Assembly: GCA_045660045.1 (NCBI GenBank)
Contig: JAZRDB010000012.1
Span: forward strand, 55,869-119,868
Direction: 5' to 3'
Source: Alphaproteobacteria bacterium
Lineage (GTDB): Bacteria > Pseudomonadota > Alphaproteobacteria > CAAHEQ01 > UBA3637
DNA length: 64,000 nt
In this document: one piece after another, positions 1 through 64,000 of the stretch
Position numbering within the stretch: the first letter of the stretch is position 1
How the letters are laid out: every line of letters begins with the position of its first letter
Notes under the pieces: model-generated
What the model was told of the DNA's origin: nothing
The model's database searches: none
Seen by the model: only the letters and a program-made list of their open reading frames with translations
Program-made: the position numbers and the translations under genes

Positions 1-1037
1 GAGATGAAAAAATCCGTTTTGTTTTCTTTTATTTTACACAAATCTGTTTTATTCCATATGGTTATGATGTGTTTTTTAAGTAATTCTTTTGGTAACTTTT
101 CCGTTTTTGGATACTGTTTTGCATCTTGCACAAACAAAATCAAATCGGCATTCTCCGCCTTTTTCACTGCACGCCGAATTCCTTCCGCTTCAATTTTCTC
201 TTTTGATTCACGAAGGCCTGCTGTATCAGCCAAAATCAGAGGGAACCCAGCCACATCCAAATGAGCTTCCACAATGTCACGCGTAGTTCCAGCCGTTTGC
301 GACACAATTGCCACTTCCCGTTTGGTAAGAGCATTTATCAAAGAAGACTTACCGACATTGGGCGCTCCCACAATTGCAATTTGATAACCATCACGCAAAC
401 GCTCCCCTCGACGATCATCATTTAAATGTTTATCAATTTCTTTGACAAGTTTTTGAATATCTCCATCAATTTCACGCTCTTTCTCGGGCGGAATTTCCTC
501 TTCTGGAAAATCGATAAAGGCCTCAGCATACGCCAAGTGATGTACCAATTTTTTCCGCCAACCTTCATAAAGCGCGCTTAAATTTCCATCCATTTGTGCC
601 AAAGCTTGTTTGCGCTGTTCTTCCGTTTCCGCATGAACCAAATCCAACAAACCTTCGGCCTCTGTCAAATCCATTTTGCCATTGATAACAGCGCGGCGTG
701 AGTATTCGCCTCGCTCTGCCGGACGCAAGCCCTCAATTTTAGAAAGCGCCTGCATCACTGAAGATATAACGCCACGACCACCATGCACTTGATATTCCAC
801 AATGTCTTCACCGGTAAAGCTGTGCGGTGCTTTGAAATACAAAACCAAGGCACGATCCAAAACTTTTTTACCATCTTTTAAAGCGGCAAAATAAACTTTG
901 CCCGCTTCCACTTTTTTGATAGTGGTTAAACGTTTTAATGTTTCTTTTGCTTTTGGGCCAGATACACGGATAACGGCAACTCCCGCTGTACCAAGACCAC
1001 TTGCCAACGCATAAATGGTATCACCATTTTGATACAT
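1..1037 (-). CDS. mnmE: tRNA modification GTPase MnmE (TrmE), N-terminal ~345 codons; 3' end runs off the window
   Basis: The minus frame is open from the ATG at 1037 to the window edge; it is missing from the ORF track because there is no stop. Translation MYQNGDTIYALASGLGTAGVAVIRVSGP..., G domain IAIVGAPNVGKSSLINAL and DTAGLRE. The start overlaps the engB stop (TAATG). Confidence 0.9.
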   Translation of the reverse strand, partial: MYQNGDTIYALASGLGTAGVAVIRVSGPKAKETLKRLTTIKKVEAGKVYFAALKDGKKVLDRALVLYFKAPHSFTGEDIVEYQVHGGRGVISSVMQALSKIEGLRPAERGEYSRRAVINGKMDLTEAEGLLDLVHAETEEQRKQALAQMDGNLSALYEGWRKKLVHHLAYAEAFIDFPEEEIPPEKEREIDGDIQKLVKEIDKHLNDDRRGERLRDGYQIAIVGAPNVGKSSLINALTKREVAIVSQTAGTTRDIVEAHLDVAGFPLILADTAGLRESKEKIEAEGIRRAVKKAENADLILFVQDAKQYPKTEKLPKELLKKHIITIWNKTDLCKIKENKTDFFI

Positions 1038-1657
1038 TATAATTCCTCCACAACCTTATAAATCTCGCCACGAAGCGCAGCAACATTCAACCCATTTTCG
1101 CTGCTTGTCACCAACATTTCAGGATAGCATGCTACATGCTTTTTCCCCTCTGCCATTGTGTTGGCTAAAACCTTTTCCAATTCGGATTCCTTCACCTTAT
1201 CGGCTTTCGTTAAAATGATCTGATATGTCACCGCCGCGCGATCTAACATCACCATAATATCTTGATCCACTTTCTTTAACCCATGGCGCGCATCAATCAA
1301 CAAGAACACGCGCTTTAATTGTTGACGACCACGCAAATACGCATGGATAAGTTGTGTCCATGCTTGGACAGTAGCCCGAGGGGCAGAAGCAAATCCATAA
1401 CCTGGCAAATCTACCATAAAAAACCGTTTTCCAACTTTGAAAAAATTCAACTCCTGTGTTCGTCCGGGTGTATTACTGGCACGTGCAATTACTTGTCCCG
1501 TTAAAGCATTAATCAAAGAGGACTTGCCAACGTTGGAACGCCCAGCAAAGGCAATTTCTGGTAAACGAAGTTTGGGTAAATCAGCTTCGGAACGAGCCCC
1601 GCGTTCGAATTGAACGCCATCGGCAAACAATTGTTTTCCCCGTTCCTCAAATGCCAT
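1037..1657 (-). CDS. engB: ribosome biogenesis GTP-binding protein EngB/YihA
   Basis: P-loop GRSNVGKSSLINALTG, DLPGYG and TKADK motifs. It lies directly downstream of yidC, as in many Alphaproteobacteria. Confidence 0.9.
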   Translation of the reverse strand: MAFEERGKQLFADGVQFERGARSEADLPKLRLPEIAFAGRSNVGKSSLINALTGQVIARASNTPGRTQELNFFKVGKRFFMVDLPGYGFASAPRATVQAWTQLIHAYLRGRQQLKRVFLLIDARHGLKKVDQDIMVMLDRAAVTYQIILTKADKVKESELEKVLANTMAEGKKHVACYPEMLVTSSENGLNVAALRGEIYKVVEEL

Positions 1658-3295
1658 TTACCCCACCTTTTTCATAATGTATTTTTGTTGTGCGATAGAT
1701 AAAATATTGCTCCACGTCCAATAGATAATCAAACCAACAGCAAATTGTCCCATCATAAACATAAATATCAGCGGCATATATTTAAACATATTCGTTTGTG
1801 TTTTATCAGCGCCGGCTGGTTGGGGGGCCATTTTTTGTTGAATATACATTGTCAACCCCATCAATACAGGCATTAAACCCAAATTCAAAAAACTTGGGAT
1901 CGGCCACGGAACAAGTCCAAACAAGGTAAACACAGAACTTGGATCGGGTGCAGATAAATCTTTAATCCATCCAAAGAATGGTGCTTGACGCATTTGAAGT
2001 GATACAGACAACACTTTATACAAAGCAAAAAACACAGGAATCTGAATAAACATCGGCAAGCACCCACCGGCGGGATTCACTTTTTCACGTTTATACAATG
2101 CCATAATTTCTTGTTGCAAACGCACACGATCATTTTTATAACGTTCTTGTAAAATCTTCATTTGTGGCTGAACTTTTTTCATTTTCGCCATTGAAATATA
2201 AGACTTGGTTGCCACTGGTAATAATGCCAAACGCAACAACGTCGCAAACACCAAAATCGCAATTCCCATATTCCCGACTAATGCGTACAGCCATTGCAAG
2301 AAATATAAGAACGGCTTAGTCAAGAAATAAAACCATCCGAAATCAATTGTCAAATCAAACTTGGGAATATCAAGTGTTTTTTGATAAGCATTGATTAAAT
2401 TCAAGTCTTTTGCACCGGCAAACAAATGAGTTGTTTTTGTAACCGTTGCCCCTGGTTCGACTTTTTGAGGCGCAGTCTGGAACGAAGCAAAATACATATT
2501 ATCCATTTGTTTATCAACATATTCAACAGCTTGATCTTGATCCGGAATAAAAATGGTTTGCCAATATTTATCCGTCATACCGGTCCAACCGCCTTGTGTT
2601 TTAAAAGAAATCTCTTTCTTTTCCACATCATCATAGTTTGTTTCACGCAAACGATTATCCACCAGTGACACAAAGCCTGTATGCACAGATGTTCTTTCTT
2701 TTTGAATATTATCAACTGCGCGCGCCACAACCCCATTCAATGCCACAGAAATTGCCGTGCTTCCGTTGTTCTTTAAAGTATCTACGATTGTAAACATATA
2801 ATTGTCATCTACACTCACTTGACGTGTCAATTGAACACCAGCGCCATGCCATGTCAATGTCACAGGCGTTTCGGCAGACAATTTATCCGCAGACACTTTC
2901 CAATCCGTCATTTCTTCTGGTAATGCCGCAGCGCCAGTCCACTTCAAATAAGCTGTATATTTATCGGATAACAATTCAACATCAGGACTGTTGGCTTCAA
3001 TCGTTTGTTTGTATTTTTTCAAAGTCAAAGCATCAAAGACACCGCCATTTAAGGCAATCTCACCCCTTAAACTTTCGTTTTCAATGCTCACGTGTTTTGC
3101 AGAGCTTGCCACACTTTTTGTTACAATTTCCGGTTTTTCAAAAGCCTCTTGCACAATTTCTTGTTCCGTCGCTTGAGTTATTTCTTGCGATGGCTTTGTA
3201 AAGTATTGGAAACCAAATAAAACGGCAATAATCAAAATCATACTCCACATCATAGAGCGTTGTTCGGCTTTAATTTGTTTTGGTGTTTGTTGCAT
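1658..3295 (-). CDS. yidC: membrane protein insertase YidC
   Basis: Large periplasmic domain plus C-terminal multi-TM core (CLPMFIQIPVFFALY, YWTWSNILSIAQQ). Start moved from 3334 to the ATG at 3295 (MQQTPKQ...), which is preceded by AAGGGA. Confidence 0.9.
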   Translation of the reverse strand: MQQTPKQIKAEQRSMMWSMILIIAVLFGFQYFTKPSQEITQATEQEIVQEAFEKPEIVTKSVASSAKHVSIENESLRGEIALNGGVFDALTLKKYKQTIEANSPDVELLSDKYTAYLKWTGAAALPEEMTDWKVSADKLSAETPVTLTWHGAGVQLTRQVSVDDNYMFTIVDTLKNNGSTAISVALNGVVARAVDNIQKERTSVHTGFVSLVDNRLRETNYDDVEKKEISFKTQGGWTGMTDKYWQTIFIPDQDQAVEYVDKQMDNMYFASFQTAPQKVEPGATVTKTTHLFAGAKDLNLINAYQKTLDIPKFDLTIDFGWFYFLTKPFLYFLQWLYALVGNMGIAILVFATLLRLALLPVATKSYISMAKMKKVQPQMKILQERYKNDRVRLQQEIMALYKREKVNPAGGCLPMFIQIPVFFALYKVLSVSLQMRQAPFFGWIKDLSAPDPSSVFTLFGLVPWPIPSFLNLGLMPVLMGLTMYIQQKMAPQPAGADKTQTNMFKYMPLIFMFMMGQFAVGLIIYWTWSNILSIAQQKYIMKKVG

Positions 3296-3318
3296 TTTAT
3301 CCCTTTCTGTTTGGTGGT

Positions 3319-3347
3319 ATTTTAACTGAAACAAAAATAAAAATCAA
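3319..3347 (-). promoter_or_regulatory. candidate sigma70 promoter for yidC (TTGATT-N17-TAAAAT on minus strand)
   Basis: Hexamers read on the reverse complement with 17-nt spacing, about 25 nt upstream of the yidC start. Confidence 0.35.
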
Positions 3348-3359
3348 TGTTATTTTTGC

Positions 3360-3389
3360 TTGACATATGATATAGTTTATGATTATCAT
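3360..3389 (+). promoter_or_regulatory. candidate promoter of the Cys-rich operon (TTGACA 3360-3365, TATCAT 3384-3389)
   Basis: Consensus -35, 18-nt spacer, 5/6 match at -10. The TTG that opens the tracked ORF at 3360 is this -35 box. Confidence 0.4.
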
Positions 3390-3407
3390 GATTTCATGAG
3401 GTTTTTT

Positions 3408-4544
3408 ATGCGATCAAAAGTTATCTTTATTATGATTCTTTTGTTCTCTGCTTCCGTCTTTGCCTTTGGTGGTGGCGGCGGTGGCGGTGGCCGAGATCGT
3501 GTTCGCAAACAATATGGCATGAACTCTATGGGGATTTATACTGACCCAGATCACCCTATCGATCCTCCGATTTTTGGAGAATGTGACGATCCAAACGCAC
3601 ATTATAATGAACACGACCTATGTATATGCAACGATGGATATCAAAAAGAAGATACTATCTGCGTTATCAACGCTTGTCGTGATTTTGTTCCATCCGGTTG
3701 TCGCACAGAATGTTCTTCCTCGGGCGGCTCAGCATCATATACAGAATGTCACGGAACAGGAACCTGTGTAGGCAATGCATGTGAGTATGACGAACAACAT
3801 GATTGTAATCCGGCATGCGGTGTGTGCAAAAAATGTGACACATCCAATGGCATCTGCATTACCGATAGCGAACAAGAAGGTTTGACTTGCGCTGGTAAAT
3901 CTGTTTGTCAATCAGGAAGTTGTGTTTGTGATAGTGATAGAATCATTAACGGGAAAACCTGTTGTCCTGTTGGGACAAAACCAAACGCAGCCAAGGATGA
4001 GTGCGTTGTTGACACGGCAGAAAATTGCGACACAGGATATATATATAGTTATGATGACAACGCATGTATTCCTTGCGCAGCCGCAGATGGCAAGTCAACC
4101 CCATGGCTGGCTTGCCAACAATGTGGCATGATTTATTCTAAAAATAGAACTTGCCATAATCAACCAGCACCTGGCTTTATTGTAGATGATGCAAGAAACA
4201 CTTATGAGTGTGACTCTAATGTAGAAGCATTTGGGGTTCTGTCCAAAGAAATGTGTAACGTCTGTAAAGGTGTGCGTTTCTACGGCAAAAAAGGATCTAG
4301 ATATTATTGTGTTCGTTGTGACTATGGAGATGCTTATGAGCAGGGATTTATTGCACCACAAAATGAAGATTGTACAGGGGAATATGGATGTCCCGACAGG
4401 CGCGTAGTTGAGAATTCATTGTGCAAATGTGCAACAACCACAATAAAAGAAGAACGTTGGATGCCCAAGTGGGATAACACAACCCAACAATTTTTACCAC
4501 CCGTGAAGACAAACGTTACTATCTGTCCTGCGCCAGAACCTTAA
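3408..4544 (+). CDS. secreted cysteine-rich repeat protein, paralog 1 (signal peptide + Gly8 module)
   Basis: Start set at ATG 3408 (GAGG 6 nt upstream), by analogy with the paralogs. N-terminus MRSKVIFIMILLFSASVFA/FGGGGGGGGRDR. The rest is dense in Cys with CxxC and CxC spacing. Confidence 0.8.
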   Translation: MRSKVIFIMILLFSASVFAFGGGGGGGGRDRVRKQYGMNSMGIYTDPDHPIDPPIFGECDDPNAHYNEHDLCICNDGYQKEDTICVINACRDFVPSGCRTECSSSGGSASYTECHGTGTCVGNACEYDEQHDCNPACGVCKKCDTSNGICITDSEQEGLTCAGKSVCQSGSCVCDSDRIINGKTCCPVGTKPNAAKDECVVDTAENCDTGYIYSYDDNACIPCAAADGKSTPWLACQQCGMIYSKNRTCHNQPAPGFIVDDARNTYECDSNVEAFGVLSKEMCNVCKGVRFYGKKGSRYYCVRCDYGDAYEQGFIAPQNEDCTGEYGCPDRRVVENSLCKCATTTIKEERWMPKWDNTTQQFLPPVKTNVTICPAPEP

Positions 4545-4575
4545 CAATAACTAATACTACATTGGGAGAGGAAAA

Positions 4576-5487
4576 ATGAAACTTTTAAAAACATTATTTT
4601 GTTGTGCATCCATCGGAATGATTTCAGTGGCACAAGCACAATCTATGCAAGAATTGGATGTCTGTCAAAACCTTGTGTTAGAAGCTGAAACAGAATATGA
4701 TGTCACCACCTATGATGATTGTGGCTTTAATGATCTGCGCACAGCAATTGCTTATTGGGCACCATTGGCCGAACAAAACAAGTGGGGCAACGCCTTATAT
4801 GAAATTTACAAACGCCATGCCGATTATCCCAATATTAAACACTATCTTTACATGGCGGCCAAATTTGGCCAATCAAACTCTTTGGTCTTGGTGGGGCATG
4901 AATTGTTTGATCAGGGCAAAGTAGCCGAAGCTATGCGCTATTACAATGTGGCAATTCATGGTGACTTAGATGAAGAAACTCAAGGCGTTATTACGGGACG
5001 TTTGGCAATGCTCTATGTAAATCCGAACAGCCCGTACTATGATATTAACAAATCATTACCATTACTGCAAAAAGCCGCATTACAACGTCAAGCGCAACCA
5101 AACAATGTCTTGGGTGTGTTATCGTTGTTCGGGATGGGCGGTTTACCACAAAATGCGGAAGAATCTTTCAAATATTTTTGGCGGGCTATTTTGCTGGGTT
5201 GTCCTGCAGCCGAAGAAAACCTGGGATTTTTCTTGTTAGCAAAAGACAAAAAAATTAACAATGATACTTTGAAATCAGAACTGTTAGCGCGTGCTTATTC
5301 TTGTGATGCCGTTGCTCAGACAAGCACAGAATACCCACCTTATCATCTTACATTCAATCCACAACAATGCGCAGATTTAAATTATTATGCACAGCGATTA
5401 GTGGATACTTCCCTGCCCTTTACGGGAAAAGAGGAGTGTGCATTTAGCGCTGATATGAGTCAAATGGCCGATTATTTAAGTCAATAA
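4576..5487 (+). CDS. secreted Sel1-like (SLR/TPR-type) repeat protein
   Basis: Signal peptide MKLLKTLFCCASIGMISVAQA/QS. Repeats of the Sel1 type (A..YY..A...G...A...LA.LY, LGVLSLFGMGGLPQNAEESFKYFWRAILLGCPAAEENLGFFLL). Confidence 0.75.
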   Translation: MKLLKTLFCCASIGMISVAQAQSMQELDVCQNLVLEAETEYDVTTYDDCGFNDLRTAIAYWAPLAEQNKWGNALYEIYKRHADYPNIKHYLYMAAKFGQSNSLVLVGHELFDQGKVAEAMRYYNVAIHGDLDEETQGVITGRLAMLYVNPNSPYYDINKSLPLLQKAALQRQAQPNNVLGVLSLFGMGGLPQNAEESFKYFWRAILLGCPAAEENLGFFLLAKDKKINNDTLKSELLARAYSCDAVAQTSTEYPPYHLTFNPQQCADLNYYAQRLVDTSLPFTGKEECAFSADMSQMADYLSQ

Positions 5488-5618
5488 AAAATTTAAAAAG
5501 CAGAAAACGAGATGCGCAAATTTTTATTATTAAGTTCAATTTTTGTGGCAAGTACAGTCCTCGCCTTTGGTGGTGGCGGAGGTGGTGGTCGCACCCGTCG
5601 TTTTTATGAACGCCATGG
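5448..5618 (+). repeat. direct repeat copy 1: last 40 nt of the Sel1 gene + 24-nt spacer + first 107 nt of paralog 2
   Basis: Hand alignment to 8312-8482 shows about 6 mismatches in about 171 nt. Similarity decays after this point. Confidence 0.9.
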
Positions 5619-8259
5619 TGGTGTAGATACCATTGGTGTCCACATTCATGAAAATGAGGAAAAGCCCGATATTCATTTTTGTAATCCCTGTGAGGATCCT
5701 GTGGATGATCAATGTGTACCCAGAACTTGTGGCGACAATCAACATTGTGATGCACAACAAGACAAATGCGTTTGCGATAATGATAATATGTACTATGGCC
5801 CAGCTGGATCTTGCACACTCTGCTCTGACACTGGTAAAATTTGGAATGGCACCACCTGCGTTTGTGATACCTCTGCACACTTAGTTGATGATGGCAATGG
5901 GACTTGTATCTGTAATAATGCTGAGAGCTATTATGGTGATCCTGCTTCTTGCACACTCTGCTCTGACACTGGTAAAATTTGGAATGGTGCCGCCTGTGTC
6001 TGTGATCCTACAAGCTATGACCCTGTAGACAATGAATGCCTGCCTAAATGTGAAACCTATCAACAACGTGATTCACAAAACGTCTGTCAAGATGTGATTT
6101 GTAGCTTGAATGCCAACATTTATGATGCAAATGATAATCAGGTTTGTGTATGCCCTGAACACCGCGATACAACAAACAATATTTGTGGTGATTGCATCTC
6201 AGAAACTTCATGGCAAACATGGACTCAACCAATTTTAACATCTAACGGCACAATGGGAGTTTCTGATTTCGCTTGTAATCAATCAACTTATCGTGGAGTA
6301 AGATATGCTTGGCGTGCCTTTGATGGAACCAATTTAGACCCAGAAGAAGATTGCTGGCACAATAATGATTATGACTCACCATCTTGGATGTCTTGGTATA
6401 CATCTAGTCCTATTAAGATAAATACCATTACTATTGTGAACAGACCAGAAGGGCCAGAGACTCAAGAACACACAGCTCTCAAAAATTTTGAAATTCAATA
6501 CTCAGATGACAATAGCAATTGGAATACACAATATTCTGGTGTAAATCCCATGGGCTATGGACTTAGCACAACACACAATGTAAATGCTACAACTGCTCAC
6601 AATTATTGGCGTATATATATTACAACAACTTATTACAATGAACATGTCACCATTGGAGAACTCATCATTGATGCGGATACACCACAAGAAACGGCAAGTT
6701 ATGTCATTGACGAAAATGGCATGTGCCAAGAGGTTGTGCCTTGTCCAACAGGTTACACCGGTGATGGTTGCACCGAATGTGCCGACGGTTATGAAGAGAT
6801 TGATGACGTATGTGTTGAAGTCTGTCCAGAAGGACAAGAACGTGCCTCAAATGGAGAATGCCTTGCCGTGTGTCCAGATGAGAATGTTTCTCGTAGCGTA
6901 CGAGATGGCACATGCTCCATTTGTAAAAATGGGAATGTGTATTTATCCTATAAGGATGATCCTTGTGGTACAGCAACTTCATTCTCAGGGTGTAAGAGCA
7001 ATGATGAGTGCAATCCAGGTCAGTATTGTTATCTAACAAACACTTCCTCTTCTTGTAATACACCAAACAATGGTGAATGTCGCTCTTTAGGCAATACCGA
7101 CACCGTAAATATTGAAGGTCTTGGCGTTGTCAGAGAAAGTTATCAGACCATGACATGGTGGGGCGCAGAGCAATGGTGTCAAGCACAAGGCATGAAATTA
7201 TTAGACGCCACTAAAATTGGTTGTTATTTCAGCGGCACCACCAATCCTATTGCCAGTGCAGATTCCTGGGGCTGGTGTTGCGCTGAATCCACATCTTGTG
7301 GTGATTGGCGTGGTTCATGGAATGGCACTAATATCACAAATGAATCAAATGTCAATGCGCACAGTGATATTATGATTAAATTAAGACAGGGGCTTGGAAC
7401 AAGAAACGAGCGCATGTGGGCTAGTACATCCACTGGTCCAGCAAATCTTTGTCAAGCACCTATCGTCAATATAAACCAAGGGGTCTTGGGATATGATCCT
7501 CGTTACGAAGATAATGATAACTATGGTGGTTATTTTACAGCATTATGCGAATGTGCAAGTGGTTATACTTATGATGAATTGACAGAAACATGTGTCCCAG
7601 GTTCTGCTGCTTGTCCAACTGGTTACACTGGTGATGGTTGCACTGAGTGTGATGAAGGATATGAAATGTTTAACGAAGCATGTATTCTATCCTGTGAAAG
7701 TGGGCAATACCATGACAACAATGGGCTTTGCCAAACATGTCCAAGCACTTTAAGTGGAAGAACATCGGAGTATGTGTGTCTTGCCTGCACCCCTGGTGGT
7801 TATTGGACAGGATCGGCCTGTAAGAATCCTTGTGCCGAGGGCAAATTCCATGTCTTATCTGGTGACTGCCAATCTTGTGATCCATCCGTTTACTCCACAG
7901 CTGCTGCAGCAACACCAGCAGAATGTGCGCTTTGTGGTGATCAACGGCGTGTCTTTGAAGTAACAGAAGCAGAATCTACATCCTACTACTGTGCTCCAAA
8001 AGATTGTGAATCTGGCAAATACCATGCGAACACGGGAACTTGTCGTTCGTGCAGTAGTTACACGGCTCCATCAACGGTTGAAGAGTGTGCTGTATGTGCG
8101 GGATATGGAACGCCACGTTATGTAGACTCCAGCGATGAAAATAAGTGCAAAAAGTGTCCAGCAGACATAGCTAGTGCTACTTCAGCCGAGCAATGCGAAC
8201 AATGCTTTGGCGGCATATACTCTGGTGGAATATGCCATACAGGGGCAGAACCAAGTTAA
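5512..8259 (+). CDS. secreted cysteine-rich multidomain protein, paralog 2 (EGF/furin-like repeats, discoidin-like, C-type-lectin-like)
   Basis: N-terminus MRKFLLLSSIFVASTVLA/FGGGGGGGRTRRFYERHGGVD. Two CPTGYTGDGCTEC motifs. An AWRAFDG...W...FEIQYSDDNSNW segment (F5/8 type C-like). MTWWGAEQWCQAQGMKLL...YFTALCEC (CTLD-like). Confidence 0.85.
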   Translation: MRKFLLLSSIFVASTVLAFGGGGGGGRTRRFYERHGGVDTIGVHIHENEEKPDIHFCNPCEDPVDDQCVPRTCGDNQHCDAQQDKCVCDNDNMYYGPAGSCTLCSDTGKIWNGTTCVCDTSAHLVDDGNGTCICNNAESYYGDPASCTLCSDTGKIWNGAACVCDPTSYDPVDNECLPKCETYQQRDSQNVCQDVICSLNANIYDANDNQVCVCPEHRDTTNNICGDCISETSWQTWTQPILTSNGTMGVSDFACNQSTYRGVRYAWRAFDGTNLDPEEDCWHNNDYDSPSWMSWYTSSPIKINTITIVNRPEGPETQEHTALKNFEIQYSDDNSNWNTQYSGVNPMGYGLSTTHNVNATTAHNYWRIYITTTYYNEHVTIGELIIDADTPQETASYVIDENGMCQEVVPCPTGYTGDGCTECADGYEEIDDVCVEVCPEGQERASNGECLAVCPDENVSRSVRDGTCSICKNGNVYLSYKDDPCGTATSFSGCKSNDECNPGQYCYLTNTSSSCNTPNNGECRSLGNTDTVNIEGLGVVRESYQTMTWWGAEQWCQAQGMKLLDATKIGCYFSGTTNPIASADSWGWCCAESTSCGDWRGSWNGTNITNESNVNAHSDIMIKLRQGLGTRNERMWASTSTGPANLCQAPIVNINQGVLGYDPRYEDNDNYGGYFTALCECASGYTYDELTETCVPGSAACPTGYTGDGCTECDEGYEMFNEACILSCESGQYHDNNGLCQTCPSTLSGRTSEYVCLACTPGGYWTGSACKNPCAEGKFHVLSGDCQSCDPSVYSTAAAATPAECALCGDQRRVFEVTEAESTSYYCAPKDCESGKYHANTGTCRSCSSYTAPSTVEECAVCAGYGTPRYVDSSDENKCKKCPADIASATSAEQCEQCFGGIYSGGICHTGAEPS
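5809..5987 (+). repeat. in-gene tandem duplication: identical 41-mer at 5809-5849 and 5947-5987 (period 138 nt = 46 aa)
   Basis: tcttgcacactctgctctgacactggtaaaatttggaatgg occurs twice and encodes SCTLCSDTGKIWNG in both units. Confidence 0.9.
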
Positions 8260-8311
8260 AATCCTTCAGAATGCCCAGCAGGAGTACCACGCAGACTATT
8301 ATGCATTATGT

Positions 8312-8482
8312 CGCTGATATGAGTCAAATGGCCGATTATTTAAGTCAATAAAAAATTTAAAAAGGAGAAAACAAGATGCGCAAATTTTTATTATTAAGTT
8401 CAATTTTTGTGGCAAGCACAGTCCTCGCCTTTGGTGGCGGCGGAGGTGGTGGTCGTACCCGTCATTTTTATGAACGCCATGG
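8312..8482 (+). repeat. direct repeat copy 2; its first 40 nt (8312-8351) are a relic of a Sel1-gene 3' end (..ADMSQMADYLSQ*)
   Basis: Near-identical to 5448-5618. There is no Sel1 gene body upstream of it, so the fragment is a duplication or deletion scar. Confidence 0.9.
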
Positions 8483-28948: not shown

Positions 28949-29230
28949 TTACTCCTGTGTTGCCTTGGCATCAGCAGCCGTATGTTTCGTAAAGGTACGA
29001 GTTGGTGCAAACTCACCAAACTTGTGACCCACCATATTTTCGTTTACTGAAACGGGGATGAATTTGTGTCCATTATAAACACCAAAGGTCAATCCCACGA
29101 AATCAGGAAGGATTGTGGACCGACGGGACCACGTTTTAATCACTTCATGACGACCATTCTTCTTGGCTTCATCAGCTTTCTTTAACAGATAGCCATCAAC
29201 AAACGGTCCTTTTCTGACAGATCTTGTCAT
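28949..29230 (-). CDS. rpsS: 30S ribosomal protein S19
   Basis: [12 protein letters not shown]...[13 protein letters not shown]. Confidence 0.95.
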
Positions 29231-29240
29231 TTATGCCTCC

Positions 29241-30068
29241 TTATGCTTTCTTCACGGCGTGACGAGAACGCACAATCATGCTATTCGTCCGCTTGTTGTT
29301 TCTTGTCTTCTTACCTTTGGTCTTCCATCCCCATGGTGACACAGGGTTACGACCACCGTTCGTACGACCACCATGTGGGTGATCCACTGGGTTCATCGCA
29401 ATACCGCGGACGGATGGACGCTTGCCCAACCAACGGGCGCGGCCAGCTTTCGCCAACACTGTATTTTGATTATCCGGGTTCGAAACGGCACCGATAGAAG
29501 CCATACAATCCGCTAACACTAAGCGTAATTCGCCAGAGCTTAAACGGATTTGAGCATAACCGGCATCTTTACCAATCAATTGAGCATAGCATCCGGCAGA
29601 ACGAGCCAATTGACCGCCCTTTCCTGGTTGCAACTCAATATTATGGACAATTGTACCAACCGGCATATTTTTCAGCGGCATCGCATTACCTGGTTTAATA
29701 TCAGCGTTTTGAGAAGCAATAACTGTATCACCCTTAGCTAAGCGTTGTGGCGCCAAAATATAGGACAATTCACCGTCTTCATATTTAATTAAAGCGATAA
29801 AAGCTGTCCGGTTCGGATCATATTCCAAACGTTCAACAACGGCTGGAACATCCAATTTCTTACGTTTGAAATCCACCAAACGGTAGGCCTTTTTCACACC
29901 ACCGCCCATACGACGAGATGTCATATGACCGTGATTGTTACGACCACCTGTGGACTTTTTGCCTTCAACCAATGTCTTGACTGGGGCACCTTTATGCAAT
30001 TCACTGCGATCAATACCGATCAAAGATCTGTTTGCATTTCCAATAGCTTTAGTTTTCTTTAATGCCAT
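29241..30068 (-). CDS. rplB: 50S ribosomal protein L2
   Basis: [17 protein letters not shown]...[10 protein letters not shown]. Confidence 0.95.
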
Positions 30069-30069
30069 C

Positions 30070-30387
30070 TTACACCCCCGCCGTTACATCAATCGTTTGG
30101 CCTTTTGCCAACGTAACGATTGCTTTTTTCACATCGGAGCGAACACCCTTTTGACCACGGAAGAATTTAATCTTACCTTTTTGGGTCAAAGTATTCACTG
30201 ATTTCACTTCTACACCAAACACACCTTCCACAGCGGCCTTAATTTCAGGCTTTGTGGCGGATTTTAACACTTCGAAAACCACTTGGCTGCTCTCGCCGAC
30301 TTTCATGGCCTTTTCCGTAATGATCGGACGCACTAAAACGTCTGTCATCTTTGGTGTTAATGTTTTCTTTTCGGACTTCTTAATCAT
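30070..30387 (-). CDS. rplW: 50S ribosomal protein L23
   Basis: Operon position and sequence [12 protein letters not shown]...VFEV. Confidence 0.9.
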
Positions 30388-31007
30388 TAGGCTAACCGTC
30401 CTTCCAATTTCTCAGCCGCTTCCTTGGATAACACCAAGATATCGCGACGCATCATATCATAAACGTTTGCACCTTGAACCGGTAAAACATCAACGTTTTT
30501 GATGTTACGGGCGGATAAAGCAAACTTTTCGTCCAATGTTTCACCACCAACGAATAAAATGGAATTCCACTTATTCGCTTTGAAAGTCTTTTCAAAGGCC
30601 TTTGTGCTGATTTTCTTGGCTGTCATATCATCCAAGATGAACAATTTCTTTTCAGCAACTTTGGTGGACAAGGCCACTTTCATGGCTTTGGCACGTAATT
30701 TCTTGGTCAAGCCATATTCGTGAGAACGCACGACTGGTCCAAACACCACGCCACCATGATACATTTGTGGGGCGCGTTTTTCACCTTGACGAGCACGACC
30801 TGTTCCTTTTTGACGGAATGGCTTAATGCTGGAACCACTGACTTCACCTTTATCCTTTGTTTTATGCGTGCCGGCACGACGTTTGTCTAATTGCCATTGA
30901 ATCACGCGAGCGAGAATGTCTTTGCGTACTTCGGCGCCGAACACTGTATCGTTCAGGTCGATGCTTCCGACTTTTTTCGCAGATAAATCTACTACATCAT
31001 ACTTCAT
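30387..31007 (-). CDS. rplD: 50S ribosomal protein L4
   Basis: [27 protein letters not shown]. Confidence 0.95.
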
Positions 31008-31010
31008 GGT

Positions 31011-31802
31011 TTATTCCTTTACTTCTTCGGCAGGAGCAGCTGTTTCAGCCACTGGTTCTGCCTTGACTTCTGTTGCAGCTGGAGCGGCTTCGGCCACTGG
31101 TTCAGCTTTCACTTCTTCTTTTTTCGCTTCGGAAGCCTTTAATCCTGCAGGAACGGGACCAACAGCTTGTTTGGCACGCTTTTTGGCATCATTCACCAAA
31201 ACGATAGCGCCATCATAGCCGGGAACACCCCCGCGGACCATAATCAAATTACGGGCTTCGTCAATGGCAACAACTTCCAAGTTTTGAACTGTCACTTGTT
31301 CATTGCCTAATTGACCAGGCATCGGGCGGTTTTTCACCACACGACCAGGCCATTCACGGTTACCGGTAGAACCACCGGCGCGGTGCGTTCTGGACACACC
31401 GTGTGTTGCATTATCACCGTGGAAGTTATGGCGTTTAATAACACCCGCATAACCTTTACCCAAGGAAACTCCGACAACGTCAACCAATTGGCCCACTACA
31501 AAGTGGTTGGCACCGATAACGGAACCAGCTGGCACAATGCAGTCTTCCGACACGCGGAATTCAACCAAAGTCTTTTTCGGTTCTTGTTTTAATTTTGCGA
31601 AATGTCCTTTTTGAGGTTTGGCAACATTCTTTTCTTTAATCTTGCCAGATCCCAATTGGACAGCGGTATATCCGTCTTTTTCCTTTGTACGGGTATCAAT
31701 AACTGTGCTGTCAATTTCTAAAACAGTCACAGGAATACGATTACCGTTCTCTTGGAACAGACCCATCATACCGACTTTTTTTGCGATTACACCTGTACGC
31801 AT
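31011..31802 (-). CDS. rplC: 50S ribosomal protein L3 with ~55-aa Ala/Glu/Pro/Lys C-terminal extension
   Basis: [16 protein letters not shown]... core; tail contains [15 protein letters not shown] / [15 protein letters not shown]. Confidence 0.95.
31045..31117 (-). repeat. 45-nt (15-aa) tandem repeat inside the L3 tail
   Basis: Plus-strand units tcagccactggttctgccttgacttctg (31045-31072) and tcggccactggttcagctttcacttctt (31090-31117). Confidence 0.6.
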
Positions 31803-31814
31803 AGTCTTTTTCCT

Positions 31815-32117
31815 TTACACTTTAATCACAACATGTACACCGGCGGCGAGGTCCAATTTCATGAGGGCATCAACCGTTTGTGGTGTCGGATCAATAATGT
31901 CGAGCACCCGCTTGTGGGTTCTGATTTCAAATTGCTCACGTGACTTTTTGTCCACATGGACAGAACGGTTCACTGTGAATTTTTCAATACGAGTCGGCAA
32001 CGGGATTGGGCCAACCACTTGGGCGCCTGTCCGTTTCGCTGTATTGAGAATCTCACGGGTAGATTGATCCAACACCCCGTGATCAAAAGCTTCTAAACGA
32101 ATTCTAATTTTATCCAT
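31815..32117 (-). CDS. rpsJ: 30S ribosomal protein S10
   Basis: [16 protein letters not shown]... Confidence 0.95.
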
Positions 32118-32129
32118 TTTTCCTTCTCC

Positions 32130-34208
32130 TTAACCAGCCATCTTGGCCTTGATTTCGTCTGCAATCGCTTGCGGCACATCCGCATAGTGCGAGAATTGCA
32201 TGGTATATTGGGCACGACCTTGGCTCATTCCACGGAGGTTTCCAACATAGCCGAACATCTGAGCCAAAGGCACTGTTGCATCAATCACACGGGCATTCCC
32301 ACGGGAATCCATGTTATTGACCTGGCCACGGCGAGAGTTCAAATCACCGATAATGTCTCCCATATATTCTTCTGGTGTCACAATTTCGACCTTCATGATT
32401 GGCTCTAACAATTTTGGACCAGCTTTAGCCATACCTTCACGGAAGGCCGCACGAGCCGCAATTTCAAAGCACATCACGTTGGAGTCAACATCGTGATAAG
32501 CACCATCATACAGGTTGGCCTTAAAGTCTGTGCAAGGGAATCCAGCCAAAACGCCGGTTTCCAAAGCTTGACGCAGCCCCTTTTCCACACCTGGAATATA
32601 TTCTTTTGGAACGTTACCGCCAACAACTGTATTCTCGAATTGGAATCCAGAGCCAGGAGGCAACGGTTCAAATTTAATTTTCACACGAGCAAACTGACCG
32701 GCACCACCGGATTGTTTCTTGTGTGTATAATCTTCATCATATGGTTTGCTGATTGTTTCACGGTAGGCCACCTGAGGCGCACCCACATTGGCTTCCACCT
32801 TGAATTCACGTTTCAAACGATCCACAATAATGTCCAAGTGCAATTCACCCATACCTTTAATGATGGTTTGACCTGTTTCAGTATTGGAAGAAACGCGGAA
32901 AGATGGGTCTTCGATCGCCAACCGGTTCAAAGCCATACCCATTTTTTCAACGTCAGCTTTTGTCTTTGGTTCCACAGCAATCTCGATAACGGGATCTGGG
33001 AATTCCATTTTTTCCAAAACGACATCCATGTTTTCAGCACACAATGTATCACCTGTTGTGGTTTCTTTCAAACCCACCAAGGCCACGATATCACCAGCAT
33101 GAGCTTCTTTAATATCTTCACGGTGGTTAGCATGCATGAGCAACATACGACCGATACGTTCTTTTTCATCTTTCACGCTGTTACGCACGTATGTACCAGT
33201 TGTCAATGTACCTTGGTAAATACGGGTAAACGTCAAAGAACCCACATATGGGTCGTTCATAATCTTAAATGCCAAAGCAGCCAAAGGCTTAGAATCATCA
33301 GAGGCGCAAACGTATTCAGCACCCGTTTTTTCATCAATACCTTTGGATTGAGGAATATCAATTGGAGATGGCAAATAATCAACAACGGCGTCCAACAACA
33401 ATTGGACACCTTTGTTTTTAAATGCAGAACCACACAACACTGGAACGAATTTTTGTTCAATTGTTCCTTTGCGGATGCATTTAATCAATGTTTCCAAATC
33501 TGGTTCTTTGCCTTCCAAGTAAGCTTCCATAGCCGCATCATCCATTTCAACGGCCATTTCAATCATTTCTTGACGATATTTATCACAAATATCCTTTAAA
33601 TCGGCAGGAACATCTTGATATTCAAATGTTGCACCCAAGTCTTCGGAATGCCACACAACCGCACGGTTGTTCAAAATATCAACAACACCGACGAAATTGG
33701 CTTCTGCACCGATTGGGTATGTCATCACCATTGGACGAGCACCCAAACGATCGTGAATCATCTTCACACAACGTGGGAAATCGGCACCAATACGGTCCAT
33801 CTTGTTCACGAAACAAATACGCGGCACACCGTATTTATCAGCCTGCCGCCACACTGTTTCAGATTGAGGTTCCACGCCTTCCACGCCACCAAATACGGCG
33901 ACGGCGCCATCCAAGACGCGCAAGCAGCGTTCAACTTCGATTGTAAAGTCCACGTGCCCTGGTGTGTCAATAACGTTCACACGGTGACCACGCCAAAAGG
34001 CTGTTGTCGCCGCAGATGTAATTGTAATACCACGTTCTTGTTCTTGTTCCATCCAGTCCATGGTGGCACCGCCATCATGCACCTCACCAATCTTGTGAGT
34101 TTTACCTGTATAGTACAAAATACGTTCTGTTGTTGTGGTTTTACCGGCGTCAATGTGCGCCATAATACCAATGTTACGATATTTTTCAATCGGTGTTTCT
34201 CTTGCCAT
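32130..34208 (-). CDS. fusA: elongation factor G
   Basis: [28 protein letters not shown]; 692 aa. Confidence 0.97.
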
Positions 34209-34217
34209 GGTTCCCCC

Positions 34218-34688
34218 TTACCACTTAAAGTGAGCAAACGCTTTGTTTGCTTCTGCCATACGATGCACATCTTCGCGCTTACGCACGGCGGCACCACGAT
34301 TGTTAAAAGCTTCAATTAATTCAGCGGACAAACGTTCTGTCATTGTCTTTTCACCACGTTCACGGGCAGCACCAATGATCCAACGAATCGCCAACGCTTG
34401 TTGACGTTCTGGACGAACTTCTGTCGGAATAGGATAGTTCGCACCACCAACACGGCGAGAACGCACTTCCAATTGAGGTTTCACGTTGTTCAAGGCTTCT
34501 TTAAAGACTTCCAAAGCGGGCTTTTTTACCTTAGCTTCGACGTCATCCAAGGCGCCATACACAATACTTTCAGCGACTGATTTCTTACCAGCCAACATCA
34601 AGCAGTTCATAAACTTGGCAACAACGATGTCGTTGTATTTCGCATCGGCCACCACTTCACGTTTAATTGCAGCATGTCTACGGGACAT
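34218..34688 (-). CDS. rpsG: 30S ribosomal protein S7
   Basis: [12 protein letters not shown]..., full-length S7. Confidence 0.95.
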
Positions 34689-34700
34689 ATTCTATTCTCC

Positions 34701-35072
34701 TTATTTAGGCCGTTTTGCGCCATACAGCGAACGAGCTTGTTTACGATTAGCAACACCTTGAGTATCAAGGGTACCACGAATAATATGATAACGCACACCA
34801 GGCAAGTCCTTCACACGTCCGCCACGAATCATGACGACCGAGTGTTCTTGCAAGTTGTGACCTTCACCTGGGATATAGGACGTTACTTCAAATCCATTTG
34901 TTAAGCGAACACGAGCGACTTTACGTAAAGCTGAGTTCGGTTTCTTAGGGGTTGTTGTATACACACGCGTGCAAACACCACGTTTTTGGGGGCACGCCTT
35001 CAAAGCAGGAACCTTGTTCCGCTTTGTGACTTTCTTACGGCTCTTACGAACCAATTGGTTAATTGTAGGCAT
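34701..35072 (-). CDS. rpsL: 30S ribosomal protein S12
   Basis: [10 protein letters not shown]..., [11 protein letters not shown]. Confidence 0.97.
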
Positions 35073-35262
35073 TCTATCCTTTTTCCTTTTACCTTCTTAT
35101 TAACAAAAAATCTTTCATCAACCTGTTTCAAGCGGACGAAAGCGTTCATTTTAATCCAACAACCTCTTTGTCATAAGACATTGATTTCGTTGAAAAAAAC
35201 TCCTCGATTTTTCTGGCAATTTCTTTCCAAAGAAACCCCGAAAGTATCGAACAAGCGGCGTT

Positions 35263-35291
35263 ATTATAACCGATTTTAACAAAACTGTCAA
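35263..35291 (-). promoter_or_regulatory. str-operon promoter, perfect TTGACA-N17-TATAAT (minus strand)
   Basis: The reverse complement reads ttgacagttttgttaaaatcggttataat. It lies about 190 nt upstream of the rpsL start. Confidence 0.6.
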
Positions 35292-35332
35292 TCCCTTTTT
35301 TAAACTTTTTTTACGGTATTTTTCACAAACAA

Positions 35333-35358
35333 TAAAAATCCCCGCCAAAAAAGCGGGG
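35333..35358 (-). terminator. terminator of the orphan gene 35375-36097
   Basis: CCCCGC/GCGGGG stem (35340-35345/35353-35358), followed on the minus strand by AUUUUUA. Confidence 0.6.
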
Positions 35359-35374
35359 AAATTGTTTCTATATA

Positions 35375-36097
35375 TTATTCACCACGAGCGCGAGTTTTCC
35401 TTCTGGGTAGTGGTTTTGGATCATGATGCTCCAGACGGGGTAGTGATTTTGCTTCATATTGCTTCAGAAGATGCGCTGGTATTAATTTTTCTTTATAGCG
35501 ATCATAAATCACTTTTTTCTCTTGATTGCCATCAGTCCATGTCGTTACTTCCACTTGGTCTGTTTTTTCCTCAATAATTTTATCGGCACGCAAGCCTCCC
35601 TTTCCATTCACAATTCCTTTTGCCGCCGACACCACACCCTCTCTTCTTTTCCAAACCAACCACAGTGCCGGATCTCCCTTTTGAAGGCTCTGTTTTAAAG
35701 GCACCAAAACGTATAATCCATTATCGGGATCTCCTCGCATACCAATCGTGTTTCCACAACCATCACTAAAATACGTTTCCTCTCCATCCCAATTTGAATT
35801 TTTAACTCTCGAATATATGTATCGACATTTCTCATACATATCACGACAATAATTCTCCAAGGTCAGATTTGGGTCCATTAGCGTAGTCATCCCTAACATC
35901 TGAGGACCATTATTGTAACTTACCAACTCTTCAGAAACCATTGGTCCATCCTCTATACATCGCGCCATGTTTTCTATTCTCTCTCTCATATACATATCCT
36001 CAGATAAAATCTGATCTGATTTCCTCCCCCTCATACGATCTTTAGAATGATCCTCATAAGGACCACATAGTTTCCTGATTATATCCGACATACTCAT
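35375..36097 (-). CDS. hypothetical protein (240 aa), no signal peptide, no recognisable family
   Basis: Strong RBS (GAAGGAGAATAAAAG ATG) and its own terminator. The C-terminus is basic (PRRKTRARGE). Confidence 0.65.
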   Translation of the reverse strand: MSMSDIIRKLCGPYEDHSKDRMRGRKSDQILSEDMYMRERIENMARCIEDGPMVSEELVSYNNGPQMLGMTTLMDPNLTLENYCRDMYEKCRYIYSRVKNSNWDGEETYFSDGCGNTIGMRGDPDNGLYVLVPLKQSLQKGDPALWLVWKRREGVVSAAKGIVNGKGGLRADKIIEEKTDQVEVTTWTDGNQEKKVIYDRYKEKLIPAHLLKQYEAKSLPRLEHHDPKPLPRRKTRARGE

Positions 36098-36310
36098 CTT
36101 TTATTCTCCTTCAGTTACAAAAGAACACCGCTGTATGCACCACGTATATCAGTCAGTGTTTTGTGGTTATTATAAAGCCGCGCATCAAGCCCGTCTATGA
36201 AAAGCTTAGCAAGCCCCACCCACCGTTATAAAATTATCATTATTTATCAATTGGTTATATTAATAAACTTTCATAACAGTTGAAATTGTCTTTTCGCTCT
36301 TCATAGGGCC

Positions 36311-36339
36311 ATGCTAACATACTCTCATCCCCTTGTCAA
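36311..36339 (-). promoter_or_regulatory. candidate promoter for 35375-36097 (TTGACA-N17-TAGCAT, minus strand)
   Basis: Hexamers on the reverse complement; this would give a leader of about 210 nt. Confidence 0.3.
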
Positions 36340-36369
36340 CACATTTTAACCCGTTATGGTATCTCAAAA

Positions 36370-36398
36370 TTGACAAAAAAGCATTTTTATGCTATAAT
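36370..36398 (+). promoter_or_regulatory. perfect consensus promoter TTGACA-N17-TATAAT for 36427-37167
   Basis: ttgacaaaaaagcatttttatgctataat; the start codon lies 29 nt downstream with RBS AAAGGAG. Confidence 0.65.
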
Positions 36399-36426
36399 AG
36401 ATTCCACTTAAAACAAAGGAGAAAAT

Positions 36427-37167
36427 ATGGCTGATTTTTTATTCACACAACGAAAACTTTTAAAAGAATATCTGGACAATGTGTATCAGGCGTATCCCAG
36501 CAATGCCTTAAAGGATCTGGAGAAAAAGGATCCACCTTATTATGCTCATATTCGCGCCTGTGAACATGAATATGCACGCTTGACAGATTGCGCCCAACAA
36601 GCACAGGCTCAACAAGCTCCTTTGCCAAACATATCAAAAGCACAGCAATTGACATTGTCTTTATTCCCTGCGGCTTTACCAACACCGCCCAAACAAACCA
36701 TCAAGCAGCAATTGCAGGGCAGCACAACATTCACCCCACTTCCATCTATCGTCTCAGCAGGATTTAATAAAGCACATACTGGCATCAATTGGCCACACTA
36801 TGAAAACATGCTGAAATTATTTGCTTTAGGCTATCTCTACCATGGCAAATTAACTCAGCAACAACAAAAAGACAAGGATGATTTAACTCAAGCCATTGAA
36901 GAAGTTGGAAATGCCAAATTCAAGAAAAAACATTTAACCGCTGAAGAAATTACTGAACGAGATTCACGTGTCTATATGCGTTATGGTCAAAATGTGATTC
37001 GGGCCATGGCTGACCCCGATCCACTTGTTTCTGAAAGACGTTTAAAAGATTTACGTTCTGAAATTCCTGATACGCGTAATAATAACAATGCCACTCAATT
37101 ACACAAAATGATGAGCAAGGCAAAGACCATTGCCATGATACTGCAAAATCGCTATAAATCGCAATAA
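36427..37167 (+). CDS. hypothetical protein (246 aa), Gln-rich, no recognisable family
   Basis: Consensus promoter plus strong RBS. Its stop abuts the stop of the convergent gene smpB. Confidence 0.65.
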   Translation: MADFLFTQRKLLKEYLDNVYQAYPSNALKDLEKKDPPYYAHIRACEHEYARLTDCAQQAQAQQAPLPNISKAQQLTLSLFPAALPTPPKQTIKQQLQGSTTFTPLPSIVSAGFNKAHTGINWPHYENMLKLFALGYLYHGKLTQQQQKDKDDLTQAIEEVGNAKFKKKHLTAEEITERDSRVYMRYGQNVIRAMADPDPLVSERRLKDLRSEIPDTRNNNNATQLHKMMSKAKTIAMILQNRYKSQ

Positions 37168-37638
37168 TTAGCTATTGTGTGCCCGCATAATACGGCCTTG
37201 ATCGCGTTTCCATTCGCGTTCTTTAATTGTTTGACGTTTATCGCGCACATCTTTACCACGACATAGGGCAATTTTCACTTTTGCAACCCCTCGCCCATTG
37301 AAGTACAAATCAAGCGGTACGATTGTCAATCCTTTTTGACGAACCGCCACGATTAACTTTGACAATTCTTTTTGATGCAATAAAAGTTTGCGCGGACGAG
37401 TGGCATTTTGTTCAACAAAGCCACTTTTACCGCTTTTATATTCATCAATATGGGAATTAATCAAAAACAACTCGCCTTTGTCAGGTGCCACATAGCTTTC
37501 GGCAATTTGGGCATGACCTTCACGCAAAGACTTAACTTCCGGCCCTGTCAGCATGATGCCGGCTTCATAGGTATCCAGAATTTCATAATTAAAATGCGCT
37601 TTGCGATTACTCGCTATGGTTTCAGAATTCTTTTTCAT
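37168..37638 (-). CDS. smpB: SsrA-binding protein SmpB
   Basis: IASNRKAHFNYEILDTYEAGIMLTGPEVKSLR..., C-terminal basic tail. Confidence 0.95.
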   Translation of the reverse strand: MKKNSETIASNRKAHFNYEILDTYEAGIMLTGPEVKSLREGHAQIAESYVAPDKGELFLINSHIDEYKSGKSGFVEQNATRPRKLLLHQKELSKLIVAVRQKGLTIVPLDLYFNGRGVAKVKIALCRGKDVRDKRQTIKEREWKRDQGRIMRAHNS

Positions 37639-37650
37639 TTGTCACACCTA

Positions 37651-37851
37651 TTATCGTGCATTCGAGCCATACTTCCTTTGCAAATACAACACATTCGCAT
37701 CCACCTTATTGGGATCCGCTCCATTTTTAATCGCTTCAGCCCGCAACTTTTCCTGTTCTTTTTTGACAATTTCAGCCGCCATAGGTACATCTAACCCTTC
37801 GCGATCAACGCCCGAAAGATATTTCCATCGCCATTCTTTATAAGTATCCAT
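37651..37851 (-). CDS. small hypothetical protein (66 aa) upstream of smpB
   Basis: RBS TAAGGAG 5 nt before the ATG, and a 12-nt gap to smpB. I recognise no family. Confidence 0.5.
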   Translation of the reverse strand: MDTYKEWRWKYLSGVDREGLDVPMAAEIVKKEQEKLRAEAIKNGADPNKVDANVLYLQRKYGSNAR

Positions 37852-37959
37852 GTGAACTCCTTATCTTTAGCGTTATTGTAGCAAACTTTTGCTCTTTTTT
37901 CAACAAAAAACTTGCCTTCCTATTTTCTTTGTGTTAAGTTTGAAAAAAAGGAGATAAAT

Positions 37960-38010
37960 ATGACGAACAAACACAAAACGTTCCTAATTTTGCTAATCGC
38001 CCTCAATTAG
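37960..38010 (+). other. 16-codon ORF with strong RBS encoding a signal-peptide-like start (MTNKHKTFLILLIALN*), out of frame with the downstream ORF
   Basis: AAAGGAG 7 nt upstream of the ATG. A TAG at 38008 ends it. The long ORF downstream is open from 37944 in the -1 frame. Confidence 0.4.
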
Positions 38011-38027
38011 ATAAACATCCAGGGCAA

Positions 38028-38537
38028 TTGACTCCAGAGGTCGCACAAAAAGACTCTGCCTTAAATCAAGATTTAATTCAATGCGCTCAATGGTTAAAAA
38101 GCAACAAAGACAAGGCGGGATCGGAAGAATATATGAACAACCTTGCTGCCCTTTCAATTATGGCAGAAAAGGGATATCCGATGGCGGGATTTGAATATGC
38201 CAAATTTTTAGCTGATGAAGGCGAATTAAACAAAGCCGCAAATTTCTTTGATAGAGCAAAGAAAAACGAAAATGCGGGGCCAGAATTAAAAAAAGAAATA
38301 CAGGCTTTTGTATCCTCCACTTCTAATGACAACGAAGAAAACAACAAAGACCCCAATAAAAAGCATGTTATCAAACGCAGTTCTTTGAAAAACGCCTTTG
38401 CCGAACGGGCCGATGATGACAATAAATCCGGTATCGTAAAAGCTTATGAACAAGCTCAATTGATAAAGGCACAACAAGAACGAAATGAAGGTTATTTACC
38501 ACACCATTCATATGTCCCCCCAAAAAAAGAAGATTAA
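38028..38537 (+). CDS. Sel1/TPR-like repeat protein, possibly a frameshifted (pseudo)gene whose true start is ATG 37960
   Basis: SLR-like segment [43 protein letters not shown]. The only in-frame start is TTG 38028, which has a poor RBS. Confidence 0.45.
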
Positions 38538-40534
38538 AGTTCTTTTAATTCCAATTCTTCCAACTTTTTAATGCGATCACGCAACTTAGCAGCACGCTCA
38601 AAATCCAAATCTTCCGCGGCGGCAAGCATTTGTTTGCGTAAATCCTCCACCGTTTCTGGGACTTGTTCAATGTCTTTCACTGTATTACCCGTCAAATCAT
38701 TAAAGTCTTTAATTAAGTCGGGAATCGCTTTTTGAATACCCTTAGGCGTAATGTTATGCTCTTTATTAAAGGCCATTTGTTTATCACGCCGACGCTTCGT
38801 TTCTGTCAAAGCATACTCCAAAGAACCTGTCATTTTATCTGCATACAAAATTACCCTGCCCTCGGCATTGCGAGCAGCACGCCCTATTGTTTGCACAAGA
38901 GATGTGCTAGAGCGCAAGAATCCTTCTTTATCAGCATCCAAGATTGCCACCAAAGCAACCTCTGGAATATCTAAACCTTCTCTGAGCAGGTTAATGCCCA
39001 CCAACACATCAAAATCCCCCAAACGCAATTCGCGGATAATTTGGATACGCTCCAAAGTATCAATATCCGAGTGCATATATTTTGCATGCACCCCATTTTC
39101 ATTCAGGTAATCTGTCAAATCTTCGGCCATTTTTTTCGTTAATGTTGTCACCAACACACGATGACCTTTAGCTGATTCTAACTGACATTCTGCAATCAAG
39201 TCTTCTACCTGAGTTGCCACAGGACGCACAATGCATTCTGGATCCAACAAGCCTGTCGGGCGAATAATCTGTTCTGTAAAGACACCTTTTGTTTGCTCTA
39301 ATTCCCATGGACCAGGGGTTGCTGACACAAAAATTGTATCCGGACGCATTTTATCCCATTCTTCAAACTTCAACGGGCGGTTGTCCATACAGGACGGCAA
39401 GCGAAAACCGTATTCTGCCAGGGTTGTTTTTCGTGCTCTATCACCTTTATACATAGCACCCAACTGCGGAATCGTCACATGACTTTCGTCCACAAAAACC
39501 AAAGCATCCTTTGGCAAATACTCAAACAGAGTCGGTGGCGCTTCGCCGGGTTTGCGCCCCGTCAGGTGCCGCGAATAGTTTTCAATGCCTTTGCACGAGC
39601 CCGTTGCTTCCATCATTTCCAAATCATAGCGCGTGCGTTGTTGTAAACGTTCGGCTTCCAACGGTTTATTCTCGGCTGCATAAAATTCCAATCGCTCTTT
39701 CAATTCTTCTTTAATTGTTTTAATGGCTTGCGACAAAGCTGGACGGGGCGTCACATAGTGGCTGGCGGGATAAATCGTGATTTCAGGCAAGGCCATTTTC
39801 TTTTTACCCGTCAGCGGGTCAAACTCGCACACATCTTCCACTTCATCTCCAAACAAAGAAACACGCCACGCCAAATCTTCATAGTGGCTTGGAAAAATAT
39901 CAAGCACATCCCCATTTTGTCGGAAACAACCACGTTCAAAGGCCACATCATTTCGTTTATATTGCAACTCAGTCAAACGGCGCGTTAAATCTTGCACATC
40001 CACCGTGTCGCCCTTTTTAATGGGAAAGGCCATCTGTGAATAACTTTCCGCATCACCAATACCATAAATACACGATACAGACGCCACCACAATCACATCT
40101 CTGCGCTCCAATAAATGCCGTGTGGCAGAGTGGCGCAATCGGTCGATTTGCTCATTGATTGCACTATCTTTTTCAATATAGGTATCCGTCTTTGGAATAT
40201 ATGCTTCTGGCTGATAATAATCATAGTAAGATACAAAATATTCCACGGCGTTATTTGGAAAAAATGTTTTCATTTCCGAATAAAGTTGTGCCGCCAATGT
40301 TTTGTTATGTGCCAAAATTAATGTTGGCCGTTTCATTTTGGCGATCACATGCGCCATCGTGAATGTTTTACCTGAGCCAGTAATACCCAATAAGACTTGA
40401 TTATGTTCACCCGTCTTTAAACCATCCACCAAACTTTTAATGGCTTCGGGTTGATCTCCTGCGGCTGAAAAAGGGGACACCAAATCAAAGTCTGCGTCCC
40501 CCTGCAAATCCTGTTTCTCATACAAAGGAATCAT
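38534..40534 (-). CDS. uvrB: excinuclease ABC subunit B
   Basis: [14 protein letters not shown]-terminal UVR motif ([15 protein letters not shown]). Confidence 0.97.
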
Positions 40535-41655
40535 TTTTTGTTTTTCCTCTTTGTAGGCTTTTTCTTAACTGGCACTTTTTGTGTTTTTATTACTGCCTTT
40601 TTACCGACCTTTTTTTCTTCTTTAATACTTACTTTATTACGCCAAGCTGCCCAGGTTTGTTTAAAAGCGGCTTTCGTATCTTGCCACATTGACCGAATTG
40701 TTGGGGGAGGAGCTCCCGCACCTTTCAAGCGATTATATGTGTCCAACAAAATCACTAAAATGATAAGAATTAATGCACTTATTTTATTCGATTTCCACAT
40801 CAACGCCCCAATTAATGATAAAATCAACAGGCGATAAAAGATAACCCGTATAATGGGAGTTGGATTGTGGTTGGTGAGTACCTTTTCAAGAGCAAACTCC
40901 CCTTTTTGCATGCCAAACGGATGTAATCCAAACCACGCCAAAGCAAAGAAAAATATTTCAAACAGATAATAGCTTAACAACGCCAACGCAGATCCATACG
41001 ATCCTGCCACAAAACAAAGAGCAATAATTCCGCCCATCACAAATCCCAAAACTGCCGTCGCATAGGAACCAAAATGTCCTTCTCCCTCACGCACTAATAT
41101 GTTTAACATTCCCCACAACGGAGCCAACATCAACAAGCTTAAAACAGCAATTGCTGGCGATCCAAACAAGCTGAGCACATACATTGTTGTAAAGGCCATT
41201 GCCCATGTACCCACCGTCAAAAAATTAAGTAAAGGCAAGCGATCAAAGACCATCACCAACCCCATAACACCACTCCATACTGCTGTCAAAATCAAGGCAC
41301 TCCATCCATCAATTGGGCTTGCGGGCATTGCTTTATGCAAAACATATACACCCAAAGCACTTACCAATGGCACCCAAATCGCTTTTTGTTTCGTTTTTTG
41401 AAAACAAGCTGCACAATACATGACAGCAAAGCAAGCGCACAGAATCCATGTATATTCCACCAACGCTGGATTCCCAAAAACAACACTAGCCCCAGCTAAT
41501 CCTAAAATTAAAGATCCTAACAAAAAGGTACCACATCCTGTTTCCATCGAGGCCGGCACTTTTTGTGTTGTCTGCTTTTGAATCCACCCATAAAAACCAT
41601 ACATAGCTCCAAAATAAAGGCACACTAAGACTACAGAAAACCAGATGAATTGCAT
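40531..41655 (-). CDS. polytopic inner-membrane protein of unknown function with Lys-rich C-terminal tail
   Basis: About 10 hydrophobic segments; tail [30 protein letters not shown]; 4-nt overlap with the uvrB start. Confidence 0.6.
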
Positions 41656-41674
41656 TCTTTCCCCCTTGTTTGAA

Positions 41675-41896
41675 TTAGGCTTTATGGCGGAATGAAATAC
41701 GCCCCTTTGTCAAATCATAAGGCGTCATTTCAATATCCACTTTATCACCCACCATTACACGAATGCGGAACTTACGCATTTTGCCAGATGTATGAGCAAT
41801 AATTTCATGGCCGTTTTCCAATTGCACACGAAAGGTTGCGTTTGGAAGCGCTTCCATCACGGTGCCAGTAAATTGTAAAACTTCTTCTTTTGTCAT
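41675..41896 (-). CDS. infA: translation initiation factor IF-1
   Basis: [37 protein letters not shown]. Confidence 0.95.
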
Positions 41897-41944
41897 TTGC
41901 TCTCCTTGTTATTTCATTATATGAAGCCAAATCTCAGAATGCAA

Positions 41945-44308
41945 CTATTTTCTTAATTCCGCCCCTGTATTCTTTGTAACGTAATTCAAAATCTGTTGAG
42001 AAAGTGTTTCAATTTCAGCATCTGTCAATGTCTTTTCCATCGATTGAATTACCACTTGAACAGCGATCTGTTTTTTGCCTTCGGGCAAATGTTCACCTTC
42101 ATACACATCAAATACAGACACAGATTGAATTAAATTCTTATCCACATTTTGAATGCTGGACAATAATTTTTGAGCTTCCACATCTTTATCCATCACAAAC
42201 GCAAAGTCACGCGTCACCGCTTGATATTGTGATTTCTGGAATACCTTTTGCATTTTGTTTTCACGCTGTTTCACGGGTGGCAACATGTCCAAATACACCT
42301 CGCAAGCCACAACGGGTGTTTTAATATCAAACGCTTTTAAAATCCGCGGATGAATTTCACCAAACACCGCTAATTTATTTTTGCCCAGTTGCAAAGAACC
42401 ACTGCGTCCCGGATGATACCAACTTGGCGCATTTTTATACACAACCATGTTCTCTGGAGCATCTGCCGCCATCAATGCAGAGATAGCATCTTGTTTGGCA
42501 TCAAACACATCTACAGCGCGTTCATGATCATTCCATGCTTTTGGCAAGTACGATCCAGCCCGAACAGCACAAGCAACCAAACGTTGCTCACCGCATTTAT
42601 CGGAATAAAATTCTGGACCAACCTCAAACAATTGGACATCTTGCACGCCTGTATCTTGATTGCGCTTCACGGCCGACAACAAATTCGGCACCAAACTGGG
42701 GCGCAATTCATCCAAATCGGAAGCAATTGGATTAGACAGTTTCACACCTTTTGAATCAAAATATTTTGCCAGCTTGGAATCCATAAAAGACCATGTAATT
42801 GCTTGATTCAAACCTCGTTCAGCCAACGCGCGACGCACAGCAACCTCACGTTTTTGATTTGGCAACAAGCTTCCAATTGGCAATGTCTCAGCGCGCATTG
42901 GAGCATCTGGTAAATTATCAAGGCCATAGATACGCACCACTTCTTCCACCAAATCGGCGGGAAGGCTTACATCATGCCAACGCCAAGATGGAACAGAAAT
43001 CTTGTTTCCTTTCACATCAAAACCTAGAGCGGTCAAAATACGTTGTTGATCTTTTTCGGACACATCCATACCCGTCAAACGCTTCACTTCGTTATAATTA
43101 AAATCAATCACTCTTGTGCAATTTGGTGTTTCGCCAGCCACCACGATTTCGGATGGCTCACCACCACACAAATCCAAAATCATTCGCGTTGCACGGGCAT
43201 TGTCATCAATGGAACTTGCTGGATCCACACCACGTTCAAAACGACTTCTGGAATCGGACATAGCGCCCGTCAAACCGCCCGCCTTAGCAATCTTAGCAGG
43301 AACGAAATAAGCGCTTTCCAAAAACACATTGACGGTATCTTTTGAAACGGCCGTATCAACGCCGCCCATAATTCCGGCAATACTTTGAGCCGCTTTATCA
43401 TCAGCGATCACACAAACTTCAGGCGACAAAGTATACTCTTTATCATCCAAAGCCATCATCTTTTCACCATCTTTTGCAGCACGCACTGTGATATTGCCAA
43501 CAACTTTATCAGCATCAAACACGTGCAACGGACGACACTCGGCAATATTCAAATAATTGGTAATATCCACCAAAGCAGAAATTGGACGCAATCCCGCCGC
43601 CACTAAGGCCTTTTTCATCCAATCGGGACTTTCGCCATTTTTCACGCCACGAATATAACGCCCCGTATAAATCGGACATGCATCATCTTCAATTTTTACA
43701 TTGACAGAAGATTTGTATTTCCCCTTAATCTCTGGCACAGAGGAATCAATAAACTTACCAATACCTGTGGCGGCCAAATCACGCGCCACACCTTTTACAC
43801 CCAAGCAATCTGGGCGGTTTGGTGTCACATTCAAATCCAACACGACATCCGCATTTAATGCTTCTGCAGCTGGTGTTCCAGCAGGCAACTCTGTATCCAA
43901 TTCGATAATACCTGTGTGATCTTCACCTAATAACAATTCATCTTCAGCACAAAGCATACCATTGGAATCAACACCACGAATTTTGCCCACTTCCAACTTT
44001 TCATTGAATTTGGGAATCAGACAACCTGGCAACGCCAAAATGGATTTCAAACCCACACGCACATTCGGTGCACCACAAACGATTTGCAAATCTTGTTTGC
44101 CGTCAAACACGCGTAAAATATGCAAACGATCGGCATTCGGATGTTGTTCAACGGATTTAATTTCACCAATGATAAAGCCTTGCAAACGAGCGGCTAAATC
44201 CTCCACCTCTTCCACTTCCAAGCCAATCATGGTCAGTTTTTCAACAATCTCCTCGGTTGAGGCTTTTGTATCCAAATATTTTTTTAATGTTGTCAAACTT
44301 AGTCGCAT
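41945..44308 (-). CDS. pheT: phenylalanine--tRNA ligase beta subunit
   Basis: MRLSLTTLKKYLDT..., tRNA-binding, B3/4 and B5 regions; 787 aa. Confidence 0.95.
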   Translation of the reverse strand: MRLSLTTLKKYLDTKASTEEIVEKLTMIGLEVEEVEDLAARLQGFIIGEIKSVEQHPNADRLHILRVFDGKQDLQIVCGAPNVRVGLKSILALPGCLIPKFNEKLEVGKIRGVDSNGMLCAEDELLLGEDHTGIIELDTELPAGTPAAEALNADVVLDLNVTPNRPDCLGVKGVARDLAATGIGKFIDSSVPEIKGKYKSSVNVKIEDDACPIYTGRYIRGVKNGESPDWMKKALVAAGLRPISALVDITNYLNIAECRPLHVFDADKVVGNITVRAAKDGEKMMALDDKEYTLSPEVCVIADDKAAQSIAGIMGGVDTAVSKDTVNVFLESAYFVPAKIAKAGGLTGAMSDSRSRFERGVDPASSIDDNARATRMILDLCGGEPSEIVVAGETPNCTRVIDFNYNEVKRLTGMDVSEKDQQRILTALGFDVKGNKISVPSWRWHDVSLPADLVEEVVRIYGLDNLPDAPMRAETLPIGSLLPNQKREVAVRRALAERGLNQAITWSFMDSKLAKYFDSKGVKLSNPIASDLDELRPSLVPNLLSAVKRNQDTGVQDVQLFEVGPEFYSDKCGEQRLVACAVRAGSYLPKAWNDHERAVDVFDAKQDAISALMAADAPENMVVYKNAPSWYHPGRSGSLQLGKNKLAVFGEIHPRILKAFDIKTPVVACEVYLDMLPPVKQRENKMQKVFQKSQYQAVTRDFAFVMDKDVEAQKLLSSIQNVDKNLIQSVSVFDVYEGEHLPEGKKQIAVQVVIQSMEKTLTDAEIETLSQQILNYVTKNTGAELRK

Positions 44309-45369
44309 TTTTTGCCTCCATTCAAGGAAAGTCCACTTGTTACCGTCGGCACATCCGTAGGTAAGAATCCATAATGTTTAATCCACTTCATATCGGCTTC
44401 AAACATTGGGCGCAAATCTTTGATACCATATTTCATCATAGCCAAACGATCCAAGCCAATACCAAATGCAAAGCCCTGATATTTGTCGGGATCAACACCG
44501 CAGTTTTTCAAAACGCGCGGATCCACAATACCACAGCCCAACAATTCAATCCATTCTTTACCAATGTTTCTGGCCATCACACCACCCAAATCCATTTCAT
44601 AGGATGGTTCTGTAAATGGAAAGTAAGACGGACGGAAACGCACTTTCACGTCGTCTGTTTCAAAGAATAATTTAAAGAACTCCAACAAAACAGATTTTAA
44701 GTTTGCCAAATTTGTTTTCTCATCTACCACAAGCCCTTCAATTTGATGGAACATGGGCGTATGTGTTGCATCATAGTCACGACGATAGGTACGACCTGGG
44801 CACACGATTTTAATCGGTGGCTTTTTATTTTCCATCACGCGAATTTGCACGCCAGATGTTTGTGTACGAAGCATGTTTTTATTGTCAAAGAAAAACGTTG
44901 CTTGCATTTGACGAGCGGGGTGTTCTTTCGGAATATTCAAGGCTTCAAAGTTATGCCAATCGTCTTCAATATCTGGCCCCTCGGCTAAATCAAATCCCAT
45001 CTGAGCAAAAATTGTCAATGCTTCTTCAATTGTCTGAGTAATCGGATGAATACGTCCAACATGTTGCGGACGGCAAGGAAGCGTCACATCCACACTTTCG
45101 GATTGCAATTTTGCATTTAATTCAACTTCTTCCAAAGCTTCCTTTTTAGCTTCAATGGCTGCAGTAATTTCATTTTTCACTGTATTGACAGCGGCCCCAA
45201 AAGTTTTCTTTTCCTCAATCGATAAAGAACCTAATTCTTTCATCAGCCCCGTCAAAGAACCACTCTTGCCAATTACACCAACGCGAATAGCATCCAACTC
45301 TGCCAACGTCTTTGCTGATTCAATCGCCGGCAACGTAGCATTTTTAATTTCAGACAATTTTTCTTGCAT
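44299..45369 (-). CDS. pheS: phenylalanine--tRNA ligase alpha subunit
   Basis: Start trimmed to MQEKLSEIKNA (ATG 45369, AAGGAG RBS). Class II motifs FRPSYFPFTEPS, GFAFGIGLDRLAM. Confidence 0.95.
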   Translation of the reverse strand: MQEKLSEIKNATLPAIESAKTLAELDAIRVGVIGKSGSLTGLMKELGSLSIEEKKTFGAAVNTVKNEITAAIEAKKEALEEVELNAKLQSESVDVTLPCRPQHVGRIHPITQTIEEALTIFAQMGFDLAEGPDIEDDWHNFEALNIPKEHPARQMQATFFFDNKNMLRTQTSGVQIRVMENKKPPIKIVCPGRTYRRDYDATHTPMFHQIEGLVVDEKTNLANLKSVLLEFFKLFFETDDVKVRFRPSYFPFTEPSYEMDLGGVMARNIGKEWIELLGCGIVDPRVLKNCGVDPDKYQGFAFGIGLDRLAMMKYGIKDLRPMFEADMKWIKHYGFLPTDVPTVTSGLSLNGGKKCD

Positions 45370-45429
45370 AACTGCTCCTTTATTTAAGATAGCGGTTATT
45401 TTACAGAAAAAATCCGAAAAAATCAAGCG

Positions 45430-46437
45430 TTATTTTAATCCAACTGCCTTCCGACAAAGCGATTTAAAAATGGGCGTATTCAATTTCATATTTTGAATCA
45501 TTAAGGCCACTGGTTCGTCTAATGCTATCTTTTCCCATTTTTCCACATCCTTTTTGAGACATCGGACCTCGGCACTGGGCAATTCACTTTGGCCAATACA
45601 GGACGATAAATATACATAGCACTCATCATTATCGTTCAAATACTTTTTAGCCAACGCTCGCGCCACATAATTTAAAGTGACATCTGCCTTGGTGGCATCC
45701 TTTCCCCACGGGCTCCCGCCCCCAACCGCACACGCTGTAGAATAAAAATCACAGGCTAATTTTCGCCCTGTTACACCACAATCAGCCACCGCACCGTGTG
45801 TGGTATAACGCCCTGTTCCATTGATAATCAACTTCTTGGGTGCTTGTCCCAAAACATCCAGTGCATCTATTATGCCGTCACATGGGCAACGCATTGGAAT
45901 CGCTATAATCGCGGTGGTAATTTGCCCCGCTTCATCCAAAGCAATCTGAGTCTTGATATCCAAGCCAAAACGGTTATCCTGCAACGCCGTTTCATACAAT
46001 GCGGCATTTAATTTTCGAGCTAGGTAAAGTTCTGACGGCAACGCCTCCTCTCCCTTACACGCATAGCCCACAAACACGCCTTGATCGCCCCAACCGTTCG
46101 CCACCACACCTTGCCCAATATCTGCAGATTGCGCCCCAATCATGTTTAAAACGCTCAATTTATCGGGGTTAATACAATTGTCGCCCCATGCCTGACTATA
46201 CTCCCGTGTATAGCCGATATCAGCATACGCCTTTTTCGCCACTTGAATCAGGTCTGGCATTTCAATTTTCCCAGACACTTCACCCGCAAAAATGACCGTA
46301 TTATCTTTCACCATCACTTCAACGGCATAGCGGACCCACGGGTCCTGCCTTAATAATTCATCCAACAAATAACTTGAGATATAATCGGCTGTTTTATCCG
46401 GGTGGCCGATAGACACCGCCTCTGCTGTTTTAAGCAT
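45430..46437 (-). CDS. divergent, short S-adenosylmethionine synthetase (MetK)-like protein (335 aa)
   Basis: Retains AVSIGHPDK, GWGDQGVFVGYA, DIKTQI, DCGVTGRKL.CDFY, GGGSPWGKD..KAD. It is about 50 aa shorter than E. coli MetK and many signature residues are changed. Confidence 0.7.
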   Translation of the reverse strand: MLKTAEAVSIGHPDKTADYISSYLLDELLRQDPWVRYAVEVMVKDNTVIFAGEVSGKIEMPDLIQVAKKAYADIGYTREYSQAWGDNCINPDKLSVLNMIGAQSADIGQGVVANGWGDQGVFVGYACKGEEALPSELYLARKLNAALYETALQDNRFGLDIKTQIALDEAGQITTAIIAIPMRCPCDGIIDALDVLGQAPKKLIINGTGRYTTHGAVADCGVTGRKLACDFYSTACAVGGGSPWGKDATKADVTLNYVARALAKKYLNDNDECYVYLSSCIGQSELPSAEVRCLKKDVEKWEKIALDEPVALMIQNMKLNTPIFKSLCRKAVGLK

Positions 46438-46457
46438 AGCTTTTTCTCCTTGTTTAG

Positions 46458-46557
46458 TCCATTGACGTAGGACAAGTTAGGTTAAATCCACGGTCGCCAC
46501 TCACCCGAGCGGAACGAGCACATTGTATCACACGCAAAAATGAAATGCAATAAAAAA
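46458..46557 (-). repeat. ~100-bp direct repeat copy A (promoter + structured leader of the MetK-like gene)
   Basis: Differs from 47146-47246 by 3 substitutions and one A-run length change (hand alignment). Confidence 0.9.
46522..46550 (-). promoter_or_regulatory. promoter inside repeat A (TTGCAT-N17-TACAAT, minus strand)
   Basis: Hexamers on the reverse complement, 84 nt upstream of ATG 46437. Confidence 0.5.
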
Positions 46558-46585
46558 TTTCTCCCGCTCATCAAGCAGGAGAAAT
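46551..46585 (-). terminator. terminator of gene 46600-47133
   Basis: AUUUCUCC / GGAGAAAU 8-bp stem with a 13-nt loop, then UUUUUA on the minus strand. Confidence 0.55.
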
Positions 46586-46599
46586 AAAAAAAACGTTTT

Positions 46600-47133
46600 T
46601 TAGTTTCTCAAGTCTTTTCCCCTTAAACGCATTGGATGTTTAACCAGAAGAGCGGAAATCCTTGCGCGCAATCCTGTGCGTTTCACTGGCTTATAATCCG
46701 GCTGACGCTTATTATAGTCAAAAGCTGTTTGTAATTTACCATGTCCATCGTACAAGAATGCCATGTTTTTCCGACCATCATTTACGTAGACGCTCAGCAA
46801 TTCACCCTTTGCATTAAATTCTTTAATCGTAGCTTTAATCTCACGATGCTCGCTATCATATTCAGTCTCAATGATTCGCATCTTGCCTTCAGCATCCTTA
46901 TCAATGCGCTGCTTTCCATTCCATTCTTGGGATTGAATAACTTTTCCCTTCGCGTCGTAACGCGTATAAGACTGTCCAATTCCATTTTTATCGTAAAGAT
47001 CTACAGTTTTTCCATACTCATTTATTACGGTAACTTGAAAAGAACCATCTCTAAAACGTTCAGTAATTTTTGTCACACCGTCGCTTGTGTATTCATCTCT
47101 TTTTATAACTTCATTAGCTGCCATTGTTTTCAT
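46600..47133 (-). CDS. small YD/RHS-repeat-like protein (177 aa)
   Basis: Repeated Y/F-x-YD-x-x-G-like units (DLYDKNGIGQSYTRYDAKGKVI, FLYDGHGKLQTAFDY, EFNAKGELLSVYV); RBS AAAGGAG. Confidence 0.6.
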   Translation of the reverse strand: MKTMAANEVIKRDEYTSDGVTKITERFRDGSFQVTVINEYGKTVDLYDKNGIGQSYTRYDAKGKVIQSQEWNGKQRIDKDAEGKMRIIETEYDSEHREIKATIKEFNAKGELLSVYVNDGRKNMAFLYDGHGKLQTAFDYNKRQPDYKPVKRTGLRARISALLVKHPMRLRGKDLRN

Positions 47134-47145
47134 CTCCTTTTCAAC

Positions 47146-47246
47146 TCCATTGACCTAGGACAAGTTAGGTTAAATCCACGGTCGCCACTCACCCGAGCGA
47201 AACGAGCACATTGTATCACACGCAAAAATGAAATGCAACAAAAAAA
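47146..47246 (-). repeat. ~100-bp direct repeat copy B (promoter + leader of the YD-like gene)
   Basis: See copy A. The promoter hexamers are at 47210-47215 and 47233-47238. Confidence 0.9.
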
Positions 47247-47249
47247 TAC

Positions 47250-47278
47250 TTGCATTTTTTTCTTCTCTGACATATCAT
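47250..47278 (+). promoter_or_regulatory. ferredoxin promoter (TTGCAT-N17-TATCAT), back-to-back with repeat B
   Basis: Hexamers at 47250-47255 and 47273-47278. Confidence 0.45.
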
Positions 47279-47311
47279 TAGTTTCGTTCAATTTTTAAAA
47301 AGGAGAAAAAT

Positions 47312-47548
47312 ATGCCTTCAGTAGTAAATGATTCATGTGTTTTGTGTGGCGCTTGCGCCGAAGTTTGCCCAGTGGGTGCTTTCCACAAAGGTGAAACACA
47401 AATGGTTGTTGATCCAAATACTTGCATTGATTGCGGTGTTTGCTTGGGTGAATGCCCTCAGGGTGCGATTAAGTCCTCTGACGAGGCAGATGAGAAGTGG
47501 GTTCAATATAATGCGGAAAATGCCGCAAAATTCCCACCTGCAAAATAA
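47312..47548 (+). CDS. 2[4Fe-4S] ferredoxin
   Basis: Two CxxCxxCxxxCP motifs (CVLCGACAEVCP, CIDCGVCLGECP); RBS AAAGGAG. Confidence 0.9.
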   Translation: MPSVVNDSCVLCGACAEVCPVGAFHKGETQMVVDPNTCIDCGVCLGECPQGAIKSSDEADEKWVQYNAENAAKFPPAK

Positions 47549-47562
47549 TTTTTAAGTTGGGA

Positions 47563-47590
47563 CCTCGGGCCAACCGCTTGAGGATTTTTT
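47563..47590 (+). terminator. weak hairpin + U6 between ferredoxin and tsaC; the 3' arm contains the tsaC RBS
   Basis: CCUCGGG / CUUGAGG (two G-U pairs) followed by AUUUUUU and the ATG at 47591. Confidence 0.3.
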
Positions 47591-48532
47591 ATGCCGATTT
47601 TTAAAGCAACAGATGAAAACATTTTAAAGGCCGCTCGCCTGATTCAACAAGGCGATATTGTGGCTTTCCCGACCGAGACAGTTTATGGGCTGGGCGCGGA
47701 TGCTTATAACCCAACCGCCGTTGCCAAAATTTTTGAAGCCAAAAATCGACCTACATTTAATCCCCTTATTTCCCATATCGCCGATATAGAGTTTTTGAAG
47801 GATTACGCCGAAACAGATTTGCGCGCAAAAGCACTTGCCAAAAAGTTTTGGCCGGGCCCACTCACCATGGTTTTAAAGCGCAAACAATTTGTGCAATCAT
47901 TAGACTTAGCATGTGCTGGTTTGCCAACCGTCAGTGTGCGCATGCCAAATCACCCTGTGGCGTTAGAATTAATCCGTAAAAGTGAAACACCGATTGTGGC
48001 CCCTTCTGCCAATCGTTCACAAAGCATCAGTCCAACCACCGCTGAGCATGTAGAACATAGTTTGGGGGCTCGTGTACCAATGATTTTGGATGGAGGCTCC
48101 TGTGGTGTGGGTGTAGAATCCACCATCATAGACCTAACTAGTAAAGACATTGTTTTATTGCGTGCGGGTGGTATTCCGATGGAAGAAATTTCCGAATTTT
48201 TAGGCGAACCAGTTTTGATTTCTGGTGGCAATCCAAATTTGCCCTCTTCCCCCGGACAAATGCTAAAGCACTACGCTCCTAAATATGAAACCAGAATCAA
48301 CGTCGCAGAACCCAACACTGATGAGTTCATGATTGGCTTTGGTAAAATTGACGGCCATTTGAATTTAAGTAAAAGCGGTGATTTACGCGAAGCCACTGCC
48401 AACTTGTTTGCCTATATGCACAAGGCGGAAGAGCAAACAAAATACACCAAAATCGCTATCGCCCCCATTCCCATGGAAGGGTTAGGCCGCGCCATCAACG
48501 ACCGCATTAAACGCGCTTCGTATAAAGATTAG
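47591..48532 (+). CDS. tsaC: L-threonylcarbamoyladenylate synthase, Sua5-type (YrdC domain + Sua5 C-terminal domain)
   Basis: VAFPTETVYGLGADA, KIFEAKNRP..NPLI, APSANRS. Confidence 0.9.
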   Translation: MPIFKATDENILKAARLIQQGDIVAFPTETVYGLGADAYNPTAVAKIFEAKNRPTFNPLISHIADIEFLKDYAETDLRAKALAKKFWPGPLTMVLKRKQFVQSLDLACAGLPTVSVRMPNHPVALELIRKSETPIVAPSANRSQSISPTTAEHVEHSLGARVPMILDGGSCGVGVESTIIDLTSKDIVLLRAGGIPMEEISEFLGEPVLISGGNPNLPSSPGQMLKHYAPKYETRINVAEPNTDEFMIGFGKIDGHLNLSKSGDLREATANLFAYMHKAEEQTKYTKIAIAPIPMEGLGRAINDRIKRASYKD

Positions 48533-49368
48533 TTTTTGATTTCTTGATCTTTGACCGCATAGGTCGCAGCGATTTTATCAATCACTGATTGAATATAACG
48601 CTCCAAAGGTTTTCCTGCACGATAATCGGCAGGCTTCACCGCATTGACGCGATTATCCTCTACCAATTGATCAATCTTTCTGGGCTTTGGCTTTCTTGCA
48701 TCATAAACAGCGACAGAATGTCCCCCTTCGGCTTTCACCATTTTCATACAGGGGATATCCGTCAGCCCATCCCCCACATAAATCATATTTTCAAATGGCA
48801 TCGGCCGCAACGGGCGCGGAATATATTTGTTTACTGTTTCATTGTCAGCCAAATCTTCACACCCCTTATTGATTCGAAAAATAAATTGTGTTTTACTGGT
48901 ATAGTTCAATATAATACCCGGCCAAAACGCCTCACCTTTTTTATTATACATAAACGTGGAAGCAAAAATTGTATGAAATTTTTTGGCAATTTTCGTTCCC
49001 TCAATCATTTCCTTTAATCCAGATGAAATAATATAGTGATGCAATTCTACACCCTGTTTTTTAGCATAAGCATTAATCCTGTCAAACCATTCGGAAACGC
49101 CCGCAAACAATTCTATGTCCGACGCGAATTTACGGAAAGCCGCCCGCGTTGGTTTAATTCTTTTTGCTTTTAACTTTTCCAACATCACCCACATATATGC
49201 AGCAATATCATCCACTTTTTCGCGCAAGCCCAGGGTATTTGTTTCCTCCCAAAAATCCTTGGCAGATTCTGCCTGAACTGCCCGCAAAAAACCATACTCC
49301 TGCATATTGCCCGGAGATAAAGTGCCATCAAAATCATAACAGATGGCCATTGGAATCATTTTTTTCAT
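48529..49368 (-). CDS. HAD-superfamily hydrolase
   Basis: DFDGTL motif I near the N-terminus and VGDGLTD motif. There is a convergent 4-nt overlap with tsaC. Confidence 0.7.
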   Translation of the reverse strand: MKKMIPMAICYDFDGTLSPGNMQEYGFLRAVQAESAKDFWEETNTLGLREKVDDIAAYMWVMLEKLKAKRIKPTRAAFRKFASDIELFAGVSEWFDRINAYAKKQGVELHHYIISSGLKEMIEGTKIAKKFHTIFASTFMYNKKGEAFWPGIILNYTSKTQFIFRINKGCEDLADNETVNKYIPRPLRPMPFENMIYVGDGLTDIPCMKMVKAEGGHSVAVYDARKPKPRKIDQLVEDNRVNAVKPADYRAGKPLERYIQSVIDKIAATYAVKDQEIKN

Positions 49369-49376
49369 GTGTACTC

Positions 49377-50000
49377 CTATTTTCTGAACAGCCCTCGATA
49401 AAAGACCGACAAAATTTCATCTACAGAATCGGCTGTGTATCCTTTCCATTGCATCGCATCCAAAATAATCTTTTTGCGTGACACCAACATAAAAATTGAC
49501 GAGAACAACATCACAACCTGCAATACCGCTTCTTTATAGGTCATTTTCCCTTCGTTGGCATCCACCAACAAATCCACAAAGATTTGACGATAGTGTGTAT
49601 TTAAACCTTGAAATAATTCTTTAAAACTCTGGGATGGCTCGACGTATTCGCGCACAAAAATCGTGCACATAGCGGTCGTCAATCTGTCCGAACAAAACAG
49701 CTCCACAAAACCACGAATAAAGCGTTTCAAAAGCACTTCACTTTTTTCAGGACATGGACGAAGCGAAAGTTCGTTTTGATATTCTTCCATCGCGTCCGTA
49801 AATTTCTGATTAATGCGCACCAAAATACGTTTTAAAACCTCTGCATACAGGCCATTTTTATTACCAAAATAATAGCTAATCGCCGCTACATTTGCCTTAG
49901 CCTTGGCCAAAATATCACGCGTTGCCGTTGGCTCATAGCCTTTTGCAGCGAATTCATAAATTGCCGTTTCGACAATCTTTTCTCTTGTATCAGACTTCAT
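49377..50000 (-). CDS. TetR-family transcriptional regulator
   Basis: N-terminal HTH REKIVETAIYEFAAKGYEPTATRDILAKAKANVAAISYYFGNKNGLY. Confidence 0.85.
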   Translation of the reverse strand: MKSDTREKIVETAIYEFAAKGYEPTATRDILAKAKANVAAISYYFGNKNGLYAEVLKRILVRINQKFTDAMEEYQNELSLRPCPEKSEVLLKRFIRGFVELFCSDRLTTAMCTIFVREYVEPSQSFKELFQGLNTHYRQIFVDLLVDANEGKMTYKEAVLQVVMLFSSIFMLVSRKKIILDAMQWKGYTADSVDEILSVFYRGLFRK

Positions 50001-50055
50001 TTTTCACCCCTAGGGCTTATTATATTCTTTTTTATTGAAAATAACAAGTCCTATT

Positions 50056-52221
50056 TTAGGCAAGTCCCTTTTCCTTTAATACCCACTTCTTTAAAGTAAT
50101 ATTATCGGCTTTACCCGTCGCAAATAGGGGTAATTCTTCCTTATACATAAATTCAACAGGAATATAAAGTTCGCTTAAGCCCTTGCGCCGCACTTTTTCG
50201 GCAAAAGCAGCTCGTGAAGCATCTTTATTATTTGTCACCATAATAATTTGCTCACCTTTCTTATCTGATGGAATAGCAATAGCACCACAGCGGAATTCAT
50301 CTGTACCCCAAATTTCCACAGCGATATTTTCCACCGCAGTCAAGGAAATCATTTCACCCGCAATCTTGGCAAAACGTTTCACACGATCCACGATTTTCAC
50401 AAATCCCAAATCGTCCACGACCACTACGTCGCCTGTGTGGTACCAACCATCTTTGACTGGCACCAAAACACCAGGATTATCGGCATACAAATAGCCTTTC
50501 ATAATATTCGGACCACGCACAACAAATTCACCGCCTTCTTTGATACCTTCCACAGGTTCCAAACGATAATCAATGGCGGGAGGCAATTTACCCAATGTGC
50601 CAAACTTGTTAAACAATGTATTATTGCCACAAAGCACCGGAGAACATTCGGTTGTTCCATACGCCTCCATCAATCGAACACCCAAACGTTCCGACACCAA
50701 CTCGCGTGTTTCTTGTTTCACTGCTTCAGCACCAGCATAGCACAAACGCACATTTCTGAAATCATGTGGATGCGAAATGTTGGCATAAACTTTATAGAAT
50801 GTATCTGTTGCCGCCATCACAGTCACCTTTAATTCATACAATAATTCTGTAATTGTACGATACAACAATGGCGATGGGAACAAGAACAATCTTGCCCCTG
50901 AAAAAATTCCAAAGAATGTACCAACACACAATCCGAATGAGTGGAACATTGGCAACGAGTTAAACAACAAATCGCGCGCATTCAATTGTTCATAGCAACG
51001 TGTTTGATTCACGTTCGCAATAATGTTACTGTGTGAAAGAACCACACCCTTTGGTGTTCCCTCTGACCCTGAAGTAAACAAAATAACCGCTGGATCCGAA
51101 CTTTTTTGGTCCACAGGAATCTTCTTAATTTTGTAATACCAAAGCCCACGCAATTTTTCACCGAGCTTAATTGTTTTGGCCAAATCTTCCAAATATGTGA
51201 TTTTAATGTGTTCTGCTTTTAAGGCCTCAATCACCTCTTCCAGCTTTGCCTTCATAATAAATGCTTTGGAAGTAATAACACGCTTCACGCACGCCGTCCG
51301 GCACATTGTTACCACAATCGGTGCACCCAACGAAAAGTTCAACATAACCGGCACACGCGCATAAGCAGATAAGCCAAAGAAGGACACCACTGTTGCCACA
51401 GCGTTCGGCAAAATCACCCCAACATTTTCACCTTTTTCTGTTATTTGGGCAAACTTTTGGCCCAACACATAACTTTTCAACAACACATCCTTATATGTTT
51501 GGGGTTGACGATTGATATCTTCCAAAAACTCACGACGTTTGAACCATCCTTCTTTTCCATAGATACGTGTAATACGCACAAAGTTTTTAAACAAAGTAAT
51601 GTTGCTTTTGAAATTCATTTGAAACCGCATTTTGTTTAACAGGTGATAGGTCACATCACGCAAATAGTCACGGTTTTTCTTTAAGTCATCATTAATTTCA
51701 ATAAACTTCGGAGCTCCAACTTTAATTTTAATTTTGGGAAATGGACGATGCGGCAAATTATCTCCCGTTTCTGCAAAGCGGCTATATTCCGCACCACTAA
51801 TCCAAATGGGCACAAACGGCGCGCCAGTTCTGTCCGCCACAACCGCTGGGGCTTCATAAATTTTCATCATATCACCATTGTCCGTCATACATCCTTCTGG
51901 GAACATCAAACAATACCGATTGGTATTGATAAGTTCGATGACATCTTTTGTATCACCGACGTTGATATAGCTGAATTCACGCTTATCAGCGTAATGCATA
52001 AAAAAGCGAATCCACTTGTTACGATACAACTTTGCATGCAACAAAAATACCGGATCATTTGGTAAAAAGGCAAACAAAATAACAGGATCCAACCATGACA
52101 CGTGATTGGAAATATAAATTCCCTTTGATGGCCATTCTCCTTCTTCTTTAGCTTGAAATGAAACACGCACTTTCATAACACGGAAAGCACAACGTAATAA
52201 GAAACGAACTAAATTTTTCAT
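50056..52221 (-). CDS. aas: bifunctional 2-acylglycerophosphoethanolamine acyltransferase / acyl-ACP synthetase (Aas-like)
   Basis: N-terminal PlsC-type HVSWLDP (HX4D) and FPEG. C-terminal AMP-binding TSGSEGTPKGVVLSH, YGTTE, GWYHTGD. 721 aa. Confidence 0.85.
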   Translation of the reverse strand: MKNLVRFLLRCAFRVMKVRVSFQAKEEGEWPSKGIYISNHVSWLDPVILFAFLPNDPVFLLHAKLYRNKWIRFFMHYADKREFSYINVGDTKDVIELINTNRYCLMFPEGCMTDNGDMMKIYEAPAVVADRTGAPFVPIWISGAEYSRFAETGDNLPHRPFPKIKIKVGAPKFIEINDDLKKNRDYLRDVTYHLLNKMRFQMNFKSNITLFKNFVRITRIYGKEGWFKRREFLEDINRQPQTYKDVLLKSYVLGQKFAQITEKGENVGVILPNAVATVVSFFGLSAYARVPVMLNFSLGAPIVVTMCRTACVKRVITSKAFIMKAKLEEVIEALKAEHIKITYLEDLAKTIKLGEKLRGLWYYKIKKIPVDQKSSDPAVILFTSGSEGTPKGVVLSHSNIIANVNQTRCYEQLNARDLLFNSLPMFHSFGLCVGTFFGIFSGARLFLFPSPLLYRTITELLYELKVTVMAATDTFYKVYANISHPHDFRNVRLCYAGAEAVKQETRELVSERLGVRLMEAYGTTECSPVLCGNNTLFNKFGTLGKLPPAIDYRLEPVEGIKEGGEFVVRGPNIMKGYLYADNPGVLVPVKDGWYHTGDVVVVDDLGFVKIVDRVKRFAKIAGEMISLTAVENIAVEIWGTDEFRCGAIAIPSDKKGEQIIMVTNNKDASRAAFAEKVRRKGLSELYIPVEFMYKEELPLFATGKADNITLKKWVLKEKGLA

Positions 52222-52249
52222 ATTGCCTCCTTCAATGTTTATAGCGGCG

Positions 52250-52277
52250 ATTATAACACTTTGTCATAAAAATGCAA
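52250..52277 (-). promoter_or_regulatory. aas operon promoter (TTGCAT-N16-TATAAT, minus strand)
   Basis: The reverse complement reads ttgcatttttatgacaaagtgttataat. Confidence 0.5.
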
Positions 52278-52282
52278 CAAAA

Positions 52283-52300
52283 ATGTAATAAAAATTACAT
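52283..52300. promoter_or_regulatory. 18-bp palindrome ATGTAAT-AAAA-ATTACAT, candidate TetR operator
   Basis: Perfect 7-bp inverted repeat immediately upstream of the -35 of the aas-tetR-HAD operon. Confidence 0.35.
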
Positions 52301-52437
52301 ATTATTTTACAACCACATGAAATTTATGGATTATTTTTTATACAGGATCACCCAAAACACGCATCACTTTTGTTTGAGTTTCTTATAGACATTTCAATTG
52401 ATTTGTGTTACACTGTCTGAAATTGAAAGGAAATACT

Positions 52438-53208
52438 ATGGATAATCAAACAAATCAAATTCAAAACTTAAGCGCCCAACCTGTACAGCAAAAAAAGTAT
52501 AAACGAAATGAATGGGTTGAGTTGTTGTGGCTTGCATTGTTGGCATTATGTATTCGTTCTTGCGCCTTTGAACCATATAATATTCCATCAAGTTCTATGG
52601 TGCCCACTCTTTTGGTTGGTGATTATTTATTTATCAGCAAATACGATTATGGCTATTCTAAACACTCCTTTCCTTTTTCAATTCCTTTGATCCCCAAGGG
52701 ACGTATTTTCAATAATCCTCCGCAACGTGGAGATGTCGTGGTCTTCAAATGGCCGAAGGACAAAAAAACAGATTATATTAAACGCGTTATTGGTCTGCCA
52801 GGAGATACGATTCAAATGGTAAAAGGACGCTTGTACATCAATGATGTCTTGGTGGGTCGTGAAGAACTGGGACGCGAAAATTGGCTGACAGAATCTGGAT
52901 GGCAACAATATACTCGTTATGAAGAACATCTTCCCAATGGTGTCAAACATGACATTTATGAATTAAATGATCACATGATTTTAGACAACACAGACCCTAT
53001 TATTGTTCCCGAAGGTCATTACTTTATGTTGGGAGACAATCGTGATAATTCTCAAGATAGCCGTTATTTTGGCCTTGTCCCAGAGGAATTATTGGAAGGA
53101 AAAGCCCGTTTGATTTTCTATTCCACCAATGGAAATGGATGGTTTTTCCAATTCTGGCGTTGGACAGATTTCTTGCGTTTGGAACGTATTTTCACGGAGA
53201 TTCATTAA
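52438..53208 (+). CDS. lepB: signal peptidase I
   Basis: SSSMVPTLLVGD, KRVIGLPGD, GDNRDNSQDSR. Start trimmed to ATG 52438. Confidence 0.93.
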   Translation: MDNQTNQIQNLSAQPVQQKKYKRNEWVELLWLALLALCIRSCAFEPYNIPSSSMVPTLLVGDYLFISKYDYGYSKHSFPFSIPLIPKGRIFNNPPQRGDVVVFKWPKDKKTDYIKRVIGLPGDTIQMVKGRLYINDVLVGREELGRENWLTESGWQQYTRYEEHLPNGVKHDIYELNDHMILDNTDPIIVPEGHYFMLGDNRDNSQDSRYFGLVPEELLEGKARLIFYSTNGNGWFFQFWRWTDFLRLERIFTEIH

Positions 53209-53828
53209 TGCGAGATTTATTCAAAAATCCCAAATTGTTTGATCAAGCTTTACAATTAGCTCATGGAGCAAAAGCCGCCGCCTATGAACGTTTGGAATTT
53301 TTGGGAGATCGCGTTCTTGGTTTGGTTGTTGCGGAATTATTGTATAAAGCCCACCCCCAAGAAAAAGAAGGAGCATTAGCCAAACGATTTGTCGCCTTGA
53401 CTTGTGAAAAAACATTGGCCGAAGTAGCGCATTTATGGGGATTAAACAAGCTTGTCAAAACAACAGAAAAAGAACTGCGCGAAAACGATTCCATCTTATC
53501 TGATGTTTGCGAAGCTGTACTGGGTGCAATGTATCTGGATCAAGGTTTAGAAGTTGTCAAAAAGGTCATGCTTCCCGTCTGGACACCACTCATGGAATCA
53601 AACCTTCAAGCACCTCAAGACCCCAAATCTGCTTGTCAGGAATGGGCTCAACGCAAATATAAATGTTTGCCCATATATAAAATGGTGGAACAGATGGGAT
53701 CAGAACACGAACCCATCTTTAAGGTTCAAATCAAGGTCGGGAAATTAACCGCTTTCGGCGTGGGACATAATAAAAAAGAGGCCGAAAAAGAAGCCGCACA
53801 AAACCTTTTGGAGCAATACAATGGCTGA
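53208..53828 (+). CDS. rnc: ribonuclease III
   Basis: ERLEFLGDRVLG signature and dsRBD at the C-terminus. Its ATG overlaps the lepB stop (TAATG). Confidence 0.93.
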   Translation: MRDLFKNPKLFDQALQLAHGAKAAAYERLEFLGDRVLGLVVAELLYKAHPQEKEGALAKRFVALTCEKTLAEVAHLWGLNKLVKTTEKELRENDSILSDVCEAVLGAMYLDQGLEVVKKVMLPVWTPLMESNLQAPQDPKSACQEWAQRKYKCLPIYKMVEQMGSEHEPIFKVQIKVGKLTAFGVGHNKKEAEKEAAQNLLEQYNG

Positions 53829-54714
53829 ACAAAAATGTTCTTTTGTGGCAATTTTGGGGGCTCCTAACGCAGGCAAATCAACTCTGTTAAACTATATTAT
53901 AGGCAGCAAGATTTCCATCGTTTCACCAAAGGTTCAAACCACACGTGGCAAGGTGCGTGGCATTTATATCAAAGACGACACCCAATTAATTTTGGTTGAT
54001 ACCGCTGGTATTTTTAAACCATCCCGCAGGTTGGATCGCGCGATGGTTGCGGGGGCTTGGACCGAATCTGATGATGCAGATATGCGCCTTGTTTTAATTG
54101 ATGCAAAAAAAGGCATTGATGACAACACAAATCTTATTATTCAAAACCTGACCAAAGCCAAACAAAAAGCCGTCCTTGCTATCAACAAGATTGATCAAGT
54201 TACGCCAACGAAACTGGCGACATTAGCTGAAGCTGTTGGTAAAATGAATCTATGGAGCGCCATTTTTTATGTATCTGCCAAAACGGGAAAAGGTGTTTCA
54301 GAATTGATGGATTATCTGTGTTCTAAAGCATCCAAATCACCATGGATGTTTAATCCCGATGAAATGACAGATATGCCCGATCGTCTCTTTGCGGCCGAAG
54401 TGACGCGGGAAAAATTATTTATGAATTTGCAAAATGAATTGCCTTACCATTTGACTGTAGAAACAACATCATTTAAAGAAACAGAAACTTCTATTCGCAT
54501 TGAACAAAATATTATTGTGGAACGCGCGGCACACCGTATGATTATTTTGGGGCGTGGCGGTCAAATGATTAAAAAAATTGGGCAACAATCCCGTCTTGAA
54601 TTAACAAAACAACTGGGGAAAAAAGTTAATCTGTTTTTGTTCGTCAAGGTGCGTGAAAATTGGGCAGAAGATCCTAATCAATACAAACCATGGGGGCTAG
54701 ATTTTAATGCCTGA
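53821..54714 (+). CDS. era: GTPase Era
   Basis: GAPNAGKSTLLN, DTAG, NKID, C-terminal KH domain. Confidence 0.95.
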   Translation: MAEQKCSFVAILGAPNAGKSTLLNYIIGSKISIVSPKVQTTRGKVRGIYIKDDTQLILVDTAGIFKPSRRLDRAMVAGAWTESDDADMRLVLIDAKKGIDDNTNLIIQNLTKAKQKAVLAINKIDQVTPTKLATLAEAVGKMNLWSAIFYVSAKTGKGVSELMDYLCSKASKSPWMFNPDEMTDMPDRLFAAEVTREKLFMNLQNELPYHLTVETTSFKETETSIRIEQNIIVERAAHRMIILGRGGQMIKKIGQQSRLELTKQLGKKVNLFLFVKVRENWAEDPNQYKPWGLDFNA

Positions 54715-55405
54715 GTTCACAAGTAAAAATGCCATCGTTTTAAATGCAAAGCCGTTGGGAGAAGCGGCTTTTATTATCAGCGTTTTTACATCTGAAAATG
54801 GTCGCCACTTAGGGGTTTTAAAAAAGAAGCATCCTCCTGAAATTGGCACATTATGTCAAGTAATCTGGAAAGCAAGACTCCCAGAACAATTAGGCACTTT
54901 TTACTTGGAAGAAACAAAAGCGTATGCCCCGCTATTGTTGGACGATATGCCACGTTTAAATATACTTTCAAATTTATGTGCAACATTGGATAAAGCCCTT
55001 CCCGAACGTCAAGAATATCCAGAATTACACACCCAAACTTTGGATTTTTTAGCCGCTTTGAATCAAGATAATTTTTACGAAAACTATGTGCGATTTGAAG
55101 TTGCTTTACTATCAGCTTTGGGATTTGCACTTGATATGACAGAATGTGCGGGCGGAGGAGATAGTAATGATTTGGCATACATTTCCCCAAAAACTGGACG
55201 TGCCATCAGCCGCGAAAAAGGAAAACCCTATCATGATAAATTATTAAAGCTACCTCGCTTTTTATGGCAAGATGCCCCCACTTCATGCGACGATTTGGCT
55301 GATGGACTGGCTTTAACAGGACATTTTTTGTATGCACATTTGGGCGCTCTTCCAACCGCTCGTACCCGCATTTTACAAGATATCTTAAGGAGAAAAAATG
55401 GATAA
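54707..55405 (+). CDS. recO: DNA repair protein RecO
   Basis: Conserved lepB-rnc-era-recO order, OB-fold N-terminus, and the Cys cluster region ECAGGG. Confidence 0.8.
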   Translation: MPEFTSKNAIVLNAKPLGEAAFIISVFTSENGRHLGVLKKKHPPEIGTLCQVIWKARLPEQLGTFYLEETKAYAPLLLDDMPRLNILSNLCATLDKALPERQEYPELHTQTLDFLAALNQDNFYENYVRFEVALLSALGFALDMTECAGGGDSNDLAYISPKTGRAISREKGKPYHDKLLKLPRFLWQDAPTSCDDLADGLALTGHFLYAHLGALPTARTRILQDILRRKNG

Positions 55406-55928
55406 GTTATTATTGCTTTCCTGCTGCGCGCCCTGCTCTGTCGGCGTCATTACAGAATTGGCCGAAAGAGGTCAAGATTTTGCCGTCATGTTTTTCAATC
55501 CCAACATCAAACCTGAAGAAGAATATCAAAAACGTTTAAAAGAGAACAAACGTATTTGCAAAGAATTAAATATCCCATTTATTGAGGGCGATTATGTGCC
55601 GGAACTTTGGCAACAAGCCACCTCAGGATTGGAAGACGAACCCGAACGCGGTAAACGCTGTGACACCTGTTTTTATTTGCGCTTAAAAATTGGCGCAGAA
55701 TATGCCAAAGCACATGGCTTTACTCGCATTTCCTCTGTTTTTGGCATCTCTAGATTCAAAGATTTTGATCAAGTGTGTCGAGCTGGGAAAAAAGTAGAAA
55801 ATGAAATTGGCATTCCTTATGACACAACAAACTGGCGCAAAAATGGTGGATTAGAACGTGCTGAACGTTTGGGAAAAGAGAAAAATTTATACCGCCAAAC
55901 ATATTGCGGGTGTAAACCAAAAAAATAA
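55398..55928 (+). CDS. queH: epoxyqueuosine reductase QueH (DUF208)
   Basis: LLLSCCAPCS..., C-terminal YRQTYCGC. Confidence 0.8.
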   Translation: MDKLLLLSCCAPCSVGVITELAERGQDFAVMFFNPNIKPEEEYQKRLKENKRICKELNIPFIEGDYVPELWQQATSGLEDEPERGKRCDTCFYLRLKIGAEYAKAHGFTRISSVFGISRFKDFDQVCRAGKKVENEIGIPYDTTNWRKNGGLERAERLGKEKNLYRQTYCGCKPKK

Positions 55929-55931
55929 TAC

Positions 55932-55960
55932 TTGAATTATTAAAAAAAATATTTTAAACT
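55932..55960 (+). promoter_or_regulatory. candidate promoter TTGAAT-N17-TAAACT for the pilin-like gene
   Basis: Hexamers at 55932-55937 and 55955-55960. Confidence 0.4.
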
Positions 55961-55986
55961 GATGACATTCAAAGAGGGAGGAGAAT

Positions 55987-56508
55987 ATGCAACACACAAA
56001 TGAATCTGGTCGGTCTATGTCCGAAATGTTGGCCGTTTTGGCCATCATTGGCGTTTTATCTGTTGGTACAATTGCGGGTTTTCGCCATATGATAAACAAG
56101 CAAAAAATCAATGACATTATTAACACGATCAATTTAAATAGCATTCAAATTTTAAGCAGTTTAACCCATCAAAAGTTCGATACACCCGATGCAATGGATG
56201 CATTCTTGACACAATATACAGCACAAACAGGCGGATATAACATCTCATTCAAGGCGCCTCGTGATACTGACCATGAATTTACAGGAACAGAATTCGTTGC
56301 CGAAATTACTGACCAAAAAGGTGACCGCATTAAAGGATCAATGTGCCGTCGCTTATTAACAACCATGGTCAGGGTTAACGGTGTTTCCGATATTGACTTT
56401 ACCGTCCGTAATGAACCAATGGAAGATGGAACGGTGGAAGATGTGACAATGCGATTAAGCGGCAAAGCGGTGGATTTAAACGCTTTGTGCGGAAAAGACG
56501 TTTTATAA
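55987..56508 (+). CDS. type IV pilin / pseudopilin-like protein (class III signal peptide)
   Basis: MQHTNESG/RSMSEMLAVLAIIGVLSVGTIAGF. There is a Gly at -1, a Glu at +5 and a hydrophobic helix; RBS GGGAGGAG. Confidence 0.7.
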   Translation: MQHTNESGRSMSEMLAVLAIIGVLSVGTIAGFRHMINKQKINDIINTINLNSIQILSSLTHQKFDTPDAMDAFLTQYTAQTGGYNISFKAPRDTDHEFTGTEFVAEITDQKGDRIKGSMCRRLLTTMVRVNGVSDIDFTVRNEPMEDGTVEDVTMRLSGKAVDLNALCGKDVL

Positions 56509-56520
56509 ACAAAAAAACTC

Positions 56521-56549
56521 TTGATTTTTCCTCAAAAACCTGATATACT
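56521..56549 (+). promoter_or_regulatory. rpsA promoter (TTGATT-N17-TATACT) with ~120-nt leader
   Basis: Hexamers at 56521-56526 and 56544-56549. Confidence 0.45.
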
Positions 56550-56674
56550 TGTCTCACTTTTTTAAAGTGGAAGAGTCTATCGGGTTTTGTATTCGCACCC
56601 GGTTGTTGTTTTGAAGAATACATAAAGTCCGCGGTTTTTGACCGTTGGCCAACCAAAAAAATTTAAGGTATTTT

Positions 56675-58381
56675 ATGGTAAATAAAAAACAAGAAACACC
56701 CGAAATCACAGAAGATTTTGGTGCTTTATTAGATGAATATATGGGTGCTGAAAAATCCTTGCAAGGCAAGACAGTATCCGGAACAGTGACACGCGTTGAT
56801 GATGATGAAGTAGTCGTTGATGTCGGATTGAAATCCGAAGGACGCATTCCTTTGTCTGAATTTGGCGTTCAAGCTGTGAAACCAGGCGATGTTGTAGAAG
56901 TCTTTATTGAACGTTACGAAGACCGTGAAGGCAACGCCGTTTTGTCCCGTGAAAAGGCTCGTCGTGAAGAAGCCTGGGGCGATTTAGAACAAGCTATGAC
57001 AAAGGGCGAACATGTGAACGGTACAATTTTTGGCCGTGTCAAAGGTGGCTTTACTGTTGATTTGAAAGGCGCAACTGCGTTCTTGCCAGGCAGCCAAATT
57101 GATGTCCGTCCAATTCGTGACATGACCCCATTAATGGGTGTTGAACAACCATTTGCTATTTTAAAAATGGACAAAGCCCGTGGCAATATCGTTGTGTCTC
57201 GTCGCGCTGTGTTGGAAGAAGCTCGTGCTGAACAAACTTCCGAAATCATCAAGAACTTGTCCGAAGGTCAAGTGGTCGATGGCACAGTGAAGAACGTGAC
57301 CGATTACGGTGCCTTTATTGATTTGGGTGGCGTTGATGGTTTGTTGCACGTAACAGACATGAGCTGGAAACGCATTAATAACCCATCTGAAGTTTTGTCC
57401 GTTGGTCAAACAATTAAAGTTCAGATTATTAAATTCAACCAAGAAACAGGCCGTATCTCTTTGGGTTTGAAACAAATGGAAGCCGATCCTTGGGCTGGTG
57501 TGGATACAAAATTCCACCCAGGCGACAAATTGTCCGGCAAAATCAGCAACATCACCGATTACGGTGCATTTGTTGACTTGGGCGATGGTGTCGAAGGTTT
57601 GGTCCATGTTTCTGAAATGAGCTGGACAAAGAAAAATACACATCCAAGCAAGATTGTTACATTGGGCCAAGAAGTCAATGTGATCGTTTTGGAAGTGGAT
57701 GAATCCAAGCGCCGTATTTCCTTGGGCATGAAGCAATTGCAAGAAAACCCATGGGAAAAATTCGCTAAAGAACACAAAGTCGGCGATATCATTGAAGGCG
57801 AAATCAAGAACGTAATCGAATTCGGTGTGTTCATGTCTTTAACAGAAGACTTGGATGGCATGATTCACAGTTCTGACCTTGCTTGGGACAAACCAAGTGA
57901 AGAAGCCATCAAAGATTACAAGAAGGGCATGACTGTCAAAGCCAAGATTTTGGACATTGATGTTGAAAAAGAACGTATTTCTTTGGGCATCAAGCAATTG
58001 ACAGAAGACCCAATGGCTGGCTCTATGGAAGGCTTGAAGAAAGGCGCCGTGGTGACCGCTGTTGTGTCCGCCATTGAAGAAAACGGCTTGGAAGTTGATG
58101 TGAATGGTGTGAAAGGTTACATCAAACGCACAGACTTGGCCAAAGAACGTTCCGAACAAAAAACAGAACGTTTTGCCATTGGCGAAAAAGTGGATGCCAA
58201 AGTGACGTCTGTGGACAACAAAGCCCACAAGGTCAATTTGTCCATTAAAGCCCGCGAAATCGAAGATGAAAAACGTGCTTTGGAAGAATATGGTTCCACA
58301 AGCTCGGGCGCCTCTTTGGGCGACATCTTGGGCGCGGCTTTGGAAAAGAAAGCCAAAAAGGCCAAGAAAGACGAAGAATAA
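56675..58381 (+). CDS. rpsA: 30S ribosomal protein S1
   Basis: Six S1 (OB) repeats (GTV..V..GA.VDLG..G..H.S). Start trimmed to ATG 56675. Confidence 0.95.
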   Translation: MVNKKQETPEITEDFGALLDEYMGAEKSLQGKTVSGTVTRVDDDEVVVDVGLKSEGRIPLSEFGVQAVKPGDVVEVFIERYEDREGNAVLSREKARREEAWGDLEQAMTKGEHVNGTIFGRVKGGFTVDLKGATAFLPGSQIDVRPIRDMTPLMGVEQPFAILKMDKARGNIVVSRRAVLEEARAEQTSEIIKNLSEGQVVDGTVKNVTDYGAFIDLGGVDGLLHVTDMSWKRINNPSEVLSVGQTIKVQIIKFNQETGRISLGLKQMEADPWAGVDTKFHPGDKLSGKISNITDYGAFVDLGDGVEGLVHVSEMSWTKKNTHPSKIVTLGQEVNVIVLEVDESKRRISLGMKQLQENPWEKFAKEHKVGDIIEGEIKNVIEFGVFMSLTEDLDGMIHSSDLAWDKPSEEAIKDYKKGMTVKAKILDIDVEKERISLGIKQLTEDPMAGSMEGLKKGAVVTAVVSAIEENGLEVDVNGVKGYIKRTDLAKERSEQKTERFAIGEKVDAKVTSVDNKAHKVNLSIKAREIEDEKRALEEYGSTSSGASLGDILGAALEKKAKKAKKDEE

Positions 58382-58401
58382 TTTCGTCTGGTTCTATAAA
58401 G

Positions 58402-58435
58402 AGCGGGCACCAATCGGCGCCCGCTTTATTTTTCT
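58402..58435 (+). terminator. rpsA terminator (AGCGGGCACC-AAUC-GGCGCCCGCU + U run)
   Basis: G+C-rich hairpin then UUUAUUUUU. It is nearly identical to the hairpin at 59393-59419. Confidence 0.75.
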
Positions 58436-58436
58436 C

Positions 58437-58465
58437 TTGACATTATAATTTATTTTTCCTAAACT
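58437..58465 (+). promoter_or_regulatory. promoter of the structured RNA unit (TTGACA-N17-TAAACT)
   Basis: Hexamers at 58437-58442 and 58460-58465. A TATAAT also occurs at 58444-58449. Confidence 0.5.
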
Positions 58466-58471
58466 GACATT

Positions 58472-58756
58472 GGATAGACGGAAAGCCGTTTGTCCAAAGT
58501 ACCTGAATAAGGTGCCGAAGAGCCTCGTAAGCTCAAACATAATGGGGTAGTTTGAACACCCTACCCGAAATGGCGTGTTTCCTTTTCAAAAGTAAATACC
58601 CATTTCAGCCCCATCCTTGACTTATGGTCGGGGAGCTTGTGGTGTATGTTCAGGGGTTGTGCCCTTTCGGGGGCATAACCTTAAAGGCCACAGGGATCAT
58701 TATCATTATGTTTTGATTTACGAACTCTCCGACCACCTGATTTTTCAGGTGGTTTT
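58472..58756 (+). ncRNA. unassigned ~285-nt highly structured RNA (independent sRNA, or riboswitch/attenuator-type leader of the OMP gene)
   Basis: No ORF; own promoter; at least 8 hand-drawable helices, including a nested three-helix domain at 58626-58734; ends in an intrinsic terminator. G+C-rich relative to the neighbouring spacers. Confidence 0.5.
58733..58756 (+). terminator. intrinsic terminator CCACCUGA-UUUU-UCAGGUGG-UUUU, 24 nt before the OMP start codon
   Basis: Perfect 8-bp stem plus U4. Confidence 0.7.
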
Positions 58757-58780
58757 AAATTTCTAACAAAGGAGAATAAA

Positions 58781-59377
58781 ATGAAGAAACTGTTATTGTT
58801 ATCCGCAATCGCTTTGGTTGCTACAAGTGCTTCCGCTGTGGAAGTGAAACCTTATGTTGAGGGCAAATTAAATCACAACTGGTTAAAAGCAGAATACCAA
58901 GAAGAAGGTTTCGGAAAAGAAAGTTTTAAGGACAATGTGTTCGGTGGTGCTTTGGAAGTTGGGGCGAAGATCAACCAATTTAGAATTGGTTTAGAAGGTT
59001 ATTACAATGACAAAATGGAAGATAAACTTTTGAATATTGTGCCAGTAAAAGGCGAAACAAAAGGTTTCTTCTTGAATGGCTATTGGGATATTCCATTAGG
59101 AGAACCAAAGAATGTTAAACCCTACATCGGCGCTGGTATCGGTTATTCTTGGTTGAAAGGAACCGCAGATCTAAGTGTTGTTGGATTGAGAAAAGAAAGT
59201 ATCAAGGATAAAGATTGGGGTTGGAATGTTGGATTCGGCGTTGGTTATGCCTTAAATGAAAACATTGACCTCTCATTAGGTTATAGATACGAATATCTCG
59301 GCAAAATCAAAGATTATGATAGCAAAACAAAGATTACGAATAGCAAGGTAACTTTGGGTTTAAGATATACTTTCTAA
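58781..59377 (+). CDS. small outer-membrane beta-barrel protein (OMP_b-brl / OmpA-like 8-strand class)
   Basis: Signal peptide MKKLLLLSAIALVATSASA/VE, alternating amphipathic strands, C-terminal ..LGLRYTF; RBS AAAGGAG. Confidence 0.8.
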   Translation: MKKLLLLSAIALVATSASAVEVKPYVEGKLNHNWLKAEYQEEGFGKESFKDNVFGGALEVGAKINQFRIGLEGYYNDKMEDKLLNIVPVKGETKGFFLNGYWDIPLGEPKNVKPYIGAGIGYSWLKGTADLSVVGLRKESIKDKDWGWNVGFGVGYALNENIDLSLGYRYEYLGKIKDYDSKTKITNSKVTLGLRYTF

Positions 59378-59392
59378 ATGAAACAAAAGACA

Positions 59393-59419
59393 AGCGGGTG
59401 CCAATCGGCGCCCGCTTTT
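59393..59419. terminator. bidirectional terminator (AGCGGGUGCC-AAUC-GGCGCCCGCU)
   Basis: Lies between the convergent OMP and kinase-like genes. It is a sequence twin of the rpsA terminator. Confidence 0.7.
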
Positions 59420-59438
59420 ATATAAGCGACATATGATT

Positions 59439-60500
59439 TTAAGTAACGGCAAAGTCTTTGACTAATTTTTGCAAAATCCGTTCTGTATGGGGTTTCAACC
59501 TCACGCCGACATTAAAAAATGACTGTGGATAATTTTTCAACATGCTACCTACCTTTTGGGCCTCTTTTTCACCATCCACCACTTTTCGGGCAAATGAGAC
59601 AATCGCACATTTCTTTAAAGTATGAAAATCCATCATAACTTCCTTGCCTTTTTTGTGTGCTAGTTCGTTATAACACCAACATAATTTTTCCAACATATCC
59701 TCACCAAAAATGGGAAACAATCGAGCCATACCATGATACACCAATCCATGATAATGGGTCCCCGCCAAATCAATAATACCCCACGAATGTGTTTTATCGT
59801 CATATAAAATATTACCTTGATGAAAATCACTGTAATAAGGTCCCTTCATTTTACATACATTTACATTATTTTCAATGGATTTTAATAAAGAATCATAGCA
59901 TTCAATTTCTTGACGTGAGAAATTGTACACTTTAAAAAGACATTTGATACGTTTCAGATCTTTTGCTTTTATATAGTGCTTATTTGAAATACCAGATAAG
60001 AAAGCTTTTTTATAACAAGCAAACCTATGCACACATTTCTTGTACTTCAATTTCAGGGTGTCTTTTATTGAAATAGGAGCCTCTATTTTACCAAAAATTT
60101 CTTTATCTACATTGACATCCAATGTATTTAAATCCAACATAAATGTCGCAAAATCAAAAATTGCATGTGCCTGTTGATCGGCGGACAATTTATTAAACAT
60201 CTTTTCATTAAAAGGACGACCAGAAACGTAATTTTCATGCAATTGCCACTCTCCGTTTCTGTATATCAATTCTCCAGAAGCAAGGTGCACTTTTTTTGTT
60301 TTTGGCATATAATACCCAATCGTCATACCCCTTCTTGAAAAACGCAACCATTTTTGCTCTTCCGTTTCTTTTTTAGGTAGGCAAACACATATTTTTTTCT
60401 TGTTGTTATTGGAACACAAAAAAACTTCTTGGTTGGCACCTTCACCGATTTTACGGATACAATTCACATTCTTTGGAACCTTAACATTTGCTGAAAACAT
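59439..60500 (-). CDS. protein-kinase-fold phosphotransferase (APH/choline-kinase-like)
   Basis: Gly-rich loop IGEGANQEVF, catalytic-loop-like SDFHQGNILYD and IIDLAG. The gene is very AT-rich. Confidence 0.65.
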   Translation of the reverse strand: MFSANVKVPKNVNCIRKIGEGANQEVFLCSNNNKKKICVCLPKKETEEQKWLRFSRRGMTIGYYMPKTKKVHLASGELIYRNGEWQLHENYVSGRPFNEKMFNKLSADQQAHAIFDFATFMLDLNTLDVNVDKEIFGKIEAPISIKDTLKLKYKKCVHRFACYKKAFLSGISNKHYIKAKDLKRIKCLFKVYNFSRQEIECYDSLLKSIENNVNVCKMKGPYYSDFHQGNILYDDKTHSWGIIDLAGTHYHGLVYHGMARLFPIFGEDMLEKLCWCYNELAHKKGKEVMMDFHTLKKCAIVSFARKVVDGEKEAQKVGSMLKNYPQSFFNVGVRLKPHTERILQKLVKDFAVT

Positions 60501-60583
60501 TGTCTACTTTCACATAAATAAAATCAGTACAATCATCGACATATGGTTGTATGCTAAATAAATCAATTTGTCAAGACTTATTC

Positions 60584-61030
60584 CTAGGAACGACGTAAAA
60601 ACTTATAAAATCTACTTGGATGACGCGATTGTTGAACAATCTTGTCAATCCAACCATTATATTCCCGACGCAACGCCACACGCGGAAAATCTGGCACATC
60701 AATTGTCACCGTCTCGCCCACTTTAATCCCTTTTAACGCCGGATCAAAACATTTTTTATTGATGAATTTATGCAAACTACGCTCAATCAAACACATATTG
60801 GAAAACTTATTTTGTCCGCCGCCAGAAAGCGGAACAATATGATGCACATCAAAACCAGATGGTGCCAGTCCACGTGACGCACGGATTAAATCAATTTCAT
60901 GACTATATGGATTCAAACGTCCCGTGCGGTAAAGCCACAACACAAACACTTTGTTCAACCGTTTGTGGTCAAATTCTTTACGCAAACGCTTTGTTACTTC
61001 CGGAGGCTGTAATGTAAATTTAACCGTCAT
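60584..61030 (-). CDS. HNH endonuclease-domain protein
   Basis: FDVHHIVPLSGGGQNKFSNMCLIERSLHKFIN (H-N-H spacing). It starts immediately after the recG stop. Confidence 0.7.
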   Translation of the reverse strand: MTVKFTLQPPEVTKRLRKEFDHKRLNKVFVLWLYRTGRLNPYSHEIDLIRASRGLAPSGFDVHHIVPLSGGGQNKFSNMCLIERSLHKFINKKCFDPALKGIKVGETVTIDVPDFPRVALRREYNGWIDKIVQQSRHPSRFYKFLRRS

Positions 61031-63076
61031 CTAACCCGCCTTTAACAAATGGATTTCTTTATCCTTTCTAAAAAGGTATAACATATTTTTTAATGCCTGT
61101 CCACGATTTGTTTGTAAATCTGGATCTTCATTTAAAATCTTTTGTGCTTCTTCGTTTGCCTGCATCAAAAGATGTGCATGTTCGGCCACATCCGCCAATT
61201 TAAACAAAGGCACACCACTTTGACGAATACCCAAAACTTCGCCTGCCCCCCGTAATTTTAAATCAGCTTCAGCAATCTTAAAACCATCATCTGATTCTCT
61301 AAGAACAGCTAACCTTTCCCGTGCTGTTTGTGATAAACGCCCGTGCAGCAAAATACACACAGCTTTGTCTTGACCACGCCCTACTCGACCACGTAATTGA
61401 TGAAGTGTTGCCAAACCAAAGCGTTCCGCATGCTCCACCACCATCAAGCCTGCGCTAGGAACATCCACACCAACCTCAATCACCGTTGTAGAAACAAGAA
61501 TTCTTGTTTTACCAGATATAAAATCCGCCATCGCTGCATCTTTTTCCGCCGCTTTCATCTTACCATGGACAAGGCCCACTTCATCCCCAAAAACTTGGCA
61601 AAGTGTGGCATACCTTTTTTCCGCCGCCATCAAGTCAGATTCTTCCGATTCTTCTACCAACGGACACACCCAATAAACCTGTGTTGGATTGTTCTTTAAT
61701 CGTTCCACCAACGGATCAATTTGCGCAAACGGCATCACACGTGTATCGATCGGTTGACGACCCGCCGGCTTTTCATTCAAGATGGACACATCCATATCGC
61801 CATATGCCGTCAAGGCCAAAGTCCGTGGAATCGGAGTTGCTGTCATCACAAGCACATTCACACCTTTTTCTTTTTCCGCCAACGCCACCCGTTGTTTCAC
61901 GCCAAAGCGGTGCTGCTCATCAATAATCGCCAATCCCAAATCATGAAACACTACGTTATCTTCCAACAAAGCGTGTGTGCCAATGATGATATCAATTTTT
62001 CCTGTCTTTAAATCTGTTAAAATTTGATCGCGCTTTTTGCCTTTTTCACGGGCGGTCAGCAATTCAACCTTCACTTTCAAAGGCGCACACAATGCTTGAA
62101 TCTTGTCAAAATGCTGGTGCGCCAAAATATCTGTCGGCGCCAAAAATGCGGCCTGTGTTTTATTCTCTACCGCTTGCAGCGCTGCCAACAAAGCAACAAT
62201 TGTTTTACCAGATCCAACATCTCCTTGCAACAAGCGTGTCATCCGATCTTTGCTCGCTAAATCATCACGAATTTCTTTTAAACATTTTTGTTGTGCATTT
62301 GTCAGCAGAAATGGCAGTTGCAACTTTAATTTATCTTGGTGCGGTAAAACTTTTCCCGACTGTTTTTTGTTGTATCTTCGCACCAAATGTAAAGCGACCT
62401 GATTTGTCAACAATTCATCAAAGGCAAGACGTTGTCTGGCTGGATCCTCTGGACTTAAATCAGCCAGTTTTTGGGGATGATGAGCCAACTGAACCGCCTC
62501 GCACCACGAAGGCCAGTTATTGTCCTTCAACATTTTCTCATCAATTTCTTCTGGCAAATCAGGAATCGTCGGCATAATTTGATCGATAAGTTTTCGAATG
62601 ACCTTACCATTGGCTCCGGCCTTTAATGGATAAACAGCCTCAAATTCGGGGATTTTATTTGGTTCTCGTTCAATGTAATCTGGATGCAAGACCTTAATAA
62701 TATCGCCCTCTTGCACCATCTGACCCGATATCCAAACGTTTTCACCAACCGCCAATTTGTCTGTCAAAAATGAGGCATGGTAATTGAAGAAAACAACCTG
62801 AACTTCACCTAAATCACTCTCACCAAACACAATGCACGGTTGACGCCGCGTCCTTGGAATTTTATGTTCCGTAATTGTCATTTTTAAAGTTGCTAATGTG
62901 GATTCAACTGGCATGGTTTTAAGAAGCTTTCGCTCGTTCAATCCCGTCGGCAAATGCCATAAAACATCCACAACCTGATCACCGCATAAATGATTAATCC
63001 ATGCAGCCAGTTTTGGCCCAATGCCCCGAAATGAGCCAACAGAGGCAAACAACGAATTCAATATATCTGGCCGCAT
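61031..63076 (-). CDS. recG: ATP-dependent DNA helicase RecG
   Basis: Wedge domain, GDVGSGKT, DEQHRFG, QLRGRVGRG. Confidence 0.95.
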   Translation of the reverse strand: MRPDILNSLFASVGSFRGIGPKLAAWINHLCGDQVVDVLWHLPTGLNERKLLKTMPVESTLATLKMTITEHKIPRTRRQPCIVFGESDLGEVQVVFFNYHASFLTDKLAVGENVWISGQMVQEGDIIKVLHPDYIEREPNKIPEFEAVYPLKAGANGKVIRKLIDQIMPTIPDLPEEIDEKMLKDNNWPSWCEAVQLAHHPQKLADLSPEDPARQRLAFDELLTNQVALHLVRRYNKKQSGKVLPHQDKLKLQLPFLLTNAQQKCLKEIRDDLASKDRMTRLLQGDVGSGKTIVALLAALQAVENKTQAAFLAPTDILAHQHFDKIQALCAPLKVKVELLTAREKGKKRDQILTDLKTGKIDIIIGTHALLEDNVVFHDLGLAIIDEQHRFGVKQRVALAEKEKGVNVLVMTATPIPRTLALTAYGDMDVSILNEKPAGRQPIDTRVMPFAQIDPLVERLKNNPTQVYWVCPLVEESEESDLMAAEKRYATLCQVFGDEVGLVHGKMKAAEKDAAMADFISGKTRILVSTTVIEVGVDVPSAGLMVVEHAERFGLATLHQLRGRVGRGQDKAVCILLHGRLSQTARERLAVLRESDDGFKIAEADLKLRGAGEVLGIRQSGVPLFKLADVAEHAHLLMQANEEAQKILNEDPDLQTNRGQALKNMLYLFRKDKEIHLLKAG

Positions 63077-63083
63077 TTATATC

Positions 63084-63491
63084 CTAACGCTTTTTGACTG
63101 GACGCAATGGCTTTGACCACGATCCATCCGGCAATTTAACAGATCCATCTGCATACACTGTTGAATTGAATAAAGGTAGCTTCTCAAAACTTTCTAAAAT
63201 TTCACGACAATCGGAAGGATTTCCTTTTTTTTGTTGTTGCATGGCGTCCCATTTGGCTTCAATATATTCTTGCGCCTGTTTTCTTTCTAATTCATCTGTA
63301 GCCGCTTGGTTTGCCAGTAATCTGGAAGAAATTAATTCATAGTCTTCCAACTTCTTATCTGCCCCGCATGCCACAGCCAATCCCGCAATCATCCCCAATT
63401 GTTCTGCATCTGACATTTTTTTAATATTTTGTGCCAGTGTTGGTTGCACGAAAAACAAACATAAAAGAATAAAACACATATTTTTTTTCAT
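63084..63491 (-). CDS. secreted hypothetical protein (~135 aa)
   Basis: Start trimmed to MKKNMCFILLCLFFVQPTLA/QN (ATG 63491, RBS GAAAGGAG). 7-nt gap to recG. Confidence 0.6.
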   Translation of the reverse strand: MKKNMCFILLCLFFVQPTLAQNIKKMSDAEQLGMIAGLAVACGADKKLEDYELISSRLLANQAATDELERKQAQEYIEAKWDAMQQQKKGNPSDCREILESFEKLPLFNSTVYADGSVKLPDGSWSKPLRPVKKR

Positions 63492-63561
63492 GTTAACTCC
63501 TTTCTTTTCCTTCATTAGGCCACATTTTTATAAAAATCACAAGGTGTTTTTAAATTTTTTA

Positions 63562-63590
63562 TTGCAAGCCCTAAAAAAATAACGTATTCT
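63562..63590 (+). promoter_or_regulatory. candidate promoter TTGCAA-N17-TATTCT
   Basis: Hexamers at 63562-63567 and 63585-63590. Confidence 0.3.
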
Positions 63591-63614
63591 TTTTTTTGAT
63601 GATTGGAGGTAATC

Positions 63615-64000
63615 TTGGTCGACTATCCGGAAATGCCACATGATAAATTAGAGGCTTATCCTCTCAGGCTGAACGTATCTGCCTTGCCCGAACGTCGTTT
63701 TTTCAAAATGACGCGCGCATTAACTCTTTCTGTGGTTTTATTGGCCGCATTGCTGATATCCTTGGGAGTCTTTTTGAATTATCAAATCACCCATTTAGAT
63801 GTGACCGTTAAGCGGGGGTCGGCATGGCAATTTTATCGCATTGATCCGGAAGCAAAACAATTAAAAGCCACAGAATCATCTGGCATTTTGGTTGATCCTT
63901 TACGATTAGTTACAGAAGAAAAATTGGTGGAATACCTAAAGGTTCGAAACAGTACTGTTTGGAGTATGGATGCCATGACTATCAATTTCGGTCCAACGGG
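63615..64000 (+). CDS. single-pass membrane protein, 5' part only (runs off the window)
   Basis: The frame is open to the window end. TTG 63615 lies 5 nt after GGAGG (alternative start ATG 63633). The TM segment is LTLSVVLLAALLISLGVFL. I have no confident family. Confidence 0.5.
   Translation, partial: MVDYPEMPHDKLEAYPLRLNVSALPERRFFKMTRALTLSVVLLAALLISLGVFLNYQITHLDVTVKRGSAWQFYRIDPEAKQLKATESSGILVDPLRLVTEEKLVEYLKVRNSTVWSMDAMTINFGPT

Follow-up and report, generated by a model that had tools for sequence, protein, structure and literature searches.

The window analyzed here, a stretch of DNA of 64 kb in all, contains three genes on the plus strand (paralogs 1 to 3) whose products begin with a signal peptide, a phenylalanine, seven or eight glycines and an arginine-rich stretch (Table 1). 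An earlier note on this DNA had quoted the three N-termini as a shared module, and they stand as quoted; of the coordinates given there for paralog 1 (3408-3545), the start is right but the end is too short, since the 52 quoted residues run to 3563. The motif GAGG lies 7 nt 5' of the ATG at 3408. In a six-frame scan of the window, runs of at least five glycines occur only three times, and all of them abut the A-F junction of a signal-peptide-like N-terminus; their codons are a mixture of GGT, GGC and GGA, i.e. each run is a (GGN)n tract. Over residues 1-45, paralogs 2 and 3 are near-identical, and paralog 1 has the module alone in common with them. Other products encoded in the window include a beta-barrel protein of the outer membrane and a protein resembling TolC, hence the organism is diderm. 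Except for one pilin-like gene, no secretion-machinery genes are visible in the 64 kb.

Table 1. Features of the window discussed in the text.
Feature	Positions	Strand	Description
Paralog 1	3408-4544	+	378 aa; module and Cys-rich cargo without C-type-lectin-like signature
Paralog 1, signal peptide	3408-3464	+	19 aa, ending SVFA; placed by the AxA rule
Paralog 1, mature tag	3465-3539	+	F, Gly8 (3468-3491), RDRVRKQY, GMNSMGIY
Sel1-like gene	4576-5487	+	Secreted protein, encoded between paralogs 1 and 2; weak, below-cutoff match to Sel1 repeats
5' cassette, copy A	5448-5628	+	Final 40 nt of the Sel1-like gene, the spacer between the genes (with ribosome-binding site) and the initial 117 nt of paralog 2
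Paralog 2	5512-8259	+	915 aa; module, EGF-like Cys-rich repeats, F5/8 type C (discoidin) domain (aa 268-376), region aligning to the C-type-lectin-like part of paralog 3, further Cys-rich repeats
Paralog 2, signal peptide	5512-5565	+	18 aa, ending TVLA
Paralog 2, mature tag	5566-5643	+	F, Gly7 (5569-5589), RTRRFYERHG, GVDTIGVH
5' cassette, copy B	8312-8492	+	From upstream of paralog 3 into the gene; holds a relic of the 3' end of the Sel1-like gene
Paralog 3	8376-9278	+	300 aa; module and predicted C-type-lectin-like domain
Paralog 3, signal peptide	8376-8429	+	18 aa
Paralog 3, mature tag	8430-8507	+	F, Gly7 (8433-8453), RTRHFYERHG, GVDAIGIH
LepB-like ORF	52438-53208		Identified by eye
Type IV pilin / pseudopilin-like protein	55987-56508	+	GRSMSEMLAVLAIIGVLS

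Conserved core of the module

The resemblance of the three N-termini is far beyond chance, because a 47-position profile of the module, searched against 1.84 billion representative proteins, recovers paralog 3 with 72.6 bits (E = 1.7e-15) and paralog 2 with 68 bits (E = 4.8e-14), and retrieves 235 protein clusters at E <= 1e-3. In all of these clusters the module is N-terminal without exception, occupying residues ~1-47 of proteins between 71 and 1981 aa long. Confinement to three duplicates, the outcome that would have spoken against a general module, is thus not what we find; within one lineage the module occurs widely.

The leader has the features of a Sec-type signal peptide: it starts with M-[KR]-K and measures 18-19 aa in 125 out of 156 sequences. 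Position -1 is alanine in 153 of the 156 and position -3 alanine or valine in the same number, which fits a predicted signal peptidase I cut before the phenylalanine and agrees with the cleavage after VFA or VLA proposed earlier for the window proteins. An alternative cut, A-F-G↓G, likewise satisfies the -3/-1 rule. The exclusion of the common signal classes in the earlier note also holds: the mature module lacks any cysteine in the 156 sequences and hence a lipobox, the n-regions (MRK, MKK or MRS) carry no RR motif of the Tat type, and a C-terminal sorting motif is absent, the cargo ending in ALC[KERQ].

Across the family, the core reads [A/V]-x-A↓F-G-G, followed by a spacer and then G-V-D-A-I-G-V-H, the latter being a second conserved motif that was missed in the earlier note. 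The phenylalanine, the glycine at +3 and the first glycine of GVDAIGVH are invariant in 156 sequences, and the histidine is present in 152 of them. In an alignment of 31 sequences with a mean column identity of 25%, A-F-G-G, G37 and the cargo cysteines are invariant; family-wide conservation of the module is limited to F-G-G and G-V-x-x-I-G-V-H. The spacer between the two motifs is rich in Gly, Ser, Thr, Lys, Arg and His, has a net charge of +1 to +4, and is 12-14 residues long in 126 out of 150 members.

The long glycine run is not part of this core. Just two glycines follow the phenylalanine in 77 out of 150 members, succeeded by Ile/Val/Met-Phe, and five or more are found in only 33. The unit of seven or eight glycines plus an arginine-rich stretch is therefore the local form of the module, in which the variable spacer is expanded by a (GGN)n tract. 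This bears directly on the proposal that the exposed oligoglycine is the functional element, acting as a nucleophile for sortase-like transpeptidation. All three window genes do carry the run, which would in principle be a good nucleophile or acceptor, and additional glycines are known to aid acylation by AatD (PMC7943197). However, besides the rarity of long runs, every member has a phenylalanine ahead of the glycines, so that after the canonical cut the predicted free N-terminus is Phe and not Gly; moreover, the host is diderm, and neither a sortase-type enzyme nor a C-terminal sorting motif is seen. We consider this reading scarcely credible, and a sortase substrate in the strict sense was dismissed on the same grounds.

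Neither Pfam nor NCBIfam yielded a model of the module, whether the three proteins, 126 family members or the module by itself were scanned, and the bare module has no Pfam match even at E <= 10. A resemblance to an RCC1 / BLIP-II blade ('AWGGN...SGVDAI') appeared when the profile was compared with PDB sequences (E = 0.027; best single stretch E ~4); it lacks support from Pfam and is probably due to chance. In the literature, we found nothing relevant on GVDAIGVH, on UBA3650, or on Cys-rich proteins of rumen Alphaproteobacteria.

AlphaFold2 models residues 1-47 with a pLDDT below 50 and the cargo domain confidently, which suggests that the tag does not pack on the cargo. The predicted disorder, together with the abundance of Lys, Arg and Ser in the spacer and a dibasic R-T-R-R in paralog 2, would also suit a passive tether or a propeptide clipped at basic residues, neither having a role in sorting. 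Such an explanation is improbable: F-G-G and GVDAIGVH persist over 156 sequences with otherwise unrelated cargo, unlike passive linkers, and so many cargo types would hardly share a propeptide that is adapted to a single fold. Nor are the dibasic sites conserved; the furin-like R-T-R-R is RTRH in paralog 3, and many members have a GSKSTTYKG spacer in common.

Distribution and selection on the leader

The named genomes with the module are metagenome-assembled genomes (MAGs) of uncultured low-GC Alphaproteobacteria, one of them from the rumen, and a single MAG contains at least 11 copies. Because the DNA pattern used in the genome scan demands a TTT codon for the phenylalanine and a narrow motif, copy numbers are lower bounds; 4 out of 13 genome matches and 9 out of 27 metagenome matches are chance matches in high-GC DNA, the translation of which lacks the module.

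Paralogs 2 and 3 share a 5' cassette of 181 nt, the two copies of which are 95.6% identical and reach upstream into non-coding sequence and into what is left of the gene before. Together with the mosaic cargo, this might indicate that the 5' end is kept as DNA, serving cargo exchange or conversion in antigenic variation, while the encoded peptide is functionless. The 11 paralogs of the single MAG argue otherwise. Their median identity is 81% in the leader versus 38% elsewhere, and yet 43% of the codons for identical residues differ synonymously, which indicates purifying selection on the protein and not recent gene conversion. Paralogs 1 and 2 show the same pattern, and the motifs are kept across different genomes. 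We therefore regard a pure recombination cassette as very improbable. The constraint on the leader at the protein level could, as a counterpoint to a sorting function, equally reflect covalent anchoring or processing.

Cargo, genomic neighbors and a model of the tag

Cys-rich modules make up the cargo of the family in mosaic fashion, among them a predicted C-type-lectin-like domain and a discoidin domain, and Pfam matches almost nothing in it. A C-type-lectin-like signature is present in 47 out of 142 members, and 67 have neither this nor the NVYLSY signature. Single-linkage clustering of the cargo regions fused nearly all of them through common Cys-rich repeats, so that distinct families cannot be counted. 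In paralog 2, aa 268-376 match PF22633 with 38.5 bits (cutoff 27.8) and PF00754 with 33.2 bits (cutoff 28.2). For paralog 3, all 50 matches listed by Foldseek against the PDB are C-type lectin-like, among them natural killer cell receptors, CD23, DC-SIGN and snake-venom lectins, with probabilities up to 0.95, E-values of 0.05-0.6 and target-normalized TM-scores of ~0.4-0.6 (single-domain targets). Given these E-values and the lack of a Pfam Lectin_C match in this protein, its predicted likeness to lectins is at the level of the fold at best. The sole homolog of paralog 1 (P0042) combines the same module with a C-type-lectin-like end. Overall, the cargo folds (lectin-like, discoidin, EGF-like) look like those of ligand-binding proteins.

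The same cargo is also found behind a prepilin-like N-terminus, namely in P0028, P0033, P0038, P0040 and P0041. The N-terminus of the pilin-like protein encoded in the window is of the same kind as that which stands in for the FGG module in some cargo homologs.

In search of a partner, ORFs from 12 and then 30 loci (239 kb) were compared by all-against-all BLAST; the only conserved neighbors are the family itself and genes of housekeeping synteny. A co-occurring peptidase or transpeptidase gene, as suggested earlier, is not found near the 30 loci, and YkuD, CN-hydrolase/Lnt-like or Aat-like genes are absent both there and from the window. The Sel1-like gene was dropped as a candidate, being absent beside the family at the other loci of both comparisons.

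The leader is probably an undescribed address label, the long glycine run being merely local variation. We tentatively propose, as a possibility rather than as the expected case, that the module serves as an N-terminal tag for sorting or docking, specific to one lineage, on a large, mosaic, Cys-rich, adhesin-like family in uncultured low-GC Alphaproteobacteria of the rumen and gut. According to this model, the proteins would be exported by Sec and cut by signal peptidase I at [A/V]-x-A↓F, as judged from sequence. Conservation and modeling indicate that the predicted mature protein then opens with an unstructured tag of ~26-30 residues, composed of F-G-G, a cationic spacer of constrained length, and the short linear motif G-V-D-A-I-G-V-H-[IFV]-[GN]-G. 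A conserved component of the envelope, encoded elsewhere in the genome, may read this tag in trans, and would either export the folded, disulfide-rich cargo or keep it on the cell surface. In this respect, it would be the counterpart of the type IV pilin N-terminal module on the sister proteins with the same cargo, with the tag taking the place of that module. We are more doubtful about the wider claim that F-G-G, cationic spacer and GVDAIGVH constitute a new class of post-signal-peptide sorting signals, with dedicated machinery for the display of rapidly diversifying, eukaryote-like Cys-rich binding proteins on these bacteria; candidates for such machinery would be an exporter that works together with an N-terminal modifying enzyme, or else a pilus or secretin bearing a receptor.

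The recognition of short sorting tags has repeatedly led to the machinery that reads them, as with LPXTG and sortase, or the N-terminal glycine of CexE and AatD. Here, over 200 protein clusters that lack annotation, from never-cultured Alphaproteobacteria of gut and rumen, carry a tag that shows clear signs of selection, and the marked proteins resemble ligand-binding surface or secreted factors. The tag is a simple handle for listing the likely secreted and surface repertoire of these organisms, and permits a search for partners by phylogenetic profiling. If the N-terminus turned out to be modified, N-terminal anchoring chemistry would be extended to a new motif and a new class of cargo.

Comparison with known systems

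The view that signals of this shape have not been described calls for qualification, because tags that are cleaved by signal peptidase I and start with Gly-Gly have been described in CexE/Aap and BbpA. CexE and Aap (dispersin) are glycine-acylated surface lipoproteins of enteric E. coli that depend on the Aat system; in CexE, the cut falls at A↓GGGNS and AatD acylates Gly1, for which a single glycine suffices and extra ones raise efficiency (PMC7943197). As in the family described here, the cut is followed directly by a conserved Gly/Ser-rich N-terminus; the tag of CexE/Aap alone directs a post-export step, and added glycines are tolerated or even helpful. The differences are that glycine is invariant at +1 in CexE/Aap, whereas an invariant phenylalanine separates A-x-A from Gly-Gly here, so that glycine becomes the first residue only if the cut is at A-F-G↓G; that our family has a second conserved motif and a large Cys-rich cargo; and that it shows no sequence similarity to CexE/Aap, including in the Pfam and NCBIfam scans, and has no aat-like genes in the window or at the 30 loci.

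The second precedent is tethering to peptidoglycan. L,D-transpeptidases tether Omp25, Omp2b and other proteins of Brucella and Agrobacterium through an N-terminal Ala-Asp, and BbpA and BbpB of Coxiella through Gly-Gly; BbpA, cleaved by signal peptidase I, was found attached to mDAP by its N-terminus GGPDYVPAPS (PMC12729407, PMC11841132). The likeness lies in a short conserved dipeptide that stands at or next to the start of the mature protein and precedes a flexible stretch, in the occurrence of the mechanism in Alphaproteobacteria, and in the use of the N-terminal amine, the chemistry that the earlier note had guessed. The tethered proteins are beta-barrels that keep their N-terminus in the periplasm, whereas the cargo here consists of soluble Cys-rich modules or a lectin-like domain and is neither a beta-barrel nor a lipoprotein; furthermore, Gly-Gly is at +2/+3, behind the phenylalanine, unless the cut is non-canonical. 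The closest precedents of the tag are thus two N-terminal Gly-Gly tags, that of CexE/Aap, which is acylated, and that of BbpA, which is tethered to peptidoglycan, and the use of an N-terminal amine as acceptor has real precedent, which by analogy may apply to our module.

These precedents give weight to covalent anchoring, in which the free alpha-amine left after signal peptide removal (Phe, or Gly after A-F-G↓G) would be joined to peptidoglycan meso-DAP by an L,D-transpeptidase, or acylated by an Lnt/AatD-like N-acyltransferase to give a glycine-acylated surface lipoprotein. Both chemistries are documented for tags cleaved by signal peptidase I; the alternative cut is permitted by the -3/-1 rule, the invariance of F-G-G at the junction suits an enzyme recognition site, and the host belongs to a class in which peptidoglycan tethering is known. 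Taken together, the two routes nevertheless seem unlikely to us, since the strict Ala/Val at -3 favors the canonical cut with Phe at +1, neither chemistry needs a second motif or a constrained spacer length, the known peptidoglycan-tethered proteins are beta-barrels or lipoproteins, not soluble and lectin-like, and the search for genes of either route, like that for similarity to CexE/Aap, was negative.

The two remaining domain resemblances concern cargo only: that to C-type lectin-like domains comes from Foldseek with paralog 3, and that to F5/8 type C (discoidin) domains lies above the Pfam cutoff in paralog 2. At the level of the leader, the address label that we tentatively favor is comparable to YSIRK-G/S signal peptides and to the extended signal peptide region of autotransporters, which are conserved leaders of surface-protein families and are thought to route them. 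Common to all is a single conserved N-terminal leader on many otherwise different proteins of one lineage; the difference is that those motifs lie inside the removed signal peptide, and the one described here past the predicted cleavage site. A further parallel is provided by modular type IV pilins with adhesive modules, e.g. PilB and PilC of Streptococcus sanguinis, in that a prepilin-like N-terminus heads the same lectin-like cargo in sister proteins of the present lineage, whereas the three window paralogs have neither the prepilin motif (Gly at -1, Glu at +5) nor the long hydrophobic helix.

Three leader-bearing genes in the window

Three Cys-rich secreted-protein genes (paralogs 1 to 3) share an N-terminal module, or leader, which consists of a signal peptide and a tag and spans the first ~47 residues; the remainder of each protein is referred to as cargo. 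Their translated N-termini agree exactly with the earlier note, which had read Phe, seven or eight Gly and an Arg-rich stretch. A six-frame scan of the entire 64 kb finds only three runs of at least five Gly codons, with GGT, GGC and GGA mixed, and each lies directly behind the ...A-F junction of one of these genes. Paralogs 2 and 3 are near-identical over the first ~45 residues and have a further downstream region in common; paralog 1, in which many positions differ synonymously, shares with them only the module and a general Cys-richness. The dibasic R-x-R-R site (R-T-R-R) immediately behind the Gly run of paralog 2 corresponds to R-T-R-H in paralog 3 and is missing from most family members.

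Coordinates of the features discussed (window positions, except for the last two rows)
Feature	Position	Strand	Length
Paralog 1 ORF	3408-4544	+	378 aa
Gly8 run, paralog 1	3468-3491	+	
Sel1-like gene	4576-5487	+	
Duplicated cassette, first copy	5448-5628		181 nt
Paralog 2 ORF	5512-8259	+	915 aa
Gly7 run, paralog 2	5569-5589	+	
Dibasic site, paralog 2	5590-5601		
Duplicated cassette, second copy	8312-8492		181 nt
Paralog 3 ORF	8376-9278	+	300 aa
Gly7 run, paralog 3	8433-8453	+	
ORFs without Pfam match	35375-36097, 36427-37167, 38133-38537, 40531-41655, 59439-60500, 60584-61030, 63084-63515		134-374 aa
Pilin-like gene	55987-56508	+	
Lipoprotein-like ORF, locus L007 (rumen MAG)	4875-5210		
Lipoprotein-like ORF, locus L011 (rumen MAG)	5153-5452		

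The 5' ends of paralogs 2 and 3 lie in a duplicated cassette with 95.6% DNA identity, which starts with the final 40 nt of the Sel1-like gene, runs through the intergenic spacer and ends 117 nt into the coding sequence. This near-identity implies that one of the two 5' ends was recently copied from the other, so gene conversion does occur. That the copy upstream of paralog 3 retains this 40-nt remnant of the Sel1-like gene is evidence that leader and upstream region were copied as one unit onto different cargo. The Sel1-like gene itself, located between paralogs 1 and 2, owes its name to a weak match of its secreted product to the Sel1 repeat, which scores 16 bits and misses the cutoff; it has no counterpart beside the family at other loci and is local to the window.

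Occurrence and conservation of the leader

In a search of 1.84 billion representative proteins with the word filter off, a 47-position leader profile matches 235 clusters at a threshold of E <= 1e-3, 118 of them at E <= 1e-10. Hence confinement to three recent duplicates, which the earlier note had named as refuting its reading, does not apply. The 150 matches listed are proteins of 71-1981 aa, in which the module sits at the N-terminus or within a few tens of residues of it. Of 185,579 species-representative genomes, only two have true matches to a degenerate DNA pattern for F-G-G ... G-V-x-x-I-G-[VI]-H: Alphaproteobacteria bacterium UBA3650 and, with eight loci, the uncultured Alphaproteobacteria bacterium isolate Rumen_Coassembly_mag_2400. 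Four other genome matches, about the number expected by chance, fall on high-GC contigs and yield no module on translation. In JGI metagenomes, the same pattern detects 18 true loci from a handful of projects, all with 39-44% GC (window: 42%), besides nine chance matches. As the pattern is narrow, copy numbers are lower bounds: one MAG contains at least 11 distinct module genes, and the window three within 6 kb. An outer membrane beta-barrel protein and a TolC-like protein, both encoded in the window, indicate a diderm organism.

Among 11 paralogs from one MAG, signal peptide and tag have a median identity of 81%, whereas the protein remainder reaches 38% over local alignments; 43% of the leader codons for identical residues differ synonymously. 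Together these values argue for purifying selection on the leader peptide and against recent gene conversion alone. A purely DNA-level recombination cassette, for which the copied 5' end in the window speaks, is therefore very improbable.

The anatomy of the module was derived from 150-156 parsed leaders. The signal peptide is 18-19 residues long in 125 of 156, with Ala at -1 (153/156) and Ala (106) or Val (47) at -3. Phe is invariant and followed by Gly (149/156) and again Gly (156/156); tag residues 4-5 are Gly-Gly or a hydrophobic pair, e.g. Ile/Val/Met then Phe. The spacer, rich in Gly, Ser, Lys, Arg, Thr and His and devoid of Cys, has a net charge of +1 to +4 in 152 of 156 leaders and measures 12-14 residues in 126 of 150. 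Behind it stands G-V-D-A-I-G-V-H (G 156/156, V 145, I 136, G 150, V 132, H 152), and then [I/F/V]-[G/N]-G. A minority of the family carries an extension of 12-20 residues ahead of the signal peptide with the recurring motif ...LQLPPPC-x-NKSLILK... (P0003, P0032, P0139, P0143, P0145, P0159, P0160; loci L006, L007, L010, L037); this stretch, similar to an extended signal peptide region, is missing from the three window genes.

Behind Phe, 77 of 150 leaders have just two Gly, 33 have 3-4 and another 33 have 5-7. Thus the Gly7-8 run of the window is just one of the forms that the variable spacer takes, and slippage of a (GGN)n tract plausibly lengthened it. The Arg-rich stretch is the local version of a spacer that is cationic in general. 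Oligoglycine acting as a nucleophile, as the earlier note had speculated, ranks last among the explanations and is hardly credible given the many leaders with two Gly. The shared, conserved N-terminal unit is real, selected and undescribed; its core is F-G-G, cationic spacer and GVDAIGVH, not oligoglycine.

Varied cargo behind one leader

Paralog 3 has 41 homologs, all metagenomic or MAG proteins and most with the same type of leader. P0042, the sole homolog of paralog 1, carries besides the module a Cys-rich region like that of paralog 1 and a C-terminal domain like that of paralog 3, which makes the three window genes one mosaic family. In a full-length alignment of 31 sequences (mean column identity 25%), columns A18, F19, G20, G21 and G37 are invariant, as are the structural cysteines and a few further residues of the cargo. 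An AlphaFold2 model of paralog 3, built with the family alignment, has pLDDT < 50 for residues 1-47 and > 90 for much of the C-terminal domain; the tag is accordingly predicted to form a disordered N-terminal extension, not packed against the cargo. We regard it as improbable that this extension is a propeptide or a passive tether. All 50 Foldseek matches listed from the PDB are C-type lectin-like proteins, including Ly49, PLA2R CTLD7, LLT1, CD23 and DC-SIGN (probabilities up to 0.95, weak E-values of 0.05-0.6), and the name C-type-lectin-like that we give the domain refers to its modelled fold alone. In paralog 2, Pfam recognizes an F5/8 type C (discoidin) domain with a score that exceeds its cutoff. 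Family-wide, the median Cys content is 9% and Pfam matches are nearly absent, apart from stray EGF, EB and Dumpy-type ones. Since 47 of 142 cargo regions have the lectin-like signature and 67 neither this nor the NVYLSY signature, one tag serves varied cargo.

Five homologs with lectin-like cargo (P0028, P0033, P0038, P0040 and P0041) lack the FGG leader and start with '...GRSMVEMLGVLAIIGVLS', of which P0041 has a divergent version, i.e. Gly, Glu five residues on, then a hydrophobic stretch, as in prepilin-type N-termini. The Pfam N-methylation motif matches weakly, and AlphaFold2 predicts with low confidence a single helix over residues 10-63, comparable to type IV pilin alpha-1; these proteins look like modular pilins bearing a C-type-lectin-like module. 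Two different mounts thus carry the same binding domain, a filament subunit in one case and the FGG tag in the other. This suggests that the tag, too, places its cargo in or beyond the envelope. The window holds a stand-alone type IV pilin or pseudopilin-like gene (N-terminus MQHTNESGRSMSEMLAVLAIIGVLS...), with orthologs (56-91% identity) common in metagenomes and named 'prepilin-type N-terminal cleavage/methylation domain-containing protein' or 'type II secretion system protein' at NCBI, from Alphaproteobacteria MAGs. Its predicted mature product begins with Arg instead of the usual Phe or Met. Its neighbors are probably a QueH-like gene and the gene for ribosomal protein S1, and its surroundings contain no pilus machinery.

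Search for a reader and comparison with known tags

We tentatively favor the module as an N-terminal sorting or docking tag recognized in trans. An all-against-all ORF comparison of 12, then 30 module loci (239 kb) reveals no recurring neighbor save the family itself and housekeeping genes, which mirror synteny. Of ten window ORFs scanned against Pfam, none encodes an L,D-transpeptidase or an Lnt-like or Aat-like protein; seven have no match at E <= 1e-3 and sit in an otherwise housekeeping region with a ribosomal protein cluster and genes presumably encoding UvrB, PheST and RecG. With no candidate near the module loci, any reader would be encoded elsewhere. A small lipoprotein-like ORF (MKKILSVILICSALCACQHT...) stands beside module genes at two loci, too few for an association. 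No tRNA, tmRNA or Rfam family reaches the gathering score in the 64 kb, despite the large ribosomal protein operon region.

The module has no Cys in its mature part and no Tat features, which places it outside the lipobox and Tat classes, as the earlier note had it; prepilin-type features are likewise absent. A weak match in the PDB of the profile's A-F-G-G...G-V-D-A-I to the repeated RCC1-like blades of BLIP-II (1jtd_B / 9t9p_A, 'AWGGN...SGVDAI', E = 0.027) has no support from Pfam and is probably due to chance, although the module may have originated from a single blade of an RCC1-like propeller such as beta-lactamase inhibitor protein II. The F-G-G and Lys/Arg-rich mature start also bears a superficial resemblance to F-G-G-F / Y-G-G-F of nociceptin and dynorphin-type peptides, most likely by coincidence; where those have Phe as fourth residue, the family has Gly, Ile, Val or Met.

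No Pfam or NCBIfam model covers the module, yet the earlier statement that no sorting signal of this shape is described holds only in part, since two systems come close. In enteric E. coli, signal peptidase I cuts CexE and Aap at A/GGGNS, the Lnt homolog AatD N-acylates the first Gly (one is enough, more Gly increase acylation), and the Aat system puts the lipoprotein on the cell surface (PMC7943197). In Coxiella, Ldt2 links the exposed N-terminal Gly-Gly of BbpA/BbpB to meso-DAP, with the adduct GM-AEJ-GGPDYVPAPS observed, and outer membrane proteins of Brucella and Agrobacterium are attached via N-terminal Ala-Asp (PMC12729407, PMC11841132). An N-terminal amine as acceptor, as proposed earlier, therefore has precedents, even in Alphaproteobacteria. 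Covalent anchoring by acylation or peptidoglycan linkage is the main rival; on points that define the two systems, the module departs from them or may do so. CexE and Aap, which are not homologous to the family, have Gly at +1; here the canonical A-x-A cut leaves the invariant Phe first, and Gly would come first only with an A-F-G/G cut (slash marking the cleavage). The latter also satisfies the -3/-1 rule, but the strict Ala/Val at -3 favors the canonical one. Moreover, the cargo is not a beta-barrel, unlike the peptidoglycan-tethered outer membrane proteins, and neither the window ORFs scanned nor the 30 loci supply a gene for a cognate enzyme, so we consider covalent anchoring rather unlikely. 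On balance, we rate the module among the post-signal-peptide N-terminal tags.

Follow-up and report, generated by a model that had tools for sequence, protein, structure and literature searches.

A probable SAM-II/SAM-V-type riboswitch leader and its promoter, present before a metK-like gene and again in truncated form before an adjacent orphan gene, in a gut alphaproteobacterium

A stretch of 64,000 nucleotides (the window) from a metagenome-assembled alphaproteobacterial genome contains two nearly identical direct repeats, each of which immediately precedes a gene on the minus strand, and the two genes are unrelated. The locus thus raises the question of what the repeated element is and whether both genes respond to it. 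An earlier note had proposed that the repeats deliver the same promoter and structured leader to two genes, implying co-regulation. We consider it likely that the repeat consists of the metK-like-pheS-pheT promoter and a riboswitch with the SAM-II/SAM-V fold that acts as a translational OFF switch, and that its second copy is truncated and ligand-blind.

The gene that follows copy A (45430..46437, minus strand) encodes a MetK-like protein of 335 aa and is the first in metK-like-pheS-pheT, as assigned by Pfam, structure alignment, and synteny. The protein has the N, M, and C domains of S-AdoMet_synt and aligned over its full length to solved SAM synthetases (4le5, E 1e-40). The gene that follows copy B is an orphan ORF of 177 aa (46600..47133, minus strand). 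HMMER retrieved 28 weak matches for it, all to long multi-repeat proteins, and RHS repeats were present in all three of the matching proteins checked with Pfam. The ORF is RHS/YD-repeat-like, and its likely start is not the ATG at 47133 given in the earlier note but the second ATG at 47124 (174 aa), as in the public gene call. No close homologue was found among 5.8 billion proteins, and the ORF appeared in no RNA run searched. Its GC content is 0.39, compared with 0.46 for metK. An intrinsic terminator of this ORF (46557..46585, minus strand; 13-bp stem, loop of 3, and T-run in a terminator scan) has a T-run that merges into the 5' edge of repeat copy A. On the plus strand lies a divergent ferredoxin gene (47312..47548; taken from the ORF list, with Fer4 Pfam matches for the syntenic gene in relatives), and its promoter-like TTGCAT-N17-TATCAT, as read from the sequence, adjoins the copy B -35 box in a back-to-back arrangement. 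The spacer between the ferredoxin gene and metK holds different cargo in different relatives; kinship between the cargo genes of two of them (L001 and L005) and the 177-aa ORF was rejected, and these genes are unrelated.

Repeat search of the window recovered one direct-repeat family only, with two copies on the minus strand (A, 46445-46562; B, 47133-47250) of 118 nt, 92% identity, and a spacing of 688, bearing out the two repeats of about 100 bp described previously. A 42-nt core pattern had exactly two occurrences in the 64-kb window, where 100 shuffles gave an expectation of 0. According to the repeat search and alignment, copy A comprises a T-run, a promoter, the full leader, and the RBS of the MetK-like gene, and copy B comprises a T-run, a promoter, a hairpin termed P0 (47203-47181), and a truncated aptamer. 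The motif TTGCAT-N17-TACAAT pointed out in the earlier note was found in both copies. In promoter A (46522..46550, minus strand, read from the sequence), TTGCAT (46550-46545) is followed by a 17-nt spacer and a TGA-TACAAT extended -10 (46527-46522), with transcription predicted to start at about 46516-46514; in promoter B, on the same strand, the -35 is at 47238-47233 and the -10 at 47215-47210. TGATAYAAT showed no variation among close relatives, and 115 of 128 instances had a -10-like hexamer, peaking 32-35 nt ahead of GGAUUUA. The claim that each copy is a promoter plus a 5' leader is supported. Pairwise alignment also matched the three substitutions and one run-length change listed before: the T-run length with an A/G directly ahead of the -35 box, a C/T in the hairpin at 46512/47200, and a C/G at 46467/47155. 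On the other hand, the homology had been said to end about 20 nt before the RBS, and it actually continues to about 6 nt before it, ending after GGA (46458/47146). This endpoint lies inside the functional RNA.

The aptamer core of copy A (46444..46497, minus strand) was delimited by a covariance model, SAM-V alignment, and covariation, with the anatomy taken from PMC6061858. From 5' to 3', it consists of the P1 5' strand CGUG (46492-46489), the third strand AUUU (46487-46484; A7 U8 U9 U10 in SAM-V), the anti-SD CCU (46481-46479; C14 U15), the P2 5' strand UUGUCC (46475-46470; U19 U20 G21 U22 C23 C24), the P1 3' strand UACG (46469-46466), the P2 3' strand GGAC-U-AA plus A (46460-46453; G43..U47 A48 A49 A50), and the SD AAGGAG (46451-46446). 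The RBS is located at the 3' end of the pseudoknot RNA. The core scored 75.9 bits with the covariance model that we built from the family. The hairpin P0 (GUUCCGCUC-GGGU-GAGUGGCGAC, 46493..46515, minus strand) abuts the pseudoknot, and its changes in relatives are compatible with pairing (G-U to A-U, G-U to G-C, and C-G to U-G). Such a hairpin was present in 93 of 122 distinct instances, 73 of which finish 0-2 nt before P1. It contains the hairpin CCGCUC-GGGU-GAGUGG stressed earlier, which we found at 46512-46497 with the U-G variant in copy B, but this is an accessory 5' stem and not the core of the element. Single-sequence folding of both leaders did not outperform shuffled sequences (z values from +0.6 to -0.15); this is uninformative because the structure is a pseudoknot. 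Two alternative pairings were discarded. Pairing of the P0-loop GGGU with the linker ACCU was set aside for the CCU-SD pairing as in SAM-V; some clades could form the GGGU-ACCU pairing, about one hairpin in four having a GGU-type loop, and it is absent from many copies. A helix between GG of GGAUUU and CC of UUGUCC was dropped, as the covarying pairs are formed by the four upstream bases and the loop (P1), which is compatible with P2 without conflict.

More than 120 relatives of the leader exist in gut and rumen Alphaproteobacteria (at least 120 among the pattern matches listed), and the family is therefore large. Covariation across the family points to an H-type pseudoknot, in which the P1 strand 5' of the third strand pairs with the 5' part of the P2 hairpin loop. 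The P1 pair 8-33 was U-A 40 times, C-G 22 times, and U-G 22 times, with zero unpaired, and the pair 6-35 was U-A 26, C-G 24, and G-C 20 times. Double-change cells in P1 numbered 75, compared with 18.6 in shuffles, and none of 500 shuffles reached 75; 92% of P1 cells were paired, compared with 31-49% in slid controls. In 83 of 84 distinct sequences, the two sides of P2, UUGUCC and GGAC-U-AA with a single bulged U47, are unchanged and complementary to each other. Because P2 never varies in this set, it is complementarity and the analogy with SAM-V that argue for it. The columns AUUU, UU, U, AA, and A are also invariant in alignments of the copies, which concerns nucleotide identity only. The pattern used for the metagenomes demanded these exact motifs, so their invariance among the metagenome matches is partly by construction. 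The linker CC(U) is complementary to (A)GG of AAGGAG/AGGAG in the aligned copies, as in a P2a helix; both sides are invariant, and hence P2a has complementarity without covariation. Of 127 scored cases (from 128 instances, selected for an SD-like motif), 119 had the start codon 6-8 nt downstream of the SD. Moreover, in genomes that agree at only 50-63% of metK third-codon positions, the 54-nt core retains 94-98% identity. This pseudoknot-triplex anatomy, with its covariation, supports the earlier suggestion of a cis-acting RNA. The gene directly downstream was MetK-like in 71 of the 120 matches listed, and about 30 further matches lead to metK through an intervening uORF. One metatranscriptome contig covers the aptamer together with the 5' end of metK, at a depth of 2 that could be DNA carry-over. 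A search of a phage collection gave only a chance 36-nt match. Another type of metK-like leader (L011, L025, and similar), with two hairpins and U-runs, was tried and did not match the family covariance model; it had no meaningful Rfam match either.

Of the Rfam families named in the earlier note, SAM-V (RF01826) aligned below threshold, and SAM-II (RF00521; E up to 10, 106-nt query) and SAM/SAH (RF01727) gave no cmscan match to the leader. A search of the 6-kb region with E up to 10 returned nothing relevant, and the weak SAM-V alignment was seen with the leader alone (18.4 bits, E 0.44). It was end-to-end, matched AUUU, UUGUNC/GNAC-U-AAA, and AAGGAG, and involved the only Rfam family aligning to the leader at all. 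The RF01826 gathering score (41 bits in Rfam 15) was reached by neither the window copy nor any of the 20 relatives' loci; the relative L036 scored 25.1 bits (E 0.014), and the L043 subgroup had no Rfam match at all. The SAM/SAH riboswitch of Rhodobacterales metK is likewise a small H-type pseudoknot before an alphaproteobacterial metK that occludes the SD. That class is not known to carry the triplex signature of a U-rich strand in the major groove (AUUU ... UU/AA), which this leader family shows without variation.

The resemblance to SAM-V, known from metY of 'Candidatus Pelagibacter ubique' (PMC6061858), extends from the H-type pseudoknot and the AUUU third strand to the P2 UUGUNC/GNAC-U-AA with its bulged U, the A equivalent to A50, an 8-nt linker of the same length from third strand to P2 with C14-U15 opposite the SD, and an alphaproteobacterial host. 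In SAM-V, U8-U10 form the third strand, U20:A48.U9 and U19:A49.U10 are triples, U47 contacts the adenine, the U20:A48.U9 triple contacts the sulfonium, A50 contacts the amino-acid end, and C14-U15 pair with the SD (PMC6061858). All of these contact positions hold the same nucleotide in the leader except position 18, the partner of A50, which is C in most copies including that of the window, and A in the L015, L036, L038, L041, and L061 types. In both, AAGGAG follows immediately 3' of the aptamer, which suggests a translational OFF design. Nevertheless, several features differ from SAM-V. The loop after the P1 3' strand has 5-9 nt (UCAAU and similar) instead of about 15-20, too short for a P3 stem; the extra 5' hairpin P0 abuts P1; position 18 is mostly C rather than A; and G23:C44 is replaced by C:G, the one compensatory difference of P2 from the SAM-V consensus. 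The hosts are gut and rumen rather than marine bacteria, and a short MetK-like gene is the principal target. SAM-II shares the fold and binding mode of SAM-V, is alphaproteobacterial, and has no P3; its metX type is translational, with a 2-bp P2a over the SD (PMC6061858), whereas most representatives are transcriptional with a long stable P2a, and its consensus sequence differs from that of this leader. Judged by sequence, the leader is probably a previously uncatalogued variant of the SAM-II/SAM-V type, and a SAM-responsive element before a SAM-synthetase-like gene, raised as a possibility in the earlier note, is the best reading of the sub-threshold RF01826 alignment, the SAM-II/V anatomy, and the covariation.

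By analogy with SAM-V, the variable P0 hairpin would stack on the 4-5 bp pseudoknot helix P1 (CGUG with UACG), and the invariant AUUU would lie in the major groove of the invariant P2, forming U:A.U triples that may hold S-adenosylmethionine. Once the ligand is bound, CCU of the linker would pair with AGG of the SD and switch off translation of the SAM-synthetase-like gene. It is also conceivable, albeit unlikely, that a real pseudoknot RNA of this kind senses something other than SAM, such as SAH, a SAM derivative, or a protein (the MetK-like enzyme or PheRS). The sub-threshold Rfam score, the C at position 18, and the presence in the regulon of unknown proteins without a SAM link would fit such a ligand, and SAM-I aptamer variants that sense spermidine provide a precedent for ligand change (PMC10853860). 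However, the nucleotides of U47, the U20:A48.U9 triple, and A50 are invariant in all copies, and a SAM-synthetase homologue is the dominant downstream gene.

The aptamer of copy B is degenerate. Its core (47132..47185, minus strand, located with the covariance model) is like that of copy A up to GGA (47146) and continues with GUUGAAAAGGAG, so that copy B carries GGAGUUGA where copy A has GGACUAAA; C46, A48, and A49 of the P2 3' strand are lost. In addition, UACG has become UAGG (47155), breaking the invariant G-C pair of P1. Core B scored 47.7 bits with the family model, 28 bits less than core A, and is 89% identical to core A, compared with 94-98% among orthologous cores. The six differences between the cores are concentrated at the core 3' end, and the remaining approximately 105 bp of the repeat differ by three substitutions and one T-run length change. 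That both copies are working leaders, with the MetK-like and RHS-like genes co-regulated by the same ligand or protein as initially suggested, would agree with the identity or near identity of the promoter, P0, the P1 5' strand, the third strand, and the P2 5' strand in the two copies. Complete covarying copies also precede unrelated small genes elsewhere (L042, L073, L141, L145, L076, L110, and L147). Against this, copy B is the only one of 84 distinct sequences to break the invariant pairs, and its losses fall on the pseudoknot and P2 themselves, which makes co-regulation quite improbable. Because the homology ends inside the aptamer and the C-to-G change disrupts P1, copy B would donate a promoter and probably no SAM control; the two genes probably share promoter strength without common SAM-dependent control. 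Tandem SAM-II/SAM-V riboswitches (PMC9481103) similarly combine two SAM-type aptamers, here within 700 nt on one strand, but the present aptamers do not lie in tandem on a single mRNA: each copy has a separate promoter and gene, the two units are divided by a terminator, and one aptamer is incomplete.

The arrangement of copy A, ORF, and copy B is not an assembly artefact. The genome was assembled from a bovine gut metagenome, the core is common to many co-occurring strains and can mislead assemblers, and the related contig L072 breaks inside the leader. Nevertheless, contigs from two other sequencing runs (X1 and X5), which carry a different strain (20 differences in 752 nt), cross both insert junctions, spanning copy A, the terminator, and the ORF as well as the ORF start and the core of copy B; a spurious duplication is thus scarcely credible. 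In close relatives, the orthologous region is single-copy and invariably directly before metK (four distinct loci examined). One of these relatives' loci, L007, is without the insert, and copy B with its flank aligns full-length to the L007 intergenic region. The variable cargo of the ferredoxin-metK spacer and the occurrence of the riboswitch before several unrelated small genes in metagenomes might recall a REP-like repeat or a promoter cassette, dispersed or mobile, whose presence at two neighbouring genes is accidental. This is very improbable given that only two copies exist in 64 kb, both sense and 5' of genes; that the element is always sense and immediately 5' of an RBS and start codon at 6-8 nt spacing; and that terminal inverted repeats and a transposase are absent. 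The single copy before metK in four relatives' loci, against two in the window, likewise speaks against the small mobile regulatory cassette proposed before. Instead, the orphan RHS-repeat-like gene, which brought an RBS and a terminator of its own, probably inserted into the metK leader. About 105 bp would have been duplicated along with it, beginning at the T-run that precedes the -35 box and ending at aptamer position 45. This would have kept an intact promoter and riboswitch (copy A) before metK and left the inserted gene with a second promoter and an aptamer that is truncated at its 3' end and ligand-blind (copy B). The X1 and X5 strains have a different sequence in the 87 nt preceding the core of copy B, and the history of the duplication is therefore not simple.

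The small proteins downstream of some copies belong to at least two families, whose members are about 150 aa and about 110 aa long. The former had no match in Pfam or PHROG, and its confident AlphaFold model (pLDDT 87) had no PDB match at E below 0.1. It is possible, though we think it doubtful, that the family represents a separate riboswitch class on the SAM-II/V scaffold (with P0, without P3, and with C18) and a regulon beyond metK and, separately, that the core and promoter are a recurrent gene-capture site. If so, the two protein families would be unrecognised players in SAM or methyl metabolism of gut Alphaproteobacteria, or the ligand would have shifted, and the near-invariant core and promoter would serve as a landing site for strain-specific genes, of which the window would be an example caught mid-event.

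Rfam annotation misses the main candidate SAM-sensing element of an uncultured gut and rumen clade of Alphaproteobacteria ('Candidatus Enterousia' type MAGs). The family would broaden the SAM-II/SAM-V fold in both habitat and architecture, offers natural sequence variation of a pseudoknot, and places two uncharacterised protein families behind a SAM-type switch. For the organism, the locus suggests that insertion into the leader of an essential gene may be tolerable when the promoter and riboswitch are duplicated, the foreign gene gaining a strong promoter with a disabled sensor. Near-identical leaders are thus no proof of co-regulation; it is the endpoint of homology that decides.

Two direct repeats on the minus strand, copy A at 46445-46562 and copy B at 47133-47250 (118 nt, 92% identical, spacing 688 nt), confirmed the duplication proposed in an earlier note on this DNA; a 42-nt core pattern occurred exactly twice in the window, with 0 expected from shuffles. 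In pairwise alignment the copies were nearly identical between the T-run 5' of the -35 box and ...AAUGGA, differing there by three substitutions and in the length of the T-run, and parted beyond this point into GGACUAAACAAGGAG (copy A) and GGAGUUGAAAAGGAG (copy B). The promoter TTGCAT-N17-TACAAT assigned to each copy by the same note was indeed present in both, with a TGn extension. Copy A lies 5' of a MetK-like gene whose 335-aa product contains the three S-AdoMet synthetase domains (Pfam) and aligned from end to end with SAM synthetases of solved structure; pheS and pheT are downstream. Copy B lies 5' of a 177-aa ORF without a Pfam family, and the T-run of this ORF's intrinsic terminator (46585-46557, minus strand) continues into copy A. 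An inverted repeat 5' of copy B (47233-47300, AAATGCAA-N11-TTGCATTT) forms two back-to-back -35 boxes, the minus-strand TTGCAT-N17-TACAAT serving the leader and a plus-strand TTGCAT-N17-TATCAT serving a divergent ferredoxin gene; its left arm is kept in three relatives (L001, L005, and L007).

The leader resembles the SAM-V riboswitch, whose crystal structure is an H-type pseudoknot with helix P1, in which a third strand (A7-U10) occupies the major groove of helix P2, forming the triples U20:A48.U9 around the sulfonium and U19:A49.U10, while U47 pairs the SAM adenine, A50 binds the amino-acid end, and the Shine-Dalgarno sequence pairs with C14-U15 in P2a (PMC6061858). All of these elements have counterparts on the minus strand of copy A, namely the P1 5' strand CGUG (46492-46489), the third strand AUUU (46487-46484), an 8-nt linker, as long as that of SAM-V, with CCU (46481-46479) at the place of C14-U15, the P2 5' strand UUGUCC (46475-46470; U19-C24), the P1 3' strand UACG (46469-46466), the loop UCAAU (46465-46461; L3), the P2 3' strand GGAC-U-AA followed by A (46460-46453; G43-A50), and the Shine-Dalgarno AAGGAG (46451-46446). 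All ligand-contacting positions of copy A carry the SAM-V nucleotides, and G23:C44 is replaced by a compensatory C:G. The leader differs from SAM-V at position 18 (C in most copies, including copy A, instead of A), in the absence of the P3 hairpin, where it resembles SAM-II, and in an additional 5' hairpin, P0. Of 122 distinct instances, 93 have the latter, the hairpin pointed out in the earlier note, and in 73 of the 93 it finishes 0-2 nt from P1.

Rfam 15 gave no match when the 6-kb region was scanned. When the scan, suggested earlier as a check, was restricted to the leader, SAM-V (RF01826) aligned end to end but at 18.4 bits (E 0.44), below the 41 bits needed for membership. One relative's leader reached 25.1 bits (E 0.014) against SAM-V, another leader subgroup had no Rfam match, and none of 20 relatives' loci reached a riboswitch gathering score; Rfam 15 does not capture this variant. 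A literature search on SAM-V/SAM-II variants and 'SAM-VII' found no description matching it. Because the agreement is at the level of the fold, we class the leader as a variant of the SAM-II/SAM-V fold, although it falls short of the Rfam threshold and lacks P3. SAM is regarded as its putative ligand with caution, since variants of SAM-I were shown to sense spermidine (PMC10853860).

Covariation was assessed in two leader alignments. Among 41 leaders located via the protein, P1 pairs alternated CG/UA/UG and CG/UA/GC, with 25 double-change cells versus 4.0 in shuffles (0 of 500 shuffles reached the observed value) and 91% of cells paired versus 36-45% in slid controls. Among 102 matches (84 distinct) to R1, a covariance model built in this analysis, pair 6-35 was UA26/CG24/GC20 and pair 8-33 was UA40/CG22/UG22 with 0 unpaired, and P1 had 75 double-change cells versus 18.6 in shuffles (again 0 of 500). 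P2 showed no variation in the aligned leaders, and it therefore rests on complementarity and the SAM-V analogy rather than on covariation; its invariance among metagenome matches is partly imposed by the search pattern, a bias of which the protein-derived set is free. Running R1 on loci without the motif detected no divergent copies. Sequence comparison shows the leader to be under strong constraint. It is nearly invariant among relatives from GUUCC onward, and the 54-nt core shares 94-98% identity with theirs, compared with 50-63% at third-codon positions of metK in the same genomes and 69-85% for the promoter and P0 portion.

With R1, the scores were 75.9 bits for copy A and 47.7 bits for copy B, and the window contained no further copy. 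In the P2 3' strand of copy B, C46, A48, and A49 are missing, and the sulfonium triple is lost with them; furthermore, its UAGG in place of UACG breaks the single invariant G-C pair of P1. Among the 84 distinct sequences, copy B alone had a non-pair at any such position. Its core and that of copy A are 89% identical, less than orthologous cores of genomes that have diverged much further. Five to six differences in eight bases, beside approximately 100 almost identical ones, are more suggestive of a recombination junction than of drift. The binding helix is predicted to be unable to form in copy B, and the AAGGAG of the inserted ORF should be constitutively accessible. Given these defects, copy B contributes a promoter and P0 together with two thirds of the aptamer, so that the proposal of the same promoter and structured leader for both genes holds for the promoter and P0 but not for the truncated aptamer.

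Homologues of the MetK-like protein number in the thousands among uncultured gut Alphaproteobacteria. We compared eight contigs of close relatives, representing four distinct loci (L001, L003, L005, and L007; MetK-like proteins 74-90% identical), and in all eight a single promoter-leader lies immediately 5' of metK-like-pheS-pheT-infA. L007 and L008 have 184 gene-free nucleotides between the divergent ferredoxin gene and metK (L007:3817-4000, no cargo), and copy B with its upstream flank aligned over its full length to this spacer, which is the ancestral state. In other relatives the spacer contains cargo that is specific to the strain. In L001 (L001:3045-3900) it encodes a Cys-rich protein of 219 aa whose N-terminus resembles a signal peptide, and it is bordered at the -35 box by the short direct repeat TTTTTTTGTTG; in L005 (L005:1603-3900) it comprises three genes of 296, 190, and 161 aa. 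In both, the cargo sits 5' of the only promoter. In L003 (L003:2862-3900) the spacer contains rpsD together with a rubrerythrin-like gene. The L001 and L005 cargo is unrelated to the window's 177-aa ORF. As the cargo differs between relatives, the spacer is a recurrent insertion site; only in the window genome, and in none of the relatives compared, does the cargo lie between two promoter-leaders. The contig with the closest MetK-like relative (92% identical) stops inside the leader, 33 nt 5' of the start codon (L072:1-33), in what resembles an assembler break at a repeat or strain-shared core; the stretch is too short to show a duplication.

The simplest history would be a duplication-insertion, in which an RBS, the ORF, and its terminator landed after aptamer position 45 and approximately 105 bp were duplicated. 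A plain insertion would put the terminator between the promoter and metK and cut the riboswitch; if metK is essential, only products rebuilding an intact promoter and riboswitch before it would survive. Campbell-type integration of a circle in which the 105-bp segment is present once would lead to the same arrangement as duplication-insertion. Independent support for the duplicated layout comes from DNA contigs of two other sequencing runs (X1 and X5; bovine gut, different strain), which cross the ORF together with its terminator and copy A, as well as the ORF start and copy B core, where they have 0 differences. In both, however, window positions 47183-47269, 87 nt with the promoter and P0 of copy B, are occupied by a dissimilar sequence of equal length, beyond which the ferredoxin flank still matches. 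This arrangement could be an older allele, gene conversion having homogenised the copies of the window strain. In a metatranscriptome from sheep gut, one contig (151 nt, depth 2) extends from within metK through the aptamer core; the inserted ORF was in none of the RNA runs searched.

A search of 5.8 billion clustered proteins for close homologues of the inserted ORF recovered only its own 174-aa gene call. Exhaustive HMMER searching returned 28 weak matches, each to a protein of hundreds to several thousand residues, most exceeding 1100 aa and matched in several stretches; the ORF aligned repeatedly along the best target, and all three targets checked (the two best and P0128) contained Pfam RHS repeats. 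The ORF (GC 0.39, versus 0.46 for metK) is therefore a stand-alone RHS/YD-repeat-like orphan, in line with the YD-like gene first suspected.

With each species represented by one genome, a scan via the protein gave 63 loci, approximately 40 of which had the same core 5' of metK-like, laid out as a variable hairpin, GYGGAUUUAA(N)CC(N)AACUUGUCC-YRC..-GGACUAAA-(N)AGGAG, 6-8 nt, and the start codon. Scanning metagenome contigs with a pattern gave at least 120 matches; among the 120 listed, 71 were directly 5' of MetK-like genes, approximately 30 preceded an upstream ORF overlapping the metK start, approximately 11 preceded other small genes, and 8 were chance matches. The upstream ORF, a feature of one subgroup (L031:2323-2480, L048:213-370, and approximately 30 metagenome loci, e.g., L113, L119, and L094), has approximately 45-58 codons, follows the riboswitch, and overlaps the metK start out of frame, and a hairpin CCUUUGGUU...AACCAAAGG covers the metK Shine-Dalgarno; this looks like a translational-coupling relay from the candidate riboswitch to metK. 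Not all MetK-like genes of this protein family have the riboswitch. At a further group of loci (L011:2880-3000 and L025:2880-3000; also L012-14, L023, L028-29, L035, L049, L059, L063, and L070) it is missing, and the leader has two GC-rich hairpins, both with a U-run on the 3' side. That leader had no meaningful Rfam match and may represent another kind of attenuator or riboswitch.

Copies that are complete and covarying, each with a promoter of its own, were also found 5' of several other genes; compared with these, copy B of the window is truncated. They precede an approximately 110-aa family (L076 and L110), an ankyrin-repeat protein (L147), and an approximately 150-aa family (L073, L141, L145, L182, L175, and L092), with the riboswitch directly upstream at all places examined for the last (members at L141:737-1195, L193:4001-4462, L195:4001-4459, and, on the minus strand, L073:6028-6501 and L145:5436-5873). 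For members fetched by protein identity (two proteins, four places) it lay 5 nt upstream and scored 62.9-72.8 bits with R1. This family conserves the motifs PxxD, GLYVGG, and PLSGxN; it had no match in Pfam or PHROG and no name in source records, and its confident AlphaFold model (pLDDT 87) had no fold match in the PDB. One MAG contig (L042, SIG45) has two complete, diverged riboswitch copies, at 1290-1345, 5' of a 99-aa orphan ORF followed by a reverse-strand 413-aa gene, and at 2940-2995, 5' of metK-like. They look like leaders from different lineages, and the arrangement suggests a mosaic made by recombination. With L042 and the several other genes having such copies, riboswitch copies before accessory genes recur in this clade.

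Follow-up and report, generated by a model that had tools for sequence, protein, structure and literature searches.

A probable cis-acting two-state leader RNA of an outer-membrane protein gene, one copy of a large alphaproteobacterial, plasmid and phage family

The locus and its boundaries

We have analysed a stretch of alphaproteobacterial DNA of 64,000 nucleotides, here called the window, in which a short region between rpsA and a gene for an outer-membrane protein (OMP) had been described in an earlier note as a highly structured RNA unit without an ORF, flanked by a promoter and a terminator of its own. The features which frame this region are as follows.

58402..58432 (+), rpsA intrinsic terminator, AGCGGGCA CCAAUCGG CGCCCGCU followed by a U-run, read from the sequence; upstream boundary of the unit
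58437..58465 (+), sigma-70-type promoter, TTGACA (58437-42)-N17-TAAACT (58460-65); 10/12 in a consensus scan
58770..58783 (+), RBS and start codon, GGAG at 58771-74 and start at 58781, read from the sequence
58781..59377 (+), the putatively regulated gene, encoding a 198-aa outer-membrane beta-barrel protein (OMP_b-brl / Opacity family) with a signal peptide; Pfam E 2.3e-21
59393..59421 (no strand assigned), post-OMP terminator, near-identical to the rpsA terminator; downstream boundary of the promoter-RNA-OMP cassette

The promoter which had been proposed was recovered by the consensus scan at the same coordinates, and from its position the transcript is predicted to start at about 58472. A promoter-like site (at least 8/12) ending 6-9 nt 5' of the first hairpin of the RNA, H1, is also present in 40 of 47 relatives. 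The unit is indeed without coding content: 58466-58780 holds neither an ORF of at least 50 aa nor a conserved one, the only ORFs being of 30 and 49 aa, with start codons that vary in relatives. Folding of the + strand of 58472-58760 gave -127.2 kcal/mol against -78.5±5.3 for shuffles (z -9.23), while the - strand reached z -5.41, and the RNA is thus real and strand-specific. The 24 nt between the U-run of its terminator and the ATG at 58781 contain, as had been noted, the RBS and no usable promoter in the consensus scan. The sole promoter-like match before the OMP gene (58754-58782, 9/12) cannot serve this gene, because its -10 overlies the start codon. There is no second copy of the RNA in the 64-kb window, where the family profile HMM finds one copy and blastn-short finds only the duplicated terminator.

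Secondary structure and mutually exclusive pairings

The structure was examined in two MAFFT alignments, one of 46 gut copies and one of 32 high-GC copies, by explicit pair counting and by complementarity tests on each sequence; the leader spans about 265 consensus positions. Its elements, all on the + strand, are listed from 5' to 3'.

58472..58495 (+), H1, 5'-terminal hairpin; in the MFE fold; mean z of the region -3.8 in relatives; sequence variable
58499..58515 (+), H2 hairpin, GUACCU / AGGUGC with loop GAAUA; both-side changes in 4/6 pairs
58520..58534 (+), H3 hairpin, GAGC / GCUC; 100% paired in the high-GC set
58535..58544 (+), 5' strand of a long-range helix (LR-5'), AAACAUAAUG; pairs with 58704-58713 in the MFE fold
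58545..58566 (+), H4 hairpin, GGGUAG / CUACCC; in the MFE fold; both-side changes in 4/7 pairs
58567..58606 (+), H5 hairpin, GAAAUGG / CCAUUUC; mean z of the region -4.4 in relatives; length and sequence variable
58614..58621 (+), segment a (5' strand of P1alt), UCCUUGAC, CU-rich; pairs with 58627-58634; in the MFE fold
58626..58635 (+), segment b (5' strand of P1), GGUCGGGGAG; identical in 29/32 aligned high-GC copies (12/15 among the BLAST-only plasmid copies, the IMG/VR search pattern fixing segment b)
58636..58694 (+), P2 stem, 58636-43 with 58687-94; encloses an internal loop (GUGUAUGUUCAG ... UUAAAGG) and P2b
~58654-58681 (+), P2b hairpin inside P2; 4/5 pairs covary in the gut set
58696..58717 (+), P3 region, AUCA (58696-99) with UGAU (58714-17); its loop holds the 3' strand of the long-range helix, LR-3' (CAUUAUGUUU, 58704-58713)
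58725..58734 (+), segment c (3' strand of P1), CUCUCCGACC; anti-Shine-Dalgarno-like
58731..58756 (+), intrinsic terminator, GACCACCUGA UUUU UCAGGUGGUU and a U-run, from the consensus scan; shares GACC with segment c

The secondary structure of the leader is conserved and supported by covariation. Across both alignments 92-94% of cells are paired, against 38-52% in slid controls, and none of 500 shuffles matches this. In the gut alignment the values are 93.5% against 81.7% when shuffled, with both-side changes in 35 of 55 pairs and compensation in 324 cells against 105; not one of 500 shuffles comes up to these figures, and the slid controls are 38-46% paired. The high-GC alignment is 92.4% paired against 78.1%, and 18 of its 25 pairs are compensated. 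The comparison of relatives which the earlier note had suggested has thus found both conservation and compensatory change, in 46 gut and 32 high-GC copies. Of the helices drawn in that note, H1-H5, the CUUGUGG/CCACAGG stem (P2), its inner hairpin (P2b) and the terminator all lie where stated to within 1 nt, and covariation across the 46 gut relatives backs H2, H3, H4, P2, P2b and the terminator. H2 is best drawn at 58499-58515 rather than 58500-58514. For H1 and H5 the fold in relatives beats shuffles, and the sequence of both hairpins is variable. H3 has its equivalents in GGAGCU-GUCGAAA-GCUCU of the gut copies and GGGGC-GUCGAAA-CCCC of the plasmid copies. In P2, whose internal loop GUGUAUGUUCAG ... 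UUAAAGG is conserved, 7/8 pairs covary in the gut set and the five inner pairs all covary in the high-GC set. The outer stem GGUCGGGGAG/CUCUCCGACC, in contrast, is absent from the MFE fold, although it is 98.4% paired in the high-GC alignment.

The MFE fold holds two helices in place of this outer stem, neither of which had been drawn before. The first is the long-range helix of 10 bp between 58535-58544 and 58704-58713. Its sequence is hypervariable and yet always complementary: in the gut alignment covariation extends over 9/9 aligned pairs, each position showing 4-6 Watson-Crick pair types, and the contiguous complementarity is 8.6 nt for matched pairs against 4.2 nt for mismatched ones. 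It is found in 32/32 high-GC copies and differs in sequence in most lineages. The 3' strand of this helix lies in the loop of P3, a stem that is conserved but uninformative in the gut set and that matches P3 of the sRNA-Xcc1 model. From the overlap and the absence of a spacer we infer that P3 and the long-range helix are mutually exclusive. A possible kissing interaction of the H4 loop (GGAUAU) with AUAUCC was also noticed; it is mostly conserved with little covariation, and we do not claim it. The second helix is the a:b hairpin (58614-58621/58627-58634), 98% paired in the 46 gut copies, where the only changes are transitions which preserve pairing (C/U facing G, A/G facing U).

Segment b has a second partner in segment c, with which it forms P1, the outer stem discussed above (duplex score -17.6 kcal/mol). 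In the high-GC alignment P1 has 4 compensated pairs, and the compensations (GC->CG, AU->GC and UA->GC) come from the pTi and Ancylobacter copies, in which segment b is changed and segment c compensates. This covariation rests on few plasmid lineages, because the metagenome search pattern fixed segment b and part of segment c. Segment c in turn competes with what follows it. The terminator which had been claimed was confirmed by the consensus scan (58731-58754 and the U-run), is 100% paired in 45 gut copies at a conserved position, and covaries in 3/6 pairs; its hairpin is worth -16.7 kcal/mol, and -7.9 when P1 holds GACC. In low-GC copies the 3' strand of P1 and the 5' arm of the terminator share 2-4 nt. 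In the gut copies c and this arm overlap by 2 nt, at the end of c and the start of the arm. Both positions are always pyrimidines, able to pair with G1 and G2 of b, and both covary with the 3' arm of the terminator. The high-GC copies, which are phage-borne or on plasmids, have no U-tract terminator. In most of the phage-borne ones c directly adjoins the Shine-Dalgarno (SD) sequence with nothing between, and in the plasmid ones a conserved hairpin without a U-run lies between c and the SD. Pairing of c with the SD region in high-GC copies has a mean of -13.2 kcal/mol against -9.2 for shuffles, and the pTi copies carry a compensatory variant of c and of its partner, d.

The conserved competition is therefore that of P1 with the terminator, together with a CU-rich upstream strand which sequesters the 5' strand of P1, and this layout is a classic two-state expression platform. 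Pairings that exclude one another in this way (a:b or b:c, and c in P1 or in the terminator or SD helix) agree with the riboswitch or attenuator architecture which had been proposed for the locus. The particular antiterminator suggested there, ACCUGA of H2 against UCAGGU of the terminator, is not conserved: over 46 copies the complementarity of matched pairs was 5.26 nt and of mismatched pairs 4.98 nt, and H2 is itself a stable covarying hairpin. When only nested folding is allowed, the P1 state of the window copy is 13.7 kcal/mol worse than the MFE fold; the estimate that the two states are near-isoenergetic presumes a pseudoknot in which P1 and the long-range helix form together.

Family members and neighbouring genes

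The leader is one copy of a large family which occurs in Alphaproteobacteria on chromosomes, conjugative plasmids and phages. Gut and rumen metagenomes gave at least 120 loci with at least 55 distinct cores. Of 300 alphaproteobacterial plasmid records, 174 cover at least 80% of the query and 249 are on conjugative plasmids. In IMG/VR 31 of 54 contigs carry copies, several beside tail-fibre, head or endolysin genes, and some contigs hold two or more leader copies. Neither the window copy nor a phage-type copy had a blastn match among GenBank phages. In dozens of diverged copies we find the same order of promoter, RNA, terminator, a gap of about 15-30 nt, RBS and ORF. A same-strand ORF without a promoter of its own follows nearly every copy, usually 40-60 nt past segment c, and the genes concerned are unrelated, which supports the earlier view that the OMP gene relies on read-through. 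About two thirds of these genes (37/56) encode exported or envelope proteins. Among the downstream genes are autotransporters, OMPs, lipoproteins (Bor-like, TRL), pilin-like proteins and glycosyltransferases, and further nucleases, a methylase, TraM and HTH regulators; the plasmid and phage copies precede TraM, HTH regulators and small membrane proteins. In five fetched Ti-type and related plasmids the leader lies directly 5' of traM. The Pfam assignments reveal no common metabolic theme, the genes being heterogeneous accessory ones.

Among 68 rpsA loci from GTDB genomes the RNA was found in three only (L002, L005 and L010), and in L010 it sits at a different locus. In L001, whose S1 protein is 97% identical, a different gene replaces the cassette of the window. 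L005 has lost the OMP ORF and has another gene downstream, with the RNA retained at similar conservation; the next gene is 350-390 nt off in L005 and L010 (about 390 nt in L010).

Has this RNA been described before? At the gathering score cmscan assigned no Rfam family in the whole window, and at E<=10 on 58350-58850 and 58605-58765 it returned only terminator-like noise; a match to the L20 leader is spurious, as it spans just the rpsA terminator hairpin. The earlier statement that no known family applies is correct at Rfam thresholds, and tmRNA, RNase P, SRP and 6S RNA had rightly been set aside, since the Rfam models and ARAGORN, which finds no tmRNA or tRNA, give no match. We also rejected a tRNA/tmRNA-like reading of a stem followed by ACCA: there is no G3:U70, T-loop or ARAGORN match, and the ACCA tail of many high-GC copies is ACCU in the window copy. 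A CsrA-type GGA decoy was likewise rejected, the H4-loop GGA of most gut copies being missing in the window copy. Literature searches on the core sequences, on a traM RNA motif or riboswitch and on sRNA-Xcc1 did not return a description of this leader, as far as the literature is searchable, and the family is absent from Rfam 15 and from searchable papers.

Interpretation and comparison with known systems

We consider it probable that 58472-58756 is a cis-acting two-state regulatory leader of the OMP gene and a member of this alphaproteobacterial, plasmid and phage family. The reading as a leader or attenuator is supported, and the leader is a good candidate for a new class of riboregulator. 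What we have observed directly is the set of helices with their covariation, the overlaps that exclude one another and the repeated placement before genes; that switching takes place at all, with P1 as the ON state and the balance set by a trans factor, is our inference. Four segments would decide the outcome: a (CU-rich, 58614-21), b (GGUCGGGGAG, 58626-35), c (CUCUCCGACC, 58725-34) and d, which is the terminator (58731-54) in the window and the SD region in high-GC relatives. In the putative OFF state a and b pair, and the helix 58535-44/58704-13 would clamp the 5' domain onto the 3' domain. With c free, the full terminator could form and transcription is predicted to stop at about 58756, leaving an RNA of about 285 nt; in high-GC copies c would mask the SD. 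In the proposed ON state b pairs with c, and P1 would close a P1/P2/P3 three-way junction like that of sRNA-Xcc1. P1 would then deprive the terminator of its lowest base pairs, or free the SD, and the OMP gene would be transcribed and translated. What might set the balance between the two states? Candidates for the putative factor are a small ligand recognised by the junction, an sRNA that depends on Hfq, and a protein. TraM protein is lower in an A. tumefaciens hfq mutant (PMC4201532), and together with the position of the leader 5' of traM this gives a lead for the involvement of Hfq.

Could the RNA instead be a stand-alone, trans-acting sRNA of about 285 nt, for which read-through into the next gene is incidental? 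Its CU-rich segment c would pair with the RBSs of other mRNAs, or the RNA would titrate a protein. In favour of this, the RNA has a promoter of its own and a terminator of good quality, two or more copies lie on some contigs, the gap in L010 is about 390 nt, and L005 keeps the RNA as well conserved without the OMP ORF. The free CUCUCC resembles the anti-SD seeds of alphaproteobacterial sRNAs. Furthermore, sRNA-Xcc1 appears on Northern blots as a stable, discrete RNA of 88 nt (PMC2996969) and is described as trans-acting. However, nearly every copy precedes a promoterless same-strand RBS and ORF at a short and fairly constant distance. The high-GC copies cannot yield a discrete sRNA by termination because the terminator is missing, and their segment c shows compensated pairing with the SD of the neighbouring gene. 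Simple seed pairing, moreover, needs no two conserved and exclusive partners for b. We therefore regard a primarily trans-acting role as unlikely. The two roles are compatible, since terminated riboswitch leaders can act in trans too, and an abundant independent sRNA may be a by-product of the leader.

We give still less credence to the idea that promoter and leader form a module for the constitutive expression of horizontally acquired ("moron") genes, in which nothing is sensed and the highly structured leader stabilises the mRNA, insulates it (from neighbouring transcription or Rho) or modifies RNA polymerase for processive antitermination as put or EAR does. The downstream genes are typical accessory cargo of phages, plasmids and variable chromosomal cassettes, the close relative L001 has the cassette of the window swapped for a different gene, and the layout, with the RNA next to the promoter and a terminator after it, is like that of HK022 put. 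Against this, the high-GC copies lack a terminator that could be read through, their layout being one of SD sequestration, and the conserved exclusive pairings (a:b against b:c, c against terminator or SD) indicate switching. Most downstream units consist of one short gene, which has no need of processive antitermination, and the antitermination RNAs of Rfam give no match. That the element is a DNA-level repeat, a MITE-like element or a cassette-exchange recombination site with RNA structure as a by-product, is very improbable: near-identical terminators do flank a promoter-RNA-OMP segment whose content differs between close relatives, and the distant relative sRNA-Xcc1 sits in integron cassettes, but the copies are less than 80% identical with helices kept by compensation (including one-strand-only G-U pairs), their orientation is fixed relative to promoter, terminator and downstream ORF, the 64-kb window has a single copy, no bounding terminal inverted repeats were noticed by eye, and no integrase or transposase is consistently adjacent.

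Returning to the two-state leader, we may ask what such a switch would mean. If it is real, a common and so far unannotated control element acts on host-interaction accessory genes (autotransporters, OMPs, pilin-like proteins, lipoproteins) of uncultured gut and rumen Alphaproteobacteria, on prophage "moron" genes and on traM, whose product is the anti-activator gating the quorum-sensing control of Ti-plasmid conjugation; this circuit is well studied, and no leader RNA was found for it in Rfam 15 or in searchable papers. It would also offer a concrete mechanism for sRNA-Xcc1, an orphan "virulence-linked sRNA", and a new candidate for ligand discovery, in a large family with low-GC terminator and high-GC SD-masking platforms. 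More tentatively, and with rather more doubt than belief, we suggest a new and widespread class of riboswitch-like sensors, in which the junction with the sRNA-Xcc1 fold is the sensing core and the cargo of mobile elements answers a signal of the host cell. Were this true, its users would be phage morons, Ti-plasmid traM, integron symE and surface proteins of gut Alphaproteobacteria, and sRNA-Xcc1 would be a minimal, terminated form of the same cis-regulator. Even a constitutive element would explain hundreds of "empty" intergenic regions of 200-300 nt on alphaproteobacterial plasmids and phages.

Among known RNAs, the 3' domain of the leader is distantly related to sRNA-Xcc1 (RF02221), with sub-threshold matches on plasmid copies only. 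The Afipia and Bosea plasmid copies (L070, L074) give full-length alignments of 32.6 and 35.7 bits, below the gathering threshold of 53 bits, under which the window copy also falls, without a match even at E<=10; no gut copy matches at E<=0.1. The segments of the RF02221 three-way junction are nevertheless present at 58626-58738 of the window, and P1 and P2 are supported by covariation. Both RNAs have the P1/P2/P3 junction, in which P3 is short, P2 has an internal loop resembling AUACAA, and the G-rich 5' strand of P1 (GGnCGGGG) pairs with CCCCGnnC, after which comes CACC. Both lie just 5' of accessory genes on mobile elements, which for sRNA-Xcc1 are symE in integron cassettes and an ORF6N gene in the APSE phage. 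The leader differs in being three times longer (about 285 nt predicted against 88 nt), and it adds a conserved 5' domain of about 150 nt (H1-H5), the long-range helix that reaches into the loop of P3, and a competing partner for P1. Moreover, sRNA-Xcc1 is described as trans-acting and from gamma- and beta-proteobacteria, whereas the evidence for the leader favours cis control.

The order of promoter, structured RNA, terminator and gene on mobile elements is shared with HK022 put, Bacillus EAR and type III toxin-antitoxin loci (toxI-terminator-toxN). However, no similarity of sequence or model was found, the high-GC copies of the leader lack terminators, the leader has no tandem repeats, and its downstream genes are not one toxin family. 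The four segments, with a:b and c:d against b:c, recall trp-type attenuators (1:2 / 3:4 against 2:3), but the leader has no leader peptide or conserved ORF. With riboswitches it shares a conserved structured domain 5' of the gene it would control, a competing anti-P1 strand, a closing stem whose 3' strand overlaps the terminator (low-GC) or the SD-masking helix (high-GC), and a terminated form which looks like an sRNA. In contrast to most metabolite riboswitches, its associated genes share no pathway; its P1 is conserved in sequence and does not covary freely, and a 5' domain and clamp helix precede the junction, so that it is not a simple aptamer followed by a platform. Finally, the leader resembles the rpoS type, activated by an sRNA and Hfq, in that an RNA acting in trans could open the inhibitory helix which covers the SD, and the Hfq-dependent TraM levels of A. 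tumefaciens fit this likeness.

The leader RNA and its locus

The comparative data confirm that the structured RNA described in the earlier note is real, and the finding is larger than was seen there. On sequence comparison, the element belongs, as a chromosomal copy, to a large leader RNA family with strong covariation and apparently two states; members occur in gut Alphaproteobacteria, on conjugative plasmids and in phages. In the window it occupies a 399-nt intergenic region between rpsA and an outer-membrane protein (OMP) gene.

Features of the locus and of the leader RNA
56645-58381: rpsA 3' end, upstream of the element
58402-58432: rpsA terminator, on the 5' side of the intergenic region
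58437-58465: promoter, TTGACA-N17-TAAACT
58472-58756, + strand: leader RNA
58535-58544 with 58704-58713: long-range helix (LR)
58614-58621 with 58627-58634: hairpin P1alt (segment a with segment b)
58626-58635 with 58725-58734: outer stem P1 (segment b with segment c)
58731-58754: terminator
58781-59377: outer-membrane beta-barrel gene, 198 aa, directly after the intergenic region

Both the promoter and the terminator, which had been proposed by eye, were recovered by the same consensus scan. The RNA from 58472 to 58760 folds at -127.2 kcal/mol, compared with -78.5±5.3 for dinucleotide shuffles (z -9.23), and the opposite strand gives z -5.41; this is far more structure than chance would give, and it points to the + strand. 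Every helix listed in the earlier note is present. Its outer stem, GGUCGGGGAG/CUCUCCGACC (P1), also exists, but the minimum-free-energy fold contains instead LR and P1alt, both missing from that list. That the element could not be matched to a known RNA class in the earlier note agrees with our searches: across the whole 64 kb (1-64000) there were no Rfam families at gathering score and no tRNAs, Rfam at E<=10 returned only terminator look-alikes for the element region, and ARAGORN had no match on the element. To judge by ORF sizes and order alone, ribosomal-protein genes appear to be clustered on the - strand at ~20-35 kb, a setting in which r-protein leader motifs would not be surprising, yet Rfam gave none at gathering score.

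The RNA was found in only 3 of 68 rpsA loci from GTDB genomes, all of them metagenome-assembled genomes of uncultured gut or rumen Alphaproteobacteria. L002 has the RNA followed by the OMP gene; in L005 the RNA precedes a remnant RBS, the OMP gene is absent and a YpsA-like gene follows after another 350 nt; in L010 (S1 78% identical) the RNA occupies another locus, where it has a promoter and a terminator of its own. In L001 (S1 97% identical) a gene for a Cys-rich secreted protein fills the slot between the same two terminator-like repeats. This 289-aa protein (L001:2635-3504), with a Cys-rich module at each end and internal repeats, follows the shared TTGACA, and the structured RNA is absent. 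In the window a promoter-RNA-OMP cassette of ~990 bp is bracketed by the rpsA terminator and the post-OMP terminator (59393-59421), two direct repeats of almost the same sequence, AGCGGG[CA/TG]CCAATCGGCGCCCGCTTT. The site appears to be a hot spot of cassette exchange. Nearby ORFs of 353 aa (59439-60500, - strand), 173 aa (55987-56508) and 148 aa (60584-61030) had no Pfam match; the first is kept in L001 and absent from L002.

Spread and covariation of the family

A distant blastn search against PLSDB linked 58614-58654 to alphaproteobacterial plasmids. A search with the copy of Afipia pOC167 brought up 300 plasmid records, 174 of them matching over at least 80% of the 251 nt; 249 of the 300 are conjugative plasmids. 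A metagenome scan with a conserved-core pattern, in which segment b and the greater part of segment c are set, gave at least 120 loci with at least 55 distinct cores, and among the matches listed human gut and rumen are the main sources; taxonomic labels apply to the GTDB and plasmid loci only. A looser pattern found 54 IMG/VR contigs, of which 31 were confirmed with the family profile, and in several of these tail-fibre, major-head, head-closure or endolysin genes adjoin the element. GenBank phage genomes gave no match. Partial extra copies lie near full ones at L069:3526-3625, L160:521-932 and L175:1540-1950, the first flanked by the genes of an HTH regulator and an AraC protein.

Forty-six gut-type copies, pairwise less than 80% identical, could be aligned end to end; the alignments were built with MAFFT and are not model-based. 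Their common order is promoter, H1 (a variable hairpin), H2, H3 (loop GUCGAAA), the 5' strand of LR, H4, H5 (again variable), a, b, P2 with a conserved internal loop and hairpin P2b, P3 with the 3' strand of LR, c, terminator, 15-30 nt, and RBS with ORF. Scored on the LR/P1alt fold, 93.5% of cells are paired (shuffled 81.7±0.4%), 35 of 55 pairs show changes on both sides (26.3±1.9) and 324 cells are compensated (105±8). None of 500 shuffles matched these values, and slid registers paired 38-46% of cells. The most striking feature is LR, in which 9 of 9 pairs covary with 4-6 Watson-Crick pair types per position, and whose contiguous complementarity is 8.6 nt within copies against 4.2±1.3 nt between copies. 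It forms 6-12 perfect pairs in all 32 high-GC copies from plasmids and IMG/VR, with a sequence that differs in most lineages. In the alignment of these 32 copies 92.4% of cells are paired (78.1% shuffled), and P1 reaches 98.4%. Since the metagenome pattern fixed b and most of c, the P1 compensations in the pTi and Ancylobacter copies (GC to CG, AU to GC, UA to GC) are of particular weight. P1alt is 98% paired in the 46 gut copies and varies only by transitions that preserve pairing with the invariant segment b.

A putative switch in front of the downstream gene

Through overlapping pairings, the segments a, b, c and d, the last being the terminator or the Shine-Dalgarno (SD) region, behave like a classical switch. 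In the proposed OFF state a would pair with b and c with d, which acts as terminator or SD mask; in the ON state b would pair with c to form P1. LR and P1 could coexist as a pseudoknot, P3 and LR would be mutually exclusive, and we infer that the two states are about isoenergetic. In gut copies the final 2 nt of c are the initial 2 nt of the terminator 5' arm; they are always pyrimidines, can pair with G1 and G2 of b, and also covary with the terminator 3' arm (CC..GG, UC..GA, CU..GG). The overlap in the window is 4 nt (GACC), without which the terminator hairpin falls from -16.7 to -7.9 kcal/mol, and at -17.6 the P1 duplex exceeds P1alt (-10.5) in stability. High-GC copies have no U-tract terminator; their c is complementary to the SD region of the adjacent ORF, for example ACUCCCCG/CGGGGAGU in L215 and AACUCCCCGA/UCGGGAGAGUU in L070, with a mean duplex energy of -13.2 kcal/mol against -9.2±3.4 for shuffled targets; in the pTi copies this pairing is kept by compensation, as CUAACCC/GGGUUAG.

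These platform features suggest that the element may work like a riboswitch or attenuator, and a cis-acting switch is, in our judgement, its probable role. The comparison also favours the earlier view that the terminator of the leader would gate the OMP gene. The antiterminator proposed with it, H2 ACCUGA against terminator UCAGGU, proved peculiar to the window copy: family-wide, the complementarity of the two arms is 5.26 nt in matched and 4.98 nt in mismatched pairs, and H2 is a covarying hairpin in its own right. An RNA acting primarily in trans, as an sRNA, is an unlikely but serious alternative for a unit with its own promoter and terminator. Beside the covarying overlap of c with the terminator, a module for constitutive expression or antitermination seems more doubtful still, and a DNA-level repeat is very improbable beside the compensated pairs.

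Plasmid-type copies (L069-L075, L250-L257) have an extra hairpin of conserved sequence, GCGG-GGGCGYA-CCGC, with no U-run, between P1 and the ribosome-binding site (e.g. L070:2625-2650); it is missing from all gut-type and most phage-type copies, and of the phage-type copies L206, L236 and L241 carry it. ACCA follows the 10-bp P1 stem in many high-GC copies (L070:2596-2604, L071, many IMG/VR), resembling a tRNA 3' terminus, while the window has ACCU and L010 ACCC; no tRNA- or tmRNA-like features were detected.

Downstream genes and known RNAs

The element is followed by an ORF on its own strand in 56 non-redundant gut copies, usually 40-60 nt past c, and 37 of these ORFs encode a signal peptide, lipobox or pilin-like N-terminus. 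The Pfam assignments comprise autotransporters, OMP beta-barrels, TRL and Bor lipoproteins, DUF805, SNase and PLD nucleases, glycosyltransferases, epimerases, an EcoRI-type methylase, and YpsA-SLOG, HTH and ankyrin-repeat proteins. On phage contigs small lipoproteins or membrane proteins follow. In pEHA105, pTi_CFBP2407, pTi1D1609, pTiCFBP5473, Ancylobacter pA and A. fabrum pAtl-11a the element lies ~20 nt 5' of traM, and on other plasmids 5' of small TraM-like, HTH or unknown ORFs. The shared theme is accessory cargo of mobile elements, often envelope-related, and not a metabolic pathway. The otherwise diverse ORFs in L079, L084, L101, L111 and L174 share a type IV pilin-like N-terminus (GRSMIEMLGVLAIVGILSV) and may be a pseudopilin or surface-protein family specific to these gut bacteria. 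In pTi1D1609 (L252:1-289) a ProQ/FinO-family gene lies directly upstream of the traM leader copy; as such proteins bind structured RNAs, its product is a possible partner. This adjacency was not seen in the other Ti plasmids examined.

Neither this motif nor a leader RNA of traM is described in the literature searched. An A. tumefaciens hfq mutant has less TraM protein (PMC4201532), which is compatible with post-transcriptional control through the traM leader and puts an sRNA/Hfq trigger on a par with a small-molecule ligand. Among Rfam models, sRNA-Xcc1 (RF02221) alone gave a signal in the family; it aligned at full length to the 3' domain of the Afipia (32.6 bits) and Bosea (35.7 bits) plasmid copies, below the gathering score of 53, so that membership failed on score; the window copy and every gut copy gave no signal. 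sRNA-Xcc1 is a Northern-verified 88-nt RNA of X. campestris (PMC2996969). It precedes symE in integron cassettes (bioRxiv 10.1101/2025.06.18.660453) and an ORF6N gene in APSE phages (bioRxiv 10.1101/2020.03.17.996009), and Xylella has seven copies (PMC12189769). We therefore regard the 3' three-way junction of the leader as a distant relative of sRNA-Xcc1, for which no counterpart is described of the leader family's ~150-nt 5' domain, its clamp helix or the competing hairpin P1alt.

The expression platforms of known riboswitch classes are terminators where the host is low-GC and SD masks where it is high-GC, and the leader RNA family is divided in the same way.
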